Shown: piece after piece, positions 1-64,000 of the stretch
Layout of the letters: each line of letters opens with the position of its first letter
How positions within the stretch are numbered: position 1 is the first letter of the stretch
Assembly (NCBI GenBank): GCA_021648725.1
Contig: JAKISF010000005.1
Coordinates: 12,375-76,374 of the forward strand
DNA: 64,000 nucleotides
DNA from: Bacteroidales bacterium
GTDB taxonomy: Bacteria > Bacteroidota > Bacteroidia > Bacteroidales > JAADGE01
Direction: 5' to 3'
Made by a program: the position numbers and the translations under genes
Notes under the pieces: model-generated
Database searches by the model: none
Told to the model about the DNA's origin: nothing
The model's input: only the letters and a program-made list of their open reading frames with translations

Positions 1-392
1 AGAATTAAGTATTCATACATTTTTACACGACCGAGAATTGCTCCGGCAGCAATTAATAAACTTGCCGCACCGAATTCTGCAAGGATTAAAGTTTTAATTT
101 CCCCGCCCGGTTCACTGAATAAGCCGGAATCACTGATTGCGAAATAAAGAGGTAATGCAGTGCTTACAAGCAAGAAAGTTGCTGTGAGAGCCGATCTTCC
201 GTATTTTTTGACAAAAACCATCAGAAATCCGAAACCGACTAATAACATTGCCATAATATGGATAGCTCTGTTGTATTGTTGGACTTCAATAATCGATTTA
301 ATGTCATCTTCATTTGTGCCGAATGCCGGTCCTGCAAACACTAAAAACAGAAGTACTAAAACAGGAACTCTTAAGATTTTTATTCTGTTCAT
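1..392 (-). CDS. Ammonium transporter, Rh/Amt family (N-terminal part; gene runs off the left edge)
   Basis: Not in the ORF track because there is no stop inside the window. My reverse-complement translation from the ATG at 392-390 gives MNRIKILRVPVLVLLFLVFAGPAFGTNEDD...AMLLVGFGFLMVFVKKYGRSALTATFLLVS... This is a signal-like N-terminus followed by the VGFGFLM-x-F-x-K-YG stretch I associate with Rh-type ammonium channels. The 160..414 + ORF is its antisense shadow. Confidence 0.5.
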   Translation of the reverse strand, partial: MNRIKILRVPVLVLLFLVFAGPAFGTNEDDIKSIIEVQQYNRAIHIMAMLLVGFGFLMVFVKKYGRSALTATFLLVSTALPLYFAISDSGLFSEPGGEIKTLILAEFGAASLLIAAGAILGRVKMYEYLI

Positions 393-540
393 TTTAATAG
401 GTTTTAAATTTTAGGTTTCAAAAGTATTTTTTTTCATGCAAAATAATGTTTTTATATATCTCTTTATTTTGTGTTTAGCAACATTATATCTTGACATAAT
501 AAAATAGGCATACATCATTTTTTTCATTTATTAAGATTGC

Positions 541-548
541 TACATTTG
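541..548 (+). promoter_or_regulatory. Candidate Bacteroidota sigma-A -7 box (TAnnTTTG)
   Basis: TACATTTG lies 22 nt upstream of the ATG at 571. It matches the TAnnTTTG consensus described for Bacteroides-type promoters. Confidence 0.35.
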
Positions 549-570
549 CACAATTATAAAAATACAGATT

Positions 571-1185
571 ATGTTATTGAAGATTTACGAAGAAAATCCT
601 TCCGAAAAGCAAATTGATAAGGTTTTTGAAATATTTAAAAGCGGAGGTTTGGTTATAATACCTACTGATTCTGTTTACAGTATTGCTTGTGATATGAATA
701 ATCGAAAAGCTGTTGAGAATCTTGCGAAGCTTAAAGGCATTAAATTAAAAGATGCTGATTTTTCTTTTATTTTCGGAGATTTAAGTTGTGTGTCGGAATA
801 CACAAAGCCGATTAGTAACAGTACATTTAAAATTATTAAAAAGAATTTACCCGGTCCGTTCACTTTTATTTTAGACGCAAATAATAATATCCCTAATTTT
901 TTCAGAAAAAGTAAAAAAACAATCGGTATCAGAATTCCTGATAATGAAATTGTAAGAACTATTGTAAGAAAATTAAACCATCCTATTTTGTCAACTTCGG
1001 TTCATGCCGATGATGATATAATTGAATATATGACTGACCCTTCATTGATTGAAGAAAAATATAAAAATACAGTTGAAGTTGTTATTGACGGAGGATACGG
1101 AAAAATTGAAGCATCAACGGTTGTTGATTGCACCGGCGGCGAAATAGAAATTTTGAGAGAAGGAATTGAAGAATTAATGAGATAA
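571..1185 (+). CDS. tsaC: L-threonylcarbamoyladenylate synthase, YrdC/TsaC family
   Basis: 204-aa ORF with YrdC-domain landmarks (GGLVIIPTDSVYSIACD, KTIGIRIPDN, ILSTSVH). The size fits the stand-alone TsaC form. Confidence 0.75.
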   Translation: MLLKIYEENPSEKQIDKVFEIFKSGGLVIIPTDSVYSIACDMNNRKAVENLAKLKGIKLKDADFSFIFGDLSCVSEYTKPISNSTFKIIKKNLPGPFTFILDANNNIPNFFRKSKKTIGIRIPDNEIVRTIVRKLNHPILSTSVHADDDIIEYMTDPSLIEEKYKNTVEVVIDGGYGKIEASTVVDCTGGEIEILREGIEELMR

Positions 1186-1224
1186 AACCTTAAAGTTAAA
1201 AGTTTGAAATTTAAATAAGTAAGA

Positions 1225-1971
1225 ATGAGAGATATAATATTAAATCATAAGTCAATACGAAAATACAAAAGCCTAAAAATTGATAAGGTTGTAATTGACA
1301 GGATATTAGAAGCCGGAATCCGTGCATCAAATACGGGCAGTATGCAGGCATACAGCGTAATTGTTACAGAAGATGCAAAGAAAAAAGAAGAACTGTTGCC
1401 TTTACACTTTAACCAAGAGGCGGTAAAACAAGCACCGTTAATTTTAACATTTTGTGCTGATTTAAATCGTTTTAATAAATGGTGTGAAATGAGAGGAGCA
1501 AACCCCGGCTATGATAATTTTTTATGGTTTTATACGGCAAGTATAGATGCAACAATTACGGCTCAAAATTGTGCATTAGCAGCCGAAGCCGAAGGTTTAG
1601 GAATTTGCTATATGGGGACAACGAACTATACGGCAGAAAAAATAATTGATATTTTAAAATTACCGAAAGGCGTTATTCCGGTAACAACTTTAACTGTGGG
1701 TTATCCGAATGAAACACCCGGTTTGACAAGTCGTTTGCCCGAAAGAGCCGTAATTCATTATGAAGAATATGATGATTTTACCGAATATGATATTAATGAA
1801 ATATATAAAGAACTTGAAGCATCTGATTCAGCAAAACAGCTGATTGAAGAAAACGGAACAGAAACATTGGCTCAAGTGTTTACCGAAAAGCGATATACAA
1901 AAGCAAATAACATTCATTTTTCCAAATCATTATTAGAAGTTGTTAAAAAGCAGGGTTTTTGGAATCATTAA
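1225..1971 (+). CDS. Nitroreductase family protein (NfsA/FRP-like FMN oxidoreductase)
   Basis: 248-aa ORF with an N-terminal HKSIRKYK, RASNTGSMQAYSVIV and GICYMG. The length and layout are typical of NfsA-like nitroreductases. Confidence 0.7.
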   Translation: MRDIILNHKSIRKYKSLKIDKVVIDRILEAGIRASNTGSMQAYSVIVTEDAKKKEELLPLHFNQEAVKQAPLILTFCADLNRFNKWCEMRGANPGYDNFLWFYTASIDATITAQNCALAAEAEGLGICYMGTTNYTAEKIIDILKLPKGVIPVTTLTVGYPNETPGLTSRLPERAVIHYEEYDDFTEYDINEIYKELEASDSAKQLIEENGTETLAQVFTEKRYTKANNIHFSKSLLEVVKKQGFWNH

Positions 1972-2035
1972 AAAAAGATGAAAATTTGTTTGCATAATAA
2001 ATGAAATAATCAGATATTTGCAAACTCTTAAAAAC

Positions 2036-2110
2036 GGTGGTTGTAGTTCAGTTGGTTAGAACACCTGATTGTGGTTCAGGGGGTCGTGGGTTCGAGTCCC
2101 ATCTTCCACC
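2036..2110 (+). tRNA. tRNA-His (anticodon GTG) with encoded G-1
   Basis: Hand-folded cloverleaf. The D arm is GTTC/GAAC. The anticodon stem is CCTGA/TCAGG with loop TTGTGGT, so the anticodon is GTG. The T arm is GTGGG-TTCGAGT-CCCAT. An extra 5' G lies opposite C73, as expected for bacterial tRNA-His. Confidence 0.8.
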
Positions 2111-2116
2111 CACTTA

Positions 2117-2148
2117 AAGTCTTGACAAATTTTGTTGAGGCTTTTTTT
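2117..2148 (+). terminator. Rho-independent terminator after tRNA-His
   Basis: AAGTCTTGAC (2117-2126) pairs with GTTGAGGCTT (2134-2143), including G-U wobbles. The loop is 7 nt and a run of seven T follows. Confidence 0.55.
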
Positions 2149-2153
2149 ATGGC

Positions 2154-2161
2154 TATATTTG
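2154..2161 (+). promoter_or_regulatory. Candidate -7 box (TAnnTTTG)
   Basis: TATATTTG lies 27 nt upstream of the ATG at 2189. Confidence 0.35.
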
Positions 2162-2188
2162 AATCTTATTTAAGATAATAATTTTACA

Positions 2189-3079
2189 ATGTTTTATCTT
2201 CCTATCCAATACGAACAACCCTTATTCAGACCGCCTTCCGAGGCACGTTCTTTAATTTTGCAGATAACTTCCGGTTGTTCTTGGAATAAATGTGCTTTTT
2301 GCGAGATGTATGCTTCCAAATCTTTCAGAGTTAAACCGTTTGGCATTGTTAAACAAGAAATTGAGCAAGTTGCAAATTCATCTTTAAAGTTTAATAAAGT
2401 ATTTTTAGCAGACGGCGATGCAATGGTTTTGTCTGCCGGTAAATTATTGCAAATTTTAAATGAAATAAATGACAAGTTCCTTAAAATAAGACGAATTTCA
2501 ATATATGCTCGTCCTTCCGATTTTGTAAAAAAAACATTATCCGAATTAAAAGAACTAAAATCTGCCGGATTAGAATTGGCTTATGTCGGTGTAGAATCGG
2601 GTGATGATGAGGTTTTAAAACACATAAATAAAGGCGAAACCTATAAATCAACCATAGAGGGTTTATTGAAAGCAAAAGAAGCCGGAATAAAGTTGTCCGT
2701 AATGATTTTAAACGGTTTGGGCGGTGAAGAACTGAGCCGACAACATGCCGTTAATTCTGCAAAAGTTTTAAATGAGGTTCAACCTGAGTATGCATCAACT
2801 TTGGTGTTAAGTTTGCCTTTGGGAGAAGCTCACTTTACAAATCGTTATTCCGGAAAATTTACGATGCTTAACAAACTTGAACTTATTGAAGAAATGGGTA
2901 TTTTTCTGAAAAACACCGAATTAGAGCAGACAGTTTTCAGAAGTGACCATGCGTCTAATTATTTGGTGCTGAAAGGAATTCTTTCAAAAGACAAGGCTTC
3001 TCTTTTGCATAAAATAAATGAAGTTTTAAATAATCCGCAACTTGCCGATTTACGGGAAGAGTGGGAGAGAGGACTGTAA
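2189..3079 (+). CDS. Radical SAM protein (Elp3-like domain class, function unknown)
   Basis: 296-aa ORF with a Cys triad in ITSGCSWNKCAFCEMY near the N-terminus and a glycine-rich GVESGDDEVL segment typical of radical SAM TIM-barrel cores. Confidence 0.7.
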   Translation: MFYLPIQYEQPLFRPPSEARSLILQITSGCSWNKCAFCEMYASKSFRVKPFGIVKQEIEQVANSSLKFNKVFLADGDAMVLSAGKLLQILNEINDKFLKIRRISIYARPSDFVKKTLSELKELKSAGLELAYVGVESGDDEVLKHINKGETYKSTIEGLLKAKEAGIKLSVMILNGLGGEELSRQHAVNSAKVLNEVQPEYASTLVLSLPLGEAHFTNRYSGKFTMLNKLELIEEMGIFLKNTELEQTVFRSDHASNYLVLKGILSKDKASLLHKINEVLNNPQLADLREEWERGL

Positions 3080-3096
3080 CAGCAAATTTCTGATGT

Positions 3097-3122
3097 ATAA
3101 AAAAAGCTGCAAAAGCAGCTTT
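3097..3122 (-). terminator. Rho-independent terminator (reads best on the minus strand)
   Basis: AAAGCTGC (3103-3110) pairs with GCAGCTTT (3115-3122) around a 4-nt loop. On the minus strand a T-run follows (plus-strand A-run 3099-3105). It sits immediately after the TAG at 3128-3130 of the small membrane ORF. Confidence 0.55.
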
Positions 3123-3127
3123 GATGT

Positions 3128-3292
3128 CTAAATTCCTTTGAATGTGGTTTCGACTGCTAACAATCCAAAACCGGCAACAACAAGCCAATAACTATATTCA
3201 GTTACAAACGGAATGTCAATAAAGTATCATAGAATTCCGACAATACCTAAAATCATTGCAATAAGGCAAATAATTGTTTTTGGGGCTGACAT
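3128..3292 (-). pseudogene. Small two-TM membrane protein ORF interrupted by an in-frame TGA (nonsense allele or readthrough candidate)
   Basis: My translation is MSAPKTIICLIAMILGIVGIL-TGA-YFIDIPFVTEYSYWLVVAGFGLLAVETTFKGI-TAG. The frame stays open and hydrophobic for 33 codons after the TGA at 3227-3229, and a terminator follows the TAG. The ORF track instead shows an 83-aa version, 3227..3478, with an implausible upstream extension. Confidence 0.35.
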
Positions 3293-3301
3293 ATAAATAA
3301 A

Positions 3302-3559
3302 TTTAGTTAGGGCTTGCTGAAAAACGTTAAATATATTGTAATTCAATACTTTATATTTGTATTTTTGTGATAAAGTGCAAGGTTTTTGAATAAAATATCT
3401 TGAAACCCTTGCACTTATTTTGATAAAACTACCAATTTTTTGCTGCTCAGCTGCACATCTCTTTTGTATTTTGTTCAATTTGAAGTATTTATATACATCT
3501 ACATCTCACAAAATCCAAAATAGGCGCACATCTGAGCTTTTCAGCAAGCCCTAGTTAAA
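3302..3559. ncRNA. Candidate structured RNA or inverted-repeat element (class and strand unknown)
   Basis: Positions 3302-3323 pair with 3538-3559 over 22 consecutive positions. Positions 3308-3323 and 3538-3553 form 16 Watson-Crick pairs, and there are two G-U pairs on the plus strand. An internal hairpin pairs AGTGCAAGG (3374-3382) with CCTTGCACT (3407-3415). GCTCAG (3445-3450) pairs with CTGAGC (3532-3537). ACATCT occurs four times (3455, 3495, 3501, 3528). Confidence 0.35.
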
Positions 3560-3617
3560 AAATATGTTTACACAAAGTATATAAAAAAGGGGAATAAAAA
3601 AATATGATTCAAAAACT

Positions 3618-4301
3618 TTATTCCGGCTTAAAACGAGAAATATTTGACAGATGTTTCATTTGCTTAAATGCCATAACAAGCATTGCAATTAAAAAAGGAA
3701 TAAAAAATAATAATAAAACGGTATGTTGCGACATAATTATAAAATCATAAAACCCGTGTAAAACAATAGGAACAGTAAGAGATAAAATAAGGTATAATAT
3801 TCTTTTTTGAGGTCTGAATTTTGCCCATGCAAGAAAGTAACCCATTGAAATTCCGAACATTGTGTGTGCAGGAACAGCTGTGAATGCTCGCATTATTCCT
3901 GTTCCCGCTCCGTTTTGAAGAACATACATAATGTTTTCGATTGCGGCAAAACCGAGTGAAATATATGCGGCATATACAATTCCGTCGAATTTTTCATTAA
4001 AGTCTTTGCTTTTCCATATCACAAGTATGAATACTGAGTATTTGAAAATTTCTTCGGTTGAGGCTGCAACAATAAAGGCATTGTATGCTGCCGTTAACAT
4101 TTGGTTGCTCGGAAAATTATATTTGTTATTCCAATAATTGCCGAGCCAAGTTTCAATGAAAAAAATAGGCAAAACAGTTAATGCTCCGAAGATAAAAGTT
4201 TTAATTAATAGTTTTCGAGGTTCTTTTTCGTATTTATCTCTTCTGTAAATGTAAATAAGAATAAGTATAATAGGAGCAATTGAAATGGCTAATAATGTCA
4301 T
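3618..4301 (-). CDS. PrsW-family intramembrane protease
   Basis: 227-aa polytopic ORF with STEEIFKY, GFAAIEN, PAHTMFG and HGFYDF, the motif set I associate with PrsW. Confidence 0.7.
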   Translation of the reverse strand: MTLLAISIAPIILILIYIYRRDKYEKEPRKLLIKTFIFGALTVLPIFFIETWLGNYWNNKYNFPSNQMLTAAYNAFIVAASTEEIFKYSVFILVIWKSKDFNEKFDGIVYAAYISLGFAAIENIMYVLQNGAGTGIMRAFTAVPAHTMFGISMGYFLAWAKFRPQKRILYLILSLTVPIVLHGFYDFIIMSQHTVLLLFFIPFLIAMLVMAFKQMKHLSNISRFKPE

Positions 4302-4372
4302 TTTTTATTTTTATTAATATTTACACTGTGATTTTACTTGCAGTTTTTATGAAATACTAATTTTTAAGTGGT

Positions 4373-6973
4373 TTATTTATAATTTTCTTTGTAGAATTTC
4401 ATATACTTTTCAATAATAGGCAGTTTTTTTAATTTTTGCAAATTTGTTTGAGAGATAATAAAATGTTCATAATCAGAAAACGGAATGTCATTGTATTTGC
4501 CTTCTGCAATAAGTTTGTTTTTGTATTCGGAAGCCGCAAGCTCATTTTTAAAAGGCTTAATAATTATTGCTTTGTTATTTTCACCTAAGTTTTCAAGTAT
4601 TATTTTAAACTTGCCTTTCGGAAATGTTACGGCATTAAATGTTGTTAAAAGATACTTGATTTTATCGGCAGTTTTACTGTTTTCGGTAACTACCGTATAA
4701 AAATATGTGCTGTCTTGCCCTTTCAAATAATAGTCAGGATCATATTTACCGCTTGCTATAAGGTCTAATACTGCTTGTGCATTAGGAGTAATTTCATCTT
4801 TTGGATGTTTTTTTACAAGTTTTTCCAAAATAGATTTCATATCAGAATAATTCCCCAAGTTTCCTTTCGACATGCCTTTAATATACAGAAGTTTTGCAGA
4901 TAAATGATTATTGTCTGAAACATTGAATGCTTCTTCTGTTTTTGAAATTGCTTCATTATATTTTTTAGATTTATATGCATTATACGCATCAGAATATAAG
5001 TCATCAATTTTCTTTTTGTTTTCTTTCAGTTTGTTTAAATAATTAGGGTCGGAAAGAATTTTAGCATACTTGCTGTAAGGAAATTCATTCAGAATTTTAT
5101 TTCTGTATTTTTCAGCCTCAGTTTTGTTTTTTGTTTTAGTAAAATTTAGTAAATATAAGTTAAAATATGATTCAATAATTAAATCATTCTCAGGAAATCT
5201 TTTATTTAAAGTTTTATATGATTTTTCTGCTTCAGGATAATCTTCCATTTTTCGTTCATAAACAACACCTGCATCAAAATATGCTTTTGCAATTCGTTCG
5301 TTAGATAATGCAATGAGAGAATCTGTCAAAGGTAAATCTTGCAAATAATATTCAACTTTTTTATTGTCGGTTACACGTCCGGAGTCAACTTTTGCTGTTT
5401 CCTCTTCCTCATCATTTTCCGAAATAACTTGTTTGTTTTTTCTTCTCCAATGGTCTTCAAGCTTGCGTTTACCCCAAATTTTTTGGAATTCTGATTTTCC
5501 GATGCTTATTGCTTGCGGGTTATAAAAATACCATTTTCCTTTGGCTTGGTTTTGATTATAATCGCCTCTGTTAAATTGATCATACATTCTGTTATTTCCG
5601 CTATTCAGAGCTGATTTTTCGTCAGCAATAAGTTTTTTTATAATTCTTTCAATATAAGCAATTCTTTTTGCAGAATCCATTGTTGCAATTCTTTGAATAC
5701 TGTCTTCGTAGTTAATAAGTTTTAAATTATCTGTAAGGTCTTTTAGGTTATTTGCTTTTTTTGAGATTAAGTCATAGTCGGGGTATTTTTTATTCAGAAC
5801 ACTCATTGTGCTGTCATAATATTCCCCTGCGGGAAGATAAAATCTTTTATCAAAATAAATATCTGCTAATGCGAGATATGAGAGGGCTTTTTGATTATTA
5901 TTTGAAACGCTTTTTGCAACAGATTTTTTATAATAATTAATTGCTTGTTCCTTGTTGTTTTCTTTGTATTCGATTCCGGCTAAAACATAATAAATTTGGT
6001 CTTGAAAATCAATGTTTTTTTCATCTTTTAACATTTTTGTCAAAATTTTTCTGATTTTTTCAGAGCCTTCAGAACTGTTAATAAAAGATTTTGCCATATT
6101 AATTTTAGCACTGAATACCATTTCGTAGGGCGGGTTCATTTTAATAACTTCTTCAAACAATTTAATTGCCTTATCTCCCTTATTTATTTTTTGATAAATT
6201 TGTGCGGTTAAATATGTAATTCTTGCTTTTTTCTTTTTTCTTTTAATTTGCTTTGCCAAATATTTAAGTTTTTCTAATGCTTTGTCATATTTTTTCTGTT
6301 TAATAAATATGTCTGCATAAGCCATATCAATATCAAAATTTAAATCTTTCGGGTGTGTATTATCTTCAATTATCAGTTTTAAATAATTACCGGCTTCATT
6401 AAAATTGCTCTGTGCACTGTGTGAACGAGCAATCCAATACATTGCATAAAATCTTATTTCTTCTTTTCTGAATTTATTTAATATTACGTGAAGCGACCTT
6501 AAGCTGCCTATGTAATCTCCTTTGTAGTAATGTGCTTTTCCCATTAATAAATATGCATCATCTACCCATTTATTATACTCACTTTTTCTGTAAAACTCTT
6601 TTTCTTTTTCGGTCATTTTGTATGCATGCTTACCTTTTTTTGGTTGTTTCCGTTCCGGCTTTACAGTTATTGAATGCATCTTTATCATCTTCACGGCTTT
6701 TTTTATAGATTCATCCATATCACCGGAGATTGAATTTATTATATCCTCACGTTCATTTTTATAAACAGGTAATAATTGGGTGTAATTTTCGGAAGTATTC
6801 TCAACTGTTTCCAGTCCTTTTTTAAAATTTTCGTATCCGTTAAAGTATATATTAAAATAACCGGTAGTGTTATGATAAAATCTTGTCATTGCAGTATTTT
6901 TTTCAGTAGAACAAGATTGTGTTACTACAACAAAAAATACAAATAAAGATAAATAAAGAAGAGACCTTTTCAA
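4373..6973 (-). CDS. porW: TPR-repeat lipoprotein, SprE/PorW-like (type IX secretion / gliding)
   Basis: 866 aa with a signal peptide and lipobox (TQSC). The N-terminus CSTEKNTAMTRFYHNTTGYFNIYFNGYENFKKG resembles the start of Flavobacterium SprE as I remember it. The TPR-like repeat content and the size (SprE is about 870 aa) also fit. Confidence 0.55.
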   Translation of the reverse strand: MKRSLLYLSLFVFFVVVTQSCSTEKNTAMTRFYHNTTGYFNIYFNGYENFKKGLETVENTSENYTQLLPVYKNEREDIINSISGDMDESIKKAVKMIKMHSITVKPERKQPKKGKHAYKMTEKEKEFYRKSEYNKWVDDAYLLMGKAHYYKGDYIGSLRSLHVILNKFRKEEIRFYAMYWIARSHSAQSNFNEAGNYLKLIIEDNTHPKDLNFDIDMAYADIFIKQKKYDKALEKLKYLAKQIKRKKKKARITYLTAQIYQKINKGDKAIKLFEEVIKMNPPYEMVFSAKINMAKSFINSSEGSEKIRKILTKMLKDEKNIDFQDQIYYVLAGIEYKENNKEQAINYYKKSVAKSVSNNNQKALSYLALADIYFDKRFYLPAGEYYDSTMSVLNKKYPDYDLISKKANNLKDLTDNLKLINYEDSIQRIATMDSAKRIAYIERIIKKLIADEKSALNSGNNRMYDQFNRGDYNQNQAKGKWYFYNPQAISIGKSEFQKIWGKRKLEDHWRRKNKQVISENDEEEETAKVDSGRVTDNKKVEYYLQDLPLTDSLIALSNERIAKAYFDAGVVYERKMEDYPEAEKSYKTLNKRFPENDLIIESYFNLYLLNFTKTKNKTEAEKYRNKILNEFPYSKYAKILSDPNYLNKLKENKKKIDDLYSDAYNAYKSKKYNEAISKTEEAFNVSDNNHLSAKLLYIKGMSKGNLGNYSDMKSILEKLVKKHPKDEITPNAQAVLDLIASGKYDPDYYLKGQDSTYFYTVVTENSKTADKIKYLLTTFNAVTFPKGKFKIILENLGENNKAIIIKPFKNELAASEYKNKLIAEGKYNDIPFSDYEHFIISQTNLQKLKKLPIIEKYMKFYKENYK

Positions 6974-7179
6974 AGTGTTATGTTTTATTTAATCTGCAAA
7001 TTTACATTTTTAACAAGCTTTTTAAAAAAATATTGTTTGAATTATTGAAATTAATTATAAATTCAAATTGTTAAAATTATTGTTTAAAGAAAAAGTGTAA
7101 TATTACATTAATATATTCATGCAAAAACAATAGACTTTATATCTTTACGAAATATTAATTAAAAAAATAAAATTGTAAG

Positions 7180-9075
7180 ATGAAGGTTTATAAATTGTTG
7201 CTTTTTTTAGGATTCAGTTTTATTCTGACAAACATTTATGCTCAAAGCAAAGTGCCTGATATTTATTCTGATATATTTATTGATGAAAGCGGAAATTATT
7301 ATCATAAACTTCTCGGAAAAAAGTTTTATGCTAAAAAATATGATTCTTTTATGTCCCTTGAAAATATGCAGGGTAATCCTAAGGGAACAAAAAACGGAAT
7401 TGAGTTTTATTTCGGCAGTAATGATTTTGAAGGGAAGTTATATTACGGATTAATTGACTATACAGACTCGAAGCATCCGATGCCTGTTTGGTTTAAGAAG
7501 ACGGCAAGCATTAAAAACGGAAAAACTGAGATTAATATTCAGGATAACCTTTCAGGAAAATATGATATGTCGGAATGGGAGAAGAAAGGGAACGGTACTC
7601 TCGGTTATAGGGTAGCAAATAATAAAGGAGAGTTACTTTATGACGGGTTTATAGCTTTTGAGAAAACAAAGGCAGGGTTTAAAATAATTCCGACTGTTAT
7701 CGAAGGACCGTTCGTAAATTTAATAAATGAAACAGGTGTCGTAATTTCCTTTGAAACAAATTTTAAGATTAAAACAAATATTGTTGTTAACGGAAAATCT
7801 TTTTCTGATAAAGCAGAATGCAAACACCACGAAATAAAAATAACCGGGTTAAAACCTTCAACCGAATATAAATATAAAGTTAAATACGGAAACTTATCGC
7901 AGGAATATAGATTTAAAACTGCACACAAAAAAGGAGAAAGAAAGCCTTTTGTTTTTGCATATACAAGTGATTCTCGTGCAGGTCAGGGCGGAGGAGAACG
8001 CAATTTATTCGGAACTAATTTTTATATAATGAGAAAGATTGCTGCATTAGCGAACTTTAAGGATGTTGCATTTATGCAATTTACGGGAGATATGGTTAAC
8101 GGATATTCTCACGACAAAAGAGACATTAACCTTCAATATGCCAACTGGAAAAGAGCAATTGAACCTTTTGCACATTATTATCCGATCATTGCCGGAATCG
8201 GAAATCATGAAGTTACCGGGAAAATATTCGTAAATGAAAAAGGATCTTGGAGAGCTGCAATTGACGGATTTCCTTTTGAAACAGAATCATCATCTGCAAT
8301 ATTTGCAACAAACTTTGTAAATCCGAAAAACGGACCGAAAAGCGAAGATGGTGCATATTATGATCCGAACCCGAATAAAACAGACTTTCCTCCTTATGAT
8401 GAAACAGTTTTTTATTATATTTATGATAATATTGCTGTTATAGTTCTAAATTCGGATTATTGGTATGCTCCGTCTTTAAAGCGAAACAACAGAACAAGCG
8501 GTAACTTGCATGCTTATATTATGGATATGCAATTAGAATGGTTAGAGAAAACTATTTCAGAATTAGAAAAAGATGAAGATATCGACCATGTTTTTGTAAC
8601 CCAACACACACCTGCTTTTCCTAACGGCGGACATGTAAAAGATGATATGTGGTATAACGGAAATAATAAATACAGACCTTATGTTGCCGGAGAACCTGTT
8701 AAAAAAGGAATAATTGAAAGAAGGGATGAATATTTAGATATTTTAATTAATAAAAGTACGAAAGTAGTTGCATTAATGACCGGAGACGAGCATAATTACA
8801 ACAAAGTAAAAATTAGTCCGGATGTTAATATTTATCCTGAAAAATACGAGTTTGAAAAAATTAAAAGAAAAAGAACTATTTGGCAAATTAATAACGGTTC
8901 GGCAGGTGCACCGTATTATGCACAAGACAAAAATACCCCTTGGGCAAATTCAGTAAGCGGATTTACTACACAACAAGTATTAGTATTAATATATATTGAA
9001 GGAAAAAAAGTGTCAGTTAAAGTTGTGAATGCTGAAACATTTGAGTCGGTTGATGAATATATATTGAGAGATTAA
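7180..9075 (+). CDS. Secreted metallophosphoesterase (purple-acid-phosphatase-like N-terminal domain)
   Basis: 631 aa with a signal peptide. An FN3-like segment (HEIKITGLKPSTEYKYKV) is followed by the calcineurin-type motifs SDSRAG, GDMVNGY, GNHE, TQHTPAFPNGGH and GDEHNY. Confidence 0.7.
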   Translation: MKVYKLLLFLGFSFILTNIYAQSKVPDIYSDIFIDESGNYYHKLLGKKFYAKKYDSFMSLENMQGNPKGTKNGIEFYFGSNDFEGKLYYGLIDYTDSKHPMPVWFKKTASIKNGKTEINIQDNLSGKYDMSEWEKKGNGTLGYRVANNKGELLYDGFIAFEKTKAGFKIIPTVIEGPFVNLINETGVVISFETNFKIKTNIVVNGKSFSDKAECKHHEIKITGLKPSTEYKYKVKYGNLSQEYRFKTAHKKGERKPFVFAYTSDSRAGQGGGERNLFGTNFYIMRKIAALANFKDVAFMQFTGDMVNGYSHDKRDINLQYANWKRAIEPFAHYYPIIAGIGNHEVTGKIFVNEKGSWRAAIDGFPFETESSSAIFATNFVNPKNGPKSEDGAYYDPNPNKTDFPPYDETVFYYIYDNIAVIVLNSDYWYAPSLKRNNRTSGNLHAYIMDMQLEWLEKTISELEKDEDIDHVFVTQHTPAFPNGGHVKDDMWYNGNNKYRPYVAGEPVKKGIIERRDEYLDILINKSTKVVALMTGDEHNYNKVKISPDVNIYPEKYEFEKIKRKRTIWQINNGSAGAPYYAQDKNTPWANSVSGFTTQQVLVLIYIEGKKVSVKVVNAETFESVDEYILRD

Positions 9076-9085
9076 ATAAATATTA

Positions 9086-10798
9086 ATGAACAAAAAAGTA
9101 ATTATAAAACCTTCGGGAGATGAGGAAATCGTAAAACATTTGCAGGAGGTTTTAGATATTAATAATACTCTTGCAAGCTTGTTGACTCAGAGAGGAATAA
9201 AAACATTTGATGAGGCAAAAGCATTTTTTCGTCCTGAAATTGAGAAATTGCATGACCCGTTTTTGATGACAGACATGAACAAAGCTGTAGAACGCTTAAA
9301 TGAAGCTGTTTCAAAAAGTGAAAGAATATTAATTTACGGCGATTATGATGTTGACGGAACAACTTCCGTTGCTTTGGTTTATTCATTTTTGCGAAATTAT
9401 TCCGAGAATATTGATTTTTATATACCCGACAGATACAGTGAAGGGTACGGAATTTCCTACAAAGGTATTGATTATGCCGCAGATAATAATTTTAGCTTGG
9501 TAATTGCTTTAGATTGCGGAATAAAAGCCGTTGAAAAAATTGACTACGCTAATCAAAAAAATATAGATTTTATTATTTGTGACCATCATACCCCCGGAGA
9601 AAAAATCCCTGATGCTTATGCGGTTTTAGATCCTAAAAGAGAAGATTGTAACTATCCTGACAAAAATTTATCCGGTTGCGGTGTAGGATTTAAGTTTTTA
9701 CAAGCATATTCTAATCGGAACCAAATAGAATTTAAAGAATTAGAGAAATATATAGATTTAGTTGTAGTAAGTATTGCCTCAGATATTGTTCCCGTAATAG
9801 GAGAAAACAGAATTTTAGCTTATTACGGATTAATAAAATTAAACAAGAACCCTTTAAAAGGTTTGGAAGTTATAAAAAGAATTTCCGGAGTAAGAGATAA
9901 TGAAATGAGTATTTCTGATTGTGTTTTTAAAATAGGTCCGAGAATAAATGCAGCCGGAAGAATAAAATCCGGTAATGATGCTGTTAGGTTGCTTATTTCT
10001 GAAAATAGTAATTTGGCAAACGAAATTGCTCAAAAAATAGATGTTTATAATACCGAACGAAAAAATCTTGACAGAGATATTACTCATGAAGCATTACGGA
10101 AAATTGGAAATTGTGTTGATTTAAAGAACAGAAAATCAACTGTTCTGTATGATAAAGATTGGCACAAAGGTGTTGTAGGGATTGTTGCTTCGAGATTAAC
10201 CGAAACATATTACAGACCGACTGTTGTTTTAACCGAATCAAACGGTATGGCAACCGGTTCGGCACGCTCTGTTTCAGATTTTAACATATATGATGCAATA
10301 AATTCTTGCAGTGATCTTTTAGAAAGTTTCGGAGGACATAAATTTGCAGCCGGCTTAACATTGAAACTTGAAAATATTGAGAAGTTTTCTGATTGTATCG
10401 AAAAATATGTAACAGAAAATATAACTCCTGAACAATTAATACCGCAAGTTAATGTTGATGCCGAATTAAGGTTCTCAGAAATTGACAGAAAATTTTATAA
10501 TATTATGCGTCAGATGGCTCCTTTCGGTCCGGGAAATATGTCGCCGGTTTTTATTACAAAGGGTGTTTCTGATACCGGAACTTCAAAAAAAGTAGGAAGT
10601 AATAAAGAGCATTTAAAACTGGAAGTGGTTGATACCAACGGTGTTGTAATGTCGGGTATCGCATTTTCATTAGCTCCTGATTATTTTGAACCTATTTCAA
10701 ATAAAGAGAAGTTTTCAATTTGTTATTCTATTGATAAAAACGAATTCAGAGGAGTTACTTCATTGCAATTAAGAGTTAAAGAAATTATTCTTGAATAA
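9086..10798 (+). CDS. recJ: Single-stranded-DNA-specific exonuclease RecJ
   Basis: 570 aa with DHH-family motifs (IYGDYDVDGTTS, LDCG, ICDHH) and the DHHA1 segment GGHKFAAG. Confidence 0.9.
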   Translation: MNKKVIIKPSGDEEIVKHLQEVLDINNTLASLLTQRGIKTFDEAKAFFRPEIEKLHDPFLMTDMNKAVERLNEAVSKSERILIYGDYDVDGTTSVALVYSFLRNYSENIDFYIPDRYSEGYGISYKGIDYAADNNFSLVIALDCGIKAVEKIDYANQKNIDFIICDHHTPGEKIPDAYAVLDPKREDCNYPDKNLSGCGVGFKFLQAYSNRNQIEFKELEKYIDLVVVSIASDIVPVIGENRILAYYGLIKLNKNPLKGLEVIKRISGVRDNEMSISDCVFKIGPRINAAGRIKSGNDAVRLLISENSNLANEIAQKIDVYNTERKNLDRDITHEALRKIGNCVDLKNRKSTVLYDKDWHKGVVGIVASRLTETYYRPTVVLTESNGMATGSARSVSDFNIYDAINSCSDLLESFGGHKFAAGLTLKLENIEKFSDCIEKYVTENITPEQLIPQVNVDAELRFSEIDRKFYNIMRQMAPFGPGNMSPVFITKGVSDTGTSKKVGSNKEHLKLEVVDTNGVVMSGIAFSLAPDYFEPISNKEKFSICYSIDKNEFRGVTSLQLRVKEIILE

Positions 10799-10822
10799 AA
10801 TAACGTTGATTAAAAAGCTCCG

Positions 10823-11782
10823 GTGCAAAAAAAACAAGTTCAAAAGGTATTAATTTTTATTTTGAAAACGGTAATTGTATCATTGTCTTTATGGTACATA
10901 TTGTATAAATTAAAGCAAAATAATATTTCTGAAATTAACTTTCCTGAATTTGATAGTTATCAAGTACTGTTTTTTGCTGTTGTAATTTTATTGATGCCTG
11001 TTAATTGGTTTGTTGAAACAATAAAATGGAAATTTCTGTTAAAAAATGTTGAAAAAATTTCTTACTCTAAATCTTTAAAAGCTGTTTTTTCAGGAATTAC
11101 ATTTGCAATATTTACACCGAACAGAACCGGCGAATTAGTCGGGCGAATTTTCGTGCTGAAAAAAGAAAACCGAGCAAAAGGAGTTTTTGCAACTGCAACC
11201 GGAAGTTTAAGCCAAATGATAATAACAATTTTAGCGGGTGTTATTGCAGGAATTACTTTTTTATTTCTTTATGATAATAAAATTCAAAATATTAACCCAA
11301 ACTCACTGTTATTTATAAAGGTAACGGCAATTTTTGTTTTATTTTTAACTTTATTTGTATTGTTTAATTTACGCTTTATTGAGGCTTTGCTTAATAGGTT
11401 TAATAAATCTGAGAAGTTTATAAAAGCAATAGAAATTTTAACAAGTTATAAGAAGAAAGAGCTTGCTATTGTGTTGTTTCTCAGTTCTTTGAGGTATTTT
11501 GTTTTTTCCTGCCAGTTTTATTTCTTACTTGTATTATTTAATGTTGAAATAAGCTTCTTTAATTCTTTTATTTCGGTTGCTCTTACATATTTTATAAGTT
11601 CAATAATACCTTCTTTTACATTAACCGAAATAGGAATAAGAGGAAGTGCAGCAATTTTTTTTATAGGAATGTTTTCGATAAATATTCCGGGAATAATTGC
11701 TGCAACAGCATTACTGTGGATTATTAACTTGGCTGTTCCGGCAATTATAGGAGCCGGTTTGTTTTATTTAACAAAGTTATGA
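10823..11782 (+). CDS. UPF0104 / lysyl-PG-synthase-TM (flippase-like) membrane protein
   Basis: 319-aa polytopic ORF with a GTG start in the track. TPNRTGELVGR and LTEIGIRGSAAIFF resemble the two conserved loops of the MprF-TM/UPF0104 family. It is a paralogue of 46032..46916. Confidence 0.5.
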   Translation: MQKKQVQKVLIFILKTVIVSLSLWYILYKLKQNNISEINFPEFDSYQVLFFAVVILLMPVNWFVETIKWKFLLKNVEKISYSKSLKAVFSGITFAIFTPNRTGELVGRIFVLKKENRAKGVFATATGSLSQMIITILAGVIAGITFLFLYDNKIQNINPNSLLFIKVTAIFVLFLTLFVLFNLRFIEALLNRFNKSEKFIKAIEILTSYKKKELAIVLFLSSLRYFVFSCQFYFLLVLFNVEISFFNSFISVALTYFISSIIPSFTLTEIGIRGSAAIFFIGMFSINIPGIIAATALLWIINLAVPAIIGAGLFYLTKL

Positions 11783-11796
11783 AGTTTAGATAATAA

Positions 11797-11836
11797 GAAT
11801 GCCGATTTAAAAATATAAATCGGCATTCTTTATTTT
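11797..11836. terminator. Bidirectional rho-independent terminator between convergent genes
   Basis: AGAATGCCGATTTA pairs with TAAATCGGCATTCT. T-runs follow on the plus strand and A-runs precede it. Confidence 0.6.
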
Positions 11837-11847
11837 TAAGTACTCTT

Positions 11848-12411
11848 TTATAGTTTAAACGCAACGCCTAAGTTCAAATAAGCAATTCCGTAACCTAATT
11901 CTACCATTCCTGCTATTTTAGGATTGAACCAGTAACGACCGCCTAAATACATAGACCATGCAATATCACTCCCGGTTGTTGAAGTTCCAAAAGAAACATC
12001 ACCGATTTCACTGACACTTACTATATTATATCCAAGCATCATACCTGCATAAGTATCAAGTTTTTCGACTAACGGATAGTGAAAACTTCCGCGTGCACCG
12101 ATTATAAAGCTTGTATAGTCATATCCGTATATGTCTCCAAACCAGTTATATCTTGCTCTTGCAGCAGTATATCCTAAGTATCCGCCCACACCAACGGATC
12201 CTTTTTCTAATACATCATTTAATATTCCGTATTCAAAAGAAGCAGAAATAGGAGGAACGGTTGTTGAAAAACCACTTCCTGTATAGAGAGTACTTCCCAA
12301 ACCAACTCCTAAATTGATAACTTTATCTCCTTCCGAAAATGTTGATTCTTGTGCATTTGTAAAAGAAAATGCAAAAACTGAGATTAATGCACTTACTAAT
12401 AATTTTTTCAT
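11848..12411 (-). CDS. Small outer-membrane beta-barrel protein (porin-family/OmpW-like)
   Basis: 187 aa with a signal peptide, an alternating Gly/aromatic beta-strand pattern and a C-terminal GVAFKL ending in an aromatic-x-hydrophobic residue. Confidence 0.55.
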   Translation of the reverse strand: MKKLLVSALISVFAFSFTNAQESTFSEGDKVINLGVGLGSTLYTGSGFSTTVPPISASFEYGILNDVLEKGSVGVGGYLGYTAARARYNWFGDIYGYDYTSFIIGARGSFHYPLVEKLDTYAGMMLGYNIVSVSEIGDVSFGTSTTGSDIAWSMYLGGRYWFNPKIAGMVELGYGIAYLNLGVAFKL

Positions 12412-12495
12412 AACTAATAATTTTTGTGGTTTTAAATTTAAGTTTACGAAAGTATATAATATTATGAATATATTTCCTATTGTAAAACATAAAAA

Positions 12496-14649
12496 CTATA
12501 AAAAATCATCAAAATACCTCGTTATCTTTTTCATAAGATGAACTCGTGCTTTTCCTCGCATATTATGTTCACTTTCAGGATAAATAAAATAATCAATATC
12601 TGTTCCTGCATTAATACATGATTTTATAAAATCAATGCTGTTTTGCGGGACAACAACCGGGTCTTGGTAACCGTGAATCATTAATAACCGTCCTTTTAAT
12701 TCCCCTGCTTTATTCAGTAAACTTGTTTTTTCAAAACCTTCGGGGTTTTCTTCGGGTGTGTCCATATAACGTTCTCCGTACATAACTTCATAATATTTCC
12801 AATCAATTACGGGTCCGCCTGCAACTCCTGTTTTAAAGGTTTCCGGGTAATTTATCATTAAAGAAGTTGTCATAAATCCTCCGTAACTCCACCCGTGAAC
12901 TCCTATTCTGTTTGAATCGACATAAGATAATTTTTTCAGAAAATCAATACCTTTCATTTGGTCTTTCATTTCTTCTTGTCCGCATTGCCGGTGAATTATG
13001 CTTTCAAATTCAAAACCTCTGTTGTCGGAGCCTCTGTTATCAATGGTAAACATGATATAGCCTTTTTGTGCCATATAAAAATTCCACAGACGTGCACCTC
13101 CGAGCCATGAGTTTGTAACTAATTGTGCATGAGGACCTCCGTAAACATAAACAACTACGGGATATTTTTTAGTTTTATCAAAATCGGGAGGTGTAATTAA
13201 TCTATAGTGTAAATCTGTTTTTCCGTCAGCTGCTTTTATCGTACCTAATGTTATTTCTCCGAGATTATATTCTGTTAAAGGATTTTTTGCCGAAAGTATG
13301 TTTGTAATAACTTTTCCTTTATTGTCAATTATTAAGTTGTTGTTTGGTGTTTTCGTATTTGAATAAGAATCAAAGATATACTTTTTTGAATTTGACAGTA
13401 CAACATTATGAACCCCTTTTTCATTTGTTAATTTTTTAATTGCTCCGGTTGTGAAGTTAACTTTATACAAGTGATTTTCAATAGGGCTGTTTTTTGTTGC
13501 AGTAATAAAAAAGTCTTTATTTTTAGAATCAAAACCGAGAAAATCTTTTACAATCCAATTCCCTTTTGTAAGTTGTCGTATTAACTTACCTTCGGTATCA
13601 TATAAATATAAATGATTAAATCCGTCTTTTTCGCTGTACCAAATAAATTGATTTTCCATATCGTCGGTAAAAATTAATTGATGTTCGGGTTCTACATATT
13701 TGTCATTTTTTTCTTCAAAAAGTGTTTTAATAAACTTTCCGTTTGAAGCATCATATTTATTTAATTTAAGATGATTTTGCCCTCTGTTTAAAACTCCTAT
13801 ATAAATATATTTCTCATTAGAGTCCCAAGTTATGCTTGTCAGGTAACGTTCGTTTGAAAAGTCCGTAACATCCGCAAAGACAGTTTTCCCGGTTTTTAAG
13901 TTGTAAATTCCGAGAGTAACTTCTTCGCTTTTTTCACCAATCATAGGATATTTTGTGTTATTTAAAGTTGCAATTCTTGTAGTAATATCAACAAGAGGAT
14001 AATCAGCAACCATAGTTTCGTCTTTTCTGTAAAAAGCAATATAATTACCCGAAGGAGACCAAAAAATACCGTTATCAATTCCGAATTCTTGACGGTGAGT
14101 ATATGAATTTCCGTTTACTATTCCTTTATTTGCATCTTCCGTAACAGGAACAGTTTTTGATTTTGAGTCTGAAAAGAATAAATTGTTATCAATAGTGTAA
14201 GCAACATAATTATTTGCTTCGCAGGGTTTTATGTTTTTAGCTTCTTTCGGAATAACAATGCTGAAATCAAATTTCTTATTCTTTAAATTGTAAATATAAT
14301 AGTTCCCGTTTGCTTTAAAAGATAATTGATTTGCACTTAACCAAGAATAGTCCCAATATGGGAAATATTTAATCTCATTATTCCCGGTTTCTTTTAATGC
14401 AGAATTAATTTGCTCAAGACTAACAAGTGATTTTGTACTTATCCCTTTTTTATTAATCAAAATAATTTCTTTATAATCTTTTACATAAGTAAAATTATCT
14501 TCTGCATAAGTTTGAATTCCGTTAATGTGCTCAGGATAAAATTGTCGCCATTGCCCTGTAACGGCATCTTCAATTGTTAGTTTCTTATTTTGCGAGAAAG
14601 AAAATAAAACAGAACTTAAAAATATTGTTGTAAATAATAATCGTTTCAT
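12496..14649 (-). CDS. Dipeptidyl-peptidase IV (S9B serine peptidase)
   Basis: 717 aa with a signal peptide and an N-terminal DPP-IV beta-propeller region. The C-terminal alpha/beta hydrolase domain carries GVHGWSYGG (nucleophile elbow), a later acidic residue and EHNM. Confidence 0.85.
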   Translation of the reverse strand: MKRLLFTTIFLSSVLFSFSQNKKLTIEDAVTGQWRQFYPEHINGIQTYAEDNFTYVKDYKEIILINKKGISTKSLVSLEQINSALKETGNNEIKYFPYWDYSWLSANQLSFKANGNYYIYNLKNKKFDFSIVIPKEAKNIKPCEANNYVAYTIDNNLFFSDSKSKTVPVTEDANKGIVNGNSYTHRQEFGIDNGIFWSPSGNYIAFYRKDETMVADYPLVDITTRIATLNNTKYPMIGEKSEEVTLGIYNLKTGKTVFADVTDFSNERYLTSITWDSNEKYIYIGVLNRGQNHLKLNKYDASNGKFIKTLFEEKNDKYVEPEHQLIFTDDMENQFIWYSEKDGFNHLYLYDTEGKLIRQLTKGNWIVKDFLGFDSKNKDFFITATKNSPIENHLYKVNFTTGAIKKLTNEKGVHNVVLSNSKKYIFDSYSNTKTPNNNLIIDNKGKVITNILSAKNPLTEYNLGEITLGTIKAADGKTDLHYRLITPPDFDKTKKYPVVVYVYGGPHAQLVTNSWLGGARLWNFYMAQKGYIMFTIDNRGSDNRGFEFESIIHRQCGQEEMKDQMKGIDFLKKLSYVDSNRIGVHGWSYGGFMTTSLMINYPETFKTGVAGGPVIDWKYYEVMYGERYMDTPEENPEGFEKTSLLNKAGELKGRLLMIHGYQDPVVVPQNSIDFIKSCINAGTDIDYFIYPESEHNMRGKARVHLMKKITRYFDDFL

Positions 14650-14688
14650 GTTATCAAGTTTAATAAATTTTTAGAAAACGCAATATAG

Positions 14689-14721
14689 AAAAAAAAGCCG
14701 ATTTTCTTAGAAAGTCGGCTT
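14689..14721 (-). terminator. Rho-independent terminator downstream of the endonuclease I gene
   Basis: AAGCCGATTTTC (14695-14706) pairs with GAAAGTCGGCTT (14710-14721), including one G-U. On the minus strand a T-run follows (plus-strand A-run 14691-14696). Confidence 0.55.
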
Positions 14722-14747
14722 TGAGTTTATTATATGAAACTTGTATT

Positions 14748-15773
14748 TTATTCTTTAATAAGTTTCTTAAGTATTTTTTTATTATTAATGTCTGTTATTT
14801 CTATAAAATAGATTCCGGTGTTGAGCATACTTATATTACAGCTAAATTTATTTTGTTGTAAATTCTCAAAACTTAAAACATTCTTTCCTATTAAGTTATA
14901 AATGTGTATTGTTTTCATTGTTAGGCCTTTCGAGTTAATTTCGATGTAGTTTGAACTCGGATTCGGGATAATCGTAATTTCTTTATTAAGTTCATCAACT
15001 CCTACTACACATGTTAAGTTCCAAGCTCTGCAGGCAATTTCGGGATAATCAATATAAGGATTCCGGTTTCCTTGACTGCTTTCTGTTCTGTCGTTTCTTT
15101 GAAGTTCCCAAGCATCAACCGGATCTTGTAAGTGCCAATCGTACAAAGTTTGTAAACTTGCTAAACCGGTTATGGAACCGGCTTGTGTCGGATACATAGT
15201 GTAAAAATAAAATGCTGCTCTTGCAACATCACCGCAATGGTCTTCTCTCGGTTCAAAGTTTGAACTTGTATTTAGCTCACTGTATGCATCAATATTTGAT
15301 GTAGGTGTTGAGGTTAATACGGTTAAACCGCTGTTTGAACCGTTTACAATATACCATTTGTCTGTTGAATTATCATTTATTTCTGCAAAATCCAAACTGC
15401 CTCTTGCTCCGTTTACATCTCCGTGTGTAGGGAAAAGATGAAAAATATCCGAAACCATAGGATCAGCACTGCCAAACCAAGATTGAGGAATTGTATGTTC
15501 GCAATTAATAGGATTCAAATATGTTGTGTTACTTGCCGTTTGATGAAATCCTGTATAAACACAATAAACTTGTCCGTCTGATTTCTTGTCAATATAACTG
15601 TACATTTGTTTACGAGCATTGTCATATCCTAATGTATTATGATACCCGTCATACCAATTGGTTTTAAGCCAGGTTCTTAAAGCACTTCCCGACAAATCGG
15701 AGGGAGGCTGAGCTTGTGAAAAAATTAAATTAGAAGATAGAAAGAGTATTGCAAAAAATAGTAGTTTTCTCAT
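14748..15773 (-). CDS. Secreted endonuclease I family nuclease with T9SS C-terminal sorting domain
   Basis: 341 aa with a signal peptide. CEHTIPQSWF and SDIFHLFPTHGDVNGARGS match the EH-x-x-P and D-x-x-H-L-x-P-x(4)-N-x-x-R motifs of EndA/Vvn-type endonuclease I. The last 80 aa or so (IIPNPSSNYIEI...GIYFIEI...KLIKE) look like a Por secretion tail. Confidence 0.75.
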   Translation of the reverse strand: MRKLLFFAILFLSSNLIFSQAQPPSDLSGSALRTWLKTNWYDGYHNTLGYDNARKQMYSYIDKKSDGQVYCVYTGFHQTASNTTYLNPINCEHTIPQSWFGSADPMVSDIFHLFPTHGDVNGARGSLDFAEINDNSTDKWYIVNGSNSGLTVLTSTPTSNIDAYSELNTSSNFEPREDHCGDVARAAFYFYTMYPTQAGSITGLASLQTLYDWHLQDPVDAWELQRNDRTESSQGNRNPYIDYPEIACRAWNLTCVVGVDELNKEITIIPNPSSNYIEINSKGLTMKTIHIYNLIGKNVLSFENLQQNKFSCNISMLNTGIYFIEITDINNKKILKKLIKE

Positions 15774-15825
15774 TTTGTGATATTGATTTAATTAAAATAT
15801 GAATGCAAAGATATTATTTTTTAAT

Positions 15826-15862
15826 AAAAAAAGACGTACCTTTTAATGATACGTCTTTTTTT
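15826..15862. terminator. Bidirectional-looking rho-independent terminator
   Basis: AAGACGTA (15831-15838) pairs with TACGTCTT (15850-15857). An A-run flanks it upstream and a T-run downstream. It lies just after the stop of 15882..16697 (minus). Confidence 0.5.
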
Positions 15863-15881
15863 GCTTTTAAAACCTAAGGTT

Positions 15882-16697
15882 TTATTTTTTTACAAATTTA
15901 GCAATACTTGAAGTACCGTCAATATTTTCAATATTGATTAAATAAACTCCGTTTGTTAAGTTTCTGACATTCAAGTTGTAATTATTTGCGTTAATATCAT
16001 TAACATTCATAACCCTTTGACCTATAACATTAGAAATTGCAATATTTTTAATGTTAGAATCACTGTTAATATTTAACACTGAAGTTGCAGGGTTAGGATA
16101 AATTGATAAATTACTGTTTATTTCAGAAACAGAAACTGTTCCTGTAACGAGAATATTATCAATTTGGACTGTTGTGGTTTCACCTGCACCTGTATCATCT
16201 CCGTCATAAACAAATGCAATATAAGCTGTACCGGTATATGAAGATAAGCTCATTGTTCCTGCTGTTGCAAATGTTCCGTATCCGACTGTTGGTGTTGTAG
16301 GAATAGAAAAATTACTTGTAATATCTGTCCATGTAGCTCCTGCAATATTTGAACCGTCAAAGTCGGTAGAAATAAAAACTGTTAATGCGACATGTGTCCA
16401 GTAGCCGATATTTACATCAAAAGAAAAGTCATTAGTTCCGTCTAAAGTTAAAGAAGGAGTAATTAACCAGCCTTGGTTTACTTCTCCCGATCCGTATGAA
16501 CTTAGTTGAGCATATAAATTGCTGTATGATTTAGTTTGCCATGCTCTTGTGCCGACTTCAGCAGAGTTAGTCCACCCTGTTAATACAATGTCTGTTCCGT
16601 CACCTGCTGTAGATTCAAAATCTTCAGATAAAATCTGTGCGTTTGCTCCTGAAAAAGCAAATGCGATAATAACAATTAATAGTAAACGTTTTTTCAT
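15882..16697 (-). CDS. Secreted choice-of-anchor-J-like domain protein with T9SS C-terminal sorting domain
   Basis: 271 aa with a signal peptide. ILSEDFES...GWT...W resembles the choice-of-anchor J domain start. The C-terminus (IYPNPATSVLNI...NGVYLINIE...KFVKK) is T9SS-CTD-like. Confidence 0.55.
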   Translation of the reverse strand: MKKRLLLIVIIAFAFSGANAQILSEDFESTAGDGTDIVLTGWTNSAEVGTRAWQTKSYSNLYAQLSSYGSGEVNQGWLITPSLTLDGTNDFSFDVNIGYWTHVALTVFISTDFDGSNIAGATWTDITSNFSIPTTPTVGYGTFATAGTMSLSSYTGTAYIAFVYDGDDTGAGETTTVQIDNILVTGTVSVSEINSNLSIYPNPATSVLNINSDSNIKNIAISNVIGQRVMNVNDINANNYNLNVRNLTNGVYLINIENIDGTSSIAKFVKK

Positions 16698-16785
16698 TTT
16701 ATAAAAATTTAAGTGAATAAAAAATATTTAAAATAGTTTCCAAAGTTAGAAAAATAAAATTGGATAATCAATAAATATTTAATTT

Positions 16786-17838
16786 TTATTTTTCCTTAAT
16801 TAAAAATAAATATACCGGAAAGTGGTCACTGTATCCGTTTTGAAATAAATCAAAAGAAAAAGTTCTTTTCGGGTAACCTTTATATCTTCCCTCGGTGCTT
16901 ATTATAAATTTTTTTCTGAAAATATTTGTTTTCCAGTAAACAAAAGAACTCCTATCCTCTGAAATCAGCCCTTGCGAAATTATTAATTGATCGAATAAGC
17001 TCCATGCATCTCTGTAAGCCGTTGTGCCGACACCTCTTTTATACACATTGTAATACGGATTAAAAAGTTCTCCGGGTTTAAGTTTGTTAATATGCCTGTT
17101 TGAAAAAAGATGTTTTTTTACGCTTTCATTATCAGGGTTGTCATTTAAATCACCCATAACAATTATTTTTGCATCGGTATCTAAAAATAAAATGGAGTCA
17201 ACTAACAAACGAGACAAGTCGCCTGCGGCATTTCTTTTAGGCTCACTTATTTTTTGTCCGCCGCCTCTTGAAGGCCAGTGGTTTACAATAAAATTAAGAG
17301 TGTCTCCGTCGTAAATACCCGTTACTACAAGTTGTGCCCTTGTTTCGTCTGTTGAATCAAAACTGAATTTTAATACATGAGAACTTGTGTGTAATATTTT
17401 AAAGTAATCTTTTCGATATATTAAACCGACATCAATACCACGCTCATCCGGTGAATCATAGTGAATGATGCCATAATTCGAAGATTTTAATTGCGGCATT
17501 TTAATTAAATCTTCTAAAACACTTCTGTTCTCAATTTCAGAAACACCTAATATATGAGGTCCTCCTTTTATAACTTCATCACCTATTTGCGAAATAACAT
17601 CAGCCATTTTATTCAGCTTTTTATAGTATCGTTCACCTGTCCATACTTTTTTTCCGCTCGGCAGAAACTCATAATCGTAAGTGTCAGGAGAGTCTATAGT
17701 GTCGAAAAGATTTTCAAGATTATAAAACCCGACACATGCAACCTTATATTGTTTTTTTTGAGCTTGTATTTCAGACGTAAAAATTAATGCTGAAAAAAGA
17801 ATAAATATTGTTTTAGTTTTTAAGATTTTATTAAACAT
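16786..17838 (-). CDS. Endonuclease/exonuclease/phosphatase (EEP) family protein, extracellular-nuclease-like
   Basis: 350 aa with a signal peptide. The N-terminal YKVACVGFYNLENLFD, an internal GDLND and the C-terminal YSDHFPVY are the EEP (DNase I-like) landmarks. Confidence 0.7.
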   Translation of the reverse strand: MFNKILKTKTIFILFSALIFTSEIQAQKKQYKVACVGFYNLENLFDTIDSPDTYDYEFLPSGKKVWTGERYYKKLNKMADVISQIGDEVIKGGPHILGVSEIENRSVLEDLIKMPQLKSSNYGIIHYDSPDERGIDVGLIYRKDYFKILHTSSHVLKFSFDSTDETRAQLVVTGIYDGDTLNFIVNHWPSRGGGQKISEPKRNAAGDLSRLLVDSILFLDTDAKIIVMGDLNDNPDNESVKKHLFSNRHINKLKPGELFNPYYNVYKRGVGTTAYRDAWSLFDQLIISQGLISEDRSSFVYWKTNIFRKKFIISTEGRYKGYPKRTFSFDLFQNGYSDHFPVYLFLIKEK

Positions 17839-17872
17839 CTTTTAATAATTTAGTATTTATATATAAAATATT

Positions 17873-17880
17873 ATATTTGC
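17873..17880 (+). promoter_or_regulatory. Candidate -7 box (TAnnTTTG) for the TonB-dependent receptor operon
   Basis: TATATTTG lies about 60 nt upstream of the ATG at 17942, in the divergent intergenic region. Confidence 0.3.
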
Positions 17881-17941
17881 CACCCTTTTTAAAAAAGAAT
17901 TCAAAATTAGAATAAAAATTTAATATACAAAAATAGAGATT

Positions 17942-20689
17942 ATGAGAAGACTTTTTTTTATGTCCCTATTTTTTGTTTTTGCATTTTCAACAATATATGC
18001 ACAAAGCAAAATTTCAGGAACAGTTAAAGACAAAGATACACAAAAAGCTTTGTCCGGTGTAATTGTCAGTTTACAAGGAACTGAATTTAGTACAAAAACT
18101 GATAATACAGGTAAATTTGAGCTTTTAAATGTTCCGGAAGGTACATATTCATTAAAACTGTCTTTTGCAGATTTTGATAATTTTTCCCAAAAAATTAAGA
18201 TTGGAAGTTCAGATGTTAACCTCGGAGAAATTTTGATGTCTGAAAATCACATAGGCGGAGAAGATGCGATTATTGAACTTTCAAATGATGAATTAAGCGG
18301 AGGTGATGATGATTTGCAAACAAATGTGTCAGGAATTTTACATGGCTCGAGAGATGTGTTTTTATCAACAGCAGGATATACTTTCGGTCCTATGAGATTC
18401 AGGTTAAGAGGATATGACAATAAATATTCTGATTTACACATGAACGGTGTGCAAACTAATGATATGGAATCAGGGCGTGCAGTTTGGGCGTATTGGGGAG
18501 GATTAAATGATGCCGTGAGAAATTCTGAAACACATAAAGGAATTGCTGAGATTGATTTCGGTTTCGGAGGAATAGGCGGATCAACAAATATTAACACCAG
18601 AGCATCGCAAATAAGAGTAGGAACGAAGTTTACTTACTCTTTCACAAACAGAAACTATTATCACAGAGCAATGTTTTTACATTCAACCGGGATGATGGAG
18701 AATGGTTGGGCATTTGCTTTTTCGGGTTCAAAAAGATATGCGGAAGAAGGTTATACTGAAGGAACTTTTTATGACGCTTATGCCTATTTTGCGGCAGCCG
18801 AAAAAAAGTTTAACGATAAACACAGTATAGGTATTGTTGCGTTCGGTTCTCCTTCAAAAAGAGGCGGAAGAAGTGCAACAACACAAGAAGTTTATGATTT
18901 AACAAGCGGATTGTATAACGGACATAAAAAATATAATCCTAATTGGGGGTGGCAAGACGGGGAAAAAAGAAATGCAAAAATTACAGACTCTCATACACCG
19001 ATGTTTATTTTTACGCATTATTGGGATATTGATAATTCAAGCAAATTACAAACATCACTGTCTTACTCAAGAGGAAAATATAATAAAACTTCTTTAAATT
19101 GGTATGAAGGAGCAGACCCGAGACCTGATTATTACAGATATTTGCCGAGTTATATGACAGGTGAAGATGCAATTACAAGACGAACTGAGGAATTCCAAAA
19201 CGGTGAACGACAAATAGATTGGGATGCAATGTATCAAGCAAATTATACCAGCTTTGATACTATTTATGATGCTGACGGAATTGTCGGAAATACATTGACA
19301 GGAAGAAAATCTCAGTTTATTGTTGAAGACAGAAGAAATGAAAATAACCAATTTCAATTTAATTCTGTTTATAAAAAAATGTTGAATGATAATTTTAAAG
19401 TAACAGCAGGAATTCAACACAGATATTATAAAGCACGACATTATAAAACCTTGCTTGATTTATTAGGAGGAGAGTTTATTGTTGATATAGATAAATATGC
19501 CAGCAGAGATTTAGCCGGAGAAGGTGTTGATTTCAATGATATCAGATATCCTAATAATATTATTGATGAAGTAGGAGAAGTTTTCGGAAATGACTATTAT
19601 GCCACCGTTAATTATTCGGAATTATGGGCACAAGCATCTTACAGTTTGAATAAATTTGACTTTTATTTCACAGGAAACGGTTCTTATACAAATTTTTGGA
19701 GAACAGGTAATATGCAAAACGGAAAATTTCCTGATAATTCTTTCGGAGATTCAGAAAAACCGGCTTTTATTAATTACGGTGTAAAATTCGGTTCTACTTA
19801 TAAAATATCCGGTATGCATTTTTTACACGCAGATGCTGCATATTTAACAAAAGCTCCTGATTTCAGAAACGCATTTGTATCTCCCAGAACAAGAAATCAA
19901 ATTGTTGACGGTTTAACAAGTGAAACTATTCTTTCTGCACAAGGAGGTTATGTTTTGCAATCTTCAAAACTAAAAGCAACTCTTGATGTTTTTTATACCG
20001 AATTTAAAGACCAAACAGAAGTAAGAAGTTTTTATTTTGACGAATATAACAATTTTGTAAATTTTGTAATGACCGGAATTAACAAAACGCATCAAGGTAT
20101 TGAACTCGGTGCTGAATATACAATATTGCCGGGTTTATCTGTTTACGGTGTAGGGTCTTTAGGTTATTACAGGTGGACATCTCGCCCGAGTTTCAGTATT
20201 TATGTTGATAATAGTGCCGAAGTACAGTATAATAAAGAAACAGTTTATGCTGAAGGCTTTTTAATAGGAGGAACTCCTCAAACAGCCTATTCGGCAGGAT
20301 TTAAATACTTTGCTCCGAAATATTGGAGGGTAGGAGTAAGTGCTAATTACTTGGCAGACAGATACCTTTCATTCAGTGCTTTAACCAGAACTGTTGATGC
20401 CGTAAAATATACTGACCACTCTACCGATGAATATACCGCTTTAATTGAACAAGACAGGCTTCCGGATTCGTTTACTGTTGATGCATTTATAGGAAAATCT
20501 TTCAGGTTTGATTATAAATATTATTTGAACATAAGTTTAAATGTTACTAATATATTAAATAATACAGATATAATTACCGGAGGTTACGAGCAAGCCAGAT
20601 TAGATTTGGGTAACTATGATAAATTTCCGCCGAAATATTATTATTTTTCCGGTTTACAGTATTATTTAAACATAAATTTCAGATTTTAA
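17942..20689 (+). CDS. TonB-dependent outer-membrane receptor with N-terminal carboxypeptidase-regulatory-like domain
   Basis: 915 aa with a signal peptide. ISGTVKDKDTQKALSGVIVSLQGT is a CarbopepD_reg-like start. Plug-like and long beta-barrel regions follow, and the protein ends in NINFRF (terminal aromatic). Confidence 0.7.
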   Translation: MRRLFFMSLFFVFAFSTIYAQSKISGTVKDKDTQKALSGVIVSLQGTEFSTKTDNTGKFELLNVPEGTYSLKLSFADFDNFSQKIKIGSSDVNLGEILMSENHIGGEDAIIELSNDELSGGDDDLQTNVSGILHGSRDVFLSTAGYTFGPMRFRLRGYDNKYSDLHMNGVQTNDMESGRAVWAYWGGLNDAVRNSETHKGIAEIDFGFGGIGGSTNINTRASQIRVGTKFTYSFTNRNYYHRAMFLHSTGMMENGWAFAFSGSKRYAEEGYTEGTFYDAYAYFAAAEKKFNDKHSIGIVAFGSPSKRGGRSATTQEVYDLTSGLYNGHKKYNPNWGWQDGEKRNAKITDSHTPMFIFTHYWDIDNSSKLQTSLSYSRGKYNKTSLNWYEGADPRPDYYRYLPSYMTGEDAITRRTEEFQNGERQIDWDAMYQANYTSFDTIYDADGIVGNTLTGRKSQFIVEDRRNENNQFQFNSVYKKMLNDNFKVTAGIQHRYYKARHYKTLLDLLGGEFIVDIDKYASRDLAGEGVDFNDIRYPNNIIDEVGEVFGNDYYATVNYSELWAQASYSLNKFDFYFTGNGSYTNFWRTGNMQNGKFPDNSFGDSEKPAFINYGVKFGSTYKISGMHFLHADAAYLTKAPDFRNAFVSPRTRNQIVDGLTSETILSAQGGYVLQSSKLKATLDVFYTEFKDQTEVRSFYFDEYNNFVNFVMTGINKTHQGIELGAEYTILPGLSVYGVGSLGYYRWTSRPSFSIYVDNSAEVQYNKETVYAEGFLIGGTPQTAYSAGFKYFAPKYWRVGVSANYLADRYLSFSALTRTVDAVKYTDHSTDEYTALIEQDRLPDSFTVDAFIGKSFRFDYKYYLNISLNVTNILNNTDIITGGYEQARLDLGNYDKFPPKYYYFSGLQYYLNINFRF

Positions 20690-20706
20690 ATTAATTATAT
20701 ATCGAT

Positions 20707-21498
20707 ATGAAAAATATTATTAAAATAACTATAGTTTTCGCATCTGTTTTTGTTATAATAAACGGATGTGTAAAAGAAAATTTTGATGTTACTCCCGAAT
20801 ATGTTACAACTTGGCAGGCAAACACTTCAATTTCTGAGCTAAGAGCAATGTATGTAAACGAACCTGTTTTAATTACAGAGGACATTATTATTAAAGGTGT
20901 CGTAATTTCAAGTGACGAAAACGGTAATTTTTATAAAGAATTATTTATACAAGAAGGAAAAAGCGGAATAGGAATTGAAATTGACCAAACCTATCTTTAT
21001 GAAAAATATCCGATAGGGAAAATGGTTTATGTTAAATGTAAAGGTCTTTATTTAGGAATGGATTATGATGTAATGAAACTTGGCTCAAATACTGCGATTG
21101 ACAGAATTAAAAGCGTGGAAGTTGATGATTATATTGATATTTCAACAGGCGGAACTCCGGCTGAACCGATGGTAATCACACTTGATAATTTAGCAAATGC
21201 TGATTCTTTAATAGGTTCACTTATTAAAATTGAAAATGTGCAATTTGATGATCCTCAGCAAACCTATGTTGCTGCGGGCGAACATTATGCCGAAAGGTCA
21301 ATATCTGATTGCAGCGGAAACAGTATAATTTTAAGTACAAGTGAATATGTAGATTTTAAAAATGATTCTTTACCGGCAGGTAACGGAACAATAAGTGCGA
21401 TATTAAGTAAATTTTCCGGAAATTATCAGTTAAGAATTAATTCCGGAAATGATGTAAATTTTATCGGTACACGTTGTGCTAAACAGAATAAACAATAA
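20707..21498 (+). CDS. Surface lipoprotein, DUF5689-like (OB-fold-like domain)
   Basis: 263 aa with lipobox INGC. IIKGVVISSDENGNFYKELFIQEGKSGIGIEI and VYVKCKGLYLG resemble the YhcR/ExeM-type OB-fold pattern. It is a paralogue of the N-terminal half of the next gene. The family name is from memory. Confidence 0.45.
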   Translation: MKNIIKITIVFASVFVIINGCVKENFDVTPEYVTTWQANTSISELRAMYVNEPVLITEDIIIKGVVISSDENGNFYKELFIQEGKSGIGIEIDQTYLYEKYPIGKMVYVKCKGLYLGMDYDVMKLGSNTAIDRIKSVEVDDYIDISTGGTPAEPMVITLDNLANADSLIGSLIKIENVQFDDPQQTYVAAGEHYAERSISDCSGNSIILSTSEYVDFKNDSLPAGNGTISAILSKFSGNYQLRINSGNDVNFIGTRCAKQNKQ

Positions 21499-21509
21499 AA
21501 ATAAATATT

Positions 21510-22787
21510 ATGACAAAATATATAAAAATTACGTTATTTATAATTATAAGCATGGTTTTACTATCATCATGTATTAATAATAAATTTAATGAACCGGATG
21601 AAGCCGTTTACAATACTGACATTGAGGCAACAACAACTATTGCCGAATTAGTAAACTTATACGAGGGAGCATTAACCTATTTAGATACAAATGTTGTTAT
21701 CTCAGGAACAGTTATTGCAAACGATAAAACAGGAAATTTCTACAAATCAATTGTAATTCAGGACAGTACGGCAGGAATTGAAATAAGCCTTAATGCTTAT
21801 GAATTACATAATACATATCACATCGGTGATTTGATTTTTGTAAAGTGCAACGGCTTATATCTCGGAGAATACGGAGGAGTAGTACAATTAGGAGCTGAAT
21901 ATGAAGGCGGTATCGGCAGAATTGAAGAGCCTATGATTAAAGATTATTTATTTAAATCTGAAGGCGGAATACCGATAAAACCTAAAACTTTTTCATTAGC
22001 GGCACCTAATGCTTCTTATGTTAATCAATTGGTTATTTTAAAAGATGTTCAGTTCGGTTTGAATTCTCTCGGAGAAACATACGGAGATGCCGAATTTCAA
22101 TTAGACAGAGATATTCCTGTTGAAGATTGTGACGGTAATTCTGTTACTGTGAGAACAAGCGGTTATGCAGATTTTGCAAGAGACACAATTGCAACCGGTA
22201 ACGGAAACATGATTGCCGTACTAAGTATTTATAACGGCCAATTTCAATTAACCCTGAGAGATCCGAGCGAAGTTGTTTTTAATAACAGTCGTTGCGGTGC
22301 CGTATTTCAAGAAACATTTGAAGGAAACTTGGGAGCTTTTAATGCGTACAGTGTTATCGGCGATAATCAAATCTGGGAATACAGTTCTTCTTTTGATGCT
22401 GCCGTAATGAGCGGGTATGACGGAGGAAATTTTGCTAACGAAGACTGGTTAATTTCAAATGCAATTGATTTGTCCGGATATCAGAATATTGTGCTTAATT
22501 TCCGTCACGCATGGAATTATAGAACATCAAACGGAACCAACGATGTTGAAGTATATATGTGTACTGATTATGACGGAACAAGTAATCCTAACACAAGCGG
22601 AACATGGACAAAATTAACCGGAATAAATTATCCTTCCGGTTTCGATTGGACATGGGTTAGCTCCGGAGATGTTGATGTTTCAGCATTCGGAGGAAGTGCA
22701 AGCGTATTTTTAGCATTTAAATATAGAAGCTCCGCAACTGATGCCAGCACATGGGAAATTGATAAAATTTCAATCTCAATACCCTAA
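21510..22787 (+). CDS. Surface lipoprotein, DUF5689-like N-terminal half plus choice-of-anchor-J-like C-terminal domain
   Basis: 425 aa with lipobox LSSC. VISGTVIANDKTGNFYKSIVIQDSTAGIEI and IFVKCNGLYLGEYGG parallel the previous gene. The C-terminal FQETFEG...W...DWLIS segment resembles the 15882..16697 protein. Confidence 0.45.
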   Translation: MTKYIKITLFIIISMVLLSSCINNKFNEPDEAVYNTDIEATTTIAELVNLYEGALTYLDTNVVISGTVIANDKTGNFYKSIVIQDSTAGIEISLNAYELHNTYHIGDLIFVKCNGLYLGEYGGVVQLGAEYEGGIGRIEEPMIKDYLFKSEGGIPIKPKTFSLAAPNASYVNQLVILKDVQFGLNSLGETYGDAEFQLDRDIPVEDCDGNSVTVRTSGYADFARDTIATGNGNMIAVLSIYNGQFQLTLRDPSEVVFNNSRCGAVFQETFEGNLGAFNAYSVIGDNQIWEYSSSFDAAVMSGYDGGNFANEDWLISNAIDLSGYQNIVLNFRHAWNYRTSNGTNDVEVYMCTDYDGTSNPNTSGTWTKLTGINYPSGFDWTWVSSGDVDVSAFGGSASVFLAFKYRSSATDASTWEIDKISISIP

Positions 22788-22810
22788 AATCTTATTGTTT
22801 TGAAAATAAA

Positions 22811-22842
22811 AAAACCGACAAGTTTATTTTGTCGGTTTTTTT
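22811..22842 (+). terminator. Rho-independent terminator
   Basis: AAAACCGACAA pairs with TTGTCGGTTTT around a 7-nt loop, and a T-run follows. Confidence 0.6.
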
Positions 22843-22875
22843 GTGTTTTTAAATTTAGTTCGATAGAGGGAATGA

Positions 22876-23817
22876 TTATTTATTTGTATTCCTAATGTGA
22901 ATAATTTCAGCAGCAATACTTACTGCAATTTCTGCGGGTGTTTCGCTTTTAATTGTTACGCCTATCGGAGCAGAAACATGTTTGAAGTCATCTTTTTTAA
23001 AACCTTCTTTTTCGAGTAAAGAGTAAATTTCTTTTACTTTATTTTTGCTGCCCATCATACCGAGGTATGCAACTTTTTTGTTTAATAATTTTGAAAGTAT
23101 TTTTTTATCGTTTGCATGGCTGAAACTTGCAATAATAATATAAATATTTTCTCCTTCCGGAATATAACTCTCAATATCGTCATATTTTATTATATGTTTT
23201 TCATTTGCATCTTTGTTTGCAACAAGTGTGTCAAGTTCCGGTCTGTTATCATAAATTTTAACGTAATAATCTAACATTTTCATTTGTTTTGATAATGCAA
23301 GCCCCACGTGTCCGCCTCCTATTATATATACAAAATGTTTATAACCTATAACTTCTTTATATATATTATTTACAAACTCATACTGCCCCGGAATTGTAGC
23401 CCCGGCTTTAGAGCGAAATTCGGCAGTGCTGATTTTAACCGTTATTTCATCTTTTAAAATTGCATGCCCGGCAATTTCTTGAATATTATCAATATGAATA
23501 TCATAAAGAGGGTATAAAATAACTTTGTTTTCTCCTGAACATATCATTCCTGAACTGTGCATTTCATCATCTGTTCTGTGAATTTGTTCATGTATTTCGG
23601 GTTTGGTAATGTTTTCTGCTAACATTTTTTCAGCTCTGTTAACCATTTTATGCTCAGTTGCACCTCCGCCTATTGAACCGTATCTTTTACCGTCATTAAC
23701 AACCAGCATTTTAAACCCTTGCCTTCCCGGACTGCTGCCTTTGTTTTCAACAACTATGAGAAGTACTAAATTCTTTTTTTGTTTTAAATTTATAAGTATT
23801 CTGTTCCAAATATCCAT
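22876..23817 (-). CDS. XdhC/CoxI-family accessory protein
   Basis: 313 aa. The N-terminal VVENKGSSPGRQGFKMLV...GSIGGG is XdhC_CoxI-like. The central YIIGGGHVGLAL is the Rossmann-like XdhC_C region. Confidence 0.65.
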   Translation of the reverse strand: MDIWNRILINLKQKKNLVLLIVVENKGSSPGRQGFKMLVVNDGKRYGSIGGGATEHKMVNRAEKMLAENITKPEIHEQIHRTDDEMHSSGMICSGENKVILYPLYDIHIDNIQEIAGHAILKDEITVKISTAEFRSKAGATIPGQYEFVNNIYKEVIGYKHFVYIIGGGHVGLALSKQMKMLDYYVKIYDNRPELDTLVANKDANEKHIIKYDDIESYIPEGENIYIIIASFSHANDKKILSKLLNKKVAYLGMMGSKNKVKEIYSLLEKEGFKKDDFKHVSAPIGVTIKSETPAEIAVSIAAEIIHIRNTNK

Positions 23818-23853
23818 TTTTTAAAAGGGCTAATAAGTTATTAATGATAAAAT

Positions 23854-24300
23854 TTATATTTTAAACCTTATTCTGAAAATACCGTCACTATAAGAAGTTG
23901 TTGTTATTCTGAAATTTGAAATTTCCCTTGTATTTGAAATGTGTTTTCCAATGCACGGACAATCGTCATAATCTCCTACGCTTATAATTCTTACGGTCGG
24001 ATTTTGTTCTTTTGTTATCCTTTTAAGATTGAATTTTTTATCAGCTTCATCAAAACTCATGAAACTTTCTGTTACGTCATATTCTTTATTAATAACTTCT
24101 TTAATAGTGTCATTAAGTTTTTTTATCTCATCTTCCGTAGGTTCTTGCTCTAATTTAAAATCACATTTTGATTTTTTTCTTTCTATATGGCAATTTTCCG
24201 AACGTTCACAACCGAACATTTTCACCATAGTTCCGTTTAGTATATGCTCAGCTGTATGCATCGGTGCATAATAGTCTTTTTTTTGTTTTTCTTGAATCAT
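23854..24300 (-). CDS. AlaX-like tRNA editing domain protein (threonyl/alanyl-tRNA synthetase SAD)
   Basis: 148 aa with the zinc motifs HTAEH (HxxxH) and CIGKH (CxxxH) at the spacing typical of AlaXp-S. Confidence 0.65.
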   Translation of the reverse strand: MIQEKQKKDYYAPMHTAEHILNGTMVKMFGCERSENCHIERKKSKCDFKLEQEPTEDEIKKLNDTIKEVINKEYDVTESFMSFDEADKKFNLKRITKEQNPTVRIISVGDYDDCPCIGKHISNTREISNFRITTTSYSDGIFRIRFKI

Positions 24301-24393
24301 AATTTAAAATAAATTTTCACCAAATTTAGAATTTTTATGATATGAAGCGAAAAAAAATGTATTTTTATACAGTTTTAAAGTTAATAAATTTTT

Positions 24394-25254
24394 ATGTATA
24401 AAGAGAACCTTTTAAAAGGAAAAACAGTTTTAATTACCGGCGGAGGTACAGGTTTGGGGAAATCAATGGCAGAAAGATTTTCTGAACTCGGAGCAAACTT
24501 AGTCATAACAAGCAGGAAGTTTGAAATTTTAGAGAAAACAGCACAAGAAATTTCAGAAAAATTCGGTAATCCTGTTTTACCCGTGCAAACAGACGTAAGG
24601 AAACCATTTCAAAACGAAGATGTTATTAATAAGGGAATTGAAAAATTCGGCAAAATTGATGTTTTATTAAATAATGCTGCCGGTAATTTTATCAGTCCGA
24701 CCGAATTGTTAAGTTACAAAGCTTTTGATACAATTGTTGATATTGTTTTGAAAGGAACATATAATTTTACGCTCGCAATGGGAAAGTATTGGATAAAAAA
24801 CAAAATGCCGGGTACTGTATTGAATATTGTAACAACCTATGCATCTACCGGCTCGGGGTATGTTGTTCCGTCAGCAATCAGTAAAGCAGGTGTTTTAAAT
24901 CTTACCAGGTCATTAGCTTCCGAATGGGGTAAATATAAAATAAGGTTAAATGCAATTGCACCCGGACCTTTTCCTACAAAAGGAGCTTGGGACAGATTAT
25001 TTCCCGACAATTCGTTTGAAGAAAAGTTAATAAATAAAATTCCGTTAAAAAGGGTAGGAGAGCATAGTGAACTTGCAAATCTTGCAACATATTTAATATC
25101 TGATTTTTCAGGATATATAACCGGCGAAGTAGTAACAATTGACGGGGGAGAATGGCTCGGCGGTGCCGGAGAATTTAATTGGCTTGATTCTGTTACAAAG
25201 GAACAATGGACAGCAATCGGAAAAAGAATTAAAGAAAATAATCGAAAATCATGA
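24394..25254 (+). CDS. SDR-family oxidoreductase, 2,4-dienoyl-CoA-reductase-like
   Basis: 286 aa with TGGGTGLGK (cofactor-binding), NNAAGNF and S-x(n)-SAISKAG. It ends in TGA and overlaps the next ATG by 4 nt (ATGA). Confidence 0.75.
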   Translation: MYKENLLKGKTVLITGGGTGLGKSMAERFSELGANLVITSRKFEILEKTAQEISEKFGNPVLPVQTDVRKPFQNEDVINKGIEKFGKIDVLLNNAAGNFISPTELLSYKAFDTIVDIVLKGTYNFTLAMGKYWIKNKMPGTVLNIVTTYASTGSGYVVPSAISKAGVLNLTRSLASEWGKYKIRLNAIAPGPFPTKGAWDRLFPDNSFEEKLINKIPLKRVGEHSELANLATYLISDFSGYITGEVVTIDGGEWLGGAGEFNWLDSVTKEQWTAIGKRIKENNRKS

Positions 25255-25799
25255 AAATAAACAACATCTTTTTTTCAGATAAAACAGGTAACCTTTTTGA
25301 AAAATGTGTTTTTTGTGAGGGCAATATTTTAAAGTATGAAAATGGTTACGTAATTGAAAAGGCATTTAAATACAACGAAAAAACAAAGTCTTTTAAAATG
25401 ATTTTTGAATATGCACTGTGTTCTGAATGTATCAAAAAATTATCATCAGAAATGTCAAAAGAAAGTACCGAGAAAATTCAAAACTATTTAAGTTCTTTTC
25501 GATCAAACCTTAATGTTGTTTTCGATAATGAGGCTGTTATTGAAGAAAGATTAAAAACTTGTATGGTTAAAAATAAGAATGTGCAAACATCAGAAGAGTA
25601 TCAAATTGCAGGTTTTTTCTTGAAAGATAAAATGCTTGTTTCTGATATGTTCCCGTATGCAGTGGGTGACGAGGCAATTGAAGAAATTCAAAATTTAATT
25701 TCGGAGAAAACAAGAGATTTTTCAAATAAATTCAAAGATTTGATTTTACCTCCGGATGTAAGAGAAAAATTTCCGAAAGACAGAGTTGTTATATTTTGA
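25251..25799 (+). CDS. Hypothetical protein with two CxxC pairs (zinc-ribbon-like)
   Basis: 182-aa ORF with an ATGA overlap to the SDR gene. CVFC and CSEC are the only recognisable motifs. Confidence 0.4.
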   Translation: MKINNIFFSDKTGNLFEKCVFCEGNILKYENGYVIEKAFKYNEKTKSFKMIFEYALCSECIKKLSSEMSKESTEKIQNYLSSFRSNLNVVFDNEAVIEERLKTCMVKNKNVQTSEEYQIAGFFLKDKMLVSDMFPYAVGDEAIEEIQNLISEKTRDFSNKFKDLILPPDVREKFPKDRVVIF

Positions 25800-25963
25800 A
25801 GAATTTTCTCAGAAAAATAATTATTAACAAAGATATTAACAGTTTTGGTAAACTTTGTAATACAAAATAAGCTCTGCTCTTTACTTTTTGCATTGTTAAT
25901 TATACTAAATTCATGTAATGTAAAATTTACGCATTGTCCTTGTTAATACACGATTCAGAACTG

Positions 25964-25972
25964 TGGTATAAT
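25964..25972 (+). promoter_or_regulatory. Extended -10-like element TGGTATAAT
   Basis: An exact TGnTATAAT lies 66 nt upstream of the ATG at 26039. This is sigma-70 style rather than the Bacteroidota TAnnTTTG style. Confidence 0.3.
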
Positions 25973-26024
25973 TTTTGGAATATAATAATTGAAATAAAAA
26001 AATCAAATATAAATCAAACTAAAT

Positions 26025-26030
26025 AGGAGG
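26025..26030 (+). promoter_or_regulatory. Canonical Shine-Dalgarno AGGAGG
   Basis: AGGAGG ends 8 nt before the ATG at 26039. I saw no comparable purine-rich site upstream of the other starts I inspected in this window. Confidence 0.5.
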
Positions 26031-26038
26031 AAATTAAA

Positions 26039-27649
26039 ATGAAAAAAATTTTATTATTAATCGCACCCGCACTTTTTATTCTGAGTTCTTGTACAACAAC
26101 TCGAGTAGTGCATTATTATGATGATGCGTACCCTTCTTCAAAAACAACAACAGTTGTTATCACAGATGATAATAACACAACTGTTGTAGAAAATAATAAT
26201 GATGAAGGAGTATATGACAACTATGCCGATGAAAATTCTGCCGAAAATAATGTTACTGTTTATACAGATGACAATCAGGGAGATGTTACATATGTTATAG
26301 ATAATGACGGAGATAGTGATGTTAATGTATATATAAGCAATGATTACCCTTCTTATTCTTCAAGAATCAGAAGATTTCACGGCAGCACATATATAATGTC
26401 AGACTATTATAACGATTATTATCGTTACGGAGGTTGGGATTCTTACTATTATCCGAGCTATTATTCATACTACAACTACTATTCTCCATACAGCTACTGG
26501 AACTATAGTTATTACAGACCATACTATTACGGTTCGTGGGGACGGTACGGATACAGTGGTTACGGAAGAGGATATAATCACGGATATAATCACGGATATC
26601 GAAATGGTTATTATGACGGATATTACGGATACGGAAGTTCTTACGGATACGGAGGATACTATGGAAACTCTTACTCACAATCATACGGTTACAGCAACAA
26701 TAACTATGCTTACGGAAACAGACACAGAACATCTGTGAGAACAAATAACGGAACAAACAGAAACAGCGTAATAAGAAACAGCACGGTAGGGTCAAATCCT
26801 GATTATAACACAAGAACAAATGTGATAAGAAACAGTACAAATTCTAATACCGGAAACACAACAATAAGAAGATCGGACGGAAACAGAATAAATCCGGGAG
26901 TAACAAACACAGGAACCAATACTGTTAACAGAAATAACAGAAATACAACAAATTCAAATTTGAATAACAGAACCAATCCGGGAAACAGCACAATTAACAG
27001 AAATAGTAACAGAACTAATTCAAATTCAACAAACAACAGATATGATTCCGGAACAAATTCGAACAGAACAACTATAAACAGAAGTTCAAACAGTACAAGT
27101 AATTCTTATAACAGAAATACCGGAAACAGAACAGGTAATTCAACAATTAACAGAAGTTCCGGTAACAGCACAAATAACAGCTATAACAGAAATTCAAATT
27201 CAATAAGAAACAATAATACGAATTATAACAGAAACTCAAACACAAGAACAAATTCGAATATTAATTCAAGAAGTAATAATTATAACAGAAATAGTTCAAG
27301 TTATAACAGACCGAGTAACAGTTCTCGCTCAAGTTACAGCAGCAGTTCTAACAGAAGCAGTAACAGCTCTTATTCAAGACCGAGAAGCAGTAACAGTTCA
27401 AATTACAGCAGCCGAAGTTCCGGTAACAGTAACAGACCGAGTTATAACAGCGGAAGCAGCTCACGAAGTTCAGGAAGCAGCAACAGATCAAGTTATAACA
27501 GGGGGGGCAATAGTTCACGAAGTTCAGGAAGTTCAGGAAGCAGCAACCGGTCAAGTTACAGCAGCGGCAGCAGCTCTCGAAGTTCAGGCAGCAGTTCACG
27601 AAGTTCAGGCAGCAGCTCAAGAAGTTCTTCTTCAAGATCCGGAAGGTAA
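26039..27649 (+). CDS. Extreme low-complexity lipoprotein (acidic / Tyr-Gly-rich / Asn-Arg-Thr-rich / Ser-Arg-rich modules)
   Basis: 536 aa with a signal peptide and lipobox LSSC (Cys18). Four modules follow in order: a D/N/T/V-rich segment; a segment with about 43 Tyr in 112 residues by my count (SYGYGGYYGNSYSQSYGYS); N/R/T/S repeats (STINRSS, NSYNRN); and an S/R/G tail (SSRSSGSS repeated). The gene has its own SD and terminator. Confidence 0.7.
   Translation: MKKILLLIAPALFILSSCTTTRVVHYYDDAYPSSKTTTVVITDDNNTTVVENNNDEGVYDNYADENSAENNVTVYTDDNQGDVTYVIDNDGDSDVNVYISNDYPSYSSRIRRFHGSTYIMSDYYNDYYRYGGWDSYYYPSYYSYYNYYSPYSYWNYSYYRPYYYGSWGRYGYSGYGRGYNHGYNHGYRNGYYDGYYGYGSSYGYGGYYGNSYSQSYGYSNNNYAYGNRHRTSVRTNNGTNRNSVIRNSTVGSNPDYNTRTNVIRNSTNSNTGNTTIRRSDGNRINPGVTNTGTNTVNRNNRNTTNSNLNNRTNPGNSTINRNSNRTNSNSTNNRYDSGTNSNRTTINRSSNSTSNSYNRNTGNRTGNSTINRSSGNSTNNSYNRNSNSIRNNNTNYNRNSNTRTNSNINSRSNNYNRNSSSYNRPSNSSRSSYSSSSNRSSNSSYSRPRSSNSSNYSSRSSGNSNRPSYNSGSSSRSSGSSNRSSYNRGGNSSRSSGSSGSSNRSSYSSGSSSRSSGSSSRSSGSSSRSSSSRSGR
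27459..27625 (+). repeat. Degenerate in-frame tandem repeats encoding the SSRSSGSS tail, plus a G7 homopolymer at 27501-27507
   Basis: The 11-mer CGAAGTTCAGG occurs exactly at 27464, 27518, 27578 and 27599. GGGGGGG at 27501-27507 encodes R-G-G. Confidence 0.7.
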
Positions 27650-27663
27650 TAAAAATCATAATA

Positions 27664-27697
27664 GTGTCAAGTCGATATCGGCTTGATACTGTTTTCT
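27664..27697 (+). terminator. Rho-independent terminator after the low-complexity lipoprotein gene
   Basis: GTGTCAAGTCG pairs with CGGCTTGATAC (two G-U pairs), followed by TGTTTTCTT. Confidence 0.5.
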
Positions 27698-27767
27698 TAA
27701 AAGTATTGACACAAAATCAATATTAATAGGAAAACTATACCAACTAAAACCTTATAAAAGAAACATT

Positions 27768-29327
27768 ATGTATAAAAAAACAATAATAACGATATCTGTT
27801 TTTATCTTTGCTATGATTACGGTTTTTTCTCAAAATCATATTGAAGCTCTGAGATACAGTCAACAATTTTATTCAAGTACGGCAAAATCCGAAGCTATGG
27901 GAAATGCCTTATCGGCAGTAGGTGCAGATTTTTCGTCATTAATGATAAACCCTGCCGGAATTGCCGTATTTAACTCAAGACAAGTTGCATTTACACCCAA
28001 TTTTATTGTAAGCAACACAAAAGCAACACTTTCAGATAACACTATAAATGACGGAAAAATAGGTTTTAATTTTTCAAATATTGCCTATGTTAATACAATT
28101 AAAACCAACGGAATAATAAAATCATTCAGTTTAGGTATGGCATATAACAGTTTTAACGATTTCAGAAATAAAACTTATGTTTCGGCAGATAATCAAAACG
28201 GTTCAATATTAGATTTCATGATTTATAACGAAAATAATGACAGAGCAAGTATTTTCAGAGAAGATTTAGCATGGAATACATGGCTGTACAATCAAGATTT
28301 AACCACCGGAGAATATTGGAGTTTTTTAACAGATGACGGAACATACGGACTTACTCAAACTAAAGAAATAAGAACAAGCGGAGGTGTAGGAGAATTTAGT
28401 TTTACTTTAGGGACAAATATTAATGATGTTTTATATCTCGGAGGTACAATAGGTTTTACTTCAGTAAATTATAAATATAAATCTACTTATACCGAAACAA
28501 ACTTCCCTGCGATTAATGCAGAAATTATCGAAAGTCCGGGAGACAGCACCTTAGTAAACCCTAACAGAATTGAATTTAATGAAACGCTTTATACCGAGGG
28601 CAGCGGAATTAATGCTAAATTCGGAATGATCTTTCAGCCTGTAAAGTTTTTAAGAATAGGCGGTGCAGTTCATACTTCAACATTATATGATTTTACCGAT
28701 GAATACTTTACGTCTATGGATGTAAGATATCCTGTTGCTGATGCAGACGGTAATTCTGAATATAATTCTGAATCTGATGACAATATTTTTGAATGGAGAT
28801 TAAAAACTCCATTCAGAGCAAATGCAGGAGTTGCTTTTATTTTAGATTCGTATAAGATAGGAAAGTTTTTTACTGTCCCTATGATATTAAGTCTTGATTA
28901 TGAGTATGTTGATTATTCTTCAGCCGAATTAAGAAATTCATATTTCGATGATTCCGGTAACGATTTCGGTACTGCAAATAACAGAATAGGAAACATCTAT
29001 AAAGAAACACATAACATAAGAGCAGGTGCAGAATTTAACTTCGGATTTATGAAAGTAAGAGGAGGTTATGCACTTTATTCAAGTCCTTATTCAGCCGATG
29101 AAGGTTTTAGTAATGCAAAATCGGTTTATTCGGGAGGCTTAGGGTTTGCATCAGAGCATTCTTATATTGATTTTTCATACTCGTTTTTACCGACAACAGA
29201 AAAATTAAATTTATATAATGCAACTGATATTTTTCCTGATAATCCAATCGGAAACATAACAGAGCCGCAAGCAATTGCAGAAAACAAAAAACAATTTTTT
29301 AAAGTTACTTTCGGCTTTCGGTTTTAA
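27768..29327 (+). CDS. Outer-membrane beta-barrel protein, FadL/TodX/PorV-like
   Basis: 519 aa with a signal peptide. The N-terminal EALRYSQQ...SEAMGNALSAVGADFSSLMINPAGIA resembles the FadL/PorV-family opening motif (A-x-GMG-x-A...NPA). The protein ends in TFGFRF. Confidence 0.55.
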   Translation: MYKKTIITISVFIFAMITVFSQNHIEALRYSQQFYSSTAKSEAMGNALSAVGADFSSLMINPAGIAVFNSRQVAFTPNFIVSNTKATLSDNTINDGKIGFNFSNIAYVNTIKTNGIIKSFSLGMAYNSFNDFRNKTYVSADNQNGSILDFMIYNENNDRASIFREDLAWNTWLYNQDLTTGEYWSFLTDDGTYGLTQTKEIRTSGGVGEFSFTLGTNINDVLYLGGTIGFTSVNYKYKSTYTETNFPAINAEIIESPGDSTLVNPNRIEFNETLYTEGSGINAKFGMIFQPVKFLRIGGAVHTSTLYDFTDEYFTSMDVRYPVADADGNSEYNSESDDNIFEWRLKTPFRANAGVAFILDSYKIGKFFTVPMILSLDYEYVDYSSAELRNSYFDDSGNDFGTANNRIGNIYKETHNIRAGAEFNFGFMKVRGGYALYSSPYSADEGFSNAKSVYSGGLGFASEHSYIDFSYSFLPTTEKLNLYNATDIFPDNPIGNITEPQAIAENKKQFFKVTFGFRF

Positions 29328-29386
29328 TATATTAAATTTCCTCAATATAATAATTCAAAAATGCAGCTTTAATAAACTGCGTTTTT

Positions 29387-31018
29387 TTATGTTCTTATCA
29401 CTCCTGTTTTATAATCTTCCGAAATTGGATTGTGAGATGCGGCTTCAATACCCATTGAAATTATTTTTCTTGTTTCCGTAGGCTCAATCACGGCATCAAC
29501 CCATAAACGGCTTGCTGCATAATAAGGACTTGTTTGTTTATTGTACCTTTCAGTAATTTCAGATAATAATTCTTCCTGCTCTTTTTCTGAAATTTTTTCC
29601 CCTTTTCCTTTTAATGAAGCAATTTGTATTTGCAGTAAAGTTTTTGCGGCACTTGCACCGCTCATTACTGCTAATCTTGCAGAAGGCCAAGCAACAATTA
29701 GCCTGGGGTCGTATGCTTTTCCGTTCATTGCATAATTGCCGGCACCGTATGAATTTCCTATTATTATCGTGAATTTAGGAACAACAGAGTTTGCAACTGC
29801 ATTTACCATTTTTGCACCGTCTTTTATAATTCCGCCGTGTTCCGAACGTTTTCCTACCATAAAGCCTGTTACGTCATGTAAAAAAACTATAGGTATTTTT
29901 TTTTGATTGCAGTTCATTACAAAATGAGCACCTTTATCAGCAGAGTCAGAATAAATTACACCGCCGAATTGCATTTCTCCGGATTTGCTTTTTATAATTG
30001 TTCTTTGATTTGCAACTATTCCGACAGGCCAGCCCTCAATTTCGGCATAACCGCAAAGTAATGTTTTCCCGTAGTCTTTTTTATATTCTTCAAACTCTGA
30101 ATTATCAACCAAACGCTCAATAATTTCTCTCATATCGTATTGCTTCTCTCTGTTATCAGGAAGAATGCCGTATATTTCTTTTGGGTCTTTTTTCGGTTCA
30201 ATGTTTTTCTTTCTATTTAAACAGTATTTTCTTTCGCTGTTACAAGTTTTATCAATTAAACTTTTTATTTTATCAAGTGCATCTTTATCATTATCTGCTT
30301 TATAATCTACAACACCTGATATTTCTGTATGTGTAATTGCTCCGCCGAGCGTTTCGTTATCAACATTTTCACCTATTGCAGATTTTACAAGGTATGAACC
30401 TGCAAGAAAAATTGTTCCGGTATCTTTCACAATAATTGCTTCATCGGACATAACGGGAAGATATGCACCGCCGGCAACACAATTTCCCATAACGGCAGCA
30501 ATTTGTATAATTCCCATAGCCGACATTTTTGCATTATTTCTGAAAATTCGCCCGAAATGCTCTTTGTCGGGGAAAATTTCATCTTGCATCGGTAAAAACA
30601 CCCCTGCACTGTCAACTAAATATATAATTGGGATATGATTTTCCATTGCAATTTCTTGAGCACGTAAGTTCTTTTTTGCGGTTATCGGAAACCAGGCACC
30701 GGCTTTTACCGTAGCGTCATTTGCAACAATTACACACATTCGTTCTTTAATGTAGCCGATTACAACAACTACGCCTGCTGACGGGCAACCTCCGTATTCT
30801 TTATACATGCCTTCTCCGGCAAATGCTCCTATTTCAATTGTTCTGCTGTTTTTGTCAATAAGATAATTAATTCGTTCTCGGGCAGTCATTTTACCTTTTG
30901 AATGCAGTTTTTCAATCTTTTTTTTACCTCCTCCGAGAAAAACATCAGTTAATCGTTGTTTTAAATCAGAAACGGCTAATTTATTAAAATCTTCGTTTTT
31001 ATTAAATTCTATATTCAT
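29387..31018 (-). CDS. Acyl-CoA carboxylase carboxyltransferase (beta) subunit, methylcrotonyl/propionyl-CoA carboxylase-like
   Basis: 543 aa with two crotonase-like halves. Typical segments include AGAWFPITAKK, DSAGVFLPMQDE, FLHDVTGFMVG and IIGNSYGAGNYAM. Confidence 0.85.
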   Translation of the reverse strand: MNIEFNKNEDFNKLAVSDLKQRLTDVFLGGGKKKIEKLHSKGKMTARERINYLIDKNSRTIEIGAFAGEGMYKEYGGCPSAGVVVVIGYIKERMCVIVANDATVKAGAWFPITAKKNLRAQEIAMENHIPIIYLVDSAGVFLPMQDEIFPDKEHFGRIFRNNAKMSAMGIIQIAAVMGNCVAGGAYLPVMSDEAIIVKDTGTIFLAGSYLVKSAIGENVDNETLGGAITHTEISGVVDYKADNDKDALDKIKSLIDKTCNSERKYCLNRKKNIEPKKDPKEIYGILPDNREKQYDMREIIERLVDNSEFEEYKKDYGKTLLCGYAEIEGWPVGIVANQRTIIKSKSGEMQFGGVIYSDSADKGAHFVMNCNQKKIPIVFLHDVTGFMVGKRSEHGGIIKDGAKMVNAVANSVVPKFTIIIGNSYGAGNYAMNGKAYDPRLIVAWPSARLAVMSGASAAKTLLQIQIASLKGKGEKISEKEQEELLSEITERYNKQTSPYYAASRLWVDAVIEPTETRKIISMGIEAASHNPISEDYKTGVIRT

Positions 31019-31097
31019 CGTAATTATTGAGATATTTAAGCTATAAAAGTAATGAAAAATTGTTTGTTTAACGAATGTTTATTTGCCGGTTTCAGGA

Positions 31098-32150
31098 TTA
31101 TGATTGGTCATGTTTTTTTTTCTGAATACTGATTATCTTTTTTATAGCAAATTCTTTACAGTGCATTCCGTCATAAAATCCGTCTTTTTTAATATGCAAA
31201 ATCGACGGATTAAAAGAACCGAATAATGTTATTTTATTTTCTGCGGCATATTTACGAATTTTGTTTTCCGTTTCTGTTACTTTCGGATAGGATTCTTTGA
31301 CTTTTTTATAAACCAACGGATGATATGGTGTCAGAAAAAAGTTTAGTTCAATATTGTTTTTTAGAATATCTTTACATAACAGATTAAAATTACTCCATAT
31401 TTCACCTGAAATATTATTGAAGTTTTCGATAGAATATATGTTGCCCGAGATAAACTTTTTTACTTTGTTTTCAATTTCAACGGAAGAAGCTTCTCTATAG
31501 TCTTTTCCGTAAACTAATGAACCGTCAGTCAGTTTAGTATTTGTATCGTTTAATTCATTATTTGTTGCAACAGGGGCAGATTTACCTCTGATTATATTCG
31601 GCAAGTTTCTGAATGATGCCTGAAAGTATGAAAAAGAGAATAGTTGAGATAAACGATTGTCAATTAGCTGATTGTCTTTGTAACCGGTAAAGCTGTAAAA
31701 TTCTTTTTTTAACGAAAGCCATCGTTTTTGACCATTGTTTGCATTTAACAACCAAGGGTCAATTCCGATTATTATTCTGTCGGGGAGTACTTCTTGAGTT
31801 TTGTACATTTGATAGATTGCAATAATATCTTCAATGCTTGCACCGGTTACACTGTTGTTAATAACAACTTTATTCGGAAAAAGTTTACTGTTCAGTAACA
31901 TTGTTCTGCTTGAACCTATTATTACAATGTCGGGTTTATAATGTATGTTATTTATTATTTCTTTTTGAAGAATTCGGTCATCATAATTTGAAATATTTGT
32001 AGCATTCATTCCTTCGGAAAGAATTGAAGCAATTTTTTTTTCGTAATTTCCGTGAAATAACATTGCACCGTCACCCCAATAATTAACAGACGTTAGAATA
32101 ACAAGAATTATTAAAGATGATATTGATGTTTTAATAATAAACTTTTTCAT
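31098..32150 (-). CDS. Membrane-anchored DltD/AlgJ-like (SGNH-like) partner of the upstream MBOAT
   Basis: The track ORF runs to 32183, but the ATG at 32150-32148 (MKKFIIK...) sits 1 nt after the MBOAT stop and is the likelier start. The protein has an N-terminal TM helix and IVIIGSSRTM, a GDS-like block. Confidence 0.45.
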   Translation of the reverse strand: MKKFIIKTSISSLIILVILTSVNYWGDGAMLFHGNYEKKIASILSEGMNATNISNYDDRILQKEIINNIHYKPDIVIIGSSRTMLLNSKLFPNKVVINNSVTGASIEDIIAIYQMYKTQEVLPDRIIIGIDPWLLNANNGQKRWLSLKKEFYSFTGYKDNQLIDNRLSQLFSFSYFQASFRNLPNIIRGKSAPVATNNELNDTNTKLTDGSLVYGKDYREASSVEIENKVKKFISGNIYSIENFNNISGEIWSNFNLLCKDILKNNIELNFFLTPYHPLVYKKVKESYPKVTETENKIRKYAAENKITLFGSFNPSILHIKKDGFYDGMHCKEFAIKKIISIQKKKHDQS

Positions 32151-32151
32151 G

Positions 32152-33603
32152 TTAAAATTGGAAATAAATAAATTGATTTTCATTAAAATTACCCATTATC
32201 ATAATTATTAAAATTATACTGAAATAGAATGAATACCTTATATATTTGTTCTTAATGCCGGAAATATTTGCAAGGGCATATTGTTCTTTACGCCCAATCC
32301 ACTCAACAAACATAAATGCGAAAATTAAAATAAGTGTATATAAAGCTAATTTAAGATTATAGAAATTAGGGATAGTTAAAGTTGATTTTGAAAAAATTGT
32401 TGATAAGTAACTTAAAGCATGGTCAATACTTTTTGCTCTGAAAAATATCCAAGCCAAAACTGTTAAGCCAAAAGTTGTTCCCATTTGAAGGAGTTCTTTT
32501 ATATTCGGTAAATATCGATTTTGTGCAACGGTATCTGTATTTTTTCTGTTTTTGTTCAGCAAAAGCAAAGGCAAAAAATATAAGGCATTTAATGTTCCCC
32601 AAACAATAAAAGTCCAATTTGCACCGTGCCAGAATCCGCTTACGATAAAAATAATGAATGTATTTTTGATTTTCATCCAAATTCCGCCGCGGCTACCGCC
32701 TAACGGAATATATAAGTAATCTCGAAACCAAGTTGATAATGAAATATGCCACCGCCTCCAAAATTCTGCAATGTCTCTTGAGAAATAAGGAAATGCAAAG
32801 TTTTGTTTAAGGTTAAAACCGAACAGTCTTGCTGTTCCTATTGCAATATCTGAGTAACCGGAGAAATCTCCGTATATTTGGAATGTGAAAAATAAAGCAC
32901 CTACAATTAGTGTACTTCCGGAATAATCTGCTGAATTATTAAATATTTCATTGGCTATTTGTGCCGAGTTATCAGCAATTACAATTTTTTTAAATAAGCC
33001 CCACAAAATTTGCCTTAGTCCGTCAACAGCCTTGTTATATTCAAATTTTCTTTTTTTATAGAATTGAGGCAGTAAGTTTGTTGCTCTTTCAATAGGTCCT
33101 GCGACTAATTGAGGAAAGAAACTGACAAATGCGGCAAATGCAATGAAATCTTTTGTCGGTTCAAGTTTTCTTTTATAAACATCTATAGTATAACTAAGGG
33201 TTTGAAATGTATAAAAACTAATTCCGACAGGTAGTATAATATTCAATCCTTGCGGATTAACAGGATGCCCAAAGAAACTAAATGCTGTTACAAAATTTTC
33301 TAAGAAGAAATTATAATATTTGAAAAATCCAAGAAACCCGAGATTAGCTAATAAACTTATCCAAAGTAATATTTTTCTTTTTGGTTGGTTATTTTCTTTC
33401 GATAGTTTAAGTCCAATTGTGTAATCAATCAATGTGCTGAATAATATTAATGATAAGAATCTCCAATCCCACCAACCATAAAAAATGTAACTTGCAACAA
33501 CTATGAGAAAGTTTTGAAATTTTAAGTTTTTATTAGTTATAAACCAGTACAGAAAAAATACAATCGGTAAAAATATTGCAAAATCTATTGAGTTAAAAAG
33601 CAT
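32152..33603 (-). CDS. MBOAT-family membrane-bound O-acyltransferase (AlgI/DltB/PatA-like)
   Basis: 483-aa polytopic ORF with FWRRWHISLSTWFRDYLYIPLGGSR and GFWHGANW, the conserved His-containing MBOAT blocks. It is a paralogue of 52694..54133. Confidence 0.85.
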   Translation of the reverse strand: MLFNSIDFAIFLPIVFFLYWFITNKNLKFQNFLIVVASYIFYGWWDWRFLSLILFSTLIDYTIGLKLSKENNQPKRKILLWISLLANLGFLGFFKYYNFFLENFVTAFSFFGHPVNPQGLNIILPVGISFYTFQTLSYTIDVYKRKLEPTKDFIAFAAFVSFFPQLVAGPIERATNLLPQFYKKRKFEYNKAVDGLRQILWGLFKKIVIADNSAQIANEIFNNSADYSGSTLIVGALFFTFQIYGDFSGYSDIAIGTARLFGFNLKQNFAFPYFSRDIAEFWRRWHISLSTWFRDYLYIPLGGSRGGIWMKIKNTFIIFIVSGFWHGANWTFIVWGTLNALYFLPLLLLNKNRKNTDTVAQNRYLPNIKELLQMGTTFGLTVLAWIFFRAKSIDHALSYLSTIFSKSTLTIPNFYNLKLALYTLILIFAFMFVEWIGRKEQYALANISGIKNKYIRYSFYFSIILIIMIMGNFNENQFIYFQF

Positions 33604-33945
33604 TGACTGTTATATTCTTTTATTGTTAGCTAATTTTGTTTTCTTGTACGAAGTATAGTGACAGTATAAAATTTTGTCCAAATTTAATTAATAATTTTAA
33701 CTTAGACTGTTGTCTTAATTTTTTTCGGGAATTACATTAGTTATATCTGATTTATTTAAGTACCTTTGTAGTGGATTAAAAATCTTTTGATTTCAATCAT
33801 GTACTATCATTTTTGTTGATGTGCTTTTTTAAGCAATCTTTCATCACATTTGCAGACTTCATACTTATAGTTGAGTTATCAGTAACCAGTCCCGTCAAAG
33901 TACTAACTTTTAGTGCACCTAAGTGCTTATAGTCGAGCGTTTTCG

Positions 33946-33957
33946 TTTTTTTTTTTT
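33946..33957 (+). repeat. Poly-T tract (12 T) just upstream of the nucleotidyltransferase gene
   Basis: A counted run of 12 T ends 22 nt before the ATG at 33980. Confidence 0.8.
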
Positions 33958-33979
33958 GATGACACCAATTGAATAAAGT

Positions 33980-34777
33980 ATGAATATTAATTCAGACAAT
34001 TATTATGGTAACAATCGTATTTCTACAGCATTACTTCTTGCGGCAGGTACAGGCAGTCGTCTTTTCCCTTTAACAAAAAATTCTCCCAAATGCCTAACCC
34101 TTGTAAATGAAAAGTCAATTCTTGAGCGACTTATCAGTAACTTGAAAAAACAAGGATTTAAACGTCTTGTAGTTGTTACCGGCTATAAAAGTAAATGTAT
34201 TACGGATATTTTGGGTAATCATTCAGGTGGCTTAAGTATTGAGTACATTCATAGTCCCTTATACCGCACAACTAACAATATATATTCGCTTTGGATGGCA
34301 CGCAATATTATTAATGAGCCTTTTGTACTGCTTGAAAGTGATTTGGTTTTAAATACCTCCCTGCTTGATGAAATGGTTTTGCCCGGTAAAATAGCCGTAG
34401 CAAAAATGCAACCTTGGTTAGACGGAACCACGGTTTCTCTTAATAAACAAAATCAGGTAACTAAGTTCCATAAAGGCACAACAGATACATATACTGATAT
34501 TCGTTATAAAACAGTTAATATTTACAGCTTCTCGCTTTCATCGTGGCGGGCAATTGTTATGAAGCTAAACCAATATATTTCTGAGGGTAGTGTTAATTGT
34601 TACTACGAAACCGTTTTTACTGAAATGGTTGCCGATAAAAGCCTGTTGTTTGAATCGGTTTTGTTCGACCAAAAACCGTGGTACGAGATTGATACTATAA
34701 ATGATTTAGCTGAAGCAGAAAAACTTTTTCCGGTAGAATTAAAAACACGGGTTAAGTTAGAAAAGACTTATGCATAG
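33980..34777 (+). CDS. LicC-like nucleotidyltransferase (phospho-alcohol cytidylyltransferase type)
   Basis: 265 aa with LLLAAGTGSRLFPLT (NTP-transferase P-loop-like motif) and TTNNIYSLWMA...LLESDLV, as in phosphocholine cytidylyltransferase-type enzymes. Local GC is clearly above the flanks. Confidence 0.65.
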   Translation: MNINSDNYYGNNRISTALLLAAGTGSRLFPLTKNSPKCLTLVNEKSILERLISNLKKQGFKRLVVVTGYKSKCITDILGNHSGGLSIEYIHSPLYRTTNNIYSLWMARNIINEPFVLLESDLVLNTSLLDEMVLPGKIAVAKMQPWLDGTTVSLNKQNQVTKFHKGTTDTYTDIRYKTVNIYSFSLSSWRAIVMKLNQYISEGSVNCYYETVFTEMVADKSLLFESVLFDQKPWYEIDTINDLAEAEKLFPVELKTRVKLEKTYA

Positions 34778-34796
34778 TGTTTCAAATTAATATATT

Positions 34797-35903
34797 ATGG
34801 GAAATACCTATAAAACACAGGCGGAGAAATACGAATACATATCAAAACAACACGGTGGCTATTATCGGCATAATTTTACCGACCATGCCTATTTATACAA
34901 TCTCTATTTCCCGCCTAAAGCGGTATTTGCCCACCTTAAAGACAACATTCAGAACTTAGTGTTGAATTACCCCATGGCACAAGATGCACTTGCCGAACTA
35001 ATTGGTGAAATAATACAGCAGCCCACTGAAAGAATTGTTGTTGGAAATGGTGCTGCTGAAATTATAAAAATATTATCCGGTCATTTAGCAAAAAAAATAA
35101 TAGTTCCGGTACCTTCATTTAATGAATATGCAAATGTGGCACCTAAAGGGTGTGTAGTCGAATTTCCGCTTGAGTTTCCATCCTTTCAGCTGGATGTAGA
35201 TAAGTTTGCTGCGGAAGCTATTAAAGCTAAAGCTGACATGGCTGTTGTGGTAACACCCAATAACCCTACATCGATGTTAGTGCCGAAAGCCGATTTAATT
35301 CGACTTGCAAAGAAACTGGAAATGCATAATTGCATGCTGATTATTGATGAATCTTTTCTTGATTTTACTGACAACAAAGAACAGATAAGTCTGGAACAAG
35401 ATATTGATAAATACGCCAATATGGCTATTCTTAAAAGCATGAGTAAAGCTTATGGAATTTGCGGACTAAGGATTGGATATTTGTTAACGGCTAACCTGGA
35501 ATTTGCAACTGCAGTTCGAAATGGCATTCATATTTGGAATATCAATGGATTTGCCGAAGAGTTTCTGCGTATTTTGCCACGTTATAAACATGAATTTGAA
35601 GCCAGTTGCGAACGGGTTAAATCAGACCGAGATATTTTTTATAAAAAGCTGTCGGATATTGAAGGGATGACCGTTTTTAAACCCGATGCAAACTATATTT
35701 TTTGTCGTTTGCCCGATACTGCTTTAAGTGGACCGGAAGTAACAAAACGCCTTTTTATTGAATACAATATTTATATAAAAGATAGTGCTGGAAAAACTCA
35801 ACCTGATGCAACCCGATATATTCGAATCGCAAGTCGCACCAATGAGGAAAACAGTAAGCTTATTGAAGCATTGAAAAATGTAATGTATTTAAAGACCGAA
35901 TAA
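34797..35903 (+). CDS. Class I/II PLP-dependent aminotransferase/decarboxylase, HisC/CobD-like
   Basis: 368 aa with NPNNPT-like TPNNPTS, IIDESF and the PLP-lysine block KSMSKAYGICGLRIGY. These are characteristic of histidinol-phosphate aminotransferase and threonine-phosphate decarboxylase relatives. Confidence 0.7.
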   Translation: MGNTYKTQAEKYEYISKQHGGYYRHNFTDHAYLYNLYFPPKAVFAHLKDNIQNLVLNYPMAQDALAELIGEIIQQPTERIVVGNGAAEIIKILSGHLAKKIIVPVPSFNEYANVAPKGCVVEFPLEFPSFQLDVDKFAAEAIKAKADMAVVVTPNNPTSMLVPKADLIRLAKKLEMHNCMLIIDESFLDFTDNKEQISLEQDIDKYANMAILKSMSKAYGICGLRIGYLLTANLEFATAVRNGIHIWNINGFAEEFLRILPRYKHEFEASCERVKSDRDIFYKKLSDIEGMTVFKPDANYIFCRLPDTALSGPEVTKRLFIEYNIYIKDSAGKTQPDATRYIRIASRTNEENSKLIEALKNVMYLKTE

Positions 35904-35904
35904 G

Positions 35905-36561
35905 ATGAATGACAAACAGCAGCCGGGCATGCTTACTTTTGCCAAAGATTTACCTAATATTTGTTCTTTACTTGGATTATTGAGTGCTGTATTAGGAATA
36001 TTTTTTGCAATAAAAGGAAATTTTCCGGCAGCAATAATTGGAGTACTTTGGGCAGTCCTGTTCGATTGGTACGACGGAATTATTGCCCGAAAATTGAAAG
36101 GCAGGACAAAAATACAAGGTGTTTTTGGAGCTCAACTTGATTCAATGATTGATATTGTGAGTTTTGGAGTTTTACCTGCAATAATACTTTTAAGTTACGG
36201 AAATTACAGTATATGGTTTATGCCCGGAGCTTTTGTAATTATTGCTACAAGCACTATACGTTTGAGTTACTTTAATATTTATGGTCTTATCGACAGTAAA
36301 ACATATAAAGGACTGGCACTTGATAATAATGTGCTTATTCTTGCTTTCCTGTTTCTATTTGAAAGTTTATTCGAGCATTCTACTTTCTCAGTAGTTATTT
36401 ATATCCTTTTAATGATTCTGTCAGCATTAAACTTAACTTCAATTCCAACTCCAAAATTTGGCGGAAAATGGATTTATGTGCTGGTTTTTTATGTAATTAC
36501 ACTGACATTTGTTTTTGGTTGGATTCTGTATAATAAAGTGTCTTATACTGAAATAGGTTGA
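35905..36561 (+). CDS. CDP-alcohol phosphatidyltransferase family protein (PssA-like size)
   Basis: 218-aa polytopic ORF. DWYDGIIARKLKGRTKIQGVFGAQLDSMIDIVSFGVLPA carries the D-x2-DG-x2-AR...G-x3-D-x3-D signature, with a slightly longer spacer than I remember for PssA. Confidence 0.75.
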   Translation: MNDKQQPGMLTFAKDLPNICSLLGLLSAVLGIFFAIKGNFPAAIIGVLWAVLFDWYDGIIARKLKGRTKIQGVFGAQLDSMIDIVSFGVLPAIILLSYGNYSIWFMPGAFVIIATSTIRLSYFNIYGLIDSKTYKGLALDNNVLILAFLFLFESLFEHSTFSVVIYILLMILSALNLTSIPTPKFGGKWIYVLVFYVITLTFVFGWILYNKVSYTEIG

Positions 36562-36759
36562 CTCTTTTTTAAGTTTATTTGTTAATAATTCTCCCCGAAA
36601 AGTTATTTCCGAATTGATTTTTTTAATTTTTAATTATTTGAAAAACGATTCATAAAAACTTTTCTCTTTTCATCTTTCAAGTTTGCAAGATACTATTTTT
36701 TTGTATTTAGTTTCTTCTTTTTGTAAGATTTGTATTTAACGTTCGGATTTATGTGAATA

Positions 36760-37131
36760 TCAGCAGGTTTTCCCATATTCAAGCTTAAATGCTAAGTCTG
36801 CTTCTGTATCTGTTAATCCTGCTGTTGCATCTAATAGTAATTTTTGCAAGTCTTCATTTATGGCATTCCCTTTTCCCAAAACAACTCTTAAACGCTTTTC
36901 TAAATCTGATTTATCTGGCAAAGGCATATTAATTACCGTAACATATTTTTCAAGTTCTACGGGAAGTTTAAAAAATGGTGGAAGCAATAAAATATGTTTG
37001 TTTAATACTTTAAAATACTGAGTTGATTTACGAAGTTGAACAACAAACTTTTCATCACTAAATTGTTTGTGAGCATCTTCAATAATAAATATTTCTTTAT
37101 TGTCTCGCTGGGCGTATTCTATGACTTCGAC
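36760..37131 (-). pseudogene. 5'-truncated AAA+ ATPase remnant
   Basis: The frame is open for 124 codons and bounded upstream by a TAG at 37132-37134. My translation is VEVIEYAQRDNKEIFIIEDAHKQF...LLLPPFFKLPVELEKYVTVINMPLPDKSDLEKRL...GLTDTEADLAFKLEYGKTC. It has a Walker-B-like FIIED and an AAA lid-like part but no Walker A. The track shows only 36760..36987. Confidence 0.55.
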
Positions 37132-37185
37132 CTAAAAATACAATAGTTTTCAACTATTAAAAGTACATTAGTATTTTCTGTTTAA

Positions 37186-37323
37186 GTCCGTGATATTTTA
37201 CAAGATATTTCGTATATTTACGACCCCCACGGCAACACAACAAAAATGCCACACCTCCAAGAACTAAAATACGACTACGCCGACCAAGTAAACGAAGTTA
37301 CATTAGATGCAGGTCCAACGTAG
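37186..37323 (+). pseudogene. Rhs/YD-repeat protein fragment
   Basis: A 45-codon open frame lies between a TAA (37183-37185) and a TAG (37321-37323). It reads VRDILQDISYIYDPHGNTTKMPHLQELKYDYADQVNEVTLDAGPT. This contains two YD-type repeats (Y-x-YD-x-x-GN, YDY-x-DQ). Local GC is about 45%. Confidence 0.55.
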
Positions 37324-37570
37324 GACAACATAACAACAAAGCCGTTCGGAATAGCGTCTTCATAACTTCGGTAATAAACACAGCAGCTTGCATATTTACA
37401 CGAAGAATTTATAGAGATATTATTATTGACAGTCAATATTAAAAGTATCATAAAATATTGTTTTTGACATCTTAATTAAAGCTTATCGGTAATAATTATT
37501 AAAACTTTGTTTTTTAAATTTCAATATAATTGTTATAATTGTTTTATCATAAATCTGAAAAAAAGAAATT

Positions 37571-38740
37571 ATGATTATTAAAGAAGTTACAGATAATAAA
37601 ACAATCAAGCAATTTCATCAAGTTCCGAGAATTATTTATAAAAATGATTCAAACTATATTCCGCATATAGAAAATGATATCGAAAAGAAATTCCAGAAGA
37701 AAACTAACAGCTTTTATAACGGAAATAATGCAAAACGCTGGATTCTGAAAGATGATAAAAATAATTTAACAGGAAGAATTGCCGCTTGGGTTCATCCTAA
37801 ATATTCAAAAAGATATAAACAACCCACCGGAGGTGTCGGATACTTTGAATGTGTTAATAATCAGGAGGTTGCAAACCTTTTGTTTGATACGGCTAAAAGC
37901 TGGTTAGAGGAACAGGGAATGCAAGCAACGGACGGACCCATTAATTTTGGTGAACGTGACCAATTTTGGGGTTTATTGGTTAAAAATTTTATTGCACCCA
38001 ATACTTATGCAATGAATTATAATCCGGAGTATTACGTTTCGCTTTTTGAAACTTACGGTTTTCAAGTTTATTACAACCAATTAATGTATCATCGTTTATT
38101 GAGCGACCCCGCACAAGATGTTTTTATAATAAAATCAAAAGAACTTGTAAAAGACCCGAACTTTGAATGTCGAAACATAAGAGGTGTTAAATTAGAAGTT
38201 GTTGCACAAAATTTTGTTGATGTTTATAACGACGGTTGGGGACATACACGAAAAAACTTTAAAAAGCTGGAATTACCCTTTGCAGTAAAGATGTTAAAAT
38301 CAATAAAGCCGGTTATTGACCCCGATATTATGATTTTTGCTTTTTATGATAACAGACCTGTGGGAATGTTTATAAACCTTCCGGAGCTTAATCAAATCTT
38401 CAAATATTTGAACGGAAAAATGAATTTATTCGGGAAATTGAAATTTTTGTTATATAAAAAAATAAAACCGCCCACAACAATGTATGGTTTAGTTTTTGGT
38501 GTTGCTCACGATTTTCACGGTAAAGGTGTTGAGGGTGCAATGATAAAATTTGCAGAAGAAAATGTTGTTCCTTTAAACCGATATGAAGATTTAATTTATA
38601 CTTGGATAGGTGATTTTAATCCGAAAATGATTAAAGTTTGTGAAAACTCGGGAGGAAAACAATACAGAACTTTTTCAACCTATCGTTATTTATTTGACAG
38701 AAACAAATCTTTTGAAAGAGCAACTCTTGATGAATCTTAA
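37571..38740 (+). CDS. Conserved hypothetical protein (possibly GNAT-like acyltransferase fold)
   Basis: 389-aa soluble ORF. I have only a weak recollection of similar Bacteroidota proteins annotated as N-acetyltransferase-like, and I could not point to a clean catalytic motif. Confidence 0.3.
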   Translation: MIIKEVTDNKTIKQFHQVPRIIYKNDSNYIPHIENDIEKKFQKKTNSFYNGNNAKRWILKDDKNNLTGRIAAWVHPKYSKRYKQPTGGVGYFECVNNQEVANLLFDTAKSWLEEQGMQATDGPINFGERDQFWGLLVKNFIAPNTYAMNYNPEYYVSLFETYGFQVYYNQLMYHRLLSDPAQDVFIIKSKELVKDPNFECRNIRGVKLEVVAQNFVDVYNDGWGHTRKNFKKLELPFAVKMLKSIKPVIDPDIMIFAFYDNRPVGMFINLPELNQIFKYLNGKMNLFGKLKFLLYKKIKPPTTMYGLVFGVAHDFHGKGVEGAMIKFAEENVVPLNRYEDLIYTWIGDFNPKMIKVCENSGGKQYRTFSTYRYLFDRNKSFERATLDES

Positions 38741-38752
38741 AGTTTAAATTAT

Positions 38753-39892
38753 ATGATACTTTTAATTGTTTTTTACATCTTTTTCCCTGCGGTTATTTTG
38801 TTTTTAACACAGAAGTTTTCTGCAATGAACAAAATCGGGTCTGTTTTAATTGCTTATTTCTTTGGTCTTGTTTTAGGAAATTCGGGTTTAATGCCTGAAG
38901 ATGTAAAAAGCATACAAGAACCTTTTTCGGAAGTTTCGGTTTTATTGGCAATTCCGCTTTTATTGTTTTCAACAAATGTAAGGCAATGGTTAAAAGTTGC
39001 GGGAAAAACTATGTTTTCAGGATTATTGGTAGGTATTGCAGTTATTATTACCGTAGTTTCAGGTTATTTTATTTTTATGGGTGATGTTGGAAACGGCTGG
39101 CAAGTATCAGGTTTATTAACAGGTGTTTATACAGGCGGAACTCCAAATATGGCAGCTATAAAAACTGCTTTAAATGTTGATTCTGATTTGTTTATAGTAA
39201 CACATACTTACGATATGTTGGTATGCACAATTTTTATAATACTTGCATTATCTGTGTTTCAACGTTTCGGTTTATTGTTTCTTCCGAAATACAAAATCGG
39301 CAACGAAACAGATGCAAAAAAGCAAGAAGAATTAGTTGCCGAATTAGAAACCTATGATGATTTGTTAACTAAAAAGAATATTCCGAACATATTAAAAGGA
39401 GTTGGTTTATCGGTACTGATTGTTGCTGCGGGTGCAGGTTTAAGTATGGTTGTGCCGAAAGATTTTTCTACCGTTGTTGCTATTTTAACAATTACAAGTT
39501 TGGGAATTGCTTTGGCATTAGTTCCGAGAATTAATAAGATACCTAAAACTTTTCATGTGGGTATTTATTTTATTTTAATATTCAGTTTAGTAGTTGCCTC
39601 AATGGGTGATTTAACAGCAATCGGTAATATTTCTGCTGAAATCTTTTTTTATGTTGTTTATGTAGTATTCGGAATAACAATTCTAAATTTTATATTTTCT
39701 GCAATTTTCAGAATTGATGCTGATACAACAATAATTACAATGACATCACTTATCTTTTCTCCCCCTTTTGTTCCTGTTGTTGCAGCAAAGTTAAAGAATA
39801 AAGATATTATTATTTCAGGTTTAACGGTAGGAATTATAGGATATGCCGTAGGCAATTATCTTGGAATATTGATTGCTTATGCTTTAAAATAA
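38753..39892 (+). CDS. Polytopic membrane protein, DUF819-like
   Basis: 379 aa with about 10 predicted TM helices in two halves separated by a charged loop (ETDAKKQEELVAELE). YTGGTPNMAA resembles the DUF819 conserved loop as I remember it. Confidence 0.4.
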   Translation: MILLIVFYIFFPAVILFLTQKFSAMNKIGSVLIAYFFGLVLGNSGLMPEDVKSIQEPFSEVSVLLAIPLLLFSTNVRQWLKVAGKTMFSGLLVGIAVIITVVSGYFIFMGDVGNGWQVSGLLTGVYTGGTPNMAAIKTALNVDSDLFIVTHTYDMLVCTIFIILALSVFQRFGLLFLPKYKIGNETDAKKQEELVAELETYDDLLTKKNIPNILKGVGLSVLIVAAGAGLSMVVPKDFSTVVAILTITSLGIALALVPRINKIPKTFHVGIYFILIFSLVVASMGDLTAIGNISAEIFFYVVYVVFGITILNFIFSAIFRIDADTTIITMTSLIFSPPFVPVVAAKLKNKDIIISGLTVGIIGYAVGNYLGILIAYALK

Positions 39893-39918
39893 AAAAAGCT
39901 GCCCTTTTTAGACAGCTT
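39891..39918 (-). terminator. Weak rho-independent terminator for the minus-strand OMP gene
   Basis: AAAGCTG (39894-39900) pairs with CAGCTTT (39912-39918). A T-run follows on the minus strand only. Confidence 0.35.
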
Positions 39919-39939
39919 TAAAAAGTTTATTCTTTTATA

Positions 39940-40467
39940 TTAGAACCTGTAACCGATAGAAATTCTTGTTAAAAAGTTTAAAGGGAATACATCTGTATCA
40001 AATGTATATGTCGGGTCATCATACTCAAAACCTCCGGCAAAGTTTTTACCTGCCCCAAAACCTATATCAGCTAAAAAACCGCCGTCAGCAACCCATTTAT
40101 ATCCCAATGCCAGACCAACACCTATTGCAGTATATTTATAACTGTATGAACCTGTTCCAAATATATCAACAGTAGAACCGCCATAGTTTGTATAGTTAAA
40201 ATAAGGGGCAGTATAGAACTTATCTCCGCCTTTATCGGGGCTAAAATAATACTTAAAAAGCACTTTTGAGTTTAATCCGCTGGTATTATCTCCAAATCTG
40301 TATCCTATAGCAACTTCGGCTCCTATATTGTCAGAAACAATATATTCGGCAGAAATAGGAATACTTCCGAATAAAGCACTAATCGGATTAATTTTTACTT
40401 CAAACTGGGAAAATCCCATAGTAGCAAGCATCATAAATGCTCCTAAAATCATTAATTTCTTTTTCAT
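39940..40467 (-). CDS. Small outer-membrane beta-barrel protein
   Basis: 175 aa with a signal peptide, an alternating beta-strand pattern and the C-terminus SIGYRF. Confidence 0.55.
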   Translation of the reverse strand: MKKKLMILGAFMMLATMGFSQFEVKINPISALFGSIPISAEYIVSDNIGAEVAIGYRFGDNTSGLNSKVLFKYYFSPDKGGDKFYTAPYFNYTNYGGSTVDIFGTGSYSYKYTAIGVGLALGYKWVADGGFLADIGFGAGKNFAGGFEYDDPTYTFDTDVFPLNFLTRISIGYRF

Positions 40468-40516
40468 GATGGTTTATTTCTTTAGTTTATAAAATATTTA
40501 GAATGCTAAGTTAGAA

Positions 40517-41527
40517 TTATTTAATTATTTCAAGCAATTTCTTCATTAAACTGTATATTGAGAAACATGAAATATCTTTTTTATCTGAATTTATTACCCA
40601 TTGTTTCTTTTTTGTTATGTTAATCGTTATTTTATTTAAGGTATTGTCAATAAAAAATCCTTTTCGGTTTAGTGCATTTATTGTTAGCTTATTAATAGTT
40701 TCTGAGCTTGAATTATTTATAAGCTTTATCGGATATTTGTTTTGAAACTTAACAGAGAATTCCACTTTATTTTTATCAAAATAAACATTGCCGGTACTAA
40801 AAAGATTATTAAAAACATTTTGTAAAATTAAATCTTCAGGTGCTCCTTCGTATATTGTTTTGTCTTTTATTAACCAAACTTTATCGGCATGTTTTAAGGC
40901 AATGTTTAAATCATGCGTTGAAAAAATAATTGTTTTGTTTTGTTTTGCAGCAGTTTCTGAAAGTATATTATAAACTGTATATTTATTTTCAATATCAAGA
41001 AATGCAGTAGGTTCATCCAACAATATAATATCTGTGTTTTGTGCTAATGCTCTTGCAATCATTACTTTTTGCCTTTCTCCGTCGCTTATTTCACTAATAT
41101 TTTTTTCTGCTAAATGTAAAATGCCGGTTATAGAGAGAGCCTCTTGTATTATGTTAATATCATTTTCTGATTGCTTTTTTGAAAAAGATTGATGCGGAAA
41201 CCTTCCTAATTTTACCAAATCAAATACTTTTAAAAAACGGGTATTAATAATTTCTGAAGTAACTATTGATAACTTCTTTGCAGACTCAATTGCCGAATAA
41301 TTTTCAATGAGTTTACCCTTAATTTTTATTTGCCCCGAAAGTAATTTATGAGAGCCTGCAATTGTATGTAATAATGTGCTTTTACCCGAACCGTTAACGC
41401 CTATTAGTGCAATGTTTTCTCCTTTATGTGCAGATAAATTTATGTCGGAAAGTAATATGTTTGATGTTTTTCCGGAAGTATATCCTATTACGGCATCAGT
41501 AATTTTTATTTCCCTTTCTCTGTTCAT
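40517..41527 (-). CDS. ABC transporter ATP-binding protein (FepC/BtuD-like) with extra C-terminal domain
   Basis: 336 aa with Walker A GVNGSGKST, signature LSDGERQKV, Walker B IILLDEP and an H-loop STHD. About 85 extra C-terminal residues have no motif I recognise. Confidence 0.75.
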   Translation of the reverse strand: MNREREIKITDAVIGYTSGKTSNILLSDINLSAHKGENIALIGVNGSGKSTLLHTIAGSHKLLSGQIKIKGKLIENYSAIESAKKLSIVTSEIINTRFLKVFDLVKLGRFPHQSFSKKQSENDINIIQEALSITGILHLAEKNISEISDGERQKVMIARALAQNTDIILLDEPTAFLDIENKYTVYNILSETAAKQNKTIIFSTHDLNIALKHADKVWLIKDKTIYEGAPEDLILQNVFNNLFSTGNVYFDKNKVEFSVKFQNKYPIKLINNSSSETINKLTINALNRKGFFIDNTLNKITINITKKKQWVINSDKKDISCFSIYSLMKKLLEIIK

Positions 41528-41585
41528 TTTTAAATTGAATTTTTATGTAATTGTTTAAAAATTATAATGATCTCACAATAATTAT

Positions 41586-41593
41586 TAAATTTG
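41586..41593 (+). promoter_or_regulatory. Candidate -7 box (TAnnTTTG)
   Basis: TAAATTTG lies about 38 nt upstream of the TTG start at 41632. Confidence 0.3.
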
Positions 41594-41631
41594 TACATTC
41601 TCAAATAATAAGCTAATTAAACAGTTTTAGA

Positions 41632-44600
41632 TTGAAAATTATCGTTAAATATAAATTTATTTTAATTCTACTATTCTTCTTTTCCGCAAAAGTTGTTGAT
41701 GCACAGTTTTATAACGGGCATCAAATGACTTTCGGTAAAAACAGAGTTCAATATTTGAATAAGTATTGGCGTTATCACAGATACGATAAATTTGATACAT
41801 ATTTTTATAAAAACGGCGACAGTTTAAGCATGCAAATTGCCGGAATTGCAGAAGTTAAAATTCCGGATATTGAAAACTTTTTCGGTTACGGTATTCAAAA
41901 GAGGTTAATTTTTTTATGTTATAAAAGTTTGTCGGATTTTAGGGAAAGTAATGTCGGTTATGACTCGGGAAATGAAAATTCAAATATAGGAGGTGTTACA
42001 AAAATAATTGATAATAAAGTTTTTATTTATTATGAAGGAGATAAAAAGAACCTTGAAAAACAAATTGTTGAAGGTATAACAAAAGTGTTGATTAATGACA
42101 TGCTTTACAGCGGAAGTTATACAAAGAAATTTACAAATTCCACATTAATTGAACTTCCTGAATGGTACGAAGAAGGCTTAATAAGTTATTTAAGTGAAGA
42201 ATGGAGTTTTGAAATTGAGAACAGAATAAAAGACGGTTTTCGTTCAAAGAAGTTTAAAAAAATAAACCGATTAATAGGCGAAGATGCAAAATTTGCCGGA
42301 CATTCTTTTTGGTATTTCATAGGAGAAGCATACGGAAAAGATGTTATTCCGAGCATTATTTATCTTACCCGAATTAATAAAAATTCTGATTTGGGTTTTA
42401 AGTATGTTCTCGGGCTTTCAATAAAAGAACTTTCTCCTGTTTGGAAAAATTTTTATGCAGAAAGGTTTGACAGTTTCACGGAAGAAACAATATTGCCGGA
42501 TAAGTCAACAGATATTTTAAAAGGAAAGAAAAACACAGTTTACCAAAGAGTAAAAATAAGTCCTGACAACAAGTATATCTCTTATGTTGCAAATCAATCA
42601 GGGAAGTTCAAAATTTACCTTTACGATAAAAAAACAGGCAAGCAAAAAACTGTTATAAAAAAAGGTCATAAATTAGACCAAATTACAGATTATTCTTACC
42701 CTGTTCTTGCATGGCATCCTTCCGGTAAATTGTTGTCTTTTTTTATTGAAGAGCAAGGTCGTTTGCGGATGTATATGTATAATGTTGAGGATAATGAATT
42801 AAAAAGAAGAAATATAATGTACTTTGATAAAATACTTTCAGCCGATTATTCGGATGACGGGTTTTTAATAGTATTTTCTGCCGTAAAAGATGCACAAACA
42901 GATATTTACATCTATAATGTTTCAGCTTCAAATTTTGATAGAATTACAAATGACAACTATGTTTATTTAAATCCGGAGTTTGTTGATAAATCAAGAAAGA
43001 TAATTTTTTCTTCCGACAGGGATAATATTTTTGAAAATAATGATTATTACAGCCCGAAAGATTTATTTATTTATGATATTAAAAAAAATGAGTTTTTCAG
43101 GTTAACAAATACTCCGTATTTTAACGATACACATCCTATTGAGGTAAAAGAAAACAAATATTCAAGCTTAACTGATAAAACAGGAATTATAGGAAGACAA
43201 ATTATAGAATATGACAGTACCGTAAGTTATATCGATACGGCAATACATTATCGTTACTTTACAAACGACTATCTAACAACTGATTACACGTCAAATATTG
43301 AAAGTTATGATATAAATAAAAAAGATAAATCTTCCGCAGAATTGATTTTTAACAGAAACCGATTTCATATTTATAACGATATTTTCAGTTATCAAGAAAA
43401 AGAGAATGTAGCGAAAACGTATTTCAGAAAAATATTTACGGAAAAAGTAAAATATAAAGACAGCATCAATAAAATAGAGAAAGAAAATGAAAGAATTCAG
43501 CAATTAAGATTAGACAGTCTAAGAAATAATCCGCCTTCAAATTTATTACATCCTGACAGCATTCCCGTTGATATTAATAATTATGTTTTTGAAACCGAAA
43601 GAAACATAGAATACTATAAATTAAATCCTATTATTGATACTGCGCTTGAAACTAATGAGGATTCTTCCGAATTTTTACCTACATATAATTATCTTACAAA
43701 CTTCTATACAAATCATATTGTCCAACAAGTAGATTTCGGTTTACTGAACAGTTCATACCAAGCATTTACCGGAAGTGCTTTTTATTTTGTGCCGGGGGTA
43801 AATATTTTTACCAAAATAGGGATTTATGATTTATTTGAAGATTACAGAGTTACCGGCGGTGTTAGGCTTGGTGCAAATTTAGACAGCTATGAATATTTGT
43901 TCAGTCTTGAAAATTTAAAATACAAAATTGACAGGCAATATATTTATCATCGTCAAACATATACCAATAAGCTCACAAACAGCTACGGTTACTATTACTT
44001 ATGGAAGATGTATTCAAATGAGGGGATGTATATTTTAAAATATCCTTTCAGTCAAGTAGCATCGGTAAAAGCAACATTAAGTTTAAGACACGACAGGGTA
44101 GTTTTTTTATCTACTGATATGGCAACTTTGGCTGAGCCTTCACAATATCAATTTTTTTCAGGTGCTAAGTTAGAATACAATTATGATGATGTTAAAAGTT
44201 TAGGCACAAATTTATATGACGGAACTCGCTTTAAAATATTTACCGAATTTTATCAAGAAGTAGATCAGAATTATACAAACTTATTGGTTTTAGGTGCTGA
44301 TTTCAGGTTCTATAAAAAAATCCACAGAAATTTAATTTTCGCAGGACGTGCTGCAGGAAGTGCATCTTTCGGAAAAAGCAGATTATTATATTATCTCGGA
44401 GGTGTTGATAATTGGTATGTTATTAACCCTAACAAAATGCAGTTTGATAATTCTGTTGATATTAATGAAGAACAACAATATGTTTATCAGGCAGTTGCTA
44501 CAAATATGAGAGGTTTTATTCAAAATGCACGAAACGGAACAAACTTCGCAGTTATTAATAATGAAATTAGGTTTCCGATAGTAAGATATTTAGCAAACAG

Positions 44601-44898
44601 ACCTTTAAACTCAGCTCTTTTAAATAATTTTCAAATAATCGGTTTTGCAGATGCAGGTGCTGCATGGTCAGGCTTATCTCCTTTCGACCCCTTAAATGCT
44701 TACAATACTGAAACTGTAAAAACAGGTCCTGTTACGGTAATTATTGATAAAAACAGATGGCCCGTTATTTACGGATACGGTTTTGGGCTGAGAAGTAAAG
44801 TTTTCGGTTATTTTGTACGCTTAGATTGGGCAAGAGGATATGACAGCGGTGTGTTATTACCTCGAATTTTTTATTTTTCTTTAAATTTAGATTTTTAA
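41632..44898 (+). CDS. Large outer-membrane protein: N-terminal domain + TolB/PD40-like beta-propeller + Omp85 (bacterial surface antigen) barrel
   Basis: 1088 aa with a TTG start in the track and a signal peptide. PD40-like repeats are present (ISPDNKYISYVANQSGKFKIYLYD, WHPSGKLLSFFIEEQGRLRMYMYN, YSDDGFLIVFSAVKDAQTDIYIYN). The C-terminus IGFADAGAAWSG...GYGFGLRSKVFGYFVRLDWA...LNLDF is Omp85-like. Confidence 0.55.
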   Translation: MKIIVKYKFILILLFFFSAKVVDAQFYNGHQMTFGKNRVQYLNKYWRYHRYDKFDTYFYKNGDSLSMQIAGIAEVKIPDIENFFGYGIQKRLIFLCYKSLSDFRESNVGYDSGNENSNIGGVTKIIDNKVFIYYEGDKKNLEKQIVEGITKVLINDMLYSGSYTKKFTNSTLIELPEWYEEGLISYLSEEWSFEIENRIKDGFRSKKFKKINRLIGEDAKFAGHSFWYFIGEAYGKDVIPSIIYLTRINKNSDLGFKYVLGLSIKELSPVWKNFYAERFDSFTEETILPDKSTDILKGKKNTVYQRVKISPDNKYISYVANQSGKFKIYLYDKKTGKQKTVIKKGHKLDQITDYSYPVLAWHPSGKLLSFFIEEQGRLRMYMYNVEDNELKRRNIMYFDKILSADYSDDGFLIVFSAVKDAQTDIYIYNVSASNFDRITNDNYVYLNPEFVDKSRKIIFSSDRDNIFENNDYYSPKDLFIYDIKKNEFFRLTNTPYFNDTHPIEVKENKYSSLTDKTGIIGRQIIEYDSTVSYIDTAIHYRYFTNDYLTTDYTSNIESYDINKKDKSSAELIFNRNRFHIYNDIFSYQEKENVAKTYFRKIFTEKVKYKDSINKIEKENERIQQLRLDSLRNNPPSNLLHPDSIPVDINNYVFETERNIEYYKLNPIIDTALETNEDSSEFLPTYNYLTNFYTNHIVQQVDFGLLNSSYQAFTGSAFYFVPGVNIFTKIGIYDLFEDYRVTGGVRLGANLDSYEYLFSLENLKYKIDRQYIYHRQTYTNKLTNSYGYYYLWKMYSNEGMYILKYPFSQVASVKATLSLRHDRVVFLSTDMATLAEPSQYQFFSGAKLEYNYDDVKSLGTNLYDGTRFKIFTEFYQEVDQNYTNLLVLGADFRFYKKIHRNLIFAGRAAGSASFGKSRLLYYLGGVDNWYVINPNKMQFDNSVDINEEQQYVYQAVATNMRGFIQNARNGTNFAVINNEIRFPIVRYLANRPLNSALLNNFQIIGFADAGAAWSGLSPFDPLNAYNTETVKTGPVTVIIDKNRWPVIYGYGFGLRSKVFGYFVRLDWARGYDSGVLLPRIFYFSLNLDF

Positions 44899-44924
44899 AC
44901 AAGCTTATAAAAAAAAATCTTTAA

Positions 44925-46028
44925 ATGATAAATGATAAAACAGTTGCAGTTGTTGTTCCGGCTTATAACGAAGAAACTCAAATAGGTATTGTTATAGAAA
45001 ATATGCCCAATTTTGTTGACAGAATTATTGTAATAAATGATTGCTCAAAAGATAAAACTTCCGATGTTGTTCAAAAATATATTCAAGATAACAATAGAGA
45101 TTATTCTCATCCTAAAATTAAAAAAACTGAGTTAGTTAAAACACTGTATAATCATGCTGATTTTGTAGTTCAGGAAATATTTGAAAAAGAAAAAAATAAT
45201 CTTACATCTTCCGAAATTGCAAATGAGCATCAAGAAAAAGACCGAATTATTTTAATAAATCACAAAAAAAACGGAGGAGTAGGAGCAGCTGTTGCTACCG
45301 GTTTTCAGTGGTGCAGAGAAAATAATATTGATATTACCGCAAAAGTTGACGGCGACGGACAAATGGACCCTGCTGAATTATATAATATTTGCAAACCCGT
45401 TGCAGAAGAAAATATTGATTATGTAAAAGGTAACCGATTGATACATAAAAGTTCAAAACTTGTAATACCCGAGATAAGATATCTCGGCAATTCAGTTTTA
45501 TCAATAATGACAAAAATTGCAAGCGGTTATTGGGCGGTAAGCGATACCCAAACTGCTTTTACTGCAATTTCAAGAAACGGATTAAATTCAATTCGTTTAG
45601 ATAAGCTTTATAAAAAATACGGTTATCCGAATGATATTTTGGTAAAACTAAATATTGCTTCATGCACTTTGAAAGAAGTTGAAATTAAACCTATTTATAA
45701 TGTAGGCGAAAAATCAAAAATGAAAATTTTGAAGTTAATTCCGCGACTTTCATTTTTGTTGTTTAAATCATTCTTTAAACGTTTGTTTGTAAAATATTTT
45801 TTCAGAGATTTTCACCCGCTGTTTTTCTTTTATATATTATCGTTCCTTTTATTTTTAATTGATATTCCTTTTATTGTAGAGTTAATAAAAAATTATACGG
45901 TAAAAGGTGCTGCAACACAAGAAAGTTGGTTGATTATATTCATATTCTTAACAATATCTTCCTTGCAATCATTATTTTTTGCAATGTGGATGGATATTCA
46001 GGATAATGAAAAATTATATAAAAGATAA
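44925..46028 (+). CDS. Family 2 glycosyltransferase with C-terminal TM helices (polyprenyl-phosphate sugar synthase-like)
   Basis: 367 aa with VAVVVPAYNEE, VINDCSKDKT and VDGDGQMDP (DxD). An insertion of about 60 aa lies between the first two motifs. Two to three C-terminal TM helices are present. Confidence 0.7.
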   Translation: MINDKTVAVVVPAYNEETQIGIVIENMPNFVDRIIVINDCSKDKTSDVVQKYIQDNNRDYSHPKIKKTELVKTLYNHADFVVQEIFEKEKNNLTSSEIANEHQEKDRIILINHKKNGGVGAAVATGFQWCRENNIDITAKVDGDGQMDPAELYNICKPVAEENIDYVKGNRLIHKSSKLVIPEIRYLGNSVLSIMTKIASGYWAVSDTQTAFTAISRNGLNSIRLDKLYKKYGYPNDILVKLNIASCTLKEVEIKPIYNVGEKSKMKILKLIPRLSFLLFKSFFKRLFVKYFFRDFHPLFFFYILSFLLFLIDIPFIVELIKNYTVKGAATQESWLIIFIFLTISSLQSLFFAMWMDIQDNEKLYKR

Positions 46029-46031
46029 ATA

Positions 46032-46916
46032 TTGATGAAAACTAAATTGTTGTTCAATATTCTGCTTTATTTATCATTAATTTTTCTCGTAGTATATTTG
46101 TACAGGCTTAATGTTGATGAGGTTAAGGGCTTAGATGTCAATGTGTTATATTTGCTGGTATCATTGTTATTTCTTTGGGGCGGTTTTTATTTAAGTACAT
46201 TGAGCTGGTGGTATGTATTAAAAAAACATAATATAAATATCTCAAAAAGAACTTCTTTAAAGTCACACGGTCTTTCTGTTTTTGCAAAATACATCCCGGG
46301 AAAAATTTGGGTTGTGTTAGGTCGTGCGGCAAAGGCAACTGAGCAAAAATATTCTGTTAAAACGGCATCTTTTGCTTCTTTAAAAGAGCAGTTGTTATAT
46401 GTTTGGCTCGGTTTATTGATAAGTGCACTTCCATTGTTTTTGTACAGAGGGATTGATATTTTTTCAATAAGCGTTTCGGTTTTATTTGTCGGAATAAGTT
46501 TTATTAATTTTTCTGATAAATTCAGAATTTTTGTAATTTGGTCTTTGAAAAAAGTTTTAAAAAAAGATATTGAAATACCGCATATATCATTTAAAAAGAA
46601 TTTAAAACTACTTGTATATATTTTTATTTATTGGACTTCCTGGATTATTGCTTTCTACTTTTTATCTCTTTCATTATATCCCGATACAACCGTTCAAATA
46701 GGATTTATTTTTCCTCTCAGCGTAACTATAGGTTTATTGGCTGTTATTGTTCCCGGCGGAATAGGTGTAAGGGAAGGAATAATGGTTACATTTATGGTGC
46801 TCAGCGGGATGCCTGTTGAAATTGCGGTAAGTATTTCGGTAGTTTCCAGAATTTGGTATATAAGCGGTGAATTATTTATTTTCTTATCGGCAGTTTTTGT
46901 TAAAAAGAGCAATTAA
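46032..46916 (+). CDS. UPF0104 / lysyl-PG-synthase-TM (flippase-like) membrane protein
   Basis: 294 aa with about 8 TM helices. YIPGKIWVVLGRA and IVPGGIGVREG match the family's conserved loops as I remember them. An ATG at 46035 is the probable start. The gene begins 3 nt after the GT2 stop. Confidence 0.5.
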   Translation: MMKTKLLFNILLYLSLIFLVVYLYRLNVDEVKGLDVNVLYLLVSLLFLWGGFYLSTLSWWYVLKKHNINISKRTSLKSHGLSVFAKYIPGKIWVVLGRAAKATEQKYSVKTASFASLKEQLLYVWLGLLISALPLFLYRGIDIFSISVSVLFVGISFINFSDKFRIFVIWSLKKVLKKDIEIPHISFKKNLKLLVYIFIYWTSWIIAFYFLSLSLYPDTTVQIGFIFPLSVTIGLLAVIVPGGIGVREGIMVTFMVLSGMPVEIAVSISVVSRIWYISGELFIFLSAVFVKKSN

Positions 46917-48709
46917 AAAGTATCTGTATATTTCTCGGAATAATTATTATAAATACTGTTTGCTTCATTAATTAATGCCGATTTATATGAAATTCCTTGT
47001 TTTTTTGCTTTTCTCTCAACTTCCTTTTTCCACGAAGAGCAATTATTAATGTAACTTGTATAGTGATTTATTTTCAGCTGTTTAAAATATTTTCCGGCTT
47101 TATGTTCTTTAATTATGCTCTCGGCATATTTTGAATATATGCTGTCTGTGTTTGTGCTAATATTTTCTTGGTTTTTCAAAATACTGTCTGACAGTGATTT
47201 GTTGGATTTTACATCTTCCAATATTGCATTTACCAACATTTCATCAGTAATTACGGCATTTCTGTCATTTTCATGAGTAAATTCATAAATCCCTTTCCTT
47301 GCTTTGTCATAATCAGGTCTTTGTGCAATTTTCCAATATTTGCAAGTTGCATTTAAATGTAAGAAATTTTCCCAATAGGCTTCTTTGCTCATCCACCAAA
47401 AGTGAATTGCACCTTTGCGATATTGCTGTATTTGAAATTGATTAAAAGCCGTTAAAGTAAACAATATTGTAATTGTGATTATATTAATAATTTTGTTCTT
47501 TTTTACTTGTGTAAGCAAAGCTGCTAACGGAATTGCCGTCAAACCGTACATATCAACCATTGATCTTTGTCCGAAAGAACCTCCGAACCACCAACTCCAC
47601 CACGATGAAAGTATATAAATATTTAATATCAATACAGTTAATATTGCTGTTGAAAATTTGTTTTTATCTTTAAATAAAGCAAAAAAACCGAATGTTGCAA
47701 AAAGCATTAAAGGAGTATATATAAACCAACCTTTTTTATAACTGAATAAAAAGTTTGTGATTTGGGGGTTATTAAAAAAGAATTGTTCGTTCGATTCTCC
47801 GTATGAAAAATATAAAATTTTACCTGAAACATAAAACCAATATGCAAATTGAGGTATCCAAATAATTACGAAAGATAAAACCATTACCAAAACTAAGTGC
47901 CAATGTTTCAGCAAATTGGCGATACTTTCTTTTAGGGTTTTGAAATTTGTAACACCGTATAACGGAATTAATAATAATATAATAATATTTGTAGGTCTTA
48001 CTAAAGCAATTAATCCGCCTGTAAGACCTAAGAAAATTGAATTTTTAATGTTTTTAGAATCGTGCCATTTTATTAATAAATAAACAAATAAAGTAATTAA
48101 AAAGAAGTTGTATGAATGTGACATCGGAGCTTCGTATGTAACATAATAAAATAAGTTTGTTCCTGCTCCGATAAAGAATAAAGTAAGTGCCGTAATTTTA
48201 TCATCATAAAATTTTAAAAGAACTTTTCTCAGAATAAACAGTGCTAAAATGAAATAAATATATGCACTAAATGTTAATGCGATATGATAAGGCAAACTGT
48301 ATCCGTCAGCATTATATTTAGGGTGTATTTTTGCAACGGCATGGCCTATAAAAAAGAAAGGACTGTATAAAATTGATAAACCTATTGAAGTTTTAATTGT
48401 TTTTTTACCTTTCGGCGACTTCATTGTCCATATCCATTTATTAAAATCAATTTCATTGTTTTTTTCAGTAAATTCAAATGATAAATCGTTATAAATAAAT
48501 GTTGCCGGCAAGTATGCGTAATATGATTTTATATCCCAAACAATTACCCCTTCGTCTTTTGAATAATTATGATGATTAAAATTTACAAAGGGTATAGCGA
48601 TTATAAATAAAAGGATTACATATTTACTGTGTAAGTTTTTTTTCAATCTTTCCGTAAAGTTCATCAGGTTTATTGTGTAAGAAATAATAACGAAATTTTT
48701 AAAATGCAA
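46913..48709 (-). CDS. Polytopic membrane protein, GT-C-fold glycosyltransferase-like (ArnT/PMT-like), with C-terminal soluble domain
   Basis: 598 aa. An alternative start at 48664 (MNFTERL) is plausible. The first extracytoplasmic loop carries acidic/aromatic residues (VWDIKSYYAYLPA), more than 10 TM helices follow, and a soluble tail of about 150 aa ends the protein. The call rests on architecture, not on a strict motif. Confidence 0.4.
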   Translation of the reverse strand: MHFKNFVIISYTINLMNFTERLKKNLHSKYVILLFIIAIPFVNFNHHNYSKDEGVIVWDIKSYYAYLPATFIYNDLSFEFTEKNNEIDFNKWIWTMKSPKGKKTIKTSIGLSILYSPFFFIGHAVAKIHPKYNADGYSLPYHIALTFSAYIYFILALFILRKVLLKFYDDKITALTLFFIGAGTNLFYYVTYEAPMSHSYNFFLITLFVYLLIKWHDSKNIKNSIFLGLTGGLIALVRPTNIIILLLIPLYGVTNFKTLKESIANLLKHWHLVLVMVLSFVIIWIPQFAYWFYVSGKILYFSYGESNEQFFFNNPQITNFLFSYKKGWFIYTPLMLFATFGFFALFKDKNKFSTAILTVLILNIYILSSWWSWWFGGSFGQRSMVDMYGLTAIPLAALLTQVKKNKIINIITITILFTLTAFNQFQIQQYRKGAIHFWWMSKEAYWENFLHLNATCKYWKIAQRPDYDKARKGIYEFTHENDRNAVITDEMLVNAILEDVKSNKSLSDSILKNQENISTNTDSIYSKYAESIIKEHKAGKYFKQLKINHYTSYINNCSSWKKEVERKAKKQGISYKSALINEANSIYNNYSEKYTDTF

Positions 48710-48775
48710 ATATATGAATTTAAAGTTTTAATTATTAATTTCACGATTTATTGTTGAGAATGTAAATGTCTTGAA

Positions 48776-50398
48776 ATGAGTGTGTCAAAAAAGCTTTTTT
48801 ATATATTAACTGTATTTATTAATCTGCTTCTGGTTTTTGCAACGTTTTCTTCGATGAAAGAAGGAGATTTTAGAACATATTTTAATTCGGACACTTTATA
48901 TTTAGGTTCATTATATAAAGATATTTTTATTGACGGAACAGGTTTTAAAGGTTGGTACTTAAATGCTGCACCAAACTTTTTTCCGGATATGTTTTTGTAC
49001 TTTATTGTCAACTTTCTTTTTAGCGATTTTAGAGTTGCGTACATTGTATTTAGTTTTGTACAATACTTCTTAATCTTATTTCTGTTAAATGTTTTACTTA
49101 AATCAATAAATAAAGAAATAAAAAATGAGTACTTGGTTTTATTAAATTTATTATTCCCGATTTTTTTGTTAGTTGCCTTAATTTCAGGTAATTATTTATA
49201 TACATATTTTGTTTTTAGCCATAGTTTTCATACCGGAGTTTTTATCAATTTCTTATTAGCATCAATTCTTTTTTTCAAAAGTTTCAAAAGTAATAATATA
49301 TTCTTTTTATTGTTGCTCAGTATCATCACCATCATCGGAACATATAACGACAGACTTTTTTTGGTCTTATTTTCAGTTCCGGTATTGTCAGTATTTCTGT
49401 TTAATTTGTTTTTTATAAAGAATAAGCAAATAAAAATAAGCGGTTTTGCGGTTATTTTGTCAACTGTTTTATCATTAGTTCTGTTTAAATATACGAATAC
49501 AAATAATGTTTTTACATGTATCAGTTTAGATCAAAAATATATGAACTTTGATAATATCCTTATATCGCTTGATAATTTAATAAGCCAGCATATAAGATAT
49601 ATTAAAGAACTAAGGTTACAAGGTTTTATTTCGATAATTGCAGGTATTAACTTTTTTATTTTACCTGTTTTTATTATAAAAAAGTATAAAAAATATAAGC
49701 AACATATTTCAGAAAATAAGTTTATTGCTCAGGAGGTTTTTTATTTGGTGTTTATTTTTATTTCAATATTCTTAACCCTTTTTACACCTGTTATTAACGG
49801 ATATTATTTGGGAGAAGGACATTTGCGATATAATATATTTTCTTTTTATTTGAGTGTATTTAATATTGTATTCTTTCTTTATTTTGTTGTAAAAAACAGA
49901 AAAATATACATTTATTCGGTATCGGCAGTTATTTTTATTTTTTATACTTTTTCAATCATAAAAGTTGATAATGAAAAAGGGTTGTTTTCCGGAGTAAAAA
50001 AACTTGGGACATTTTATCCTGAAAAGGTTAGAATAATTGATGAATTTGCAGTTGAAAATAATTTAAAATTCGGTTTGTCTGAATATTGGGACGCAAAATA
50101 TACAATTATGTTTTCAAAAAATAATTTAAGGGTATATACGGTTATAAATGAGAAATTAGATCCGTGGTATCATGTTATGAACAAAAATTGGTATTTTGAT
50201 TATGATAAAGGAAGATATAACAAACCTTTATTCAGTTTTATTTTAACAAATAAATTCGATGCAAATAAGATAAAAGCTAATTTCGGAGAACCTGTTGACA
50301 GTTTGATGTATGAAAACAAAACTATTTTATATGTAATGAATAATATTAAATTCAAAAGGGAAAATAATAAAGCTTATTTGGTAAATGATGAGAAGTGA
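48776..50398 (+). CDS. Polytopic membrane protein, possibly second GT-C-like transferase
   Basis: 540 aa. The first loop is DTLYLGSLYKDIFIDGTGFKGW. There are many TM helices and a soluble C-terminal domain of about 130 aa. The call rests on architecture only. Confidence 0.3.
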   Translation: MSVSKKLFYILTVFINLLLVFATFSSMKEGDFRTYFNSDTLYLGSLYKDIFIDGTGFKGWYLNAAPNFFPDMFLYFIVNFLFSDFRVAYIVFSFVQYFLILFLLNVLLKSINKEIKNEYLVLLNLLFPIFLLVALISGNYLYTYFVFSHSFHTGVFINFLLASILFFKSFKSNNIFFLLLLSIITIIGTYNDRLFLVLFSVPVLSVFLFNLFFIKNKQIKISGFAVILSTVLSLVLFKYTNTNNVFTCISLDQKYMNFDNILISLDNLISQHIRYIKELRLQGFISIIAGINFFILPVFIIKKYKKYKQHISENKFIAQEVFYLVFIFISIFLTLFTPVINGYYLGEGHLRYNIFSFYLSVFNIVFFLYFVVKNRKIYIYSVSAVIFIFYTFSIIKVDNEKGLFSGVKKLGTFYPEKVRIIDEFAVENNLKFGLSEYWDAKYTIMFSKNNLRVYTVINEKLDPWYHVMNKNWYFDYDKGRYNKPLFSFILTNKFDANKIKANFGEPVDSLMYENKTILYVMNNIKFKRENNKAYLVNDEK

Positions 50399-50415
50399 AG
50401 ATATAAAATTCTTAT

Positions 50416-51324
50416 TTAACATCTGTCTTTTATAAAATAGTGAGGTCTGTTTTTTGATTCGTTAAAAATTCTTGAAATATATTCTCCTATTATGCCGATG
50501 CTTAACAGTTGAAAGCCTCCTAATATTAATATTACCAACATAGTTGAAGCCCAGCCGGAAGCAGTATTTCCGGTAAAAAACATTATTAAAATATAGATTG
50601 AATATAAAAAACCGAATATTAATGATGTAACGCCTAATATTGTGCTGAATTTTAACGGTTTTGATGAAAAAGAAGTTATACCGTCAAATGCAAAGCGTAG
50701 CATTTTTCGAAAAGTATATTTCGATTTTCCTGTCATGCGTTCCGGAGCTTCAAATTCGATAATTGATTGTTTAAACCCCATCCACTTAATAAGTCCTCTT
50801 GTAAATCTGTCTTTTTCGTCAATTTTCAAAAAAGCATCAACGGTTTTCTTGTTCATTAATCTGAAATCGGAAGAAGCATGTTCAATTTTTACATCGGTTA
50901 ACTTATTTAGGATTTTATAATACCATTTTGAAGTAATTTTTTTCAAATGTTTGGCATCGGCAGTAGAAATACGCCGAGTATTAACAATATCAAAACCTTT
51001 TTGAGATTCTTCAATAAGTTTCGGTATTATTTCGGGAGGATGTTGCCCGTCGGCATCCATTGTAATTACAATATCATTTCGAGCTTCTTTTAAGCCTGCG
51101 AGTAAAGCTGTTTGGTGTCCGAAGTTTCTGGAAAAAGAGATTCCCTTAACTTTTTTATCTTTCTCCGATAATTTTTGAATTTCATTAAATGTATTATCAT
51201 TACTTCCGTCATCAATAAAAATACATTCATATTCATAATCAGATAATGCTTCTTTTATTTGAGAATATAAAAGAGATATATTTTTTTCTTCATTATATGC
51301 GGGAATGACTATACTAAGTTTCAT
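50416..51324 (-). CDS. Family 2 glycosyltransferase, GtrB/ArnC-like polyprenyl-phosphate glycosyltransferase
   Basis: 302 aa with LSIVIPAYNEE, IFIDDGSNDNT and TMDADGQHPP. Two C-terminal TM helices are followed by GEYISRIF, the classic GtrB/ArnC layout. Confidence 0.75.
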   Translation of the reverse strand: MKLSIVIPAYNEEKNISLLYSQIKEALSDYEYECIFIDDGSNDNTFNEIQKLSEKDKKVKGISFSRNFGHQTALLAGLKEARNDIVITMDADGQHPPEIIPKLIEESQKGFDIVNTRRISTADAKHLKKITSKWYYKILNKLTDVKIEHASSDFRLMNKKTVDAFLKIDEKDRFTRGLIKWMGFKQSIIEFEAPERMTGKSKYTFRKMLRFAFDGITSFSSKPLKFSTILGVTSLIFGFLYSIYILIMFFTGNTASGWASTMLVILILGGFQLLSIGIIGEYISRIFNESKNRPHYFIKDRC

Positions 51325-51337
51325 TTTAACGAGTATT

Positions 51338-52687
51338 TTAATAATAATAAACTTTTAAACTGTCAATATAAAATTCTGTATTTTTTAAATTGTCAATATA
51401 AATTAATAAAGTATCAGTTTCTGCGTAATTTTCAGGAAATTTATAATCTAAATACAATTTGCACCATTTTTTAGAAACAGTGGTGTAATTCGTATTAATT
51501 TCAACTTTATGATTGTTAATTTTGCATGCAAATATTGCTTCGGTAAGCGAGTCAGTATAGTAAACGTTTAGCGATGTTTTAATTTTATTGATATTATTTT
51601 CTTTTGCTTTCTTCAGAACTTCGGAAAAGATTATTGTTTTTACCGAGTTTGAATCATTTTCTTGATTCTCTTTTATAAATAATGAAAGAGTATTTAAACT
51701 GTCAGATTTAAAAAGTTTTTCTTCAGTAAATTTGCAATTTTTAATTGTGTAAATATCATTTATTTTTAAACCCGATTGATATTTTGTTAGAATGTTGTTA
51801 TTTTTAATTTTATCGGCAACTTCTTCTGATAATCTTATTGCACTTTCTTTGTTTAAATGGCTTCCGTCGTAACTTTCATAACTGTTTTCAATATTAATCC
51901 ATAAACCGCCGGCATTGAAAAATCCTCTTAAAAAAGTATCAGGTTTAAATTTTCCGACGTTTTTCTCGAGTTCTTCCATATTTATTGAAGAGGGCACAAA
52001 AAAGCCGTAAACTTTAATTCCTTTTGATTTCCATTCCTTAACTTTTAGGTATAGGTTATTAATAACTTCCCGTGAAATTTCAGTTTCGCTGAATGTTTTT
52101 TTATAACTTTCAAGAGCATGGTAAGGAAAAGGACTGTCATACCACGAAGCTACCCAGCCGTCTTCAATATAAAATTCTTGATGATATTTATTAAATCCTT
52201 TTTCTGTTAAATTTTTTCTTATTTGAGCGGGCGAAGTAGGTGCAAAGAAATTTTTTACGGGGAATAAATATTTGTATTCTAATATTTCTTCTTTCTTTTT
52301 CTTTAGAATTCTTTTAATATGCCCGTTTTCTGATGCCTTTTTACTTAATGAAAGAGGAGTTATTCCTAAAATTATTATTTTTTCTTTACTGTTTAGATTT
52401 ATTCGCTTATCAATTAAGTCAAATAATAAATTACTGTGACCGCCTGATGAGAATCCTAAATTAATTGCAGAAGATTTTAATTTACCGCCTATTATTTTTG
52501 AGGAAATACCTCTGTAAATCCTTGAGTCTCCGGCAATAATAATGTCATATTTTTCGGAAGTTCTTACTTTGTGAACAAAAAGGGCTTTATATGCTTCGTC
52601 ATCAATTTTATTATCGGTAATAATTGCAACGGCGGAAGCAAAAATTAGTGAAACTATAATTGTTATGATTACGTTCTTGCTGAGCAT
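51338..52687 (-). CDS. Membrane-anchored SGNH/AlgJ/DltD-like partner of the upstream MBOAT, with extra C-terminal domain
   Basis: 449 aa with an N-terminal TM helix and IIIAGDSRIYRG, a GDS-like block. It starts 6 nt after the MBOAT stop. The C-terminal 130 aa or so are unassigned. Confidence 0.45.
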   Translation of the reverse strand: MLSKNVIITIIVSLIFASAVAIITDNKIDDEAYKALFVHKVRTSEKYDIIIAGDSRIYRGISSKIIGGKLKSSAINLGFSSGGHSNLLFDLIDKRINLNSKEKIIILGITPLSLSKKASENGHIKRILKKKKEEILEYKYLFPVKNFFAPTSPAQIRKNLTEKGFNKYHQEFYIEDGWVASWYDSPFPYHALESYKKTFSETEISREVINNLYLKVKEWKSKGIKVYGFFVPSSINMEELEKNVGKFKPDTFLRGFFNAGGLWINIENSYESYDGSHLNKESAIRLSEEVADKIKNNNILTKYQSGLKINDIYTIKNCKFTEEKLFKSDSLNTLSLFIKENQENDSNSVKTIIFSEVLKKAKENNINKIKTSLNVYYTDSLTEAIFACKINNHKVEINTNYTTVSKKWCKLYLDYKFPENYAETDTLLIYIDNLKNTEFYIDSLKVYYY

Positions 52688-52693
52688 ACAAGT

Positions 52694-54133
52694 TTAAAAT
52701 TGAAAATAAATAAATTCTTCTCCTTTTCCTCTGAAAAATATTATTGCTAATATTAGAATAACAAAGTAAGCATATTCTATAATTCTTTTACTTCGCAAAT
52801 TAATATGTTTAATAAAATTAACTCTTTTTATATTGAAGAAAAAGAATGATTCAATTAGAATTCCGACAGATATAAAGAAAATTCCGTTTATAAATACCTT
52901 GTCATTCGGATTAAAATCTTGAACAAAATTAAAGTTCAGAAGGTATTTTGTAACTTGAATTGCTTGCCCAAAGGAATCTGCTCTGAAAAATACCCAAGCA
53001 ATCATTACTTGAAAAAGTACCAAAGCTAATGCAAATATTTTTCCTATTCTGAATTTTAATAAAAACTTCGGTATTTTGAATATTCTTTCTAAACTTAAGA
53101 AAAAAGCGTGTAAGGCTCCCCAAATTACGAATGTCCATGCTGCTCCGTGCCAAAAACCCGAAACAATCATTGTAATCCACATATTTAGATGCCCTCTTAA
53201 TTTTCCCTTTTTTGAACCTCCTATCGGAATATAAACATAATCTTTGAACCAAGTAGATAATGAGATATGCCAACGTGTCCAAAATTCTCTTATCGAAGTT
53301 GAAATATACGGATGATTAAAATTAACTCTGAAATGGAAGCCCATCCATTTTGCCAGCCCTCTCGCAATATCGCTGTAACCGCTGAAATCAAAGTATATTT
53401 GGAATGCAAAACCTATTATTGCAATCCACCAATATAAAGTTGAAGTTGAAGTATTAACATCGCTGAAAGCATAATTTATTAAAGGTGCTATATTATCAGC
53501 TAATACTACTTTTTTAAAAAAACCGACTAATATTAATTTAAAACCGTTCCAATTTTCAAAGTCAGATACTTTTCTTACTTTCTTTAATTGAGGCAGTAAA
53601 TCACGAGCTCTTACAATAGGTCCTGCAACAAGTTGCGGAAACATTGCAAGATATGAGAAAAATTGCAAAATGTTATCGGTAGGTTTTAATCTTCCTCTGT
53701 AAACATCTATTGTGTAGCTCATTGATTGAAATGTGTAGAAACTGATTCCTACGGGAAGAATCAGCATAAATTCGGGAATTTTACTTTTCAGGTCAATTAT
53801 AATTCCGAAATTACTTAACAGCAAACTAATATTTTCCGCAAAAAATGAACTGTATTTAAAAGCCGCAAGACTTCCTAAATTTCCGATTAATGAAAGAATA
53901 AGGAAAAAGGTTTTGTGTTTCGGCTTTTTGAAGATTATTTTTCCGGCAAAAAAATCAATTAATCCGCTTCCGATAATAAGAAATAAGAATCTCCAATCCC
54001 ACCAACCGTAAAAAACAAATGAAGCAAAAGTAAAAAATAACCACCTAAAGTTATTTCTCAACTTATTAATTTGCGGAAGAATAACGAAGAAAAGAAATCC
54101 GAAAATAAGGAAGATTAACGAATTAAAAAGCAT
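52694..54133 (-). CDS. MBOAT-family membrane-bound O-acyltransferase (second copy)
   Basis: 479 aa with FWTRWHISLSTWFKDYVYIPIGGSK and GFWHGAAW. It shares the MLFNS start and the FIYFQF end with 32152..33603. Confidence 0.85.
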   Translation of the reverse strand: MLFNSLIFLIFGFLFFVILPQINKLRNNFRWLFFTFASFVFYGWWDWRFLFLIIGSGLIDFFAGKIIFKKPKHKTFFLILSLIGNLGSLAAFKYSSFFAENISLLLSNFGIIIDLKSKIPEFMLILPVGISFYTFQSMSYTIDVYRGRLKPTDNILQFFSYLAMFPQLVAGPIVRARDLLPQLKKVRKVSDFENWNGFKLILVGFFKKVVLADNIAPLINYAFSDVNTSTSTLYWWIAIIGFAFQIYFDFSGYSDIARGLAKWMGFHFRVNFNHPYISTSIREFWTRWHISLSTWFKDYVYIPIGGSKKGKLRGHLNMWITMIVSGFWHGAAWTFVIWGALHAFFLSLERIFKIPKFLLKFRIGKIFALALVLFQVMIAWVFFRADSFGQAIQVTKYLLNFNFVQDFNPNDKVFINGIFFISVGILIESFFFFNIKRVNFIKHINLRSKRIIEYAYFVILILAIIFFRGKGEEFIYFQF

Positions 54134-54221
54134 AATAAATCATTTGTTTTTAGGATAACAAAAGTAGATAAGAATACCGGATTATAAAATAAAGTTAAAT
54201 TATACTTGTTTATCCGGATGA

Positions 54222-54743
54222 TTATTTTTTATACCAACTTGCATACATGCTGTAGTTATCGGCAATTTTATTTATCATTTCTTTTGTTTGTTCGGGTTCA
54301 ATATCTTTAACTTTTTTTGCGGGAACACCTGCATAAATACTGTTCGGTTCAACTTTTGTTCCTGTTTTCACCATTGCCCCGGCAGCAATTATAGAATTTT
54401 CGCCTATTTCGACATGGTCTAATATTATTGCTCCTATTCCTATAAGAACATTGTTGCTGATTTTTGCTCCGTGAATAACTGCATTATGCCCTACCGAAAC
54501 ATTGTTGCCTATCTCAATTGTCGATTTTTGATATAAAGTATGTAAAGTTGCATTGTCTTGAATATTTACATTATTTCCGATACGAATTGAATTAACATCG
54601 CCTCTTAAAACTGCACTGAACCAGATGCTGCATGTTTCTCCTATTATAACATCACCCACAATTACGGCATTTTCTGCAAAAAAACAATTTTTACCGTATT
54701 TTGGTGCAAAACCTCTTACTGATTTTATTATTGCCATAATCAA
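54222..54743 (-). CDS. Gamma-carbonic-anhydrase-family / hexapeptide-repeat protein
   Basis: 173 aa with left-handed beta-helix repeats. The typical gamma-CA-like pattern is present (VIVGDVIIGE, SIWFSAVLRGD, IQDNATLH, VGHNAVIHG). Confidence 0.75.
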   Translation of the reverse strand: MIMAIIKSVRGFAPKYGKNCFFAENAVIVGDVIIGETCSIWFSAVLRGDVNSIRIGNNVNIQDNATLHTLYQKSTIEIGNNVSVGHNAVIHGAKISNNVLIGIGAIILDHVEIGENSIIAAGAMVKTGTKVEPNSIYAGVPAKKVKDIEPEQTKEMINKIADNYSMYASWYKK

Positions 54744-54766
54744 ATTTGAAATTGTAAAGTTTAAGG

Positions 54767-55762
54767 TTATTCAAGTATCTTTAAAGAATATAAAATTGCT
54801 TCTACTTGTCTTACAAGTTCTCTTTTTTTCTTTTTACCGCCGTATATATATCCGTCAACAGTTACAATTCTGTTTCGTTTTCTGTCAACGGTTGAGTAAT
54901 TTATAAAAGGACCGCCCATAAAAATTCCTTCCGCTTCTCCGCCTATTTTCCATAAACCTCTTATTTCTGTTGTGTATTTACCGTCTTTCATAAATTCTAT
55001 AAATTGCGGGCTGATTAAATCTTCTGTTACCATATATGAGCTGTCGGCAGGACCGGGAACATGAATTTTTGTAATTGAATCTCTTTTTGCAATTAAATTC
55101 TCAAAATGAAACTCACTTGTATCTGTATAAAGATAATCCCAAATTAAAATTCCTTGCGAAGAATATTGTGTTTCTTGACTAATCCATACAAAATCGGAGC
55201 TGTCAACATCAAGATTATAACCTTTAGGAATATTCAAACTTATGTTATGCCCTTTTTCAAGTTGTTTTTTTATGGTTTTGTTTAATAATGTATTCCCGTA
55301 AGCTTTTATAAGTCTGTTACGTTCGGCATTTTTGTATGATGAAAGTATTTTTTCTTTTTGTTTATTGAAAATTTCAATAAAATCTTTATCATCTTTTGCT
55401 CTGACTGATATAATTAATTGAGGTTTAGAATGTTTGTCGTAAGCAATCAGAACTTCCGGCTTTTTTACTTTTGAAGAAATATCAATATAAAGAATATTTC
55501 GGGTTCTTTGCATTATTTTAGAATATGCTTCATTCGGAAGATGAGTGATGTCATACAGAGGCTCAGATTGAGGCAATACTTCATAATCTTGTGTCAGGGT
55601 TTCTTTTACAATTTTTCCCGGTTCTTGTTGCCAAAAATGATTAGGCATAACAACTAATATTTGTCCGGGAGCACCTGTTGAAGACGGTATTATTCGTTCT
55701 GAGTTTTGTTCGCATGCCGCTAAAATGCTTATGATAAATAATGCTAAAAATATGTTTTTCAT
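54767..55762 (-). CDS. Lipoprotein, DUF4837-like
   Basis: 331 aa with lipobox LAAC. The family assignment is from memory of similar Bacteroidota lipoproteins and is weak. Confidence 0.35.
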   Translation of the reverse strand: MKNIFLALFIISILAACEQNSERIIPSSTGAPGQILVVMPNHFWQQEPGKIVKETLTQDYEVLPQSEPLYDITHLPNEAYSKIMQRTRNILYIDISSKVKKPEVLIAYDKHSKPQLIISVRAKDDKDFIEIFNKQKEKILSSYKNAERNRLIKAYGNTLLNKTIKKQLEKGHNISLNIPKGYNLDVDSSDFVWISQETQYSSQGILIWDYLYTDTSEFHFENLIAKRDSITKIHVPGPADSSYMVTEDLISPQFIEFMKDGKYTTEIRGLWKIGGEAEGIFMGGPFINYSTVDRKRNRIVTVDGYIYGGKKKKRELVRQVEAILYSLKILE

Positions 55763-55822
55763 CTTTTATTTTTTAGTAGTTTAATAAAGCAGTACTTTTT
55801 ACATTTTAGTAAGGTGCTTTAA

Positions 55823-55851
55823 TTCAAAAATAGCCGAGTATTGCTCGGCTA
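55823..55851 (-). terminator. Rho-independent terminator after tatA
   Basis: ATAGCCGAG (55829-55837) pairs with CTCGGCTAT (55843-55851). A T-run follows on the minus strand. Confidence 0.6.
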
Positions 55852-55875
55852 TATGAACTTATTTAAAAAAAGATT

Positions 55876-56091
55876 TTATTTTTCCTCTCCGGAATCATCT
55901 TTTTCACTTACAATTTCATCCTCTTTATCTTTTTTCATGTCTTTTGTGGCATTTTTAAACTCTTTCATGCCTTGACCTAAACCTTTCATTAATTCAGGGA
56001 TTTTTCTTCCGCCGAATAACAGAATAACAACAATAACAATTAAAACAATTTGCCACGGACCTAACATTCCTGCTATAATAAACAATGTCAT
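55876..56091 (-). CDS. tatA: Twin-arginine translocase subunit TatA/E
   Basis: 71 aa. A single TM helix is followed by [23 protein letters not shown] and an acidic tail. The internal Met (MLGPWQ) is an alternative start. Confidence 0.85.
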
Positions 56092-56145
56092 TTTTTAAGT
56101 TTTTTAATTTCTGCAAATATACTGTAAAAAATAATTAATTTCAGG

Positions 56146-57462
56146 CTAAAACAAGAAATTTACAATATCATTTTTTAATGCAAATGCCATAATTGCTAAT
56201 AATATTACAAATCCTGTAATTTGAGCATATTCTAAAAACTTGTCGCTTGGTTTTCTGCCGCTTATCATTTCGTAAAGTACAAACATTACGTGTCCTCCGT
56301 CGAGAGCAGGAATCGGAAGAATATTAACTACTCCGAGAATAATTGAAAGCAAAGCTGTCATAAACCAAAACGAGTGCCAATCCCAAACAGGAGCAAACAT
56401 GCTTCCTATTGCTCCGAAACTGCCTACTGATTTATATGCTTTTGTTTTAGAATTAAATATTAGTTTGAATTGACGTAAATAATCTTTTACTTCTTTTATT
56501 CCTTTTGAAATACCGGCAGGTATTGATTCAAAGAATGTATAGTTTGTGTGAACTGTTTTTAAATCTCCGAAAGGAACATAACCTACACCTAATTTTCCGG
56601 TGCTGTCAATTTTTGCATTAACGGTAAATTGAGTGTTATTTCTTTCAACCAAAAGTTTTAGTTCGGAATTTTTATGTGTTCTGAAATATTTTACGTATTG
56701 ATCGTGGAAAAGAACGCTTGAATCATTTATTCCGATTAATTTATCGCCTTTTTTTAATCCTATTTTTTCGGGAGCCGACTCCGGCAGTATTGTATCAATA
56801 ATAAATTCATGCCTGGCTTTAATAAAAAGACTTTTATTTGCCAAAATCATTCCTATTTGTTCGTCACTTATTGTAATGTTGACAAATTCACCTTTTCTGT
56901 TAACCTTAACAACCCTGTCGCTTCCGAGAATAATTTCTTTATTTATTTCTTGAAATGTAGAATATTTTACATCATTAACCGAAATAAGTTTATCTCCGTC
57001 TTCAAAACCGATATTATAGGCAACAGAATCAGCAGAAATTCCGTATTTCATATTTTCGACCGGCAAAGAGTCTGTTCCCCAGGTATATAAAACTGCGACG
57101 AAGACTAATCCTGCCAAAATAAAATTCATAATTACACCGCCGAGCATAATTAACAATCTTTGCCAAGCTTTTTTCGACCTGAATTCATGCGGTTGAGGCG
57201 GTTGTTTCATTTGCTCTTTATCCATTGACTCATCAATCATTCCTGATATTTTTACATATCCGCCGAGAGGCAACCAACCTATTCCGTATTCGGTTTCGCC
57301 TCTTTTGATTTTAAATAATGAAAACCACGGGTTAAAAAATAAATAAAATTTTTCAACTCTTGTTTTAAATAATTTTGCAAATGCAAAATGCCCGAATTCA
57401 TGAAGAATAACGAGTATTGATAAACTCAGTAATAATTGTGCTGTTTTTATGAAAAAAACCAT
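56146..57462 (-). CDS. rseP: RIP site-2 metalloprotease RseP
   Basis: 438 aa with HEFGH in TM1, PDZ-like middle domains and a C-terminal NILPIPALDGGH. The conserved position downstream of dxr also fits. Confidence 0.9.
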   Translation of the reverse strand: MVFFIKTAQLLLSLSILVILHEFGHFAFAKLFKTRVEKFYLFFNPWFSLFKIKRGETEYGIGWLPLGGYVKISGMIDESMDKEQMKQPPQPHEFRSKKAWQRLLIMLGGVIMNFILAGLVFVAVLYTWGTDSLPVENMKYGISADSVAYNIGFEDGDKLISVNDVKYSTFQEINKEIILGSDRVVKVNRKGEFVNITISDEQIGMILANKSLFIKARHEFIIDTILPESAPEKIGLKKGDKLIGINDSSVLFHDQYVKYFRTHKNSELKLLVERNNTQFTVNAKIDSTGKLGVGYVPFGDLKTVHTNYTFFESIPAGISKGIKEVKDYLRQFKLIFNSKTKAYKSVGSFGAIGSMFAPVWDWHSFWFMTALLSIILGVVNILPIPALDGGHVMFVLYEMISGRKPSDKFLEYAQITGFVILLAIMAFALKNDIVNFLF

Positions 57463-57467
57463 CTTTT

Positions 57468-58631
57468 TTAAATTTTCTTTATGTTATTAATTAATTCTTT
57501 TGAAATAATTCTTGCTTCCTTATCACATTCAATATAATCATTTAATGACGGAAAGTCGACAAAATTAATTTTATTAATTGTTTTTTCAATAATTTCCGGA
57601 ATTTCTAAGAAATTAATTTTTTCTTTAAGAAAACCGTCAACTGCAATTTCATTTGCCGCATTCATTACACAAGCTGTATTTCCGCCTTTGTTCATTGCAT
57701 CATAAGCAATTTGAATATTTCTGAATTTTATTAAATCAGGTTTTTCAAATGTTAATTCAGGATAATCTAAGAAGTTGAAACGTTTAAAATTATTTTTTAT
57801 TCTGCCGGGATAAGTTAATGCATATTGAATGGGAAGTTTCATATCAGGCAATCCCATTTGAGCTTTCATAGAACCGTCAGTAAATTGCACGATAGAATGA
57901 ATTATAGATTGCGGATGAACGATTATATCAATTTGTTCAGGTTTTAAATTGAAAAGCCATTTTGCTTCAATTGCTTCCAAGCCTTTATTCATCATGCTTG
58001 CCGAATCAATAGTGATTTTTGCTCCCATATCCCAATTCGGATGTTTAAGAGCTTGTTGTTTTGTTACTTTTTTTAGTTCATGTAAACTTTTTGTTCTGAA
58101 AGGACCGCCGGATGCAGTTAAATATATTTTTTCAATTTCATTATTAAATTCTCCCGCCAAGCATTGAAAGATTGCAGAATGTTCCGAATCGACAGGATAA
58201 ATGCTTACATTGTTTTCTTTTATTAAACTTGAAATAATGTCGCCTGCAACAACTAATGTTTCTTTATTTGCAAGGGCAATGTTTTTTTTTGCTTTTATTG
58301 CATTTATTGTGGGTAAAAGACCTGAAAAGCCGACCATTGCAGTTAATACGATATCAATTTCTGATGATTCTACAATTTGCTCAATAGATTTATTGCCGGC
58401 AAAAACTTTAATCGGATATTTTGAAAGTGCACCGGAAACTTTTTTATAATTATCTTCATTTGCAATTACAACTGCATTAGGTTTGAATTCAACAGCTTGT
58501 TTTATAAGTTCATCAGCATTATTATTTGCTGTTAAAACTTCAACGGAAAAATATTTCGAATTATTTTTAATAACTTCAAGCGTTTGTGTTCCGATAGAAC
58601 CTGTTGAGCCGAGTATTGCAATTTTTTTCAT
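57468..58631 (-). CDS. dxr: 1-deoxy-D-xylulose-5-phosphate reductoisomerase
   Basis: 387 aa with ILGSTGSIGTQTL, LANKE, PVDSEHSAIFQC and NKGLE. Confidence 0.95.
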   Translation of the reverse strand: MKKIAILGSTGSIGTQTLEVIKNNSKYFSVEVLTANNNADELIKQAVEFKPNAVVIANEDNYKKVSGALSKYPIKVFAGNKSIEQIVESSEIDIVLTAMVGFSGLLPTINAIKAKKNIALANKETLVVAGDIISSLIKENNVSIYPVDSEHSAIFQCLAGEFNNEIEKIYLTASGGPFRTKSLHELKKVTKQQALKHPNWDMGAKITIDSASMMNKGLEAIEAKWLFNLKPEQIDIIVHPQSIIHSIVQFTDGSMKAQMGLPDMKLPIQYALTYPGRIKNNFKRFNFLDYPELTFEKPDLIKFRNIQIAYDAMNKGGNTACVMNAANEIAVDGFLKEKINFLEIPEIIEKTINKINFVDFPSLNDYIECDKEARIISKELINNIKKI

Positions 58632-58636
58632 AATTT

Positions 58637-59494
58637 TCAGAATGTAATATAATCTCTCGGGTTTGTAGGTGTTCCGTTATGCCACAATTCGAAATGAAGA
58701 TGTTTGCCGCTTGTTTGTTCCCCCGAATTTCCGACAATTGCAATTGATTCTCCCGATTTTACTCTGTCACCTACTTTTTTTAATAATACTGAATTATGTT
58801 TATAAAGAGAAAGCAGATTCCAATTATGTTGAATGCCTATTATGTAGCCGGTTTCAACACTCCATGTTGATAAAATAACCGTACCTGATAATGCTGCAAG
58901 AACAGTTTCGTCATTTCCGGGAACTATATCAATTCCGAAGTGTGATTTTTTTGCATCAAATTCGTTACTTACCAATCCTTTCAAAGGAACAATAAAATGC
59001 AAATTTTTTAACGTTTCTTTTATTTCTTTTATTTGTTCTCCTATAACTCCGGCTTCTGTTTCTTCAAGTTCAGCTCTGATAATTGAATCTAAATTTGAGT
59101 TTCCGAACTCCGATTTTGAGATTACAATTGATGAATCGTTATATAGTTTTTCTACATTAAAAGTATCGGCAGCAATTTTTCCTTGAATAATATTTTTTAT
59201 TTGTGTTAGATATGTTTCTTCCGAAATAATTTTTCTTTCGAGGCTGTCAATCATTAATGATGTTTCTATTACACTGTTTTTTGCTTCCAAGCTTGCTTTT
59301 GAAGGTATTAACAAATTAAGCGGCGTGTAAACCAGAAGTAAAAAAACTAAACCGAATATAATTAAAATACTCGCACCTATCAATGAGAATATTAGCGGTC
59401 TTGAAAATTTTAATGATTTGACTTCTTCAAAAGTATGAGCATCAAAGATTGAAAGATGTAATTTTCTTTTTTGCTTTTTATTAAGTTCTTCCAT
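58637..59494 (-). CDS. M23-family metallopeptidase (membrane-anchored)
   Basis: 285 aa with an N-terminal TM helix. HFGIDI is followed later by GNSGEQTSGKHLHFELW, the LytM-type H-x-x-x-D / H-x-H motif pair. Confidence 0.8.
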   Translation of the reverse strand: MEELNKKQKRKLHLSIFDAHTFEEVKSLKFSRPLIFSLIGASILIIFGLVFLLLVYTPLNLLIPSKASLEAKNSVIETSLMIDSLERKIISEETYLTQIKNIIQGKIAADTFNVEKLYNDSSIVISKSEFGNSNLDSIIRAELEETEAGVIGEQIKEIKETLKNLHFIVPLKGLVSNEFDAKKSHFGIDIVPGNDETVLAALSGTVILSTWSVETGYIIGIQHNWNLLSLYKHNSVLLKKVGDRVKSGESIAIVGNSGEQTSGKHLHFELWHNGTPTNPRDYITF

Positions 59495-59594
59495 GTATAT
59501 TTAAAATAATTTGCAAAAGTATAAAAAAATGTGAGATGTTTTAAGTTTACAATGAAAAATAGTATGTAAAAACATAATGCTTTCGAAGTGAAAA

Positions 59595-60407
59595 TTATAA
59601 AGGTTTTTGCAGGTATAAAAAGTGTTTTTTAAAGAGATTATTTGTTTCCGGTTCATTTTTAAATATACCGTAAACTGTAGCCCCGCTGCCGCTCAATTGT
59701 GCATAAATTGCTCCAATATCATATAAGGTGTCTTTTATTTTTTTTATTTCGGGATAAATTTTAAAAATGCTTGTTTCAAAATCATTTTTTATTATTTTTT
59801 CCCATTTATTAATTGGTTGTTTTATAAGTTCAGTTAATGGTTTTTTAGGTTTATGCGGTTTTATATTTGAAAATGCATCTTTTGTACTGATGTGAATATC
59901 AGGCTTTACAAGTAAAATATAATAAGAACTTAAGTCTAATTCAATATTTGTGAAAATATTGCCTGTACCTTCTGCAAAAACGGGGTTATTTTTTATGAAA
60001 AAAGGACAGTCGCTGCCTAATTTTTGAGCATAATTGATTAATTCTTTACCGGATAAGTTTAATTTAAAACAATTATTTAATGCTTTTAACATAAAGCTTG
60101 CATCAGAAGAACCTCCCCCGAGGCCTGCACCGAGGGGTACAATTTTATGCAGGTGTATATTTAACGGCGGAAGCTTAAAATCAAGTTTCAAAAGTTTATA
60201 TGCTTTCAATACAAGGTTATCAAATTCTGAAGAATCAACTACTATTCCTGTGTTTGTAAATACCGTATTTTTTTTAGTTTCAACAAATTCTAAAATATCA
60301 GATAATGAAACAGGAAAGAAAATAGTTTCTATATTATGAAATCCGTCGGCTCTTTTTTCTGTAATATTCAGTCCTATATTTATTTTTGTATTCGGGAAAA
60401 TCAGCAT
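59595..60407 (-). CDS. ispE: 4-(cytidine 5'-diphospho)-2-C-methyl-D-erythritol kinase
   Basis: 270 aa with KINIGLNI at the N-terminus and the GHMP kinase motif PLGAGLGGGSSDAS. Confidence 0.9.
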   Translation of the reverse strand: MLIFPNTKINIGLNITEKRADGFHNIETIFFPVSLSDILEFVETKKNTVFTNTGIVVDSSEFDNLVLKAYKLLKLDFKLPPLNIHLHKIVPLGAGLGGGSSDASFMLKALNNCFKLNLSGKELINYAQKLGSDCPFFIKNNPVFAEGTGNIFTNIELDLSSYYILLVKPDIHISTKDAFSNIKPHKPKKPLTELIKQPINKWEKIIKNDFETSIFKIYPEIKKIKDTLYDIGAIYAQLSGSGATVYGIFKNEPETNNLFKKHFLYLQKPL

Positions 60408-60551
60408 TATATTTTTTTTCTAACAATAATAATGTGTAATAGTCAGATATTAAATAATTTAAATAAATGTTAATTTATTTAACAACTTTTTGCTTATCAA
60501 ACTTCAAATATAATTAGTAAATTTACAAACTCATTTAAAAACAGAAAATTT

Positions 60552-61505
60552 ATGATTTTACTTGATTTTGAAGAACCTATCGGAATATTGCAAGAGCAAC
60601 TGGAAAAAGCAAAAGACATAGGAGAGCAATCCGGTGTTGATGTTTCTCAAACTATTAAAGATTTGGAAAACAAAATTAATAAAACCAGAAAAAATATTTA
60701 CTCAAGATTAACACCTTGGCAAAGGGTACAGGTATCGCGTCATCCTGAAAGACCTTATACTCTTTCTTATATCAAGGAACTGACAGATGGTGATTTTATT
60801 GAACTGCACGGAGACAGAGGCGTTAAAGACGATAAGGCAATGATTGGCGGTTTCGGAACATTAAACGGTGAAACAGTCATGTTTATCGGACAGCAAAAAG
60901 GCTTTGATACTAAAAGTCGCCAGTACCGTAATTTCGGAATGGCAAACCCCGAAGGCTATCGAAAAGCATTGCGTTTAATGAAATTAGCCGAGAAATTTAA
61001 CAAACCTATTATTACAATTATTGATACACCCGGAGCCTATCCCGGGCTTGAGGCAGAAGAACGAGGTCAAGGAGAAGCCATTGCCAGAAATATTTATGAA
61101 ATGTTTCGTTTAAAAGTACCTGTAATTTGTGTTATTATAGGCGAAGGTGCATCAGGCGGAGCAATAGGTATTGGTGTAGGCGATAAAGTTTTAATGCTTG
61201 AAAATACTTGGTATTCCGTAATTTCTCCTGAGTCATGCTCTTCTATTTTATGGCGATCGTGGGATCATAAAGAGAAAGCAGCTGATGCTTTAAAATTGAC
61301 TTCAGAAGATATGTTGGCAAACGGGTTGGTTGACGGAATTATAGAAGAACCTCTCGGCGGTGCACATGTTAATCCCGAAAAAATATACAAAACAGTTAAA
61401 TATACATTAATTAAAGAATTAGCAGAATTGAAAAAAATGGATGCAGAAGAACGTATTGAAAAAAGAATGCAAAAATATATTAATATCGGCGTTTATAATG
61501 AATAG
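60552..61505 (+). CDS. accA: Acetyl-CoA carboxylase carboxyltransferase alpha subunit
   Basis: 317 aa with [30 protein letters not shown] and IGEGASGGA. Confidence 0.95.
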
Positions 61506-61534
61506 CTAATTATCAGCATTACAGATATATACAT

Positions 61535-61562
61535 GAGACAGTCATTTTGACTGTCTCTTTTT
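61535..61562 (+). terminator. Rho-independent terminator after accA
   Basis: GAGACAGTC (61535-61543) pairs perfectly with GACTGTCTC (61549-61557). The loop is 5 nt and TTTTT follows. Confidence 0.7.
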
Positions 61563-61587
61563 AACTAAATAAAATAGAGGTTCTATC

Positions 61588-63129
61588 ATGGCCAAACAAA
61601 CATTCAAAACCTATAATAAAAAAAATCCTGTTTTTGAGATTAACAATCAATTAGGAAAATTACCGCCGCAAGCAACAGATATTGAAATGGATGTTCTCGG
61701 AGGTTTGCTCTTGGAAAGAGGGAAAGATATTGTTGTTCTTGATATTTTAAAACCTGAGAGCTTTTATAAAACCGAACATCAAAAAATATTTCAAGCAATT
61801 TATGATTTATCTGTTGATCACCAGCCGATTGATTATCATACCGTAATTGAAAGATTAAAAAAGAACGGAACATTAGAAGAGGTCGGCGGTCCGGGTTTTG
61901 TCGTAAGCTTATCACAGCGAGTCGGGTCAGCAGCACATATCGAATACCATTCAAAAATTATTGCTGAAAAATACATTCAACGAGAATTGATAAGAGTCAG
62001 TTCGGAAATTCAATCTAGGTCTTATGATGATTCTGAAGATGTTGATGATTTGCTTGAGTTTTCTCAGCAACAAATTTTTGAATTAGCACTGGGCAGTATA
62101 AAAAAAGATGCCATAAGAATTGATTCACTATTAGATGATGCCATACAGCAAATCGAAGATGCGAAAAACAGAGAGGATGGTTTAAGCGGTGTGCCTTCGG
62201 GCTATTCGAGTCTCGACAGAATAACATCCGGTTGGCAAAATTCAGATTTGGTAATTATTGCAGCTCGTCCTTCCATGGGTAAAACGGCATTTGTGCTTTC
62301 AATGGCTCGAAATATGACTGTTAATCACAATAAAACTGTTGCTTTTTTTTCATTAGAGATGTCATCTTTGCAGTTGGTTACAAGATTAATCTCTTCGGAA
62401 ACGGAATTGGGAAGCGAGAAACTGCGGAGCGGAAATCTAAAAGATTACGAATGGCAACAATTGGAAGATAAAATCACTAATCTGGAGAAAGCTCGACTTT
62501 TTATTGACGATACTCCGGCAATCAGTTTATTTGAGTTGAGATCGAAATTAAGAAAATTAAAAACACGTGAACATATTGACTTGGTTGTAATTGATTATTT
62601 ACAACTAATGACCGGCCCGCAAGAAACAAAAGGCAACAGAGAGCAGGAAGTCAGTACAATTTCAAGAGGTTTAAAAGCAATTGCCAAAGAATTAAATTTG
62701 CCGATTATTGCTTTATCTCAGTTAAATCGTTCGGTTGAGATGCGTTCCGGAATGAAAAGACCCCAGTTGTCTGACCTTCGAGAATCCGGTGCCATTGAGC
62801 AAGATGCCGATATCGTTATGTTTATACACAGACCGGAGAAAATGGGTTTAACAGAAGACGAAGCCGGAAATTCAACAAAAGGTTTGGCGGAAATTATTAT
62901 TGCAAAACACAGGAACGGTGCTATAGCTGATGTTCAATTAAGGTTCAGAGAAGAATTTGCTCGTTTTGAAGAACTTAACGAAAGTTTTTTATCTCCCTTA
63001 GAGGAAGCATCCGGAAACGGAAGTGTATCATTCGAATCCAAAATGAATGATGATGAAGATGACGGTTATTTTAACAACTTTGCCAAGAATGATAATTCTG
63101 ACAATAATGACGGAGATGCTCCGTTTTAA
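61588..63129 (+). CDS. dnaB: Replicative DNA helicase DnaB with acidic C-terminal extension
   Basis: 513 aa with Walker A AARPSMGKTAF and Walker B VIDYLQLM, plus SQLNR, ESGAIEQDAD and KHRNG. About 50 extra C-terminal residues end in DNNDGDAPF. Confidence 0.95.
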   Translation: MAKQTFKTYNKKNPVFEINNQLGKLPPQATDIEMDVLGGLLLERGKDIVVLDILKPESFYKTEHQKIFQAIYDLSVDHQPIDYHTVIERLKKNGTLEEVGGPGFVVSLSQRVGSAAHIEYHSKIIAEKYIQRELIRVSSEIQSRSYDDSEDVDDLLEFSQQQIFELALGSIKKDAIRIDSLLDDAIQQIEDAKNREDGLSGVPSGYSSLDRITSGWQNSDLVIIAARPSMGKTAFVLSMARNMTVNHNKTVAFFSLEMSSLQLVTRLISSETELGSEKLRSGNLKDYEWQQLEDKITNLEKARLFIDDTPAISLFELRSKLRKLKTREHIDLVVIDYLQLMTGPQETKGNREQEVSTISRGLKAIAKELNLPIIALSQLNRSVEMRSGMKRPQLSDLRESGAIEQDADIVMFIHRPEKMGLTEDEAGNSTKGLAEIIIAKHRNGAIADVQLRFREEFARFEELNESFLSPLEEASGNGSVSFESKMNDDEDDGYFNNFAKNDNSDNNDGDAPF

Positions 63130-63147
63130 TTGAATATTATTTAATCA

Positions 63148-64000
63148 TGAAATTAAAAACTTTATTCATATTAGTCATTGTTTTAGTGATTAGTTTTTCT
63201 GTAAATCTTACAGCAAACACCATATTGATTCCTATGGATGAAAGCCAAAAAGACCACTTAAAAGCATACGGAATAACATACTGGGTTTTGGAAAACGGAT
63301 TAGAAGCAAATTGGTTGCTGAATTACAGAGGAGGAAGCTTCAGCTTTGATTATGTAAAAGATATTGCAGATGAATGTACTATAAGAGGTGTAAGTTTTGA
63401 GATAGTCAGTGATGCCGAGATTTCTATTATTTATAACAGAATAGCAAGTCCGGAAGTAAATCAAGATAAAATTAAGTTAGAAAAACCCCCTAAAATTGCG
63501 GTTTATTCTCCCGACGGAAAACAGCCTTGGGATGATGCGGTTACATTAGTTTTAGCTTATGCCGAAATTCCGTACGACAGAATATACGATAAAGAAATTG
63601 TAAACGGAGAACTTTCAAAATATGACTGGTTACATCTTCATCATGAAGATTTTACGGGACAATACGGTAAATTTTACGGTGCATATCGACATGCTCCCTG
63701 GTATAAGGAAGCACAAAAGAAAGCGGAAGCAGATGCGGCAACATTAGGGTTTAATAAAGTATCAAAATTAAAATTATTTGTTGCAAAACGAATTAAAGAA
63801 TATGTTTTCAGCGGCGGATTTTTATTTGCAATGTGCTCGGCAACAGATTCGTATGACATTTCCCTCGCAGCAGAAAATACAGATATTTGCGAAACTATGT
63901 TTGACGGAGATTCCGCCGACCCTAATTGTCAAAAAAAACTTGATTATTCAAAAACATTAGCATTTAAAGACTTTACTTTGGTTAAAAATCCTTTTGAATA
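63148..64000 (+). CDS. Secreted conserved hypothetical protein (partial; runs off the right edge)
   Basis: Not in the track because there is no stop in the window. My translation from the ATG at 63148 gives MKLKTLFILVIVLVISFSVNLTANTILIPMDESQKDHLKAYGITYWVLENG...GGFLFAMCSATDSYD... It has a signal peptide, and I cannot assign a family with confidence. Confidence 0.45.

Follow-up and report, generated by a model that had tools for sequence, protein, structure and literature searches.

Three intact genes, with their catalytic motifs preserved, are found in tandem on the forward strand of the window (the whole 64,000-nucleotide stretch of DNA analyzed). Gene 1 (33980-34777) encodes a 265-amino-acid nucleotidyltransferase, probably a cytidylyltransferase, that was assigned to the LicC/PntC family from the list of open reading frames, Pfam, and profile searches. 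Gene 2 (34797-35903) encodes a PLP enzyme of 368 amino acids within the branch of CobD and SMUL_1544 (phospho-amino-acid decarboxylase). Gene 3 (35905-36561) encodes a PssA-like polytopic CDP-alcohol phosphotransferase of 218 amino acids in which the catalytic motif is complete. The genes are separated by 19 nucleotides (genes 1 and 2) and 1 nucleotide (genes 2 and 3); an earlier reading of the sequence only had given the same gaps and orientation, in exact agreement with the open reading frames. That reading had also named a LicC-like enzyme, a HisC/CobD-branch PLP enzyme, and a CDP-alcohol transferase, and these identities are borne out by Pfam matches to NTP_transferase (2.5e-13), Aminotran_1_2 (6.2e-35), and CDP-OH_P_transf (3.1e-13), respectively. 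Because the operon is flanked by noncoding DNA (376 nucleotides on the 5' side and about 1 kb on the 3' side), the trio stands alone.

The sequence-only reading had proposed that the trio be sought as a conserved unit, and such a unit is widespread. There are 162 related loci, 120 of which have enough flanking sequence on both sides of the PLP gene; 116 of these 120 contain all three genes in the order nucleotidyltransferase, PLP enzyme, CDP-alcohol transferase, an arrangement far beyond chance. The transferase gene usually starts within 50 nucleotides of the end of the PLP gene. Protein identities across loci are 69-92% for the PLP enzyme (162 loci), 52-87% for the nucleotidyltransferase, and 59-92% for the transferase. 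The hosts belong to Bacteroidota, "Chlorobiota"/Melioribacteraceae (Ignavibacteriota), Calditrichota, Desulfobacterales/Desulfobacteraceae (Desulfobacterota), and Porticoccaceae (Gammaproteobacteria), and all come from marine, saline, or sediment samples. The order is fixed in at least five phyla, and the neighboring genes differ each time. The only recurrent neighbors encode a methyltransferase and an ATP-grasp ligase; no kinase recurs near the trio in the 162 loci, nor does a threonine kinase or other supply gene, and osmolyte genes, transporters included, are not linked to it. The module is thus a real, self-contained three-gene operon that is nearly unchanged across marine bacteria of several phyla. 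Our literature search found no paper on the trio or its RNA leader.

A conserved structured RNA of roughly 215 nucleotides (33765-33982, forward strand) occupies the 5' leader, which the earlier reading did not include. It follows a putative -7 promoter box of the Bacteroidota type, read from the sequence as TAccTTTG (33761-33768). TAnnTTTG is the consensus of Bacteroidota promoters, and an alignment of 55 upstream regions shows at least 90% conservation of the box. Directly 5' of gene 1, leader DNA is 74-87% identical in about 55 loci. The predicted structure comprises P1 (33773-33777/33888-33892), P2 (33780-33784/33789-33793), P3 (33812-33821/33847-33856, with an inner hairpin at 33823-33834), P4 (33858-33861/33872-33875), P5 (33893-33899/33955-33961), and P6 (33900-33906/33910-33916). 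At the 3' end is a terminator-like element (33918-33957), in which P7 (33918-33926/33937-33945) is followed by 12 T residues (33946-33957).

Eight helices are supported in the alignment, with 92.5% of cells paired, compared with 32-44% in slid controls, although the number of pairs changed on both sides (13) is barely above that in the controls (7-12). Depending on the pair, P7 pairing persists in 41-53 of 53 sequences, with exchanges among G-U, A-U, and G-C, and a stem of 8-9 base pairs followed by a U-run of 7-12 is conserved across leaders. A generic terminator scan did not flag this element, and no antiterminator could be assigned in the leader. The fold of the single sequence is not unusually stable (z = -1.06). 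A covariance model, R1, scores 197.5 bits on the leader and has no match in the rest of the window or in 549 kb of type III loci; in Rfam 15 nothing reaches the gathering threshold, and matches at E values up to 10 are at the level of chance. The leader is carried by type I cassettes and is absent from types II and III. Between the window and two related loci (L001 and L003), leaders are 79-83% identical, which exceeds the 54-65% at third codon positions in the neighboring genes; the similarity of leaders may come partly from recent transfer. On its predicted structure, the leader is a candidate orphan riboswitch or attenuator.

The product of gene 1 contains the nucleotide-binding signature LLLAAGTGSRL (residues 18-28), which is invariant in orthologues and fits the pattern (L)xxGxGxRL. 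In a profile search of solved structures, LicC ranks first (3e-18) through N- and C-terminal stretches: NNIYSLW aligns with NNFYSLY of LicC, and CYYETV ... YEIDT is likewise aligned. PntC is second (1.2e-12), and sugar-1-phosphate enzymes, with which a grouping would have spoken against the sequence-only reading, lie behind at 2e-8 or weaker (the best at 2.1e-8). Orthologues are named "phosphocholine cytidylyltransferase family protein" by NCBI. By raw NCBIfam score, GlmU- and AglF-like models rank highest, through their N-terminal parts, and the IPCT/DIPPS model covers the full length of the protein (4.6e-15). The AlphaFold models (pLDDT 51.7, rounded to 52, for gene 1 and 53 for the other) are too low in confidence for use, and that of gene 1 does not permit pocket analysis. 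By these alignments, gene 1 sides with LicC and PntC rather than with sugar-1-phosphate nucleotidyltransferases, and its nucleotide substrate is probably CTP.

Gene 2 encodes a protein with no membrane segment. Among NCBIfam models, CobD is best (182.7 bits) and HisC second (146.7 bits), but the score falls under the CobD equivalog cut-off (TIGR01140, 290.55) and the protein is below every equivalog cut-off. Its closest solved relative is 6OUX (1.9e-44), a "threonine phosphate decarboxylase-like enzyme"; CobD (1LC5) scores 4.3e-27, and most chains named HisC match at 1e-15 or weaker, the stronger ones being 3FTB (1.5e-33) and 3EUC (1.4e-22). The molecule name of 6OUX is the annotation of SMUL_1544, which we take to be an O-phosphoserine decarboxylase yielding ethanolamine phosphate and which, to go by the title of a paper, reportedly governs norcobamide synthesis. 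The Schiff-base (PLP-binding) lysine lies within SMSKAYGICGLRIGY. K328, R340, and R343 show no variation across 148 sequences and align with R323, R334, and R337 of CobD, in the C-terminal stretch ILIRS...SRYYRVA; these basic residues of CobD presumably form the phosphate-binding site for the phosphomonoester. We know of no sequence rule that separates decarboxylation from transamination in enzymes of the CobD and SMUL_1544 type, and sequence alone cannot distinguish a decarboxylase from an aminotransferase here, or serine phosphate from threonine phosphate as the substrate.

In gene 3, the motif that the earlier reading had pointed out, DG-x2-AR...G-x3-D-x3-D, is present and complete (D54-x2-D57-G58-x2-A61-R62 ... 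G75-x3-D79-x3-D83). That reading had treated the transferase as generic; the CDP-alcohol motif stands, but the protein is more specifically PssA-like. Its best NCBIfam families are archaetidylserine synthase and PssA, although it is below the curated cut-offs (74.4 against 107 for TIGR00473, and 92.3 against 240 for NF038087), and orthologues in JGI are named "CDP-diacylglycerol--serine O-phosphatidyltransferase". Conservation of a GLPxP stretch is reportedly a general feature of PssA enzymes. In MjPSS this region, which follows the beta-hairpin, reads GLPIPAG, and residues in it are among the contacts to CDP-diacylglycerol (PMC8633023); in gene 3 it is replaced by an essentially invariant G136-L-A-L-D140-N141-N142 (GLALDNN), whose D, N, and N reach at least 98% conservation across 128 sequences.

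The reacting serine of MjPSS is held by Asp62, Ser63, Asp66, and Phe105 (PMC8633023). Asp62, Ser63, and Asp66 correspond to LDSmiD in gene 3, and Arg101 and Phe105 to iRLsyF, while the position of Arg104 is an invariant tyrosine (Tyr122). Three of the four serine ligands shared by gene 3 are residues of the universal catalytic motif, so the comparison has low power as a test. The full polytopic architecture, which shields the lipid tails in MjPSS, is retained. From these residues and profiles, gene 3 is PssA-like and not choline/ethanolamine-phosphotransferase-like. The retained serine-holding residues would fit a serine acceptor or a CDP-diacylglycerol donor at least as well as a diacylglycerol acceptor. 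Diacylglycerol is favored as the acceptor, and serine is possible.

Accessory genes accompany the trio in some cassettes, with a methyltransferase in 19 loci and an ATP-grasp enzyme in 26. The methyltransferases form two families with 31-34% mutual identity that occupy different operon positions. For both families, the best matches are phosphoethanolamine N-methyltransferases of plants and nematodes (2.5e-13 and 1.9e-11), in alignments that span mainly the general SAM-binding fold, and one of the two also matches a PADLOC methyltransferase model. The ATP-grasp enzyme resembles LdmS, BesA, and MfnD, enzymes that ligate amino acids or amines. In the methyltransferase variants, a choline-type head group appears more likely.

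We propose, at about an even chance, that the three genes form a self-sufficient operon, mobile by horizontal transfer, that encodes a de novo "CDP-amino-alcohol" route fed by central metabolites alone and requiring no kinase. In this scheme, O-phospho-L-serine, which arises during serine synthesis, would be decarboxylated by the PLP enzyme, and the LicC-type enzyme would convert the resulting phosphoethanolamine with CTP to CDP-ethanolamine. The PssA-like membrane enzyme would then move phosphoethanolamine to a hydroxyl acceptor with release of CMP. If diacylglycerol is the acceptor, as we favor, this would amount to a Kennedy-type route to phosphatidylethanolamine in bacteria; alternatively, the acceptor may be soluble, for example L-serine. 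In variants with a fourth gene, the enzyme resembling phosphoethanolamine N-methyltransferases might yield phosphocholine and hence choline-type products, or the ATP-grasp ligase might acylate the free amine. For the window copy and the majority of those in Bacteroidota and Ignavibacteriota, transcription would start at the TAnnTTTG promoter. The transcript would pass through the leader, in which a 5' multihelix domain precedes the terminator-like hairpin and U-run, and which is probably an attenuator controlled by a ligand or factor.

The sequence-only reading had suggested a Kennedy-type pathway for an unusual head group. Its logic of CDP activation survives, and none of the refuting outcomes that it had named was observed, but the unusual part is not supported. 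Phosphoethanolamine is the likeliest intermediate because the closest solved relative of gene 2 carries the SMUL_1544 annotation, no threonine kinase recurs, and the methyltransferases match phosphoethanolamine enzymes. On these grounds, plain phosphoethanolamine is more likely as the head group than an exotic amino alcohol.

A more ambitious version of the proposal is tentative, and we would not bet on it. Here the leader would belong to a novel class of riboswitch whose ligand is a pathway intermediate or the product. Phosphoserine decarboxylation would lead to CDP-ethanolamine, or to CDP-choline where the methyltransferase is present, and then to a PssA-derived transferase of new specificity. 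The product would be kinase-free Kennedy-type phosphatidylethanolamine or phosphatidylcholine, or else a new soluble serine-linked phosphodiester, and horizontal transfer would have carried the operon through at least five phyla of marine sediment bacteria. If true, this would be a bacterial pathway that has so far gone unrecognized, with a riboswitch class of its own.

The identity of the acceptor bears on whether the product is a lipid at all. Perhaps L-serine or another small alcohol accepts from CDP-ethanolamine, giving serine-phosphoethanolamine or a relative as an osmolyte or as a precursor for further tailoring by the ATP-grasp enzyme or the methyltransferase, much as DIPP synthase, by analogy, is a membrane enzyme that joins two soluble substrates. 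We consider this fairly unlikely. The conserved serine ligands and Arg101 would fit it, as would the polar GLALDNN in the region of CDP-diacylglycerol contacts, the marine, saline, or sediment origin of all hosts, and the soluble substrates used by relatives of the accessory ATP-grasp and methyltransferase; moreover, a leader that senses feedback is easier to picture with a soluble end product. However, the overlap of three ligands with the universal motif, the intact polytopic architecture, and the absence of a linked transporter or osmolyte gene all argue against it, and we know of no report of a solute of this type in bacteria.

Equally, the PLP enzyme might supply another amino alcohol and so a noncanonical head group: threonine phosphate would yield (R)-1-amino-2-propanol phosphate in the CobD reaction, or transamination of DHAP would yield serinol phosphate. 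CobD and then HisC are the top NCBIfam models, CobD is a strong structural relative, and the position of gene 2 under every equivalog cut-off makes a new specificity plausible. We nevertheless think this improbable: the cassette crosses phyla without a recurring threonine kinase or supply gene, the annotation of the nearest solved relative is that of SMUL_1544 rather than CobD, and both methyltransferase families point to phosphoethanolamine.

It is very doubtful that gene 3 is an ordinary phosphatidylserine synthase acting on CDP-diacylglycerol and serine, with the PLP enzyme decarboxylating the phosphoserine head group in place of a pyruvoyl Psd. Its best families, the JGI names, and the decarboxylation of phosphoserine and phosphothreonine esters by CobD-type enzymes are compatible with such a role. 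However, the strictly co-conserved LicC-type enzyme would then have no function, an objection that also tells against the earlier alternative of a CDP-diacylglycerol donor with an amino alcohol acceptor; furthermore, gene 3 scores below the PssA cut-off, and the PLP enzyme keeps the CobD-aligned basic residues and lacks a membrane segment.

Membership in an already characterized pathway, either the cobamide nucleotide loop or linker or an alternative inositol-lipid cluster of the Bacteroides vulgatus type, has next to no probability and is largely refuted by gene context: a CobD-related PLP enzyme, the full-length IPCT/DIPPS match, and the pairing of NTP transferase with CDP-alcohol transferase seen in the putative B. 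vulgatus cluster (PMC9246714) would suit it, but no cobamide, MIPS, or HAD gene adjoins the trio at related loci, recurs in the 162, or (as cob/cbi, MIPS, or HAD hydrolase genes) occurs in the window stretches examined, an Rfam search found no cobalamin riboswitch, and LicC and PntC outrank other nucleotidyltransferases.

Turning to known systems, the solved structure that best matches gene 1 is LicC of Streptococcus pneumoniae. Treponema denticola reportedly makes phosphatidylcholine by a CDP-choline route with LicCA and a choline phosphotransferase. As in that route, a LicC-family enzyme would make the CDP-alcohol of a small phospho-amine for a CDP-alcohol phosphotransferase to install. In contrast, the trio has no kinase or uptake of a preformed alcohol, its phospho-amine would come from a PLP enzyme within the cassette, and its transferase is PssA-like.

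Gene 2 shares its fold and branch, Schiff-base lysine, and C-terminal basic residues with SMUL_1544 of Sulfurospirillum multivorans (6OUX) and CobD of Salmonella (1LC5). Those enzymes lie in cobamide operons beside CbiB, CobU, and CobS and feed the corrin linker, whereas gene 2 lies beside a cytidylyltransferase and a CDP-alcohol transferase. The PntC-AEPT system (6PD1/6PD2; PMC6697681) likewise couples a PLP enzyme for a small amino-phosph(on)ate to a LicC-like activating cytidylyltransferase, and among solved relatives of gene 1, PntC ranks second. However, AEPT is a class V transaminase that acts on a phosphonate and is accompanied by Ppm and Ppd, which the trio lacks, and gene 2 is of the class I/II CobD type.

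In the same phylum, a putative B. vulgatus cluster (NTP transferase, CDP-alcohol phosphatidyltransferase, HAD, and MIPS) has been proposed to form inositol lipids by a Kennedy-like route that is unconfirmed (PMC9246714). It also combines a supply enzyme with an NTP transferase and a CDP-alcohol transferase, but the supply enzyme is an inositol-phosphate synthase and a HAD protein is present, whereas the trio has a PLP enzyme and no HAD. Gene 3 resembles PssA and MjPSS (7B1K; PMC8633023) in size, polytopic build, DxxDGxxAR...GxxxDxxxD, LDSxxDxVSFG, Arg101, and Phe105. It differs in scoring below their cut-offs, in the replacement of Arg104 by tyrosine, in the GLALDNN stretch, and in its constant association with genes for a cytidylyltransferase and a PLP enzyme.

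For the methyltransferase variants, the predicted order of steps is that of the plant and Plasmodium route: a serine derivative is decarboxylated, phosphoethanolamine is N-methylated, and CDP activation and transfer follow. The methyltransferases of these variants best match plant PMT1 and PMT2, although these are weak sequence matches. Unlike in that route, phosphoserine rather than serine would be decarboxylated, so no ethanolamine kinase would be needed, and the enzyme families differ. Relative to the eukaryote-type Kennedy pathway, there is no kinase at 162 loci, and gene 1 has the NTP_transferase (LicC) fold instead of that of the HxGH enzymes ECT and CCT. The module may therefore be Kennedy-like in its working, but to judge from these folds it is not a member of the Kennedy pathway by descent.

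The trio is a tightly packed operon on the plus strand of the window. Gene 1 (33980-34777) encodes a 265-amino-acid protein with a Pfam NTP_transferase match (2.5e-13), gene 2 (34797-35903) a 368-amino-acid protein matching Aminotran_1_2 (6.2e-35), and gene 3 (35905-36561) a 218-amino-acid protein matching CDP-OH_P_transf (3.1e-13). The sequence-only reading described three co-directional genes with gaps of 19 (genes 1 and 2) and 1 (genes 2 and 3) nucleotides, which is accurate according to the ORF list. It named the products as a LicC-like nucleotidyltransferase, a PLP enzyme and a CDP-alcohol transferase with a DG-x2-AR...G-x3-D-x3-D motif; the Pfam matches agree, and the motif is complete in protein 3 (D54-x2-D57-G58-x2-A61-R62 ... 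G75-x3-D79-x3-D83). The operon is preceded by 376 non-coding nucleotides, beyond which genes run in the opposite direction, and is followed by about 1 kb that lacks any ORF of notable size.

Several other features of the window were observed. The gap after the operon contains only short ORFs (36760-37130, minus strand). The longest of these (36760-36987, 75 amino acids) extends further upstream in that frame region and looks like the C-terminal end of a bigger protein, so it is possibly what remains of a gene; this would fit rearrangement beside a mobile cassette. An antisense ORF within the PLP gene (35186-35440, minus strand) recurs, with lengths of 84-119 amino acids, at the corresponding position in 58-76 other loci. 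The simplest view is that it is no gene and merely reflects how strongly the sense frame is conserved. A two-gene module occurs twice on the minus strand (31098-33603 and 51338-54133), each copy comprising an MBOAT (DltB/AlgI-like) acyltransferase (32152-33603 and 52694-54133) followed by a partner protein with no Pfam match (31098-32183 and 51338-52687). The first copy is divergent from the operon, and is not kept beside the trio in other loci. A family 2 glycosyltransferase gene followed by one for an LPG_synthase_TM protein (lysyl-phosphatidylglycerol synthase transmembrane region) at 44925-46916 is another lipid- or envelope-modifying pair.

The trio is conserved as a cluster, the property on which the sequence-only reading depended. 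Among the 120 best database clusters, relatives are 84-95% identical to the PLP protein. Scanning one genome per species yielded 288 stretches encoding a PLP relative, and a further 410 came from metagenomes searched with a divergent member as query. The order NT-PLP-CPT is complete in 116 of the 120 loci that have enough flank on both sides, among 162 related loci that were fetched (handles L001, L002 and so on). In the four exceptions, the PLP gene stands alone (L040 and L081) or gene 1 is not detectable (L099 and L107); a replacement cytidylyltransferase was sought in the latter two loci, and none was found. Carriers include Flavobacteriales, Marinilabiliales/Bacteroidales, Cytophagales, Chitinophagaceae, Melioribacteraceae, 'Chlorobiota', Calditrichota, Desulfobacteraceae and Porticoccaceae, and nearly all come from marine, sediment, vent or saline-lake samples. 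Cultured carriers include Flavivirga eckloniae, Carboxylicivirga marina and Labilibaculum. Three long contigs, from Flavivirga eckloniae, Ancylomarina longa and a Bacteroidales MAG, have the trio in identical order with unrelated neighbours each time. Identity to the window proteins is 69-92% for PLP, 52-87% for NT and 59-92% for CPT, and third codon positions are 54-72% identical in four loci compared. Because similarity between phyla is high and neighbourhoods change, these comparisons point to horizontal spread of the cassette under strong purifying selection.

Only two companions recur when the flanking ORFs are clustered all against all: an ATP-grasp gene (26 of the 162 loci by tblastn) and a SAM methyltransferase gene (19 loci). 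No kinase, transporter, cobamide, inositol or CDP-diacylglycerol gene recurs among the flanking ORFs of these loci, and none of the three trio proteins matches a defence system in PADLOC. Cobamide, inositol-lipid and defence readings of the module were rejected from the gene context, the first two being known pathways to which the sequence-only reading allowed that it might map.

The most novel element of the module is a conserved leader RNA. When upstream regions from four loci are aligned, about 250 nucleotides before gene 1 are strongly conserved, whereas sequence further upstream is not. According to blastn, the leader is directly 5' of gene 1 in about 55 loci with 74-87% identity, a level exceeding that of third codon positions in the adjacent genes. 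The window has one copy (33765-33982, plus strand; 197.5 bits with covariance model R1), which is preceded by a TAccTTTG box (33761-33768, plus strand). R1 copies also occur in L040, L022, L015 and L038. The upstream regions of ATP-grasp cassettes (type II) and of Desulfobacterota and Gammaproteobacteria cassettes (type III) are unrelated to the leader, and R1 has no match in 549 kb of type III loci.

Eight helices are supported by a MAFFT alignment of 53 leaders; RNAalifold alone recovered only part of the structure. P1 (GGAUU/AGUCC) closes a 5' domain with P2, P3 (10 bp, with a hairpin inside it) and P4. P5 surrounds hairpin P6 together with P7, a terminator-like stem after which come 7-12 U residues. 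Paired cells amount to 92.5% versus 32-44% with slid partners, in a count that uses the same sequences from which the structure was derived. Pairs changed on both sides number 13, versus 7-12 in slid controls, and many changes are one-sided exchanges among G-U, A-U and G-C; in the P3 inner hairpin, U-A pairs are clearly replaced by C-G. The apparent conservation of the leader is inflated by shared ancestry. UGAUG and CAUCA elements occur repeatedly, so that alternative pairings which exclude one another can form; in a comparison by hand, P3 is better conserved than the alternative UGAUGA/UCAUCA pairing, and no antiterminator was identified among the leader pairings. P2 occurs in two registers, which one consensus cannot represent.

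Rfam has no family for the leader: at gathering thresholds, the only match in the whole window is a tRNA gene (2037-2110), and a permissive search of 33600-34000 gave only chance-level matches. The single-sequence fold is unremarkable (z = -1.06), and a generic promoter and terminator scan found nothing above expectation, leaving the terminator-like hairpin unflagged. A leader peptide was rejected: the window's leader has just one mini-ORF with an ATG start (MYYHFC), and this lacks conservation. The leader is a well-defined candidate for an orphan riboswitch. Its regulon appears to be a single operon, which narrows the search for a ligand to a handful of pathway compounds.

Three variant arrangements of the leader were observed. 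In Ancylomarina longa (L010, which is the same as L002; 2925-3173), the P4 hairpin module is present as a 34-nucleotide tandem duplication (GACTTCATTCTTATAGTTGAGTTAT...), which suggests that P4 is a self-contained element. In a Cyclobacteriaceae MAG (L040), a PLP gene that has lost its two partners lies behind a full leader (3511-3721, 189 bits), and in L038 (2116-2240, minus strand), a partial copy (92 bits) is inverted about 900 nucleotides upstream of the trio. The latter two look like products of decay or rearrangement.

Gene 1 probably belongs to the LicC/PntC branch. A profile of 33 orthologues matches LicC (3e-18, over N- and C-terminal stretches) and PntC (1.2e-12) ahead of sugar-1-phosphate enzymes (2e-8 or weaker), a result in favour of the sequence-only reading on how the nucleotidyltransferase groups. 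A single-sequence search gives the identical ranking, and NCBI labels the orthologues 'phosphocholine cytidylyltransferase family protein'. The assignment is good but not absolute, because the top raw NCBIfam scores reflect an N-terminal fold shared by GlmU- and AglF-like models, and the IPCT model covers gene 1 over its full length. AlphaFold2 models of the gene 1 and gene 3 products, built from shallow alignments (78-93% identity), were too poor for use (pLDDT 51.7 and 53.4), so the Foldseek ranking of PntC first and LicC second (TM about 0.3) was discounted as evidence.

The best NCBIfam models for gene 2 are CobD (182.7 bits, below the cut-off of 290.55) and HisC (146.7 bits). Its best solved relative is 6OUX (1.9e-44), followed by Salmonella CobD (4.3e-27), with most HisC-named chains behind. 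The PLP lysine is present and invariant in the orthologues, as are the basic residues aligned to the C-terminal basic residues of CobD. The 6OUX molecule is named 'threonine phosphate decarboxylase-like enzyme', the annotation of SMUL_1544, whose gene sits between cbiB and cobU in Sulfurospirillum. To go by a study's title, SMUL_1544 reportedly governs norcobamide synthesis; we take it to be a decarboxylase that converts O-phospho-L-serine to ethanolamine phosphate.

A cassette of only three genes that passes from phylum to phylum should draw on universal metabolites for its substrates. Phosphoserine qualifies, whereas threonine phosphate requires a dedicated kinase, and no such threonine kinase is found among the recurrent flanking ORFs of the 162 loci. 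The two companions are also informative. One methyltransferase form is 3' of gene 3 (for example, L079 5770-6612 and L084-L087) and another lies between genes 1 and 2 (L097 4919-5755, L115 and L137); further SAM methyltransferase loci are L099, L101, L102, L114, L121, L130 and L156. The two forms are only 31-34% identical, and both best match plant and nematode phosphoethanolamine N-methyltransferases (2.5e-13 and 1.9e-11). These matches are weak and mostly over the SAM-binding fold, so they make a phosphoethanolamine-type intermediate a lead, not a proof; the L079 type also matches PADLOC model mad2 (1.9e-21). The ATP-grasp companion (about 430 amino acids, with a pre-ATP-grasp domain) is immediately 3' of gene 3 in L038, L043, L050, L061, L065, L067, L068, L070, L073, L074, L098, L106, L144, L148 and others, and marks a leaderless subtype of the cassette. 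It weakly resembles LdmS, BesA and MfnD, which are ligases coupling amino acids to amines or to one another. Taken together, the universal-substrate argument, the 6OUX/SMUL_1544 annotation, the methyltransferases and the ATP-grasp protein favour a primary amine of the phosphoethanolamine type as the intermediate, which some lineages would convert to a choline-type group. The cassette would then convert phosphoserine into a CDP-amino-alcohol without a kinase. The Kennedy-type logic of the sequence-only reading stands, but its unusual head group is not supported, ordinary phosphoethanolamine being probable.

On the simplest reading, the acceptor would be diacylglycerol, and this kinase-free Kennedy-type route would yield phosphatidylethanolamine, or phosphatidylcholine in methyltransferase variants. 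Gene 3 fits equally well with transfer of the polar CDP-alcohol to serine; the product would then be a soluble phosphodiester of serine, in analogy to DIPP synthase. In NCBIfam, gene 3 scores highest against archaetidylserine synthase (92.3 bits) and PssA (74.4 bits), in each case under the cut-off, and far lower against the remaining CDP-alcohol families. Relative to MjPSS, the phosphatidylserine synthase of M. jannaschii, it has a putative PssA-like serine site; Asp62, Ser63 and Asp66 (LDSmiD) and Arg101 and Phe105 (iRLsyF) are kept, and Arg104 is replaced by an invariant Tyr. MjPSS 'GLPIPAG' corresponds to G-L-A-L-D-N-N in gene 3, and this polar DNN motif, at least 98% conserved among 128 sequences, lies where MjPSS contacts CDP-diacylglycerol (PMC8633023), which would likewise suit serine as acceptor. 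It is possible too that gene 3 is an ordinary phosphatidylserine synthase and that the PLP decarboxylase then acts on the head group, but this would leave gene 1 idle.

Bacterial phosphatidylethanolamine is generally held to come from CDP-diacylglycerol via phosphatidylserine, and bacterial CDP-alcohol (Kennedy-type) routes are regarded as uncommon and as relying on choline import. If true, a kinase-free CDP-amino-alcohol cassette starting from phosphoserine would be a new entry into head-group synthesis. The cassette occurs in hundreds of genomes and metagenome contigs of marine origin, and phyla exchange it. Such a pathway could account for some 'unidentified aminophospholipids', and possibly a new solute, in sediment bacteria. 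Public annotation of the trio proteins is generic or misleading ('histidinol-phosphate aminotransferase', 'choline kinase' and 'phosphatidylserine synthase'), and the pathway would give a role to these three families, which are widely mislabelled. A full-text literature search found no paper on the trio or on the leader.

The module comes nearest to the LicC-based CDP-choline route, to the PntC-AEPT pair in phosphonate tailoring, and to the alternative inositol cluster of B. vulgatus, which is itself unconfirmed. Compared with the Kennedy pathway, the module would work alike, yet it is not a member by descent: it has no kinase, its cytidylyltransferase is of the LicC fold rather than the HxGH type, and its transferase is PssA-like rather than CPT/EPT-like.
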